A DNA stretch of 22,489 bases from a virus (taxonomy: Duplodnaviria > Heunggongvirae > Uroviricota > Caudoviricetes). The notes below the pieces were generated by a model. It saw only the letters and a list, made by a program, of their open reading frames with translations. It was not told the origin of the DNA and did no database searches. Numbering within the stretch: the first letter of the stretch is position 1; the number at the start of each line of letters is the position of its first letter. Below, one piece after another: positions 1 through 22,489 of this stretch. A program made the translations under genes and the position numbers. The stretch lies in the IMG/VR virus record IMGVR_UViG_2778261450_000009, positions 1 through 22,489 of that record. One strand, given 5' to 3'.

Positions 1-519
1 CAGCAACCCCGGTATCAGTTCATCCAGCGCGGCTGCTTTGTTCATGGCTTTGATGATATCCCGTTTCAGGAAATCAACATGTCGGTTTTCCAGTTCCGGA
101 AAACGCCGCTGCACCGACAGGGGGATCCCGTCGAGAATACTGGCAATTTCACCTGCGATCCGCGACAGCACGAAAGTACAGAATGCGGTTTCCACCACTT
201 CAGCGGAGTCTCTGGCATTCTTCAGTTCCTGTGCGTCGGCCTGCGCACGCGTAAGTCGATGGCGTTCGTACTCAATAGTCCCTGGCTGGAGATCTGCCTC
301 GCTGGCCTGCCGCAGTTCTTCAACCTCCCGGCGCAGCTTTTCGTTCTCAATTTCAGCATCCCTTTCGGCATACCATTTTATAACGGCGGCAGAGTCATAA
401 AGCACCTCATTACCCTTGCCACCGCCTCGCAGAACGGGCATTCCCTGTTCCTGCCAGTTCTGAATGGTACGGATACTCGCACCGAAAATGTCAGCCAGCT
501 GCTTTTTGTTGACTTCCAT
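1..519 (-). CDS. nu1: Terminase small subunit Nu1, lambda-type; 3' end truncated by the window edge
   Basis: Reverse-strand translation from the ATG at 519 reads MEVNKKQLADIFGASIRTIQNWQEQGMPVLRGGGKGNEVLYDSAAVIKWYAERDAEIENEKLRREVEEL... to the window edge, matching lambda Nu1 as recalled. Absent from the ORF track because it has no in-window stop. The plus-strand ORF 79..618 is its antisense artefact. Confidence 0.9.
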   Translation of the reverse strand, partial: MEVNKKQLADIFGASIRTIQNWQEQGMPVLRGGGKGNEVLYDSAAVIKWYAERDAEIENEKLRREVEELRQASEADLQPGTIEYERHRLTRAQADAQELKNARDSAEVVETAFCTFVLSRIAGEIASILDGIPLSVQRRFPELENRHVDFLKRDIIKAMNKAAALDELIPGLL

Positions 520-539
520 TGTTCATTCCACGGCCAAAA

Positions 540-716
540 ACAGAGAAAGGAAACGACAGAGGCCAAAAAGCCCGTTTTCAGCACCTGTCGTTTCCTTTCT
601 TTTCAGGGGGTGTTTTAAATAAAAACATTAAGTTACGGCGAAGAAGAACGGAAACGCCTTAAACCGGAAAATTTTCATAAATAGCGAAAACCCGCGCGCC
701 TGCCGCCCCGTGGCAG
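540..716. other. cos site: cosB (three R-type Nu1-binding repeats, IHF-like AT-rich spacer) and a cosN-like cohesive-end site at about 697-708
   Basis: Minus-strand sequence upstream of nu1 reads ...CACGGGGCGGCAGGCGCGCGGGTTTTCGCTATTTATGAAAATTTTCCGGTTTAAGGCGTTTCCGTTCTTCTTCG...GAAAGGAAACGACAGGTGCTG...CTCTGTCGTTTCCTTTCTCTG..., closely paralleling the lambda left end as recalled. The 12-nt cohesive-end position reads GGGCGGCAGGCG here versus GGGCGGCGACCT in lambda. Confidence 0.8.
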
Positions 717-1060
717 GCCACCCCACCGGAAGGACCCGCACAAATGAGAGCGTTTATCATTAACATTTACAGATAAGATGACGTACATCATTGAAACGCC
801 ATTCAGCCATATACCGGCAGCATTCGTAGTTGCACTCCGTAACTCTGCGACTAAGGTTAAAAACATGGCCCTCTTTTGCCACCGGCAAATCTTCAATGGA
901 TTTCCCCTGCCGGTTTTTTATTTTCGTCGATGCATAACATTGCATTTACATCAATAGCGGCTATTGTCATTAGTATGTTGCATCAATGCATGGGTGGTAT
1001 TGGCGGTCTTCGCCGGCCGGTTCTGTGTAGCTGCTCCCTGTGACCGGTTTTTTATTTCTC

Positions 1061-1101
1061 ACATTACAGCATCCCCTCAGAGTGAAGGGCTGCTGTAATG
1101 T
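1061..1101. repeat. Perfect 11-bp inverted repeat (ACATTACAGCA / TGCTGTAATGT) with a 19-nt partly self-complementary spacer, immediately 3' of the 1105..1401 gene
   Basis: Read directly from the sequence. No U-tract follows on either strand, so it is not a canonical intrinsic terminator. Confidence 0.5.
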
Positions 1102-1104
1102 CTG

Positions 1105-1401
1105 TTACTCAGTAACTACCGCACCTTCCGGTAATTCCATACCGGCAAATACCGGACAACCAGGATGACGATCAGCTTCTGTTGCTTCCAGCATTGACTC
1201 ACCAAACCACTCCGTCGTGGCACGACCATCAGCTGCTTTGTAGTGGATCAAGTACTGGTTTTCGCCATCCGCATACTGCGCGCGGGCTTTAACCTCACCC
1301 CATTCATCACTGATGCGCATCTCCACCAGTTGAGACAACTCAAACTTAAACGGAACAGCAGCGGCACCAATTGCAACCGGTTTGTTTTCTGTTTTTTCCA
1401 T
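1105..1401 (-). CDS. Hypothetical protein (about 98 aa)
   Basis: ORF-track ORF 1105..1407 begins MMMEK. A GGAG sits directly before the three tandem ATGs, so the third ATG (1401) has the best spacing. Preceded by an intrinsic terminator. No function recognised. Confidence 0.55.
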   Translation of the reverse strand: MEKTENKPVAIGAAAVPFKFELSQLVEMRISDEWGEVKARAQYADGENQYLIHYKAADGRATTEWFGESMLEATEADRHPGCPVFAGMELPEGAVVTE

Positions 1402-1414
1402 CATCATCTCCAGA

Positions 1415-1441
1415 TATAAAAAAGCCCCGCATTTGCGGGGC
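1415..1441 (-). terminator. Rho-independent terminator (minus strand)
   Basis: Stem GCCCCGC / GCGGGGC with a 4-nt loop, followed on the minus strand by TTTTTTAT. Lies downstream of the 1464..1679 gene. Confidence 0.65.
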
Positions 1442-1463
1442 TACAAACAGGCATCACAGCCAG

Positions 1464-1679
1464 TTAGCTAAGTCCGACAGACATAAAATCATCACTACCT
1501 AAACGATGGGAACCATAACGAACTTCATACTCCCCATTCAATTCAGAGCGTTTAGACTTTGCGCCATCCTCCGTTGCATAAATGCCGACCAGATGCCAGG
1601 GTTTGTCACGTACTACAGCCCAACCAAGAACCCATCCCTGATTATCAGGATCAGCCTTCAGGTTATTTTCTACAAACAT
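1464..1679 (-). CDS. Hypothetical protein (71 aa)
   Basis: Internal ATG at 1679 (MFVENNLKADPDNQGW...) preceded by AAGGAG at about 6-nt spacing. The ORF-track start at 1709 lacks an RBS. Confidence 0.6.
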   Translation of the reverse strand: MFVENNLKADPDNQGWVLGWAVVRDKPWHLVGIYATEDGAKSKRSELNGEYEVRYGSHRLGSDDFMSVGLS

Positions 1680-1719
1680 AGTGTTCTCCTTTTGGGTACC
1701 CAGAGACATTCTATGTCAT

Positions 1720-1944
1720 TCATGAAACAGGCAACAACGTGGCCGTTACAATCCCCGCCATATTTGCGTTCAGATCACATTCAACAGAAATTTCTTCATC
1801 CGTGGCATCCACTTCATATGTCCGGGAATAACACTCCGTGCATTTACCACTGAAGATATCCTTAACCAGAACACGTCCACGCTGCAAAACCCTGAATGGA
1901 ATCGTTCCGTTAAAGGGCTTTACGGTTACCAGTAATCTCTTCAT
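1720..1944 (-). CDS. Hypothetical protein (74 aa)
   Basis: ATG at 1944 (MKRLLVTVKPFNGTIPF...) preceded by GGAGGGG. The longer ORF-track version has no RBS. Confidence 0.5.
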   Translation of the reverse strand: MKRLLVTVKPFNGTIPFRVLQRGRVLVKDIFSGKCTECYSRTYEVDATDEEISVECDLNANMAGIVTATLLPVS

Positions 1945-2117
1945 ATCCCCTCCGGATAAAAATGCCCCTTGCCGCCCGGGCTGTTGTTCAAAGTTCATCC
2001 TGATTCGGCAAGATTCAGAATGTATAAGACAAATTGGCACACACAGCAGAATTTCATGCTTTCTGGACACTGGCGCATCCTTCATTTTTCAGCGAAATAT
2101 TCTGCTCTTACGGGCGA

Positions 2118-2300
2118 TCAGCTCTGCAGACACTGTCGAACACCGTCGACAATTTCGCAGACCTGAGAAGCCGTATCGAAAAGCTGGCGCGCCTTATCCA
2201 GGCTGACGCACCCCACCAATAAAAAAGGCACCAGTATCGCTACCAGTGCCCATTTTGCCGCCGCTCGCGGCATTCTGTGTGTCCAGTGTTTTCGGCTCAT
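2118..2300 (-). CDS. Small lipoprotein (about 51-60 aa) with lipobox LLVGC; three Cys in the short mature part
   Basis: MSRKHWTHRMPRAAAKWALVAILVPFLLVGC|VSLDKARQLFDTASQVCEIVDGVRQCLQS: hydrophobic signal plus lipobox. Start may be the second ATG at 2273. Not proline-rich like lambda Rz1 and not Bor-like by recall. Confidence 0.5.
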   Translation of the reverse strand: MSRKHWTHRMPRAAAKWALVAILVPFLLVGCVSLDKARQLFDTASQVCEIVDGVRQCLQS

Positions 2301-2301
2301 A

Positions 2302-2415
2302 TCACCACCAACGCACAGCCCAAATCAGAACAGCGACCGCCACAAGGCGAATTGCAAAGGCCGCAGCCCTTGTCAAATCAAGGCTCGCGGGAGTTTCCAC
2401 TTCAATACCTTTCAT
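2302..2415 (-). CDS. Candidate 37-aa protein with a C-terminal hydrophobic segment, directly upstream of the lipoprotein gene
   Basis: Not in the ORF track (under 60 aa). Translated by hand as MKGIEVETPASLDLTRAAAFAIRLVAVAVLIWAVRWW; its TGA stop lies 1 nt before the lipoprotein ATG; GAGG about 9 nt upstream of the ATG. Confidence 0.3.
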   Translation of the reverse strand: MKGIEVETPASLDLTRAAAFAIRLVAVAVLIWAVRWW

Positions 2416-2504
2416 AATGGACAACCTCAAAAAGAATCTTTTATACTTTCCCACGAGGATTTTCTCCGTACTCACTACTCACAATTTCCTCTTTGACGTG
2501 AAAA

Positions 2505-2549
2505 CTAAAAACCCCGGACTGTTCCAGCAGCCGGGGTTTTGTTTTTTTA
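2505..2549. terminator. Bidirectional rho-independent terminator
   Basis: Stem CCCCGG...CCGGGG flanked by AAAAA upstream and TTTTGTTTTTTTATTT downstream on the plus strand, so a U-tract follows the hairpin on both strands. Confidence 0.65.
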
Positions 2550-2828
2550 TTTACTGCCCTGGGTGCGGCATCTGGCTATTTCATTCCTGGCTTTAGTGTC
2601 ACCGCGACAGATACAACGAACCGTGTCACCCGCCAGCGTAGTGATATAGGCCTCATCCGTTTTTTCCACCGAAATGCATGGCACATTTCCATCCCGGCAA
2701 TACTCCACCTGGGCAGCAAGGTGAGTGTTGCGCGGGTAAAATTCCAGGCGATACATATTCCCCAGAACATGCACTTCTTCAACCTGGCGCCCATCTTCCG
2801 TTACCGTGATTTTTTTCAGCGCGTACAT
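2547..2828 (-). CDS. Hypothetical protein (93 aa)
   Basis: ATG at 2828 (MYALKKITVTEDGRQVEE...) preceded by GGAGG at about 5-nt spacing; bracketed by terminators on both sides. No hydrophobic segment. Confidence 0.55.
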   Translation of the reverse strand: MYALKKITVTEDGRQVEEVHVLGNMYRLEFYPRNTHLAAQVEYCRDGNVPCISVEKTDEAYITTLAGDTVRCICRGDTKARNEIARCRTQGSK

Positions 2829-2857
2829 ACGTACCTCCGTTCTTTCGTTTTTTGAGC

Positions 2858-2884
2858 AATAAAAAAGCCGCTCATGGCGGCCCT
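2858..2884 (-). terminator. Rho-independent terminator downstream of the endolysin gene (minus strand)
   Basis: Minus-strand GCCGC-catga-GCGGC followed by TTTTTTATT. Confidence 0.6.
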
Positions 2885-2898
2885 GTATGTTTTGCAAG

Positions 2899-3276
2899 CT
2901 ATCGCTTCAATTGAAAATGTGGGCCGTCTTTAAGCGTCCGCCAGTCCCCGCCCCATTCGATGGCTGTTCCCAGCTCTGCGGCAGCCTGCTTAAATGCCTG
3001 CGCGATTTTCTCGTACAGAGGCCAGTCCCATGACACCTGGCTGCCAACCCAGGCAACAACATCCACCGCATCACCGGTCAGGTGGCGGCTGTTCATGGTC
3101 TGGCTTTTCCCTTCCGCGACCAGCTGTTTCTGGCGTTCTTTCGTGCGCAGCCCTTCCGTAATACCGAAATCAACCTCCGTCAGCTCCAGCGCACGGCGAA
3201 CGACAGCAACCAGCTGTGGTTTAACGCCCTCCAGATTCTTTTCGCTGCGACGACTGAATCTGAATTTACCCGACAT
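2899..3276 (-). CDS. Endolysin, peptidase M15-type (L-alanyl-D-glutamate / D-Ala-D-Ala peptidase fold)
   Basis: Contains SRHLTGDAVDV (SxHxxGxAxD) and a C-terminal GDWRTLKDGPHFQL motif typical of M15 endolysins. The ORF-track start is GTG at 3282; ATG at 3276 has GAGGTG upstream. The upstream gene's stop lies 2 nt before this ATG. Confidence 0.8.
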   Translation of the reverse strand: MSGKFRFSRRSEKNLEGVKPQLVAVVRRALELTEVDFGITEGLRTKERQKQLVAEGKSQTMNSRHLTGDAVDVVAWVGSQVSWDWPLYEKIAQAFKQAAAELGTAIEWGGDWRTLKDGPHFQLKR

Positions 3277-3278
3277 AT

Positions 3279-3554
3279 TCACCTCAATAATGGAAAGATT
3301 TTTGTGACGTTCCCGCGCGCGCGTATCACCAGCACGCAGAACAGCAGATTAAAAAACACTTCAAGCCAGCCCGTTGTTAACGGGCGACCACACAGATAGC
3401 TGAGGGGCGCAAAGGCATACAGCAGCATCAGCAGCCAGGCCAGCCATGACATCAGCGGTTTATGTCTGGAATCACGGCGACGATAAAAAAAGAGCGTCAG
3501 CACGATAACCGTGCTTAACACCACATTCAGTAATCCGGGAAGGTTACTTAACAT
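3279..3554 (-). CDS. Small membrane protein (91 aa, 2-3 predicted TM segments); holin or antiholin candidate
   Basis: MLSNLPGLLNVVLSTVIVLTLFFYRRRDSRHKPLMSWLAWLLMLLYAFAPLSYL... with a strong GGAGGAGG RBS. Sits immediately upstream of the endolysin and overlaps the end of the preceding membrane-protein gene. Confidence 0.6.
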   Translation of the reverse strand: MLSNLPGLLNVVLSTVIVLTLFFYRRRDSRHKPLMSWLAWLLMLLYAFAPLSYLCGRPLTTGWLEVFFNLLFCVLVIRARGNVTKIFPLLR

Positions 3555-3936
3555 TGCCGCCTCCTCCACCCCGCAGGCGGGAGAACAGGCCGGACACCAG
3601 CGATGCAATATCCTGCTGGTGGATGAACGAGAGAATCTTCACCGACACCACCGCCACCAGCACCGCACACAGTGCATCCGCCGATGTACCGTCATAACCT
3701 GTTTTTGATGCAATCCAGGCTGACAGCACATGCGCACCCAGCACGCCAACGATAAACGACACCAGAAAATGCGCCGCCACACGCCAGACAGAAATCTTCT
3801 GTGGTATCGTGGCCACAAACAGCGCCCCTGCGAATGCACCAAACACAATCCCGAAATCCGTTCCGGTAAACAGCCCGAATACCGTCGCCCCACCGAGCGC
3901 CGCGGCCGTGCCGGAACCGGATAAGGGTTCAGACAT
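3544..3936 (-). CDS. Membrane protein (about 130 aa, 3-4 predicted TM segments); putative holin
   Basis: MSEPLSGSGTAAALGGATVFGLFTGTDFGIVFGAFAGALFVATIPQ...; GGAG RBS before the ATG at 3936; Gly-rich C-terminus. First gene of the lysis cassette. Confidence 0.6.
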   Translation of the reverse strand: MSEPLSGSGTAAALGGATVFGLFTGTDFGIVFGAFAGALFVATIPQKISVWRVAAHFLVSFIVGVLGAHVLSAWIASKTGYDGTSADALCAVLVAVVSVKILSFIHQQDIASLVSGLFSRLRGGGGGNVK

Positions 3937-3950
3937 ACTTTTTCTCCTGT

Positions 3951-3976
3951 CAATAAAAAGGGCCACCAGCGGCCCG
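3951..3976 (-). terminator. Rho-independent terminator (minus strand) between the TerB-like operon and the lysis cassette
   Basis: Minus-strand GGGCC-gctggt-GGCCC followed by TTTTTATT. Confidence 0.6.
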
Positions 3977-4023
3977 TAAAAAACACCCTGTCAAAGGTAC
4001 CCGCAGATGCCTTTTGTTTGGTG

Positions 4024-4176
4024 TTATTCATATTTGTGCAGTAAAGGCCAGAGAACGACCATCACCATCGCCACCAGCACGCCATCAGCCAGCACCGACA
4101 TCAGCCGTCCGGTAAAATCCACTGCCACTACCAGAAACAGCAGGATGGCAGCCAGCACAAGGCGCGCACTTTTCAC
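4024..4176 (-). CDS. Candidate 50-aa hydrophobic protein, GTG start overlapping the TerB-like stop
   Basis: Not in the ORF track. Hand translation: VKSARLVLAAILLFLVVAVDFTGRLMSVLADGVLVAMVMVVLWPLLHKYE; GGAG 8 nt upstream of the GTG; ends just before the terminator. Confidence 0.3.
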   Translation of the reverse strand: MKSARLVLAAILLFLVVAVDFTGRLMSVLADGVLVAMVMVVLWPLLHKYE

Positions 4177-4598
4177 AGGTACTGCTCCAGCGGCAACTGC
4201 AGCGCCTGCGCAATTTTCTTGAGCTGTGCTTCTTCATCCGGACCAATGCCATCCTGGTCTGCAATATCCAGACACAGGCACAGCACATCAACCGCTTCGG
4301 CGGTTCCTGCCACATCAGCCAGTTCTCGCAAAGCCTGAGCATTCGCACTACGAGGCGATGCTTCATAACGGGCGCGGATATTCGCGCTCATCTGGGCAAT
4401 CTCACCGGAGAACGGCGCAAAGGCAGGAAGTGCTGCAATGGTTTTCTCCAGTACCGCAATTTCTTTCGCGTCACAGGTGTCGTCAGCGTATGCAATGGAA
4501 TACGCGCCCCAGACGGTCGCCTCCACCGCGTCGCGGTTCTCCATTTTCTTCACTTCAGTAATAGCCTTACGGGTTTTCTTTTTGAAAATACCAAACAT
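4173..4598 (-). CDS. TerB-like (tellurite-resistance TerB / DjlA N-terminal type) domain protein, about 141 aa
   Basis: ATG at 4598 with AAGGAAA RBS. Two copies of the TerB-like pattern (IAYADDTCDAKEIAVLEKTIAAL and CLCLDIADQDGIGPDEEAQLKKIAQAL). The ORF-track start at 4751 is an upstream extension without an RBS. Confidence 0.6.
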   Translation of the reverse strand: MFGIFKKKTRKAITEVKKMENRDAVEATVWGAYSIAYADDTCDAKEIAVLEKTIAALPAFAPFSGEIAQMSANIRARYEASPRSANAQALRELADVAGTAEAVDVLCLCLDIADQDGIGPDEEAQLKKIAQALQLPLEQYL

Positions 4599-4796
4599 CG
4601 TGACTTTTCCTTTTAGTGGGTGAGCCTCGCCCCGGGATGAGCAGCCCACAGAGAAAGTCACACTGACCATCCCGTAAGCTCCCCCCCTGAAAGGCTCTGT
4701 GGTTTTTTGATGTGCGCCGGGCGTGGCGCAGATATGAAAAAGGCCACGCACGTGCGCAGCCTGATAATTTTCTGAATCAGCGGAGTGTCAGCTGGT

Positions 4797-5420
4797 TTAC
4801 CCTTTCACTTCTGAAAGGGATTTTTTGCCAAACGTCACTTCATTCATTGACATAAGTATGCTGTCTTTAATGTATTCGCACACTTCATTAATTTTTGCGT
4901 TGGTATCCACATGCGAAAATGTCCTGGCCTGATAACCATCAACCGAAATCGTCATGTTGTCGCCATCAAGTAACAGAATACTCACTGTAATATTCACACT
5001 TACAGACTGGCGGGGATCATCATCAACAACCGTATATAAATTAAAAGTAACCCCATCCTGAAAATCTACCTGCAAATCCTCCGGTTTCTCACAACAACTA
5101 TCATGAGAAAGATAAACATAGGGATGGGAGTTACCGTCAATATCCAGCCATCGTGGTTTCGGCAATGCCAGTGAGTCTTCATAGGTCTTGACCAGCCTTT
5201 TTGCCATATCCCGCAGTCGCTGGATGTACTCCTGTCTGGCCTCCTGAATTTCAGCCTGCTTTTCCCGAATGTCTGCATATGTGATCACAGTCTCAATTCT
5301 CCTGTATACAGAAAAATAAACCATAATAATAGCCAACCGGGAAAAGATGAAAAATGCCATAACAGAACAGGCATTGCGCACGGATAAAAAAATGCCCGTC
5401 ATGAGACGGGCCCAAAGCAT
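4797..5420 (-). CDS. Hypothetical protein, start ambiguous (ATG 5420, ATG 5360 or GTG about 5288)
   Basis: Long ORF with a coiled-coil-like stretch (REKQAEIQEARQEYIQRLRDMAKRL) and an acidic beta-rich C-terminal part. The N-terminal extension is hydrophobic (MAFFIFSRLAIIMVYFSVY); only the GTG start has a clear SD (AGGAGA). Confidence 0.45.
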   Translation of the reverse strand: MLWARLMTGIFLSVRNACSVMAFFIFSRLAIIMVYFSVYRRIETVITYADIREKQAEIQEARQEYIQRLRDMAKRLVKTYEDSLALPKPRWLDIDGNSHPYVYLSHDSCCEKPEDLQVDFQDGVTFNLYTVVDDDPRQSVSVNITVSILLLDGDNMTISVDGYQARTFSHVDTNAKINEVCEYIKDSILMSMNEVTFGKKSLSEVKG

Positions 5421-5470
5421 TCATCGTATAAGAATTAGACAGCGTTTAATTGTATGGTTACTACCAGAAT

Positions 5471-5504
5471 GATTCGTCAGCCTGCAACGTAATTCTGACG
5501 AATC
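5471..5504. repeat. 10-bp inverted repeat GATTCGTCAG / CTGACGAATC with a 14-nt spacer, inside an ORF-poor region
   Basis: Read directly from the sequence. Confidence 0.5.
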
Positions 5505-5732
5505 ACAGACCCCGAAACAGGCAGCGACTCATTCTGATAAAAACCATCCGATGATACACAACGTTAACAATGTAAAAAACAGCACCGAAACTGTAATCAG
5601 TCAGATATTACAGAATGAAGAACAACAAAGGCGCTTGCAAAACCTGTTCTCCGCGAAACTCGCCAGTGCTGAAACGATATGCCTCATTTGTTTACCAGTG
5701 CGGGTAGCAGAAATTACCCTCACACATAAAAT

Positions 5733-5801
5733 GCTGACTTCCGGAATCACACTGCTGACCGGTTATTACTGAATCAACAAACTGATCACCAGGAAGTCAG
5801 C
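5733..5801. repeat. 10-bp inverted repeat GCTGACTTCC / GGAAGTCAGC with a 49-nt spacer
   Basis: Read directly from the sequence. Confidence 0.45.
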
Positions 5802-5840
5802 ACTGACCTTTCCGGTGGTATTAACACCCTGTGAACACAA

Positions 5841-5859
5841 AACGACCACCTTTAGGTCG
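5841..5859 (-). terminator. Putative terminator hairpin about 110 nt downstream of the methyltransferase gene
   Basis: Stem ACGACC / GGTCGT with a 7-nt loop, followed on the minus strand by GTTTTGTGTT. Weaker than the other terminators. Confidence 0.35.
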
Positions 5860-5968
5860 TCACAAATACTAACAATGATTGTGTGGGCATCAAAAATATA
5901 TTTGGTGTTCAGTTTTAAATATGTGTATACATCTGTATCAGAAATATACAACTTATATCATCACTGAA

Positions 5969-7015
5969 TTAAAAATCTTTCGTTATTTCTCTGACCGTCT
6001 GATTAAAACGTTCCTCTTCCAGTTCCACGCCAATCGCCCTGCGTCCCAGCGACAGTGCCGCTTTTATTGTCGACCCCGACCCCATAAAAAAATCTGCGAC
6101 CAAATCGCCTGGACGGCTGCTGGCAGTAATTATCTGACGCAACATATCCGCCGGTTTTTCACAGGGATGCTTACCCGGATAAAACTGCACGGGCTTGTGC
6201 GTCCAGACATCCGTATAAGGAACGACAGCCGATACGGAAAAATAACGCCGCAGTGATTTGTATTCCTCCAGCAGGCTGGCATATTGCCGGTTCAGTTCGC
6301 TGTATGTGCTGACCAGCTGGTGGTGTGGCTGCTCCAGTTCACCGCGCTGGTGTTTTTCTGTCACCACACGTGCAAACAGCGCCTGCAGTTTACTGTAATC
6401 GGCCTCATTCGGTAACTGCCACTGACTGGTACCAAACCAGTGCGAAGCCATGTTTTTCTTTCCGGTGGCTTCTGCTATCTGTTTTGACGTTATCCCCAGT
6501 GATTCGCGCGCATCACGAAAGTAAGAAATCAGCGGGGCCATGACATGCTGCTTAAGCTCGCGCCCCTTTGCTGCATAACCGTCACTTTTGGGCTGGTATG
6601 GCCCCTGATAATGTTCGGCAAACAGAATGCGCTCTGTTGCCGGGAAATACGCCCGCAGGCTTTCCTTGTTGCACCCATTCCAGCGTCCGGACGGCTTCGC
6701 CCAGATAATGTGGTTCAGCACATTAAAGCGTTCACGCATCATGATTTCGATATCAGATGCCAGGCGATGACCACAGAACAGGTAGAGACTTCCGGCAGGT
6801 TTCAGTACCCGCCAGAACTGTGCAAGACACTGGTCCAGCCATTTCAGGTAATCATCGTCCCCCTTCCACTGGTTATCCCAGCCCTCGGGCTTCACTTTAA
6901 AGTATGGCGGGTCTGTGACTATCAGATCGACAGAGTTTTCCGGTAAGGTCCGGATAAATTCCAGGCAATCAGCGTTGATTAACTCACAACTGGATATTTT
7001 TACAGTATTAGCCAT
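5969..7015 (-). CDS. DNA methyltransferase, beta-class (N6-adenine or N4-cytosine), orphan
   Basis: DPPY catalytic motif (LIVTDPPYF) near the N-terminus and an AdoMet-binding FxGxG motif (FFMGSGST) near the C-terminus, which is the beta-class motif order. No adjacent restriction endonuclease recognised. Confidence 0.85.
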   Translation of the reverse strand: MANTVKISSCELINADCLEFIRTLPENSVDLIVTDPPYFKVKPEGWDNQWKGDDDYLKWLDQCLAQFWRVLKPAGSLYLFCGHRLASDIEIMMRERFNVLNHIIWAKPSGRWNGCNKESLRAYFPATERILFAEHYQGPYQPKSDGYAAKGRELKQHVMAPLISYFRDARESLGITSKQIAEATGKKNMASHWFGTSQWQLPNEADYSKLQALFARVVTEKHQRGELEQPHHQLVSTYSELNRQYASLLEEYKSLRRYFSVSAVVPYTDVWTHKPVQFYPGKHPCEKPADMLRQIITASSRPGDLVADFFMGSGSTIKAALSLGRRAIGVELEEERFNQTVREITKDF

Positions 7016-7052
7016 AGATCAATAAGCACTTCTCTGATAGGCTCATACCGCT

Positions 7053-7062
7053 TTTGCGCAAA
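7053..7062. promoter_or_regulatory. Perfect palindrome TTTGCGCAAA about 40 bp upstream of the methyltransferase start
   Basis: Read directly from the sequence. Its position in the intergenic region between a terminator and the methyltransferase gene suggests an operator or promoter-associated site. Confidence 0.3.

Positions 7063-22489: not shown

Follow-up and report, generated by a model that had tools for sequence, protein, structure and literature searches.

Our analyses revealed that the P27-type lysis cassette carries a conserved fourth function, a 60-aa prolipoprotein encoded at the spanin position. There is about an even chance that this lone lipoprotein completes outer-membrane disruption, replacing a spanin of the Rz/Rz1 type, without a linked phage-encoded inner-membrane partner. 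The phiP27 copy had previously been listed as an o-spanin (Kongari et al. 2018). In the literature, we found no experimental study of the cassette.

The window, by which we mean the whole 22,489-nt stretch of DNA that was analysed, belongs to a lambdoid E. coli prophage of the phiP27-like kind, whose minus-strand late operon has the gene order Q (antiterminator), porin, methylase and TerB genes, a holin (PF16931), a second holin (PF05449), an M15 endolysin, an inserted 93-aa ORF, the 37-aa membrane protein, the 60-aa lipoprotein, cos and Nu1. The features of the lysis region are as follows.

3544–3936, minus strand: putative holin (PF16931, Phage_holin_8; domain match)
3279–3554, minus strand: 3-TM holin (PF05449; domain match)
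2899–3276, minus strand: M15 peptidase endolysin (PF13539, E=6e-12; phrog_465 endolysin, E=3e-75)
2854–2884, minus strand: terminator-like hairpin directly 3′ of the endolysin gene (pattern scan)
2547–2828, minus strand: 93-aa ORF of unknown function (phrog_33497), inserted like a moron between the endolysin and the small genes
2504–2532, minus strand: terminator-like hairpin and T-run, 3′ of the 93-aa ORF (pattern scan, sequence)
2302–2415, minus strand: gene for the 37-aa small membrane protein (phrog_4493, PHROG E=7e-16), an optional, widespread "pre-spanin" gene
2118–2300, minus strand: 60-aa prolipoprotein gene (phrog_7528, PHROG E=7e-37), last gene of the P27-type lysis cassette
2208–2300, minus strand: signal peptide (codons 1–30) and lipobox L-V-G-C, with the predicted acylated Cys31 at 2208–2210 (read from the sequence)
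2216–2251, minus strand: terminator-like hairpin (11-bp stem, GCGA loop) and T-tract within signal-peptide codons 17–28
2121–2207, minus strand: the 29 residues that follow the acylated Cys, comprising an amphipathic segment and then C48-x8-C57

For the endolysin gene, relatives bear the annotation M15 metallopeptidase, with a length of 378 nt. The porin gene at 7812–8975 is another envelope moron of the prophage.

The first-pass annotation had described, within 2118–2415, a 37-aa protein with a C-terminal hydrophobic segment followed 1 nt later by a lipobox lipoprotein with three Cys residues, and both ORFs proved to be real and as described, on the minus strand. Positions 2302–2415 translate to the 37-aa protein MKGIEVETPASLDLTRAAAFAIRLVAVAVLIWAVRWW, whose hydrophobic segment is C-terminal; a single T separates its TGA stop from the ATG, at 2300, of the 60-aa ORF (MSRKHWTHRMPRAAAKWALVAILVPFLLVGC/VSLDKARQLFDTASQVCEIVDGVRQCLQS). 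An SD-like GAGG lies 9 nt before the ATG of the 37-aa gene. A 57-aa, GTG-start version, annotated in phiSTEC1575, was rejected given this GAGG and the annotation of the 37-aa form in most sources; the GTG-extended ORF served as the query of the homologue search for the 37-aa family. For the lipoprotein, a 51-aa start was rejected because many homologues have Thr, Val or Ile in place of Met10, and the conservation of residues 1–9 favours the 60-aa start. The pair had also been described as a mini-cassette isolated between terminators. A terminator-like site does lie upstream, at 2532–2504, but none was detected between 2118 and the next gene. The pair is not isolated either: it forms the 3′ end of the lysis cassette, parted from the endolysin here only by the 93-aa ORF, which has a terminator-like site on either side (pattern scan) and was found in only ~10 of the 90 sequences searched.

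The lipoprotein is the last cassette gene in 89 of 89 loci, after the holin(s), an M15 or GH108 endolysin and optional small ORFs, in a survey resting mainly on 80 closely related IMG/VR loci (at least 92% protein identity), so that its counts are of non-independent events. One locus scan used a narrower alignment (A3), A2 being too divergent for it, and the GTDB genome scan contributed only 3 loci. Every locus that extends far enough upstream of the lipoprotein has a lysis cassette there. Among the 90 sequences searched, 89 of them with the lipoprotein, the endolysin is of the M15 type in 57 and of the GH108 type in 29. In ~40 loci, no gene intervenes and the lipoprotein starts 14–15 nt after the endolysin stop or overlaps it, and a short gap or overlap is also seen in the divergent subfamily. 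The lipoprotein is combined with three holin types, including the PF16931 and PF05449 pair or the lambda-S type TIGR01594, and with two endolysin types, and its linkage to the lysis module is independent of the packaging module, of which several unrelated ones occur. More broadly, 337 of 5,426 complete E. coli genomes have a match to a 381-nt region, a protein related to the lipoprotein is encoded in 266 IMG/VR stretches, and the cassette is carried by the Shiga-toxin phages phiP27 and phiSTEC1575-Stx2k.

The lipoprotein precursor combines a basic n-region with a hydrophobic core and a lipobox, LVGC (residues 28–31), with Cys31 as the predicted acylation site. Position −2 of the lipobox is V or A among homologues (LVGC/LAGC), inside the consensus [LVI][ASTVI][GAS]C (Kongari et al. 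2018). The signal peptide is the only hydrophobic segment of the protein, and in our own scan the 60-aa gene is the sole lipobox ORF in the 22.5-kb window. In the Lol system, Asp after the acylated Cys governs retention in the inner membrane versus sorting to the outer membrane. Residues +2 (V/A/T) and +3 (S/T) of the family are never Asp; the protein therefore carries an N-terminal lipoprotein signal without an inner-membrane retention signal and is predicted to reach the outer membrane. Cys31, Cys48 and Cys57 are invariant in the family alignment. The C48-x8-C57 motif is kept in both subfamilies, and divergent relatives retain this mature motif behind different signal peptides. The mature part contains no Pro, has a net charge of −1 in the window copy and of −1 to +3 across the family, and shows moderate amphipathicity (best 18-residue helical hydrophobic moment 0.50–0.66). 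AF2 on the family alignment gave a low-confidence model (mean pLDDT 67.5, pTM 0.33; mature part, pLDDT 60–66), with a helix to residue 44 and a hairpin at 47–58. The profile of the family matched PDB sequences at chance level only, neither small protein was matched in Pfam, NCBIfam or PADLOC, and the PHROG family of the lipoprotein is annotated as of unknown function.

Both small ORFs are under strong purifying selection and are not chance ORFs. The 37-aa gene differs from an O157-type homologue at 24 of 111 nt, and 19 of these differences fall on third codon positions (dN 0.07, dS 1.75). The strongest terminator-like hairpin of the pattern scan, a conserved one, sits inside the lipoprotein ORF (stem 2251–2226, T-tract 2225–2216), with a folding energy of −17.6 kcal/mol and z = −2.0 for the 61-nt segment, and no Rfam match above gathering scores was found in window positions 1–4200. 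Synonymous change is strongly reduced in hairpin codons 18–26 (5 of 59, against 78 of 195 elsewhere), and L23P, the change seen in phiSTEC1575, makes the stem stronger. This pattern would suit a conserved RNA hairpin or terminator around which the lipoprotein ORF is incidental. Outside the hairpin, however, the mature region has many synonymous changes and a dN/dS of 0.05–0.14 versus relatives. Both mature Cys codons switch between TGT and TGC with the residue unchanged, the length of the ORF is maintained, the other frames are closed by stops, and the retention of the mature motif in the divergent members likewise speaks for the protein. The substitution pattern speaks strongly against a hairpin-only explanation, which we regard as effectively refuted.

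The 37-aa protein is an independent, genuine small inner-membrane protein that precedes whichever outer-membrane gene is present. Its C-terminal TMD ends in RWW-stop, leaving ~16 residues outside the hydrophobic segment. One cluster of homologues occurs on at least 1000 contigs, and the gene is far commoner outside the lipoprotein loci, where a TGA-T-ATG junction leads into canonical Rz/Rz1; loci L003 and L097-L102, for example, carry it 1 nt upstream of a complete Rz/Rz1. After the 37-aa gene, an identical junction, ...CGTTGGTGGTGA-T-ATGA, leads into the lipoprotein in the window and into Rz with an embedded Rz1 in O157-type prophages. Given that this shared junction leads into Rz/Rz1 elsewhere, the lipoprotein occupies the spanin slot. 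A tblastn search of the 37-aa protein against phage records aligned its first 15 residues only, in two records, and we suspect that the low-complexity filter hid its hydrophobic portion.

These data bear directly on the earlier suggestion that the two ORFs form a displaced, spanin-like unit. A 37-aa protein of type I topology (N-out) would pair with the lipoprotein as a minimal two-component spanin; the genes are adjacent, 1 nt apart and translationally coupled, and a protein whose TMD is C-terminal could in principle serve as an i-spanin (Kongari et al. 2018). However, the 37/28-aa family lies directly upstream of the lipoprotein in 30 of the 89 loci, while the endolysin does so in 40, and about two thirds of the lipoprotein loci lack the 37-aa gene. 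In very many prophages, on thousands of contigs, a complete Rz/Rz1 follows the 37-aa gene after 1 nt. The 37-aa protein has no N-terminal TMD with a long periplasmic domain and co-occurs with full-length Rz. Together, the two proteins would place only ~45 residues (~16 + 29) outside the membrane. The distribution sets an obligate pairing aside, and a two-ORF spanin is disfavoured and highly improbable. What survives of the suggestion is the lipoprotein itself, a positional replacement of the spanin tightly linked to lysis cassettes in 89 loci. Nor is it displaced, the slot downstream of the endolysin being the canonical one. For the 37-aa protein, an accessory or timing role is our guess.

The lipoprotein could instead be a true o-spanin whose inner-membrane partner is unlinked, such as a type II membrane protein that the phage encodes at another site, a holin or a host envelope-spanning protein. 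Its lipoprotein signal, its location in the lysis cassette in 89 loci and its periplasmic Cys48 and Cys57 all agree with such a role. By sequence criteria, Kongari et al. (2018) classed the phiP27 homologue among the o-spanins, as the singleton family "PhiP27", and filed phiP27 as a "separated" two-component system, allowing for unusual topologies or distant partners. The i-spanin proposed there is a 64-aa ORF with a TTG start and no PHROG family, antisense to a 90-aa ORF with a full-length match to phrog_36812; this candidate is found in 2–3 of the 89 loci and is absent from the window. This "i-spanin" is probably not a gene, a result that amends a database entry. The first-pass annotation had rightly noted that no spanin adjoins the endolysin: tblastn finds no spanin of the lambda or mEp390 type in the window, nor in any lipoprotein locus, and no cognate i-spanin gene embeds, overlaps or adjoins the lipoprotein. 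Between −900 and +1500 nt, 88 loci yielded no conserved ORF that combines an N-terminal TMD with a tail of at least 35 aa. The window itself contains no structural genes, and it is in relatives only that a distant spanin is excluded. In the complete phage phiSTEC1575-Stx2k, there is only one other lipobox ORF, which is not a u-spanin because it has no C-terminal TMD. A holin as partner is also disfavoured, given that the holin type differs among loci and that mEp390 and HK639 have homologous holin pairs followed by a separate, small two-component spanin in place of the lipoprotein. Moreover, 29 residues would add little to the span of the periplasm. We therefore consider a true o-spanin with a remote partner rather unlikely.

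Two further explanations keep the lipoprotein in the envelope but take it out of outer-membrane lysis. T5 Llp masks its receptor and thereby protects progeny, and a small outer-membrane lipoprotein with conserved Cys residues presumably resembles Llp/Cor-type proteins; the prophage also carries other envelope morons, such as the porin. The lipoprotein might thus be a late envelope factor dispensable for lysis, acting in receptor masking, superinfection exclusion or lysogenic conversion. On the other hand, it is linked to lysis and not to tail or receptor-binding modules across unrelated backbones, it is coupled to the endolysin, and the pattern scan detected no minus-strand promoter for it. 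The internal terminator would stop its expression from transcripts that are not antiterminated. No Pfam match at E<=0.1 (Pfam may not model Cor/Llp) and no PADLOC match connect it to Bor/Iss, Cor or Llp. A role in lysogenic conversion or exclusion is unlikely, as is the broader idea of a dispensable envelope factor. Its membership of the lysis cassette would equally suit a regulator of lysis (timing, anti-lysis or fail-safe), and Lcc6 of LambdaSo is a precedent for an unexpected small lysis factor. However, a 29-residue peptide anchored in the outer membrane would be out of reach of the inner-membrane holins, and the three holin and two endolysin types speak against a specific regulatory partner, making a regulator quite unlikely.

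The preferred reading, a lone outer-membrane effector, can be laid out as a sequence of steps. The lipoprotein would be co-transcribed with the late genes by a Q-modified RNA polymerase, which may read through the terminators, including the hairpin in the signal-peptide codons. After export of the product, Cys31 would be acylated and signal peptidase II would cleave off the signal peptide. Lol would then deliver the mature form to the outer membrane's inner leaflet, where it would sit as an amphipathic peptide of 29 residues with Cys48 and Cys57 oxidised. After holin triggering and breakdown of the peptidoglycan, it would destabilise the outer membrane and complete lysis. Of these steps, we infer lipidation, outer-membrane sorting, the disulfide state and membrane disruption itself. 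By our own estimate, the mature 29 residues measure ~4 nm as a helix and ~10 nm when extended, far too short to bridge the periplasm, and a fusion mechanism of the spanin type is therefore not to be assumed. Other points also weigh against a lone effector: the peptide is not cationic, unlike that of phiKT, has no Pro-rich region and shares no homology with Rz1 beyond the signal peptide, and the partial record of SerU-LTIIb shares these holins and carries a GH108 endolysin, yet gives no match to the lipoprotein. Spanin defects are visible only with divalent cations, the condition used by Kongari et al. (2018). A phage could thus in principle skip an outer-membrane factor, and the lipoprotein could act otherwise in the envelope. 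A more specific proposal is that a disulfide-stapled, lipid-anchored peptide of 29 residues alone suffices for lysis, as a third class of disruptor besides spanins and the phiKT peptide, that it is interchangeable with Rz/Rz1 at a fixed recombination junction, and that the terminator in its signal-peptide codons silences it outside the Q-antiterminated transcript; this we put forward only tentatively, as it is rather more doubtful.

Some 13–15% of phages infecting Gram-negative bacteria lack a recognisable spanin, and how these get through the outer membrane is a question that lysis research has yet to answer. Should the lone lipoprotein suffice, no smaller lysis effector of the outer membrane would be known. 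In the Shiga-toxin phages that carry the cassette, lysis is the toxin-releasing step. The question is tractable in E. coli K-12 with the existing lambda Rz/Rz1 amber tools. The 37-aa membrane protein, for its part, is very widespread, strongly conserved and unstudied in the lysis cassettes of lambdoid and EHEC prophages.

The two proteins can finally be set beside known systems. Like the 37-aa protein, Lcc6 of Shewanella phage LambdaSo is a small single-pass lysis-cassette membrane protein that is neither holin, endolysin nor spanin; the likeness is one of description only, Lcc6 having 65 aa and acting at the holin step. The phiKT gp28 peptide is described as a cationic antimicrobial peptide ("disruptin") that disrupts the outer membrane independently of spanins, and it sets the precedent for such a route. 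Like the lipoprotein, it is a short single-gene product standing in for spanins in a phage without them, but the lipoprotein is predicted to be lipid-anchored and is roughly neutral (−1 to +3), not a strongly cationic amphipathic peptide. With the unimolecular spanins of the T1 gp11 type, the lipoprotein shares a single gene, an N-terminal lipoprotein signal and a place in the lysis cassette; it has neither their C-terminal transmembrane domain nor their long beta-rich periplasmic domain, and that mechanism does not fit since 29 residues are unable to link both membranes. Neither linkage to receptor-binding genes nor a promoter of its own relates the lipoprotein to conversion or exclusion factors. 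The o-spanins (lambda Rz1, PF06085; T4 PseT.2) resemble it in being small outer-membrane lipoproteins with conserved periplasmic Cys residues, encoded 3′-most in the lysis cassette. The lipoprotein differs from them in having no cognate i-spanin, in being neither embedded in nor overlapping another gene, and in its mature part of just 29 residues, which has no Pro or Pro-rich region and is predicted to be structured; the phiP27 homologue is helical by Jpred in the table of Kongari et al. (2018). An hhalign comparison with an Rz1 gave 14% probability, over the signal peptide only. The C-terminal C-x8-C nevertheless recalls the C87/C98 pair of T4 PseT.2, and Rz/Rz1 in sister prophages use the very junction that the lipoprotein occupies here.

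The window is a lambdoid E. coli prophage in reverse-strand orientation; among phage records it is closest to Shiga-toxin phages phiSTEC1575-Stx2k and phiP27. Its landmarks are as follows.

1-519, end of a lambda-type Nu1 gene (PF07471, E=8e-101)
2118-2300 (-), 60-aa lipoprotein ORF
2251-2226 (stem) and 2225-2216 (T-tract) (-), terminator-like hairpin within the lipoprotein ORF, at signal-peptide codons 17-28
2302-2415 (-), 37-aa ORF (small membrane protein)
2532-2504 (-), second terminator-like site, between the 93-aa and 37-aa ORFs
2547-2828 (-), 93-aa Cys-rich ORF (phrog_33497, unknown function), between the endolysin and the small genes
2884-2854 (-), terminator-like hairpin downstream of the endolysin
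2899-3276 (-), M15 endolysin
3279-3554 (-), 3-TM holin (PF05449)
3544-3936 (-), holin (PF16931)
9156-9539, Q antiterminator
15649-16338, CI-type repressor
right end of the window, integrase ORF

The 93-aa ORF, with a terminator-like site on either side, looks like a moron-like insertion, since only about 10 of the 90 searched sequences carry it. Immediately upstream of the holins, a TerB-family protein and a 50-aa DUF3927 membrane protein are encoded at 4024-4598 (-); phiP27 and phiSTEC1575-Stx2k have stx genes and tRNAs upstream of their own holins, and no tRNA gene was found in the window. The phiSTEC1575-Stx2k record (L001/L090) carries a second, class II holin gene at 19848-20412, upstream of its P27-type cassette and with no endolysin gene annotated alongside, which may be a leftover of a replaced lysis module. 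Between Q and a DNA methylase, on the opposite strand, is a full-length OmpC-like porin gene (7812-8975 (+), PF00267, E=1e-151), which would be a prophage-borne candidate for lysogenic conversion. Record PP818812.1 (hits H2/H46), named Actinobacillus phage vB_Apl-pPE4, is 92-95% identical to the window lysis region, a host attribution that is unexpected given this match to an E. coli prophage.

The 37-aa and 60-aa ORFs are present exactly as first described, joined as TGA-T-ATG, and judged from their sequences both are genuine genes. The lipoprotein bears the expected signal features, namely a basic n-region, a hydrophobic core (ALVAILVPFLL) and a lipobox (LVGC), with two Cys residues besides the lipobox Cys31; an alignment of 19 members shows no variation at Cys31, Cys48 or Cys57. 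The true start is the long one, giving 60 aa: residues 1-9 (M-x-R-x-H-W-T-H-R) are conserved, and many homologues have Thr, Val or Ile instead of Met10. Selection acts on the mature peptide, with dN/dS of 0.14, 0.05 and 0.13 against three relatives; the two Cys codons switch between TGT and TGC with the residue unchanged, and the alternative frames are closed. Between the 37-aa gene and an O157-type copy, 24 of 111 nt differ, and 19 of these differences fall at third positions (dN 0.07, dS 1.75).

The lipoprotein family is small (a profile search against 1.84 billion representative proteins gave 24 clusters), and every member with a named source organism comes from the Enterobacterales. The mature part after the acylated Cys comprises 29 residues without Pro, with a net charge of -1 in the window and -1 to +3 over the family, an amphipathic stretch (18-residue helical hydrophobic moment 0.50-0.66) and the conserved motif ...A-x-x-V-C-x8-C. 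AF2 predicts, at low confidence, a helix and then a short hairpin, which would bring Cys48 and Cys57 side by side; it disagrees with the likewise low-confidence Jpred prediction of 83% helix for this region (Kongari et al. 2018 table, PMC6139136). No similarity to Rz1 was found outside the signal peptide, and none to solved structures.

The first-pass annotation placed the two genes in isolation between terminators. A terminator-like site does lie upstream (2532-2504); downstream of 2118 none was detected, the best one lying inside the lipoprotein ORF itself. This embedded hairpin has an 11-bp stem, a GNRA-type loop and a U-tract. When the window is set against seven relatives, in comparisons that are phylogenetically non-independent, synonymous differences among identical-residue codons number 5 of 59 in the stem versus 78 of 195 elsewhere. 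Lelliottia-type genes keep the stem intact, with GCAA for GCGA in the loop, while every one of the flanking codons V-G-C-V-S-L differs synonymously; in phiSTEC1575, L23P converts a G-U pair into G-C and strengthens the stem. The hairpin is conserved though not universal, since the stem is weakened in one relative (L093) and more distant members have different signal peptides. It may serve as an intrinsic terminator or attenuator, which would limit full-length lipoprotein mRNA, and likewise read-through into the packaging genes, to Q-antiterminated transcripts. The same element may also account for the apparently higher conservation of the signal peptide relative to the mature part.

Across 89 lipoprotein-carrying sequences (80 IMG/VR contigs, 3 GTDB genomes, several annotated records and the window), the gene order is constant: holin(s), endolysin, optional small ORFs, lipoprotein. 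The gene directly upstream is the endolysin in about 40 loci (gap 14-15 nt in 36), the 37/28-aa membrane-protein family in 30 (gap 0-1 nt) and another small hydrophobic ORF in 12 (gap 4 nt in 11, 8 nt in one). In the search set of 90 sequences, which includes the 89 with the lipoprotein, the endolysin matches M15 in 57 and GH108 in 29. A divergent subfamily (about 45-60% identity), from Lelliottia and metagenomic phages, follows one lambda-S-type holin (TIGR01594) and a GH108 or M15 endolysin, whose stop the lipoprotein gene likewise adjoins or overlaps. The lipoprotein is a member of the lysis cassette, and this association is independent of the other lysis proteins. SerU-LTIIb (L095), which has the same holin pair as its lipoprotein-bearing relatives, carries LT-IIb enterotoxin genes (2781-4752) 3' of its GH108 endolysin, at the relatives' lipoprotein position; its partial record was not among the matches when phage records were searched for the lipoprotein.

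The 37-aa family greatly outnumbers the lipoprotein, with single 90%-identity clusters on at least 1000, 999 and 505 contigs. In O157-type E. coli loci a class II holin and a lysozyme are followed by the 37-aa gene and, 1 nt later, by Rz (PF03245) with embedded Rz1 (PF06085); the comparison locus L003 is arranged likewise. The window and the O157-type loci share an identical junction, ...CGTTGGTGGTGA-T-ATGA, which leads into the lipoprotein in the former and Rz in the latter. The lipoprotein therefore sits precisely in the Rz/Rz1 slot, and is positionally equivalent to the spanins. The 37-aa protein was rejected as a substitute i-spanin, because the same gene precedes a complete Rz/Rz1 elsewhere. 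More generally, lambdoid and EHEC prophages (L003 2510-3059 (-); L097-L102 2501-2614) have one to three small single-pass membrane-protein genes between lysozyme and Rz, of the phrog_4493, 1115, 3246 and 4906 types; the 37-aa member is extremely abundant and strongly constrained by purifying selection, and is annotated only as hypothetical.

The earlier statement that no spanin genes adjoin the endolysin held: tblastn with lambda-family Rz and Rz1 and the mEp390 spanin pair found no match in the window or any lipoprotein locus, and the 60-aa gene was the sole lipobox candidate in the window. A linked partner is absent, no conserved i-spanin-like ORF (single N-terminal TMD and hydrophilic tail of at least 35 residues) being found from -900 to +1500 nt of the lipoprotein in 88 loci. 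The complete phiSTEC1575-Stx2k genome has one other lipobox ORF (138 aa, adjoining Q), which was rejected as a u-spanin as it has no C-terminal TMD.

A sequence-based listing of the lipoprotein already exists. Kongari et al. (2018, PMC6139136) bioinformatically assigned PhiP27 a 'separated' two-component spanin, both subunits being singleton families, with the shortest combined periplasmic length of their survey (62 residues); the o-spanin is a 51-aa form of the lipoprotein (NC_003356 20706-20861) and the i-spanin a 64-aa ORF (20348-20542). They also listed 31 genomes with a lipoprotein and no linked i-spanin, and left open the mechanism in spanin-less phages. The 64-aa ORF (L002 5399-5593 (-)) is probably spurious, since it has a TTG start and no PHROG family, lies antisense to a 90-aa ORF (5337-5609 (+)) that matches phrog_36812 end to end, and occurs in only 2-3 of the 89 loci, the window not among them. 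We found no experimental work on this cassette in the literature.

Our preferred reading, held with about equal confidence for and against, is that the lipoprotein is an outer-membrane lysis effector without a linked phage partner. That it is an o-spanin with a distant partner agrees with its slot and with the PhiP27 listing, and is unlikely given the partner searches. A non-lysis envelope factor would suit a predicted lipoprotein and is rather improbable beside the constant gene order; lysogenic conversion, offered in the first-pass annotation, is likewise unlikely. A regulator of lysis would also belong in the cassette; we give this little credence. The proposal that the adjoining 37-aa and 60-aa genes form a spanin-like pair, a two-gene spanin, was sound as to the lipoprotein, which does occupy the Rz/Rz1 slot; as a pair it is very improbable, as the 37-aa gene precedes complete Rz/Rz1 elsewhere. 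The original observation was otherwise largely correct.

As an outer-membrane effector, the lipoprotein would be expressed late under Q, processed by Lgt, LspA and Lnt, sorted by Lol to the outer membrane (there is no Asp at +2) and oxidised by DsbA, and would destabilise that membrane once the endolysin had cleared the peptidoglycan. We do not assume the canonical spanin fusion mechanism, since 29 residues cannot bridge the periplasm; the mature peptide may perturb the inner leaflet locally, oligomerise via Cys, or use a host partner.

The cassette is a clean system, tractable in E. coli, in which to ask how the outer membrane is disrupted independently of spanins. In mEp390 and HK639, homologues of the window holin pair are followed by a small two-component spanin (phrog_1026, 'Rz-like spanin') in place of the lipoprotein, a modular swap of one outer-membrane function for another. 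The product is a putative o-spanin-like lysis lipoprotein, one without the partner that defines spanins.

Follow-up and report, generated by a model that had tools for sequence, protein, structure and literature searches.

The tci genes of phage P1, which were reportedly annotated by Lobocka et al. in 2004, are close homologues of the gene pair studied here. In P1 they form tciA-tciB(-tciC) (NC_005856 gp074-076) and lie inside the C1-repressed early ban operon beside tRNA genes. A CRISPRi analysis of P1 scored tciA, tciB, and tciC as non-essential (PMC10695390). The tci operon is reported to be missing, through loss, from roughly half of one P1 subgroup, and transcript changes have been reported in an hfq mutant. 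Published papers repeat a homology-based label for the tci genes, and our search of the literature found no experimental work on the function of TciA or TciB.

TerB proteins, the family to which TciA belongs, have been reported to be membrane-associated. TerB domains have recently turned up in bacterial anti-phage systems as well, namely Bunzi, Shango, and Dionysus, and a proposed role of these systems is 'membrane surveillance'. TerB itself belongs to the terZABCDEF tellurite-resistance operon (IncHI2 R478, Klebsiella), in which it is accompanied by the large membrane protein TerC. DjlA combines an N-terminal transmembrane helix with a TerB-like domain and a J domain. A further point of comparison is the stx2e cassette of phage phiP27, which shares the position of the present pair and is expressed with the late operon. 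In this study, we compared a tciA/tciB locus of a phiP27-like prophage with these systems.

We analyzed a stretch of viral DNA of 22,489 nucleotides (IMG/VR record IMGVR_UViG_2778261450_000009), hereafter called the window. Annotation of the whole window showed a phiP27-like lambdoid prophage of E. coli. On its minus strand, the gene order is Q, a DNA methyltransferase gene, a hypothetical gene, tciA, tciB, two holin genes, and an M15 endolysin gene, and an OmpC-like porin gene lies between Q and the methyltransferase gene on the opposite strand. The preliminary description of this DNA had reported a 141-aa ORF followed by a strongly hydrophobic 50-aa ORF with a GTG start overlapping the upstream stop codon. 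Both ORFs and the overlap are present as described (Table 1). By sequence comparison, the two ORFs are the tciA/tciB pair of the phage P1 type, encoding a TerB-fold protein and a 50-residue hydrophobic peptide.

The pair is already known, since it is named in RefSeq, has Pfam and PHROG families, and has close homologues in P1. RefSeq carries the same pair in a prophage of E. coli EC11 at 99.8% DNA identity, labeled 'tellurite resistance TerB family protein' and 'DUF3927 family protein', and at least 80% of positions 3900-4800 of the window is present in 155 of 5426 complete E. coli genomes. In PHROGs, TciA belongs to family 632 ('tellurite resistance') and TciB to family 1470 ('TciB-like', E = 8e-25), and both genes are placed in the category 'moron, auxiliary metabolic gene and host takeover'. 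No NCBIfam model matched TciA or TciB, and no family of PADLOC-DB v2, which includes Bunzi and Shango, matched either protein at E <= 1.

TciA and TciB shared 87% and 52% identity, respectively, with the P1 proteins. TciA has 141 residues in both phages, and the gene order and the overlapping stop and start codons are the same. The two loci differ in that tciC follows as a third gene in P1 and is absent here, and in that a conserved leader precedes the pair here, whereas P1 has none. They also differ in setting, because the pair studied here is a late-region insert directly before the holin genes, whereas the P1 genes belong to an early operon. A tblastn search of the window with P1 TciC gave only chance matches, the best of which (E = 0.87) lay elsewhere in the window, and among the 93 loci described below TciC was confined to the P1-like one (L012). 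No tRNA gene was found by a scan for tRNA genes.

We also searched the neighborhood for other known elements. The ter operon neighbors terZ, terA, terC, terD, and terE are absent from the window, where the adjacent genes encode holins, an M15 peptidase, a hypothetical protein, and a DNA methyltransferase, and the RefSeq annotation of the near-identical EC11 prophage contains no ter genes. Both genes downstream of the pair matched holin families in Pfam and PHROGs. At gathering thresholds, Rfam detected only C4 and isrK in the window, both elsewhere, and a permissive Rfam scan of positions 3900-4900 gave only sub-threshold chance matches. A 2026 preprint describes the prophage sRNAs PasA and PasC, which adjoin holin genes near TerB genes in Stx-like prophages. 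We rejected this identity, as the published probes had no match in the window at up to 3 mismatches, and the published genes sit on the strand opposite to the holin.

Table 1. Features of the tciAB locus and its flanks (positions in the window)
Feature	Position	Strand	Basis or remark
Terminator-like hairpin 5' of the cassette, with a 9-bp stem and then TTTTTCAT	4741..4762	-	Terminator scan
Left-flank hairpin GCGCC-ACGCCC-GGCGC, followed by ACATCA	4708..4727	-	Occurs at empty sites too
Whole tciAB cassette, 680-bp insert relative to related prophages	4028..4707	-	Empty-site comparison
Cassette leader, GC-rich and non-coding; contains the tciA SD (AAGGAAAA) and a long, imperfect hairpin	4599..4707	-	
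tciA, 141-aa predicted cytoplasmic TerB-fold protein	4173..4598	-	ATG at 4598, TGA at 4175-4173
GGAG, 8 nt 5' of the tciB GTG	4185..4188	-	Within tciA codons Leu-Glu
GTGA stop/start overlap, 4 nt	4173..4176	-	Read from the sequence; implies translational coupling of tciB to tciA
tciB, 50-aa hydrophobic peptide, DUF3927	4024..4176	-	GTG at 4176-4174, TAA at 4026-4024
Pre-holin element, two tandem hairpins each with a U-run; supplies the tciB stop codon and terminators	3955..4027	-	
First holin gene, lysis cassette	3544..3936	-	Pfam Phage_holin_8, E = 1e-23; PHROG 198 holin

The TerB assignment made at first reading was borne out by the Pfam TerB profile (PF05099), which matched TciA in two stretches at 28.6 bits (cut-off 24.4, E = 1.9e-6). 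TerB was the sole Pfam match, no DnaJ match was found, and the protein has a GRAVY of -0.07 and no hydrophobic segment. An AlphaFold2 model built from 22 homologues (mean pLDDT 87, pTM 0.83) contained six helices and an all-helical TerB-like fold. TerB structures were retrieved by fold comparison only, and searches of solved structures (PDB) by phmmer and hmmsearch with the TciA protein or profile returned no TerB structure. Because these sequence searches were empty, we regard TciA as a divergent TerB-fold protein. It resembles TerB of the ter operon in the PF05099 match, the all-helical fold (2ou3, 2h5n), and the acidic loops. It differs from that system in that the match is weak, terC, terD, and terZ neighbors are lacking here, and the partner is a 50-aa peptide in place of the large TerC.

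Two TerB-like repeats had been proposed for TciA. The model contains two helix-acidic loop-helix units, at residues 22-55 and 102-132, to which the proposed repeats correspond. The acidic loops, ADDTCDAKE at 38-46 and ADQDGIGPDEE at 113-123, carry the motif aDG..(D/E) and follow the first and fifth helices, and residues D39, D43, E46, D114, D116, G117, and E122 are invariant or nearly so among 22-24 homologues. However, local alignment of one half with the other scored 20 against a shuffle mean of 21, so there is no significant internal repeat, and the protein is better described as one TerB domain. Residues 1-21 form a basic tail (MFGIFKKKTRK..., 7 K/R) that is conserved, has low confidence in the model, and might bind the membrane or the partner. 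A mechanical ORF list extended tciA to 192 aa from a GTG at 4751. This extension was rejected as non-coding, because homologous leaders differ by 1-nt indels.

TciB is strongly hydrophobic (GRAVY +1.50) and matched Pfam DUF3927 (PF13064) at 58.4 bits (cut-off 25, E = 7e-16). The signature of the family is R5, D20-F21, S27, D31, and W43-P44. All of these columns except W43 were at least 90% conserved in 30 diverse members, and R5, D20, F21, S27, D31, and P44 are near-invariant. The family is small: when 1.84 billion proteins were clustered at 50%, it had 48 representatives. TciB had no holin or antiholin profile match, as DUF3927 was its only match in Pfam and PHROG 1470 its only match in PHROGs. 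Pairwise dN/dS against the window copy was 0.18-0.5 for most pairs, with a maximum of 0.76 and with synonymous sites (dS) saturated between genera. On these alignments, tciB is a genuine conserved gene under purifying selection, and the proposal that the small ORF is a gene is upheld. Between distant phages it is also more conserved than tciA in aligned identity, with 54% for TciB versus 29% for TciA against phage Pollock, and 68% versus 45% against a second distant locus (L016).

The AlphaFold2 model of TciB was a single continuous helix at residues 2-47 (pLDDT 93). A helix of 46 residues gives no clear transmembrane topology, and the hydrophobic stretch at residues 6-19 is too short to span a membrane. 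Given this model, TciB could cross the membrane once and place an additional helix at the interface, lie as one long, tilted helix, or fold into a hairpin. The composition of TciB and published work on TerB proteins make a membrane link of the pair, which had been suggested from the start, plausible. Bunzi, Shango, and Dionysus likewise place a TerB-domain protein beside a membrane protein, which in Dionysus is the pore-forming DinC next to the TerB protein DinB. These systems are bacterial, larger, and include helicase, MAEBL, or pore-forming-toxin parts, whereas tciAB is phage-borne and occurs in virulent phages as well. The likeness to DjlA, beyond the shared Pfam family, lies in a TerB-like domain working beside a short membrane anchor, according to general knowledge of that protein. 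TciA differs from DjlA in that it has no J domain and its membrane segment is not fused to its N-terminus but encoded by its own gene further downstream.

To describe the linkage of the two genes, we gathered 93 loci with TciA relatives, of which one-genome-per-species contigs contributed 13 and viral contigs 80. Contigs labeled Citrobacter, Enterobacter, Erwinia, Rosenbergiella, and Scandinavium are among them. An intact DUF3927 ORF lay directly 3' of tciA in 91 of the 92 loci with downstream sequence. The stop and start codons overlapped by 4 nt (GTGA) in 88 loci and by 1 nt (TAATG or TGATG) in 3 more, across genera. Even the most distant DUF3927 members, at 40-47% identity, are preceded by a TerB gene (141-148 aa) whose stop codon overlaps their start codon. 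One natural TerB-DUF3927 fusion (P0181) was predicted; it was seen on one contig and might reflect a frameshift error. The GGAG that had been read as the SD of tciB is present 8 nt before the GTG. However, the position reads GGAT or GGAC in other genera, and the motif is thus not conserved as an SD.

The limits of the insert were obtained by comparing the locus with empty sites in prophages of E. coli CE0032f and APEC O1, using BLAST and local alignment. At the empty sites, only 6 nt separate the left-flank hairpin from the pre-holin element. The sequence there runs from a small hairpin ending CACATCA through these 6 nt to ATAACACC and then to two terminator hairpins. The left flank aligned to the empty sites better than in 2000 of 2000 shuffles, and the APEC O1 copy of the left-flank hairpin is a compensated form (GCGTC/GACGC). 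In the window, this hairpin lies at 4727-4708 and ATAACACC at 4027-4020. Because the two nearly abut at empty sites, the cassette was taken as everything between them, that is, from 4707 to 4028. It consists of the 109-nt leader, tciA, and tciB, and the stop codon of tciB is contributed by the flank. The idea that the pair is acquired cargo is therefore supported, as related prophages have the same flanks joined.

The preliminary description had the pair ending at an intrinsic terminator. Hairpins with U-runs do follow tciB, the second of them (GGGCC-GCTGGT-GGCCC at 3975-3960) followed by TTTTTATT, but they belong to the flank and are present at the empty sites. We detected the pre-holin element in 540 of 5426 complete E. 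coli genomes, sometimes accompanied by tciAB and sometimes not, and ahead of two holin types, Phage_holin_8 and EssD. Because prophages without the pair also have it, the terminators are not part of tciAB. Upstream of the cassette, the 3' arm and T-run of the hairpin at 4741..4762 are conserved in most loci. Between positions 3400 and 5600, we found 10 terminator-like sites, compared with 2.4 expected from shuffles.

A moron in the sense of Hendrix and colleagues is a discrete insert between conserved neighbors, has its own promoter and terminator, and differs from its neighbors in base composition. The cassette is such an insert, and empty sites exist. A scan for the sigma-70 consensus detected no sigma-70-like site inside it, and the downstream terminators belong to the flank. 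Its GC content (54.6%) was not distinct from that of the adjoining lysis genes (53-58%); the mean of the window is 46.7%.

The same slot holds stx2e in phiP27, followed by about 90 nt of the 3' end of tciB and then by the same element and holin. This remnant indicates that stx2e replaced most of a tciAB cassette in that lineage, and it dates the arrival of the toxin in the slot to after tciAB. The two cassettes share position, phage type, hairpin element, and holin pair, whereas their genes are unrelated.

We then examined the leader and possible promoters. In 20 loci from several genera, the upstream region (about 150 nt aligned) had a mean column identity of 82%, and the leader was also conserved at loci where TciA is only 45% identical in protein. 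The single-sequence fold of the leader had a z-score of -2.6, and the alignment fold contained only 3 covarying pairs, with a covariation term of -0.83 kcal/mol. Because this covariation is weak, we do not claim a structured RNA, and the leader matched no Rfam family. It could conceal a promoter or a regulatory RNA.

The scan for the sigma-70 consensus, which covers canonical promoters, found no sigma-70-like site within 4600-4763. A weak promoter-like site with 9 of 12 matches lies at 4791-4764, upstream of the terminator hairpin at 4762-4741. Promoter-like sites occur in the region at chance frequency (3 versus 2.3 expected), this site is common only to the closest relatives, and its predicted start falls inside the stem of the upstream terminator. 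It could allow some expression in the lysogen. Given terminators on both sides and no promoter detected, Q-antiterminated late transcription is predicted as the simplest reading.

Beyond lambdoid prophages and P1, the pair was found in several other settings. Escherichia phage Pollock (Schitoviridae, N4-like) carries tciAB in its early region, and similar Salmonella and Shigella phages carry it as well. These Pollock-type N4-like phages are ones which we take to be virulent. Replication modules that encode DNA polymerase A and a PD-(D/E)XK nuclease contain the pair too, and in phage Evi it lies between Q and an S-type holin gene. Its occurrence in all these settings suggests that a role during lytic growth, and not in lysogen conversion, makes sense.

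Taken together, we consider it fairly probable that tciA and tciB work as a coupled pair in the lytic phase, with TciB in the inner membrane and TciA acting with it there, and that the pair is dispensable and most likely guards or modifies the membrane. According to this proposal, tciB would be translated by coupling at the GTGA overlap. TciB would insert into the inner membrane as a 50-residue hydrophobic helix and serve as the membrane-embedded partner. TciA would be a soluble TerB module in the cytoplasm, tethered to the membrane both through TciB and through the basic tail at its N-terminus. Like stx2e in phiP27, the cassette would be expressed mostly once the prophage is induced, through antiterminated late transcription, because it is an insert without a detected promoter, sits between the late region controlled by Q and the holin genes, and is bracketed by terminators. 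A lytic-cycle role is favored because the pair is dispensable in P1 and present in early operons of virulent phages. The likeliest job would be to guard or modify the infected cell's inner membrane, for instance to keep out superinfecting phages or colicins or to adjust the envelope or division state.

The pair might instead be a lysogenic-conversion moron, expressed from the prophage and giving the host Ter-like traits such as tellurite resistance, colicin resistance, or phage inhibition. The TerB family membership, the PHROGs category, the discrete insert with a terminator on either side, and the weak promoter-like site at 4791-4764 would all fit such a role. The surroundings fit it poorly, since the window contains no other ter genes, and TerB alone is, to our knowledge, insufficient for tellurite resistance. 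Moreover, no promoter was detected in the cassette by the sigma-70 consensus scan, the weak upstream site is confined to the closest relatives, and the P1 copy lies in a C1-repressed operon. Strictly virulent N4-like phages also carry the pair, and it is found in early lytic operons; in such settings, lysogen conversion cannot be its purpose. We therefore regard conversion as unlikely. A tellurite or stress phenotype of the lysogen in particular is unlikely, because other ter genes are missing and the pair is found in virulent phages and early lytic operons.

A second alternative is that the pair is an accessory of lysis timing, with TciB as a small membrane peptide that assists or antagonizes the neighboring holins and TciA as its regulator. 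TciB is tiny and hydrophobic and has the conserved acidic residues D20 and D31, and co-transcription with the lysis genes is expected under Q antitermination. In most lambdoid loci, the pair comes immediately before the holin genes; it keeps this position where the holin is only 46-48% identical (L007, L008, and L015), and precedes a different holin family in phage Evi. This position is weak evidence, because the slot between Q and the holins takes general cargo, as stx2e in phiP27 shows. The pair is distant from lysis genes in P1, Pollock, and the phages of the polymerase-A type, prophages with the same holins and without the pair exist, and TciB matches no holin family in Pfam or PHROGs. Thus, a function in lysis timing appears improbable. 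That only tciA is functional and the 50-codon ORF is an untranslated by-product of hydrophobic-looking sequence before the terminators, as its shortness, GTG start, and unconserved GGAG might suggest, is highly improbable in view of the DUF3927 match, the intact ORF with conserved start geometry in 91 of 92 loci, dN/dS well below 1, and the higher conservation of TciB than of TciA against Pollock.

The reading we prefer, a coupled lytic-phase pair at the inner membrane, can be taken one step further, in a form that we offer as speculative and rather doubtful. tciAB may be a minimal two-part phage membrane system in which TciA would sense a disturbance of the membrane or of ions, and TciB would be the effector or the anchor to a conserved host target. 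Such a system would exclude superinfecting phages or colicins, or blunt a membrane-acting host defense, during lytic growth, and the conserved, structured leader would control translation. If true, this would be the first function for DUF3927 and for phage-borne TerB proteins, and it would link tciAB mechanistically to Bunzi, Shango, and Dionysus.

For the window itself, the significance is small, as the genes are annotated and the P1 homologues were described in 2004. The new details are the linkage with overlapping codons in 91 of 92 loci, the selection on tciB, the limits of the 680-bp insert, the tciB remnant in phiP27, and the occurrence in N4-like phages and early operons. These findings show that tciAB is a tightly linked and widespread two-gene unit of enterobacterial phages, carried by lambdoid prophages, P1-like phage-plasmids, N4-like virulent phages, and phages with a DNA polymerase A module. 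A phage unit of two genes and 680 bp, with a partner of only 50 residues, would be a simple model for TerB at the membrane.

Comparison of the window with Escherichia phage Pollock (NC_027381), which carries the tciAB pair at 2491-3102, showed that TciB was 54% identical between the two and TciA only 29%, indicating tighter constraint on the 50-aa peptide than on its partner. N4-like virulent phages thus have tciAB as well, located in their early region. We modelled TciB (4024-4176, minus strand) with AlphaFold2, and the result was a single 46-residue helix of high confidence and no two-span hairpin. The first hydrophobic stretch of the peptide, residues 6-19, is too short to span the membrane. 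In three prophages represented by viral contigs (L037, L038 and L041, about 6423-7260), tciB diverged past about codon 35 and the holin followed some 700 nt beyond the point of divergence, a pattern that suggests disruption of tciB by an insertion. At two further loci (L033 and L085), about 1 kb of extra sequence separated tciB from the holin.

The non-coding leader of the cassette was nearly invariant among genera, even beside very different tciA alleles. Neither a promoter-like site nor an Rfam family was found in it. When folded from the alignment, the leader was predicted to pair an invariant CCUUU with the Shine-Dalgarno sequence of tciA.

Several relatives bore unexpected host labels. 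PP818812 ('Actinobacillus phage vB_Apl-pPE4') was deposited as a phage infecting Actinobacillus; it was 90.6% identical to the E. coli prophage stretch of the window. Copies of tciA at 88-97% identity were present on contigs whose labels name Pseudomonas lundensis, Kocuria sabuli and a Bacillota MAG (L009, L017 and L005). Contamination or mislabelling, rather than true host range, is the likely source of these labels.

Elsewhere in the window, Rfam scored the C4 antisense RNA at 80.9 bits and the adjoining isrK at 56.9 bits, and this pairing suggests a P1/P7-type immunity module (c4/ant) within the lambdoid prophage. The OmpC-type porin gene sits between Q and the late genes, on the strand opposite to Q, and resembles the porin cargo known in other lambdoid prophages. 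The 207-aa protein encoded upstream of the cassette has a hydrophobic N-terminus, and its TraQ-like matches were all below threshold; its gene has a GC content of 42%, differing from that of the tciAB cassette.

Features of the window discussed in the text
Feature	Position	Strand	Description
Pre-holin element	3955-4027	-	two tandem hairpins with U-runs, conserved
tciAB cassette leader	4599-4707	-	non-coding
Gene upstream of cassette	4797-5420	-	207-aa protein, PHROG 5091 (unknown function)
OmpC-type porin gene	7812-8975	+	NCBIfam OmpC, 530 bits
Q antiterminator gene	9156-9539	-	
C4 antisense RNA and isrK, side by side	13811-13998	-	Rfam

The pre-holin element, which lies just upstream of the first holin gene, was found in 540 of the 5426 complete E. 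coli genomes, at some sites with tciAB and at others without it, and it preceded two different holin families. It is neither PasA nor PasC, the prophage sRNAs published as neighbours of holin genes. A terminator cluster, a processed RNA or something else are its candidate roles.

In phiP27 (NC_003356), the 3'-terminal part of tciB, roughly 90 nt long and carrying a 1-nt deletion, remains between stxB2e and the holin, followed by the same hairpin element as in the window; positions of about 4080-4230 in phiP27 align to 4118-3937 in the window. Judged from this alignment, the tciB remnant and the hairpin element beside stxB2e place the stx2e cassette in a tciAB slot, part of which it replaced.

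Follow-up and report, generated by a model that had tools for sequence, protein, structure and literature searches.

A probable decayed tRNA operon with conserved RNA structures in the late operon of a lambdoid prophage of Escherichia coli

The late regions of lambdoid and Stx phages carry tRNA genes in the interval from Q/PR' to the lysis genes, such as ileZ-argN-argO upstream of stx (933W, Sakai Sp5), and these tRNAs decode rare A-ending codons. In the Stx2a phage of strain Sakai, the phage tRNAs are expressed from a transcription start located between tR' and stx2AB, and short terminated transcripts from the late region are abundant (PMC7547250). The 6S RNA of phage lambda, with tR', and StxS are promoter-proximal structured RNAs which end at intrinsic terminators upstream of the late genes and are overridden by Q, and the case of StxS indicates that such by-products can act as sRNAs (PMC7547250). 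Intergenic sites downstream of moron coding sequences in the PR' transcript also encode the anti-sRNAs AgvB and AsxR and the convergent sRNA pairs, which are short RNAs ending in a GC hairpin and U-run (Tree et al., 2014; PMC4104026). The Pas sRNAs of enteropathogenic E. coli (EPEC), among them PasA and PasC, are found in the neighborhood of TerB, DUF3927 and holin genes (PMC8550237; bioRxiv 10.64898/2026.05.13.724894).

The locus described here belongs to the late operon of a lambdoid prophage of E. coli, represented by the IMG/VR record IMGVR_UViG_2778261450_000009 (positions 1 to 22,489; this stretch of 22,489 nt is referred to as the window). A previous reading of the sequence only had noted an ORF-poor, structured region of about 550 bp between a methyltransferase gene and the downstream operon, and had proposed small RNAs, type I antitoxin RNAs or regulatory leaders. 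In comparison with about 27 related prophage loci, which represent three or four lineages, the region is probably a degenerate phage tRNA operon, that is, a "moron" cassette of the lambdoid late operon which is read from right to left and keeps its transcription architecture. This reading is based on tRNA homology, on the conservation and covariation of minus-strand helices and on a canonical terminator sequence.

The cassette occupies the same slot as the tRNAs of the Stx phages and resembles them in the type of codons decoded. Unlike the Stx-phage tRNAs, both tRNAs of the window are non-functional relics, and the cassette adds a structured leader and two conserved trailer modules which are undescribed in the literature and databases searched. 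In common with 6S/tR' and StxS it would comprise promoter-proximal structured RNA with its end at intrinsic terminators ahead of late genes, overridden by Q; it differs from them in that it is not adjacent to the Q gene and is identical in phages with different Q types, and therefore is not a Q-specific PR'/qut unit. Relative to AgvB and AsxR, with which they share the genomic niche, the modules are longer, have the sense orientation and lack a convergent partner terminator on the plus strand, whereas PasA, which shares the TerB and holin neighborhood, is antisense to the late genes. A further parallel is the sRNA sponge 3'ETS-leuZ of the glyW-cysT-leuZ operon, a tRNA-operon trailer with an intrinsic-terminator end that reportedly can persist as a stable RNA. 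No sequence relation between 3'ETS-leuZ and the cassette is expected, and any corresponding function of the trailer modules (modules 2 and 3 below) is putative.

The sense strand of the late operon is the minus strand, on which the order is Q antiterminator, porin, methyltransferase, gap, TerB and holins; the holin and lysin genes thus follow the gap. The neighbors that define the gap are:

9156-9539, minus strand: Q antiterminator (Pfam E = 5.5e-52)
5969-7015, minus strand: N6_N4 methyltransferase (family match)
5286-5374, minus strand: start region of the next gene (promoter scan, PHROG profile alignment and coordinates)
5374-5350, minus strand: weak terminator-like hairpin within this start region
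5353-5326, minus strand: promoter-like site within this start region (promoter scan)
5303-5298, minus strand: ribosome-binding site AGGAGA of the next gene

The alignment to the phrog_5091 profile starts only at residue 45 of the 207-aa ORF, and the true start of the downstream gene is accordingly assigned to the GTG codon at 5288 (5288-5286, minus strand). This start, together with its ribosome-binding site, places the non-coding gap at 5289-5968, which makes it 680 bp long and larger than first noted. None of five small ORFs tested within the gap (0/5) is kept in relatives, where they are interrupted by stop codons or frame changes, and searches of the small ORFs against Pfam and PHROG gave no significant match (two chance-level Pfam matches, E 0.04-0.07, fell far below the curated cut-offs). 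The description of the region as ORF-poor was therefore correct and even understated.

These results also bear on the idea that the region represents a type I toxin-antitoxin pair or a small-protein gene, for which a 43-aa hydrophobic ORF (5293-5424, minus strand) and a 73-aa ORF (5551-5772, plus strand) would be the candidates. Apart from the interrupted frames and the lack of family matches, no ribosome-binding site is visible in the sequence upstream of either ORF, and the reading frame of the 43-aa ORF varies between lineages. The terminator scan found only a weak AT-rich hairpin (5884-5911) as a plus-strand terminator that could serve a convergent antisense sRNA. The type I system was rejected, as there is neither a conserved small hydrophobic ORF nor a plus-strand terminator of any quality, and the antitoxin suggestion of the sequence-only reading falls with it; as a whole, this alternative is extremely improbable.

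The evidence for a tRNA origin comes from two relics in the middle of the gap:

5732-5802, minus strand: pseudo-tRNA-Thr in the form of a long hairpin ("hairpin C"), followed by UUUUAU at 5731-5726; corresponds to the inverted repeat with a 49-nt spacer reported earlier
5678-5722, minus strand: 3' remnant of tRNA-Gly(UCC) (T-arm, 3' acceptor strand and start of the trailer), with the 5' two-thirds missing

In loci of the L014 type both tRNAs are intact, lie 3 nt apart and are followed by modules 2 and 3 and then by a holin gene. The pseudo-tRNA-Thr is identical to positions 34-73 of the intact L014 tRNA-Thr(UGU) at 31 of 39 positions, with a local alignment score of 20 vs. 7.4 ± 1.4 for shuffled sequences (0/3000 as high), and its 5' strand GCTGACTT matches GCCGACTT. 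The remnant of tRNA-Gly aligns with the 3' part and trailer of tRNA-Gly with a score of 17 vs. 7.4 ± 1.4 for shuffles (0/2000 as high), and the tRNA-Gly of the relatives occurs at exactly the same position as the remnant. As the flanks are homologous on both sides, the Thr and Gly relics each combine significant homology to an intact tRNA with a syntenic position and are classified as tRNA pseudogenes. Judged by their sequences, both tRNAs are dead in the window, the tRNA-Thr apparently remodeled into a long hairpin on the acceptor stem and the tRNA-Gly deprived of its 5' two-thirds. In line with this, ARAGORN detected no tRNA in the window and the Rfam tRNA model (RF00005) gave no match between 5250 and 6020 even at E <= 10, whereas the homologous tRNA-Gly of relative C5 scores 52.5 bits with the same model. 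Across related loci this slot is occupied by tRNA-Ile/Arg, by Thr plus Gly or by Gly alone.

The possibility that modules 2 and 3 or the leader (helices P1/P2) are also tRNA relics was discarded, since their alignments against four phage tRNAs were at chance level. The Rfam search suggested by the earlier reading returned no family for the region: with both gathering and permissive E-value thresholds, applied to the window, C5 and six other loci, only the tRNAs of the relatives were matched. Rfam matches to C4 and isrK occur elsewhere in the window and are unrelated to the gap.

Upstream of the relics, the beginning of the cassette comprises the following elements:

5894-5968, minus strand: AT-rich block directly past the methyltransferase stop codon, with the palindrome TGTATACA
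5866-5893, minus strand: candidate sigma-70 promoter P1 (-35 TTGATG 5893-5888, 16-nt spacer, TGn and -10 TAGTAT 5871-5866)
5805-5858, minus strand: leader hairpin (RNAalifold and pair counts, 15 distinct sequences)
5858-5855 with 5808-5805, minus strand: leader helix P1, 2/4 pairs changed on both sides
5850-5845 with 5819-5814, minus strand: leader helix P2, 100% paired, 4/6 pairs changed on both sides

The AT-rich block is identical except for one base in 6 relatives, in which the adjoining sequence is only ~75% identical. In C-type loci a ~75%-identical version lies 480 nt from the methyltransferase, thus the block is part of the cassette and not of the methyltransferase gene; a role as upstream promoter element or as operator is possible. 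The segment that follows is a candidate sigma-70 promoter with a predicted transcription start at ~5859. Three lineages retain both hexamers (TAGTAT or TAATAT), with only ~5/16 positions of the 16-nt spacer retained, and the window has the TGn of an extended -10 element; the L014 type shows no clear -35 element. As it matches the consensus at only 8/12 positions (TTGATG-16-TAGTAT), the site falls under the threshold of the promoter scan and is absent from its output. A Q-dependent late promoter (PR') was ruled out for this site, given the identity of the cassette in phages of different Q types.

Overall, 97% of the cells in the leader helices are paired and 8/20 pairs are changed on both sides, as compared with 4.6 ± 1.3 in shuffles and <=2 in slid controls, although these and all covariation counts given here rest on few independent events (three or four lineages only). 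The apical loop contains the invariant motif TGTTCACAG at 5837-5829, which reads TGTTCACAGGG in the window, to 5827. A third hairpin reported by the sequence-only reading (7 pairs, 5861-5841 on the minus strand, then TTGTGTT) uses the same 5' strands in another pairing; it is not kept in relatives and was set aside in favor of the different leader fold supported by covariation.

Another reading takes the leader as an RNA of the put type of HK022, which would act in cis as an antiterminator and make RNA polymerase resistant to the terminators of the cassette (T3 and T4, see below). The presumed resemblance is limited to the gross arrangement of a promoter, two adjacent conserved stem-loops and terminators. 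Against it, the second stem-loop is demonstrably a dead tRNA and a lysogen would be killed by constitutive read-through into its lysis genes, which makes this explanation very improbable.

All three inverted repeats or hairpins of the sequence-only reading are present in the sequence. The repeat with the 14-nt spacer has perfect 11-bp arms (5470-5480/5495-5505) and the one with the 49-nt spacer has perfect 11-bp arms as well (5732-5742/5792-5802), the latter reaching ~13 bp with one bulge; two such repeats in 621 nt exceed a rough chance estimate of ~0.05. Two of the three elements turned out to be other than they first appeared, one being the acceptor stem of a dead tRNA and the other a pairing specific to the window, in place of the leader fold that is conserved. 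The earlier reading assigned no strand, and the meaningful structure is all on the minus strand. Minus-strand RNA folds with z = -5.9 (MFE -61.4 kcal/mol) for 5383-5548, which includes module 3, and with z = -5.0 for the leader segment 5722-5865, in both cases with 0/200 shuffles as good; the middle segment 5572-5700 (module 2) forms a weaker fold (z = -1.95). Folds are ~10 kcal/mol more stable on the minus than on the plus strand, and G-U pairs occur at many positions while A-C pairs, which would be G-U on the opposite strand, occur about once per element. Three lineages retain the stem of hairpin C, in which 2 pairs are altered on both sides and 4 on one. Conservation in related prophages, the absence of which the sequence-only reading had named as evidence against its proposal, is thus found together with compensatory base changes.

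The distal part of the gap, beyond the tRNA relics, is composed of two trailer modules, a linker and a terminator:

5574-5671, minus strand: module 2, a Y-shaped trailer and predicted atypical terminator (T3), with UUUUUU at 5579-5574
5461-5540, minus strand: module 3, a long hairpin of ~24 bp with one bulge and a variable apex (repeat search, folding)
5412-5460, minus strand: AU-rich single-stranded linker with the conserved motif A[C/U]GAUGAAUG at 5427-5418 (alignment)
5386-5411, minus strand: predicted strong intrinsic terminator (T4) with GCCCGUCUC AUGA... GACGGGC followed by A and U7 (terminator scan)

Every lineage has module 2, the intact L014 type among them. The module is closed by an 8-bp stem (CAGCACUG at 5671-5664 with CGGUGCUG at 5587-5580) which encloses internal hairpins; of the 22 pairs in the consensus fold, 8 are altered on both sides, and neither the closing stem nor the U-run varies. 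T3 has the features of a terminator only in the sense of a stem plus U6, since its multi-branched "loop" of 85 nt is unusual for an intrinsic terminator. In the 15 sequences compared, 97.5% of the module 3 cells are paired and changes on both sides occur in 3 pairs; the 12-bp core never varies and says nothing for or against pairing. The apex is wholly replaced in the L014 type with both arms kept, and the repeat first noted at 5470-5505 is an alternative local pairing of the 3' arm. A 1-nt indel shifts the reading frame of the linker and terminator between the window and the B type, therefore the linker motif is not coding. T4 has the sequence of an intrinsic terminator (a stem of 7 pairs, 6 being GC, with a 4-nt loop and U7), is reported by the terminator scan in the window and in relatives, and keeps 7/7 stem pairs in 15 sequences. 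In CEA224S and GF31 a different, non-homologous GC hairpin with a U-run is found at the position aligned with T4.

A conserved duplex of ~24 bp with one bulge and an apex free to vary, located upstream of the lysis cassette, could be a site for RNase III, which would cut the tRNA-bearing leader off the late/lysis mRNA or set the stability of this mRNA. Processing by RNase III within the late transcript of lambda is reported in work cited by PMC7547250. The module 3 hairpin could equally be a stabilizing or pause element, and the RNase III proposal is considered quite unlikely.

The region could alternatively be the decaying remains of a tRNA operon in a defective prophage, the structure of which persists only by recent common ancestry. 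This would agree with the loss of both tRNAs in the window, with the independent damage to tRNA-Gly in L003, L011 and all C-type loci, and with the invariance of many stem positions. The cassette is also rare (~40/5426 complete E. coli genomes, with no well-studied strain among them), and the terminase gene of a near-identical prophage in EC11 is frameshifted; the entire element may be decaying. In the phage-record collection no megablast match was obtained and the distant mode reached only the methyltransferase end; a pattern scan of genome contigs gave matches in unrelated taxa that looked like chance (a 3.1-kb contig, L030, matched on both strands). Decay by itself is nonetheless rather improbable, as the helices of the leader, the pseudo-tRNA and module 2 remain paired through double compensatory changes across lineages that are ~25% diverged, the surplus of G-U relative to A-C pairs suggests selection on a single RNA strand, the arms of module 3 outlasted the exchange of its apex, and two relatives have a different terminator in the place of T4.

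Taken as a degenerate tRNA operon, the cassette can be fitted to the following scheme, in which the activity of the promoter, termination, read-through with Q and all RNA products are inferred from the elements described above. The ancestral unit, intact in some prophages, would consist of a promoter, a leader hairpin, tRNA-Thr(UGU), tRNA-Gly(UCC), the trailer T3, the 24-bp hairpin, the AU-rich linker and T4. In the lysogen, transcripts from its own weak promoter, from the methyltransferase or from unmodified PR' would stop at T3 and T4 and therefore would not run on into the downstream late genes (the TerB cassette, then holin and lysin). After induction, Q-modified RNA polymerase would read through T3 and T4. 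The expected by-products are a leader RNA of ~130 nt ending at the pseudo-tRNA hairpin and U-run, and a 3' fragment with its end at T4. At present the cassette most likely serves to terminate and insulate transcription ahead of the late/lysis genes, and stable small RNAs may arise as by-products. Of the earlier suggestion of a regulatory leader or small RNA, the structured 5' leader and the terminator-ended RNA modules hold, while the origin appears to be a decayed tRNA operon and not a dedicated sRNA gene.

At least one module might instead be a trans-acting, Hfq-dependent sRNA, as known for prophage sRNAs of enterohemorrhagic E. coli and EPEC at such sites. The candidates would be the leader with the pseudo-tRNA hairpin, or a processed RNA of the module 3 linker and T4, pairing with host or phage mRNAs or sRNAs through the TGTTCACAGGG loop or the GAUGAAUG linker motif. 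The region downstream of PR' is a known sRNA hotspot (PMC4104026) and the Pas sRNAs adjoin TerB and holin genes; moreover, the long U-tail of T4 and the AU-rich stretch upstream of it are typical of Hfq-binding RNAs, conserved motifs lie within unpaired regions, and compensatory changes appear to have kept the hairpin after the tRNA died. On the other hand, no Rfam family is significant (for RF02702 and RF02703, AgvB reached 14.6 bits in the window and 16.3 bits in C5 vs. a gathering score of 56, and AsxR gave no match) and module 3 has no promoter of its own conserved across lineages. The orientation also differs: all terminators and all helices with G-U pairs are found on the minus strand, in the late-sense direction; AsxR and PasA, by contrast, are antisense.

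The comparison with the Pas sRNAs used PasA, PasC and PasD2, taken from E2348/69 by their published coordinates, with blastn, the criterion of the original authors. It gave only chance-level matches of 9-14 nt, and the cassettes compared with the PasA/PasD2 and PasC loci gave E > 0.2. A 24-nt stretch at the leader/pseudo-tRNA junction does match PasA at 22 of 24 nt (1 to 2 of 5000 shuffles score as high); in PasA this stretch makes up the loop and 3' arm of the terminator, a structural role other than that in the cassette. Considering both sides, a trans-acting sRNA is judged unlikely.

A related proposal is that the dead tRNA-Thr has been reused. Its acceptor stem, extended to a 13-bp hairpin and kept by compensatory substitutions in three diverged lineages, would form with the covarying leader hairpin and its TGTTCACAG motif a new RNA of ~130 nt, modules 2 and 3 being two further motifs absent from Rfam, and the whole would have a regulatory role of its own in the lysogen (for instance as sRNA, sponge or attenuator). 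In this scheme the leader/pseudo-tRNA junction might also be the origin of PasA. The proposal as a whole is regarded as doubtful.

The conserved RNA structure of the gap is real and of a fairly ordinary kind. A puzzling gene-free stretch of 680 bp can now be recognized as a decayed phage tRNA operon with a leader and terminators, its strand has been assigned and the start of the neighboring gene corrected, and annotators are provided with three conserved RNA structures that are currently unnamed in databases. If the elements are terminators only, the cassette illustrates how inserted cassettes are insulated and lysis genes are kept silent in lysogens. If the retained hairpins are functional, it would clearly exemplify the reuse of a dead tRNA as a structural or regulatory prophage RNA and would join the increasing number of sRNAs that have originated in the antiterminated late region.

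The gap between the methyltransferase gene and the genes for the phrog_5091 protein and TerB (5289–5968) is a relic tRNA-Thr/tRNA-Gly operon, an ordinary object in an unusual state of decay. The sequence-only reading had seen in 5421–5968 an ORF-poor region with three hairpins or repeats, possibly a small RNA, a type I antitoxin RNA or a regulatory leader; the region is indeed non-coding, structured and conserved, and what changes is the identity of the object, a dead tRNA pair together with the leader and terminators belonging to it. In the window, which is an E. coli lambdoid prophage, the order and strands of the genes around the gap place it inside the late operon, transcribed from right to left:

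9156–9539, minus strand: Q antiterminator (Pfam Phage_antitermQ, E = 5.5e-52)
7812–8975, plus (opposite) strand: ompC-like porin, between the Q gene and the remaining late operon
7166–7363, minus strand: 65-aa winged-helix ORF with weak TrmB/MarR-like matches, immediately upstream of the methyltransferase
5969–7015, minus strand: N6_N4 DNA methyltransferase (E = 3e-44)
Downstream of the gap, minus strand, in order: phrog_5091 protein, TerB, DUF3927, two holins, endolysin

The porin, which resembles nmpC of the K-12 DLP12 prophage, would be traversed by late transcription in the antisense direction. The 65-aa ORF is kept together with the methyltransferase in all relatives and its product could control the methyltransferase or the cassette promoter. 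Elsewhere on the minus strand, adjoining Rfam matches above their gathering scores to C4 antisense RNA (13811–13897, 80.9 bits) and the Hfq-binding RNA isrK (13922–13998, 56.9 bits) suggest an antisense-controlled antirepressor/immunity module of the P1/P7 or Gifsy type. Strain EC11 is 99.7% identical to the window over 5300–6050; its prophage (L001 1–961) has a large terminase gene annotated as frameshifted, and may be defective.

The ORF-poor character of the region is confirmed, and the non-coding gap is even larger than first stated, reaching 5289. Among five small ORFs tested in 5289–5968, none survives in relatives, where stop codons and frame changes occur, and none has a match above chance level in Pfam or PHROGs. 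Since the phrog_5091 profile alignment begins only at residue 45 of the 207-aa ORF (4797–5420, minus strand), the downstream gene most likely starts at GTG 5288, which is preceded by an AGGAGA ribosome-binding site (5303–5298); both that ORF and the version with the RefSeq start, which corresponds to 5402, appear overextended. The annotated N-terminus crosses an intrinsic terminator, and the 130 nt upstream of GTG 5288, this strong terminator included, are non-coding.

The gap stretch is rare, being present in 22–25 of 5426 complete E. coli genomes, and a diverged form is found in 14 genomes. A tRNA-Gly is annotated in the gap of every relative with a methyltransferase-linked cassette (the tRNA-operon unit), and in other related loci the interval from the methyltransferase to the shared terminator module holds tRNA-Ile/Arg or lacks an annotated tRNA. 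With pattern scans of IMG/VR the collection grew to some 27 distinct cassettes, which align as three or four lineages with a common plan:

First, an AT-rich block
Second, conserved hexamers TTGATG and TA(G/A)TAT, 16 nt apart, with a diverged spacer
Third, a leader hairpin (helices P1 and P2)
Fourth, a second long hairpin, hairpin C
Fifth, tRNA-Gly(UCC)
Sixth, module 2, branched and with CAGCACUG/CAGUGCUG as its closing stem, then a U-run
Seventh, module 3: a roughly 24-bp hairpin, then an AU-rich linker that carries the motif A[CU]GAUGAAUG, then the terminator GCCCGUCUC...GACGGGC and its U7 run

C-type loci have tRNA-Ile and tRNA-Arg ahead of the cassette and 480 nt separating it from the methyltransferase, which makes the cassette an independent unit. 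Phages of the L014 type carry intact tRNA-Thr(UGU) and tRNA-Gly(UCC), 3 nt apart, followed by modules 2 and 3 and a holin gene. The methyltransferase 3' end and AT-rich block (5888–6037), the latter holding the palindrome TGTATACA, are 100% identical bar one base in otherwise diverged relatives; three O155 strains (L007 2400–2650) also carry this stretch, with 92.7% identity, in a different gene setting, where it lies beside a baseplate gene and is covered by a 'hypothetical protein' annotation. The pattern suggests either a hotspot for recombination or a regulatory site that has been conserved.

No tRNA is detected by ARAGORN in the window, and the two tRNAs are recognized as remnants by alignment. 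Hairpin C (5803–5728) is identical to positions 34–73 of the L014-type tRNA-Thr at 31 of 39 sites (score 20 against 7.4 ± 1.4 in shuffles, none of 3000 reaching 20), and its 5' strand GCTGACTT has its counterpart in GCCGACTT, the acceptor strand. The inverted repeat noticed earlier, of 10 bp with a 49-nt spacer, is thus real and represents the acceptor stem of the dead tRNA-Thr; the stem is lengthened because the former 3' T-stem strand pairs with mutated positions 8–13. After hairpin C, 5722–5678 aligns to the 3' part and trailer of tRNA-Gly (score 17 against 7.4 ± 1.4, none of 2000 shuffles as high), the 5' two-thirds of which are missing. In control comparisons with four phage tRNAs, neither the P1/P2 leader nor module 2 or 3 shows any similarity. 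The tRNA-Gly has been damaged repeatedly in independent lineages (L003, L011, L009, L010, L020, L022, L043–L050), where ARAGORN misses it, PGAP still calls some, and leader and trailers are intact.

All three reported repeats are present in the sequence, and the cassette structures are kept and covary across relatives. In the one with a 14-nt spacer (5470–5505), the 3' arm of the module 3 hairpin pairs locally as an alternative to the long-range pairing of that hairpin, which is the conserved and covarying one, and both strands of the third hairpin (5841–5861) pair with downstream P1/P2 partners in all lineages. Minus-strand folds have z-scores of -5.9 (5383–5548), -5.0 (5722–5865) and -1.95 (5572–5700) against shuffled sequence. 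In 15 distinct sequences, 97% of leader and hairpin C cells are paired and 8 of 20 pairs show changes on both sides (4.6 ± 1.3 in shuffles, 3/500 as high; at most 2 in slid controls), including 4/6 in P2 alone; module 2 has 8/22 such pairs and module 3 three, with twelve invariant and 97.5% of cells paired, counts that reflect few evolutionary events as independent lineages are few. In the L014 type the module 3 apex is wholly replaced and both arms are kept. G-U pairs are frequent, A-C pairs almost absent, and folding is favoured on the minus strand by about 10 kcal/mol over the plus strand, so the selected molecule is the minus-strand RNA. Hairpin C has derived, non-tRNA features common to all three lineages; the compensatory changes that distinguish lineages therefore postdate the death of the tRNA, which argues for maintenance of hairpin C itself.

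The proposed Rfam search returned no family for the leader, module 2 or module 3, which are undescribed RNA motifs. The AgvB model reaches 14.6–16.3 bits against a gathering score of 56, mostly from the terminator. At such sites AgvB and AsxR are members of convergent sRNA pairs, AsxR being antisense to the stx2 transcript (PMC4104026), whereas the cassette elements are sense to the late genes; PasA is likewise antisense to late genes. PasA, PasC and PasD2 have no BLAST similarity to the cassette. CCACCGGAAAGGTCAGTGCTGACT (5796–5819, minus strand), where the 3' strands of leader helices P2/P1 meet the 5' strand of the pseudo-tRNA, has 22 of 24 sites in common with positions 55–77 of PasA (L012:4916–5000, minus strand), a score equalled by 1–2 of 5000 shuffles. 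The PasA counterpart makes up the loop and 3' arm of its terminator; the two may share ancestry. A type I toxin-antitoxin system, one of the options raised earlier, is rejected, there being neither a conserved ORF nor an antisense terminator.

The terminator of module 3, T4 (5411–5386, minus strand), is a canonical intrinsic terminator in a terminator scan. In two relatives an unrelated GC hairpin with a U-run occupies the aligned position, which points to termination at this position as the relevant property. Between T4 and the holin gene, more terminator-like hairpins are present in the relative of L003 type, as well as in others of that alignment. In Sakai's Stx2a phage, the tRNAs are transcribed from a start site located between tR' and stx2AB, and the late region yields abundant short, terminated RNAs (PMC7547250). 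On the best-supported reading, the gap represents a tRNA cassette that has a weak predicted promoter of its own and insulating terminators. These would stop cassette, methyltransferase and basal PR' transcription, shielding the TerB cassette and then the holins and endolysin, until after induction Q-modified polymerase would read through. UUUUAU directly 3' of the pseudo-tRNA hairpin might serve as the end of a roughly 130-nt leader RNA.

Because the tRNAs of the window are relics, what would be left is the architecture for transcription, plus any RNAs arising as by-products. A more novel but less probable reading is that the dead tRNA, together with its trailers, has been reused as regulatory RNA.
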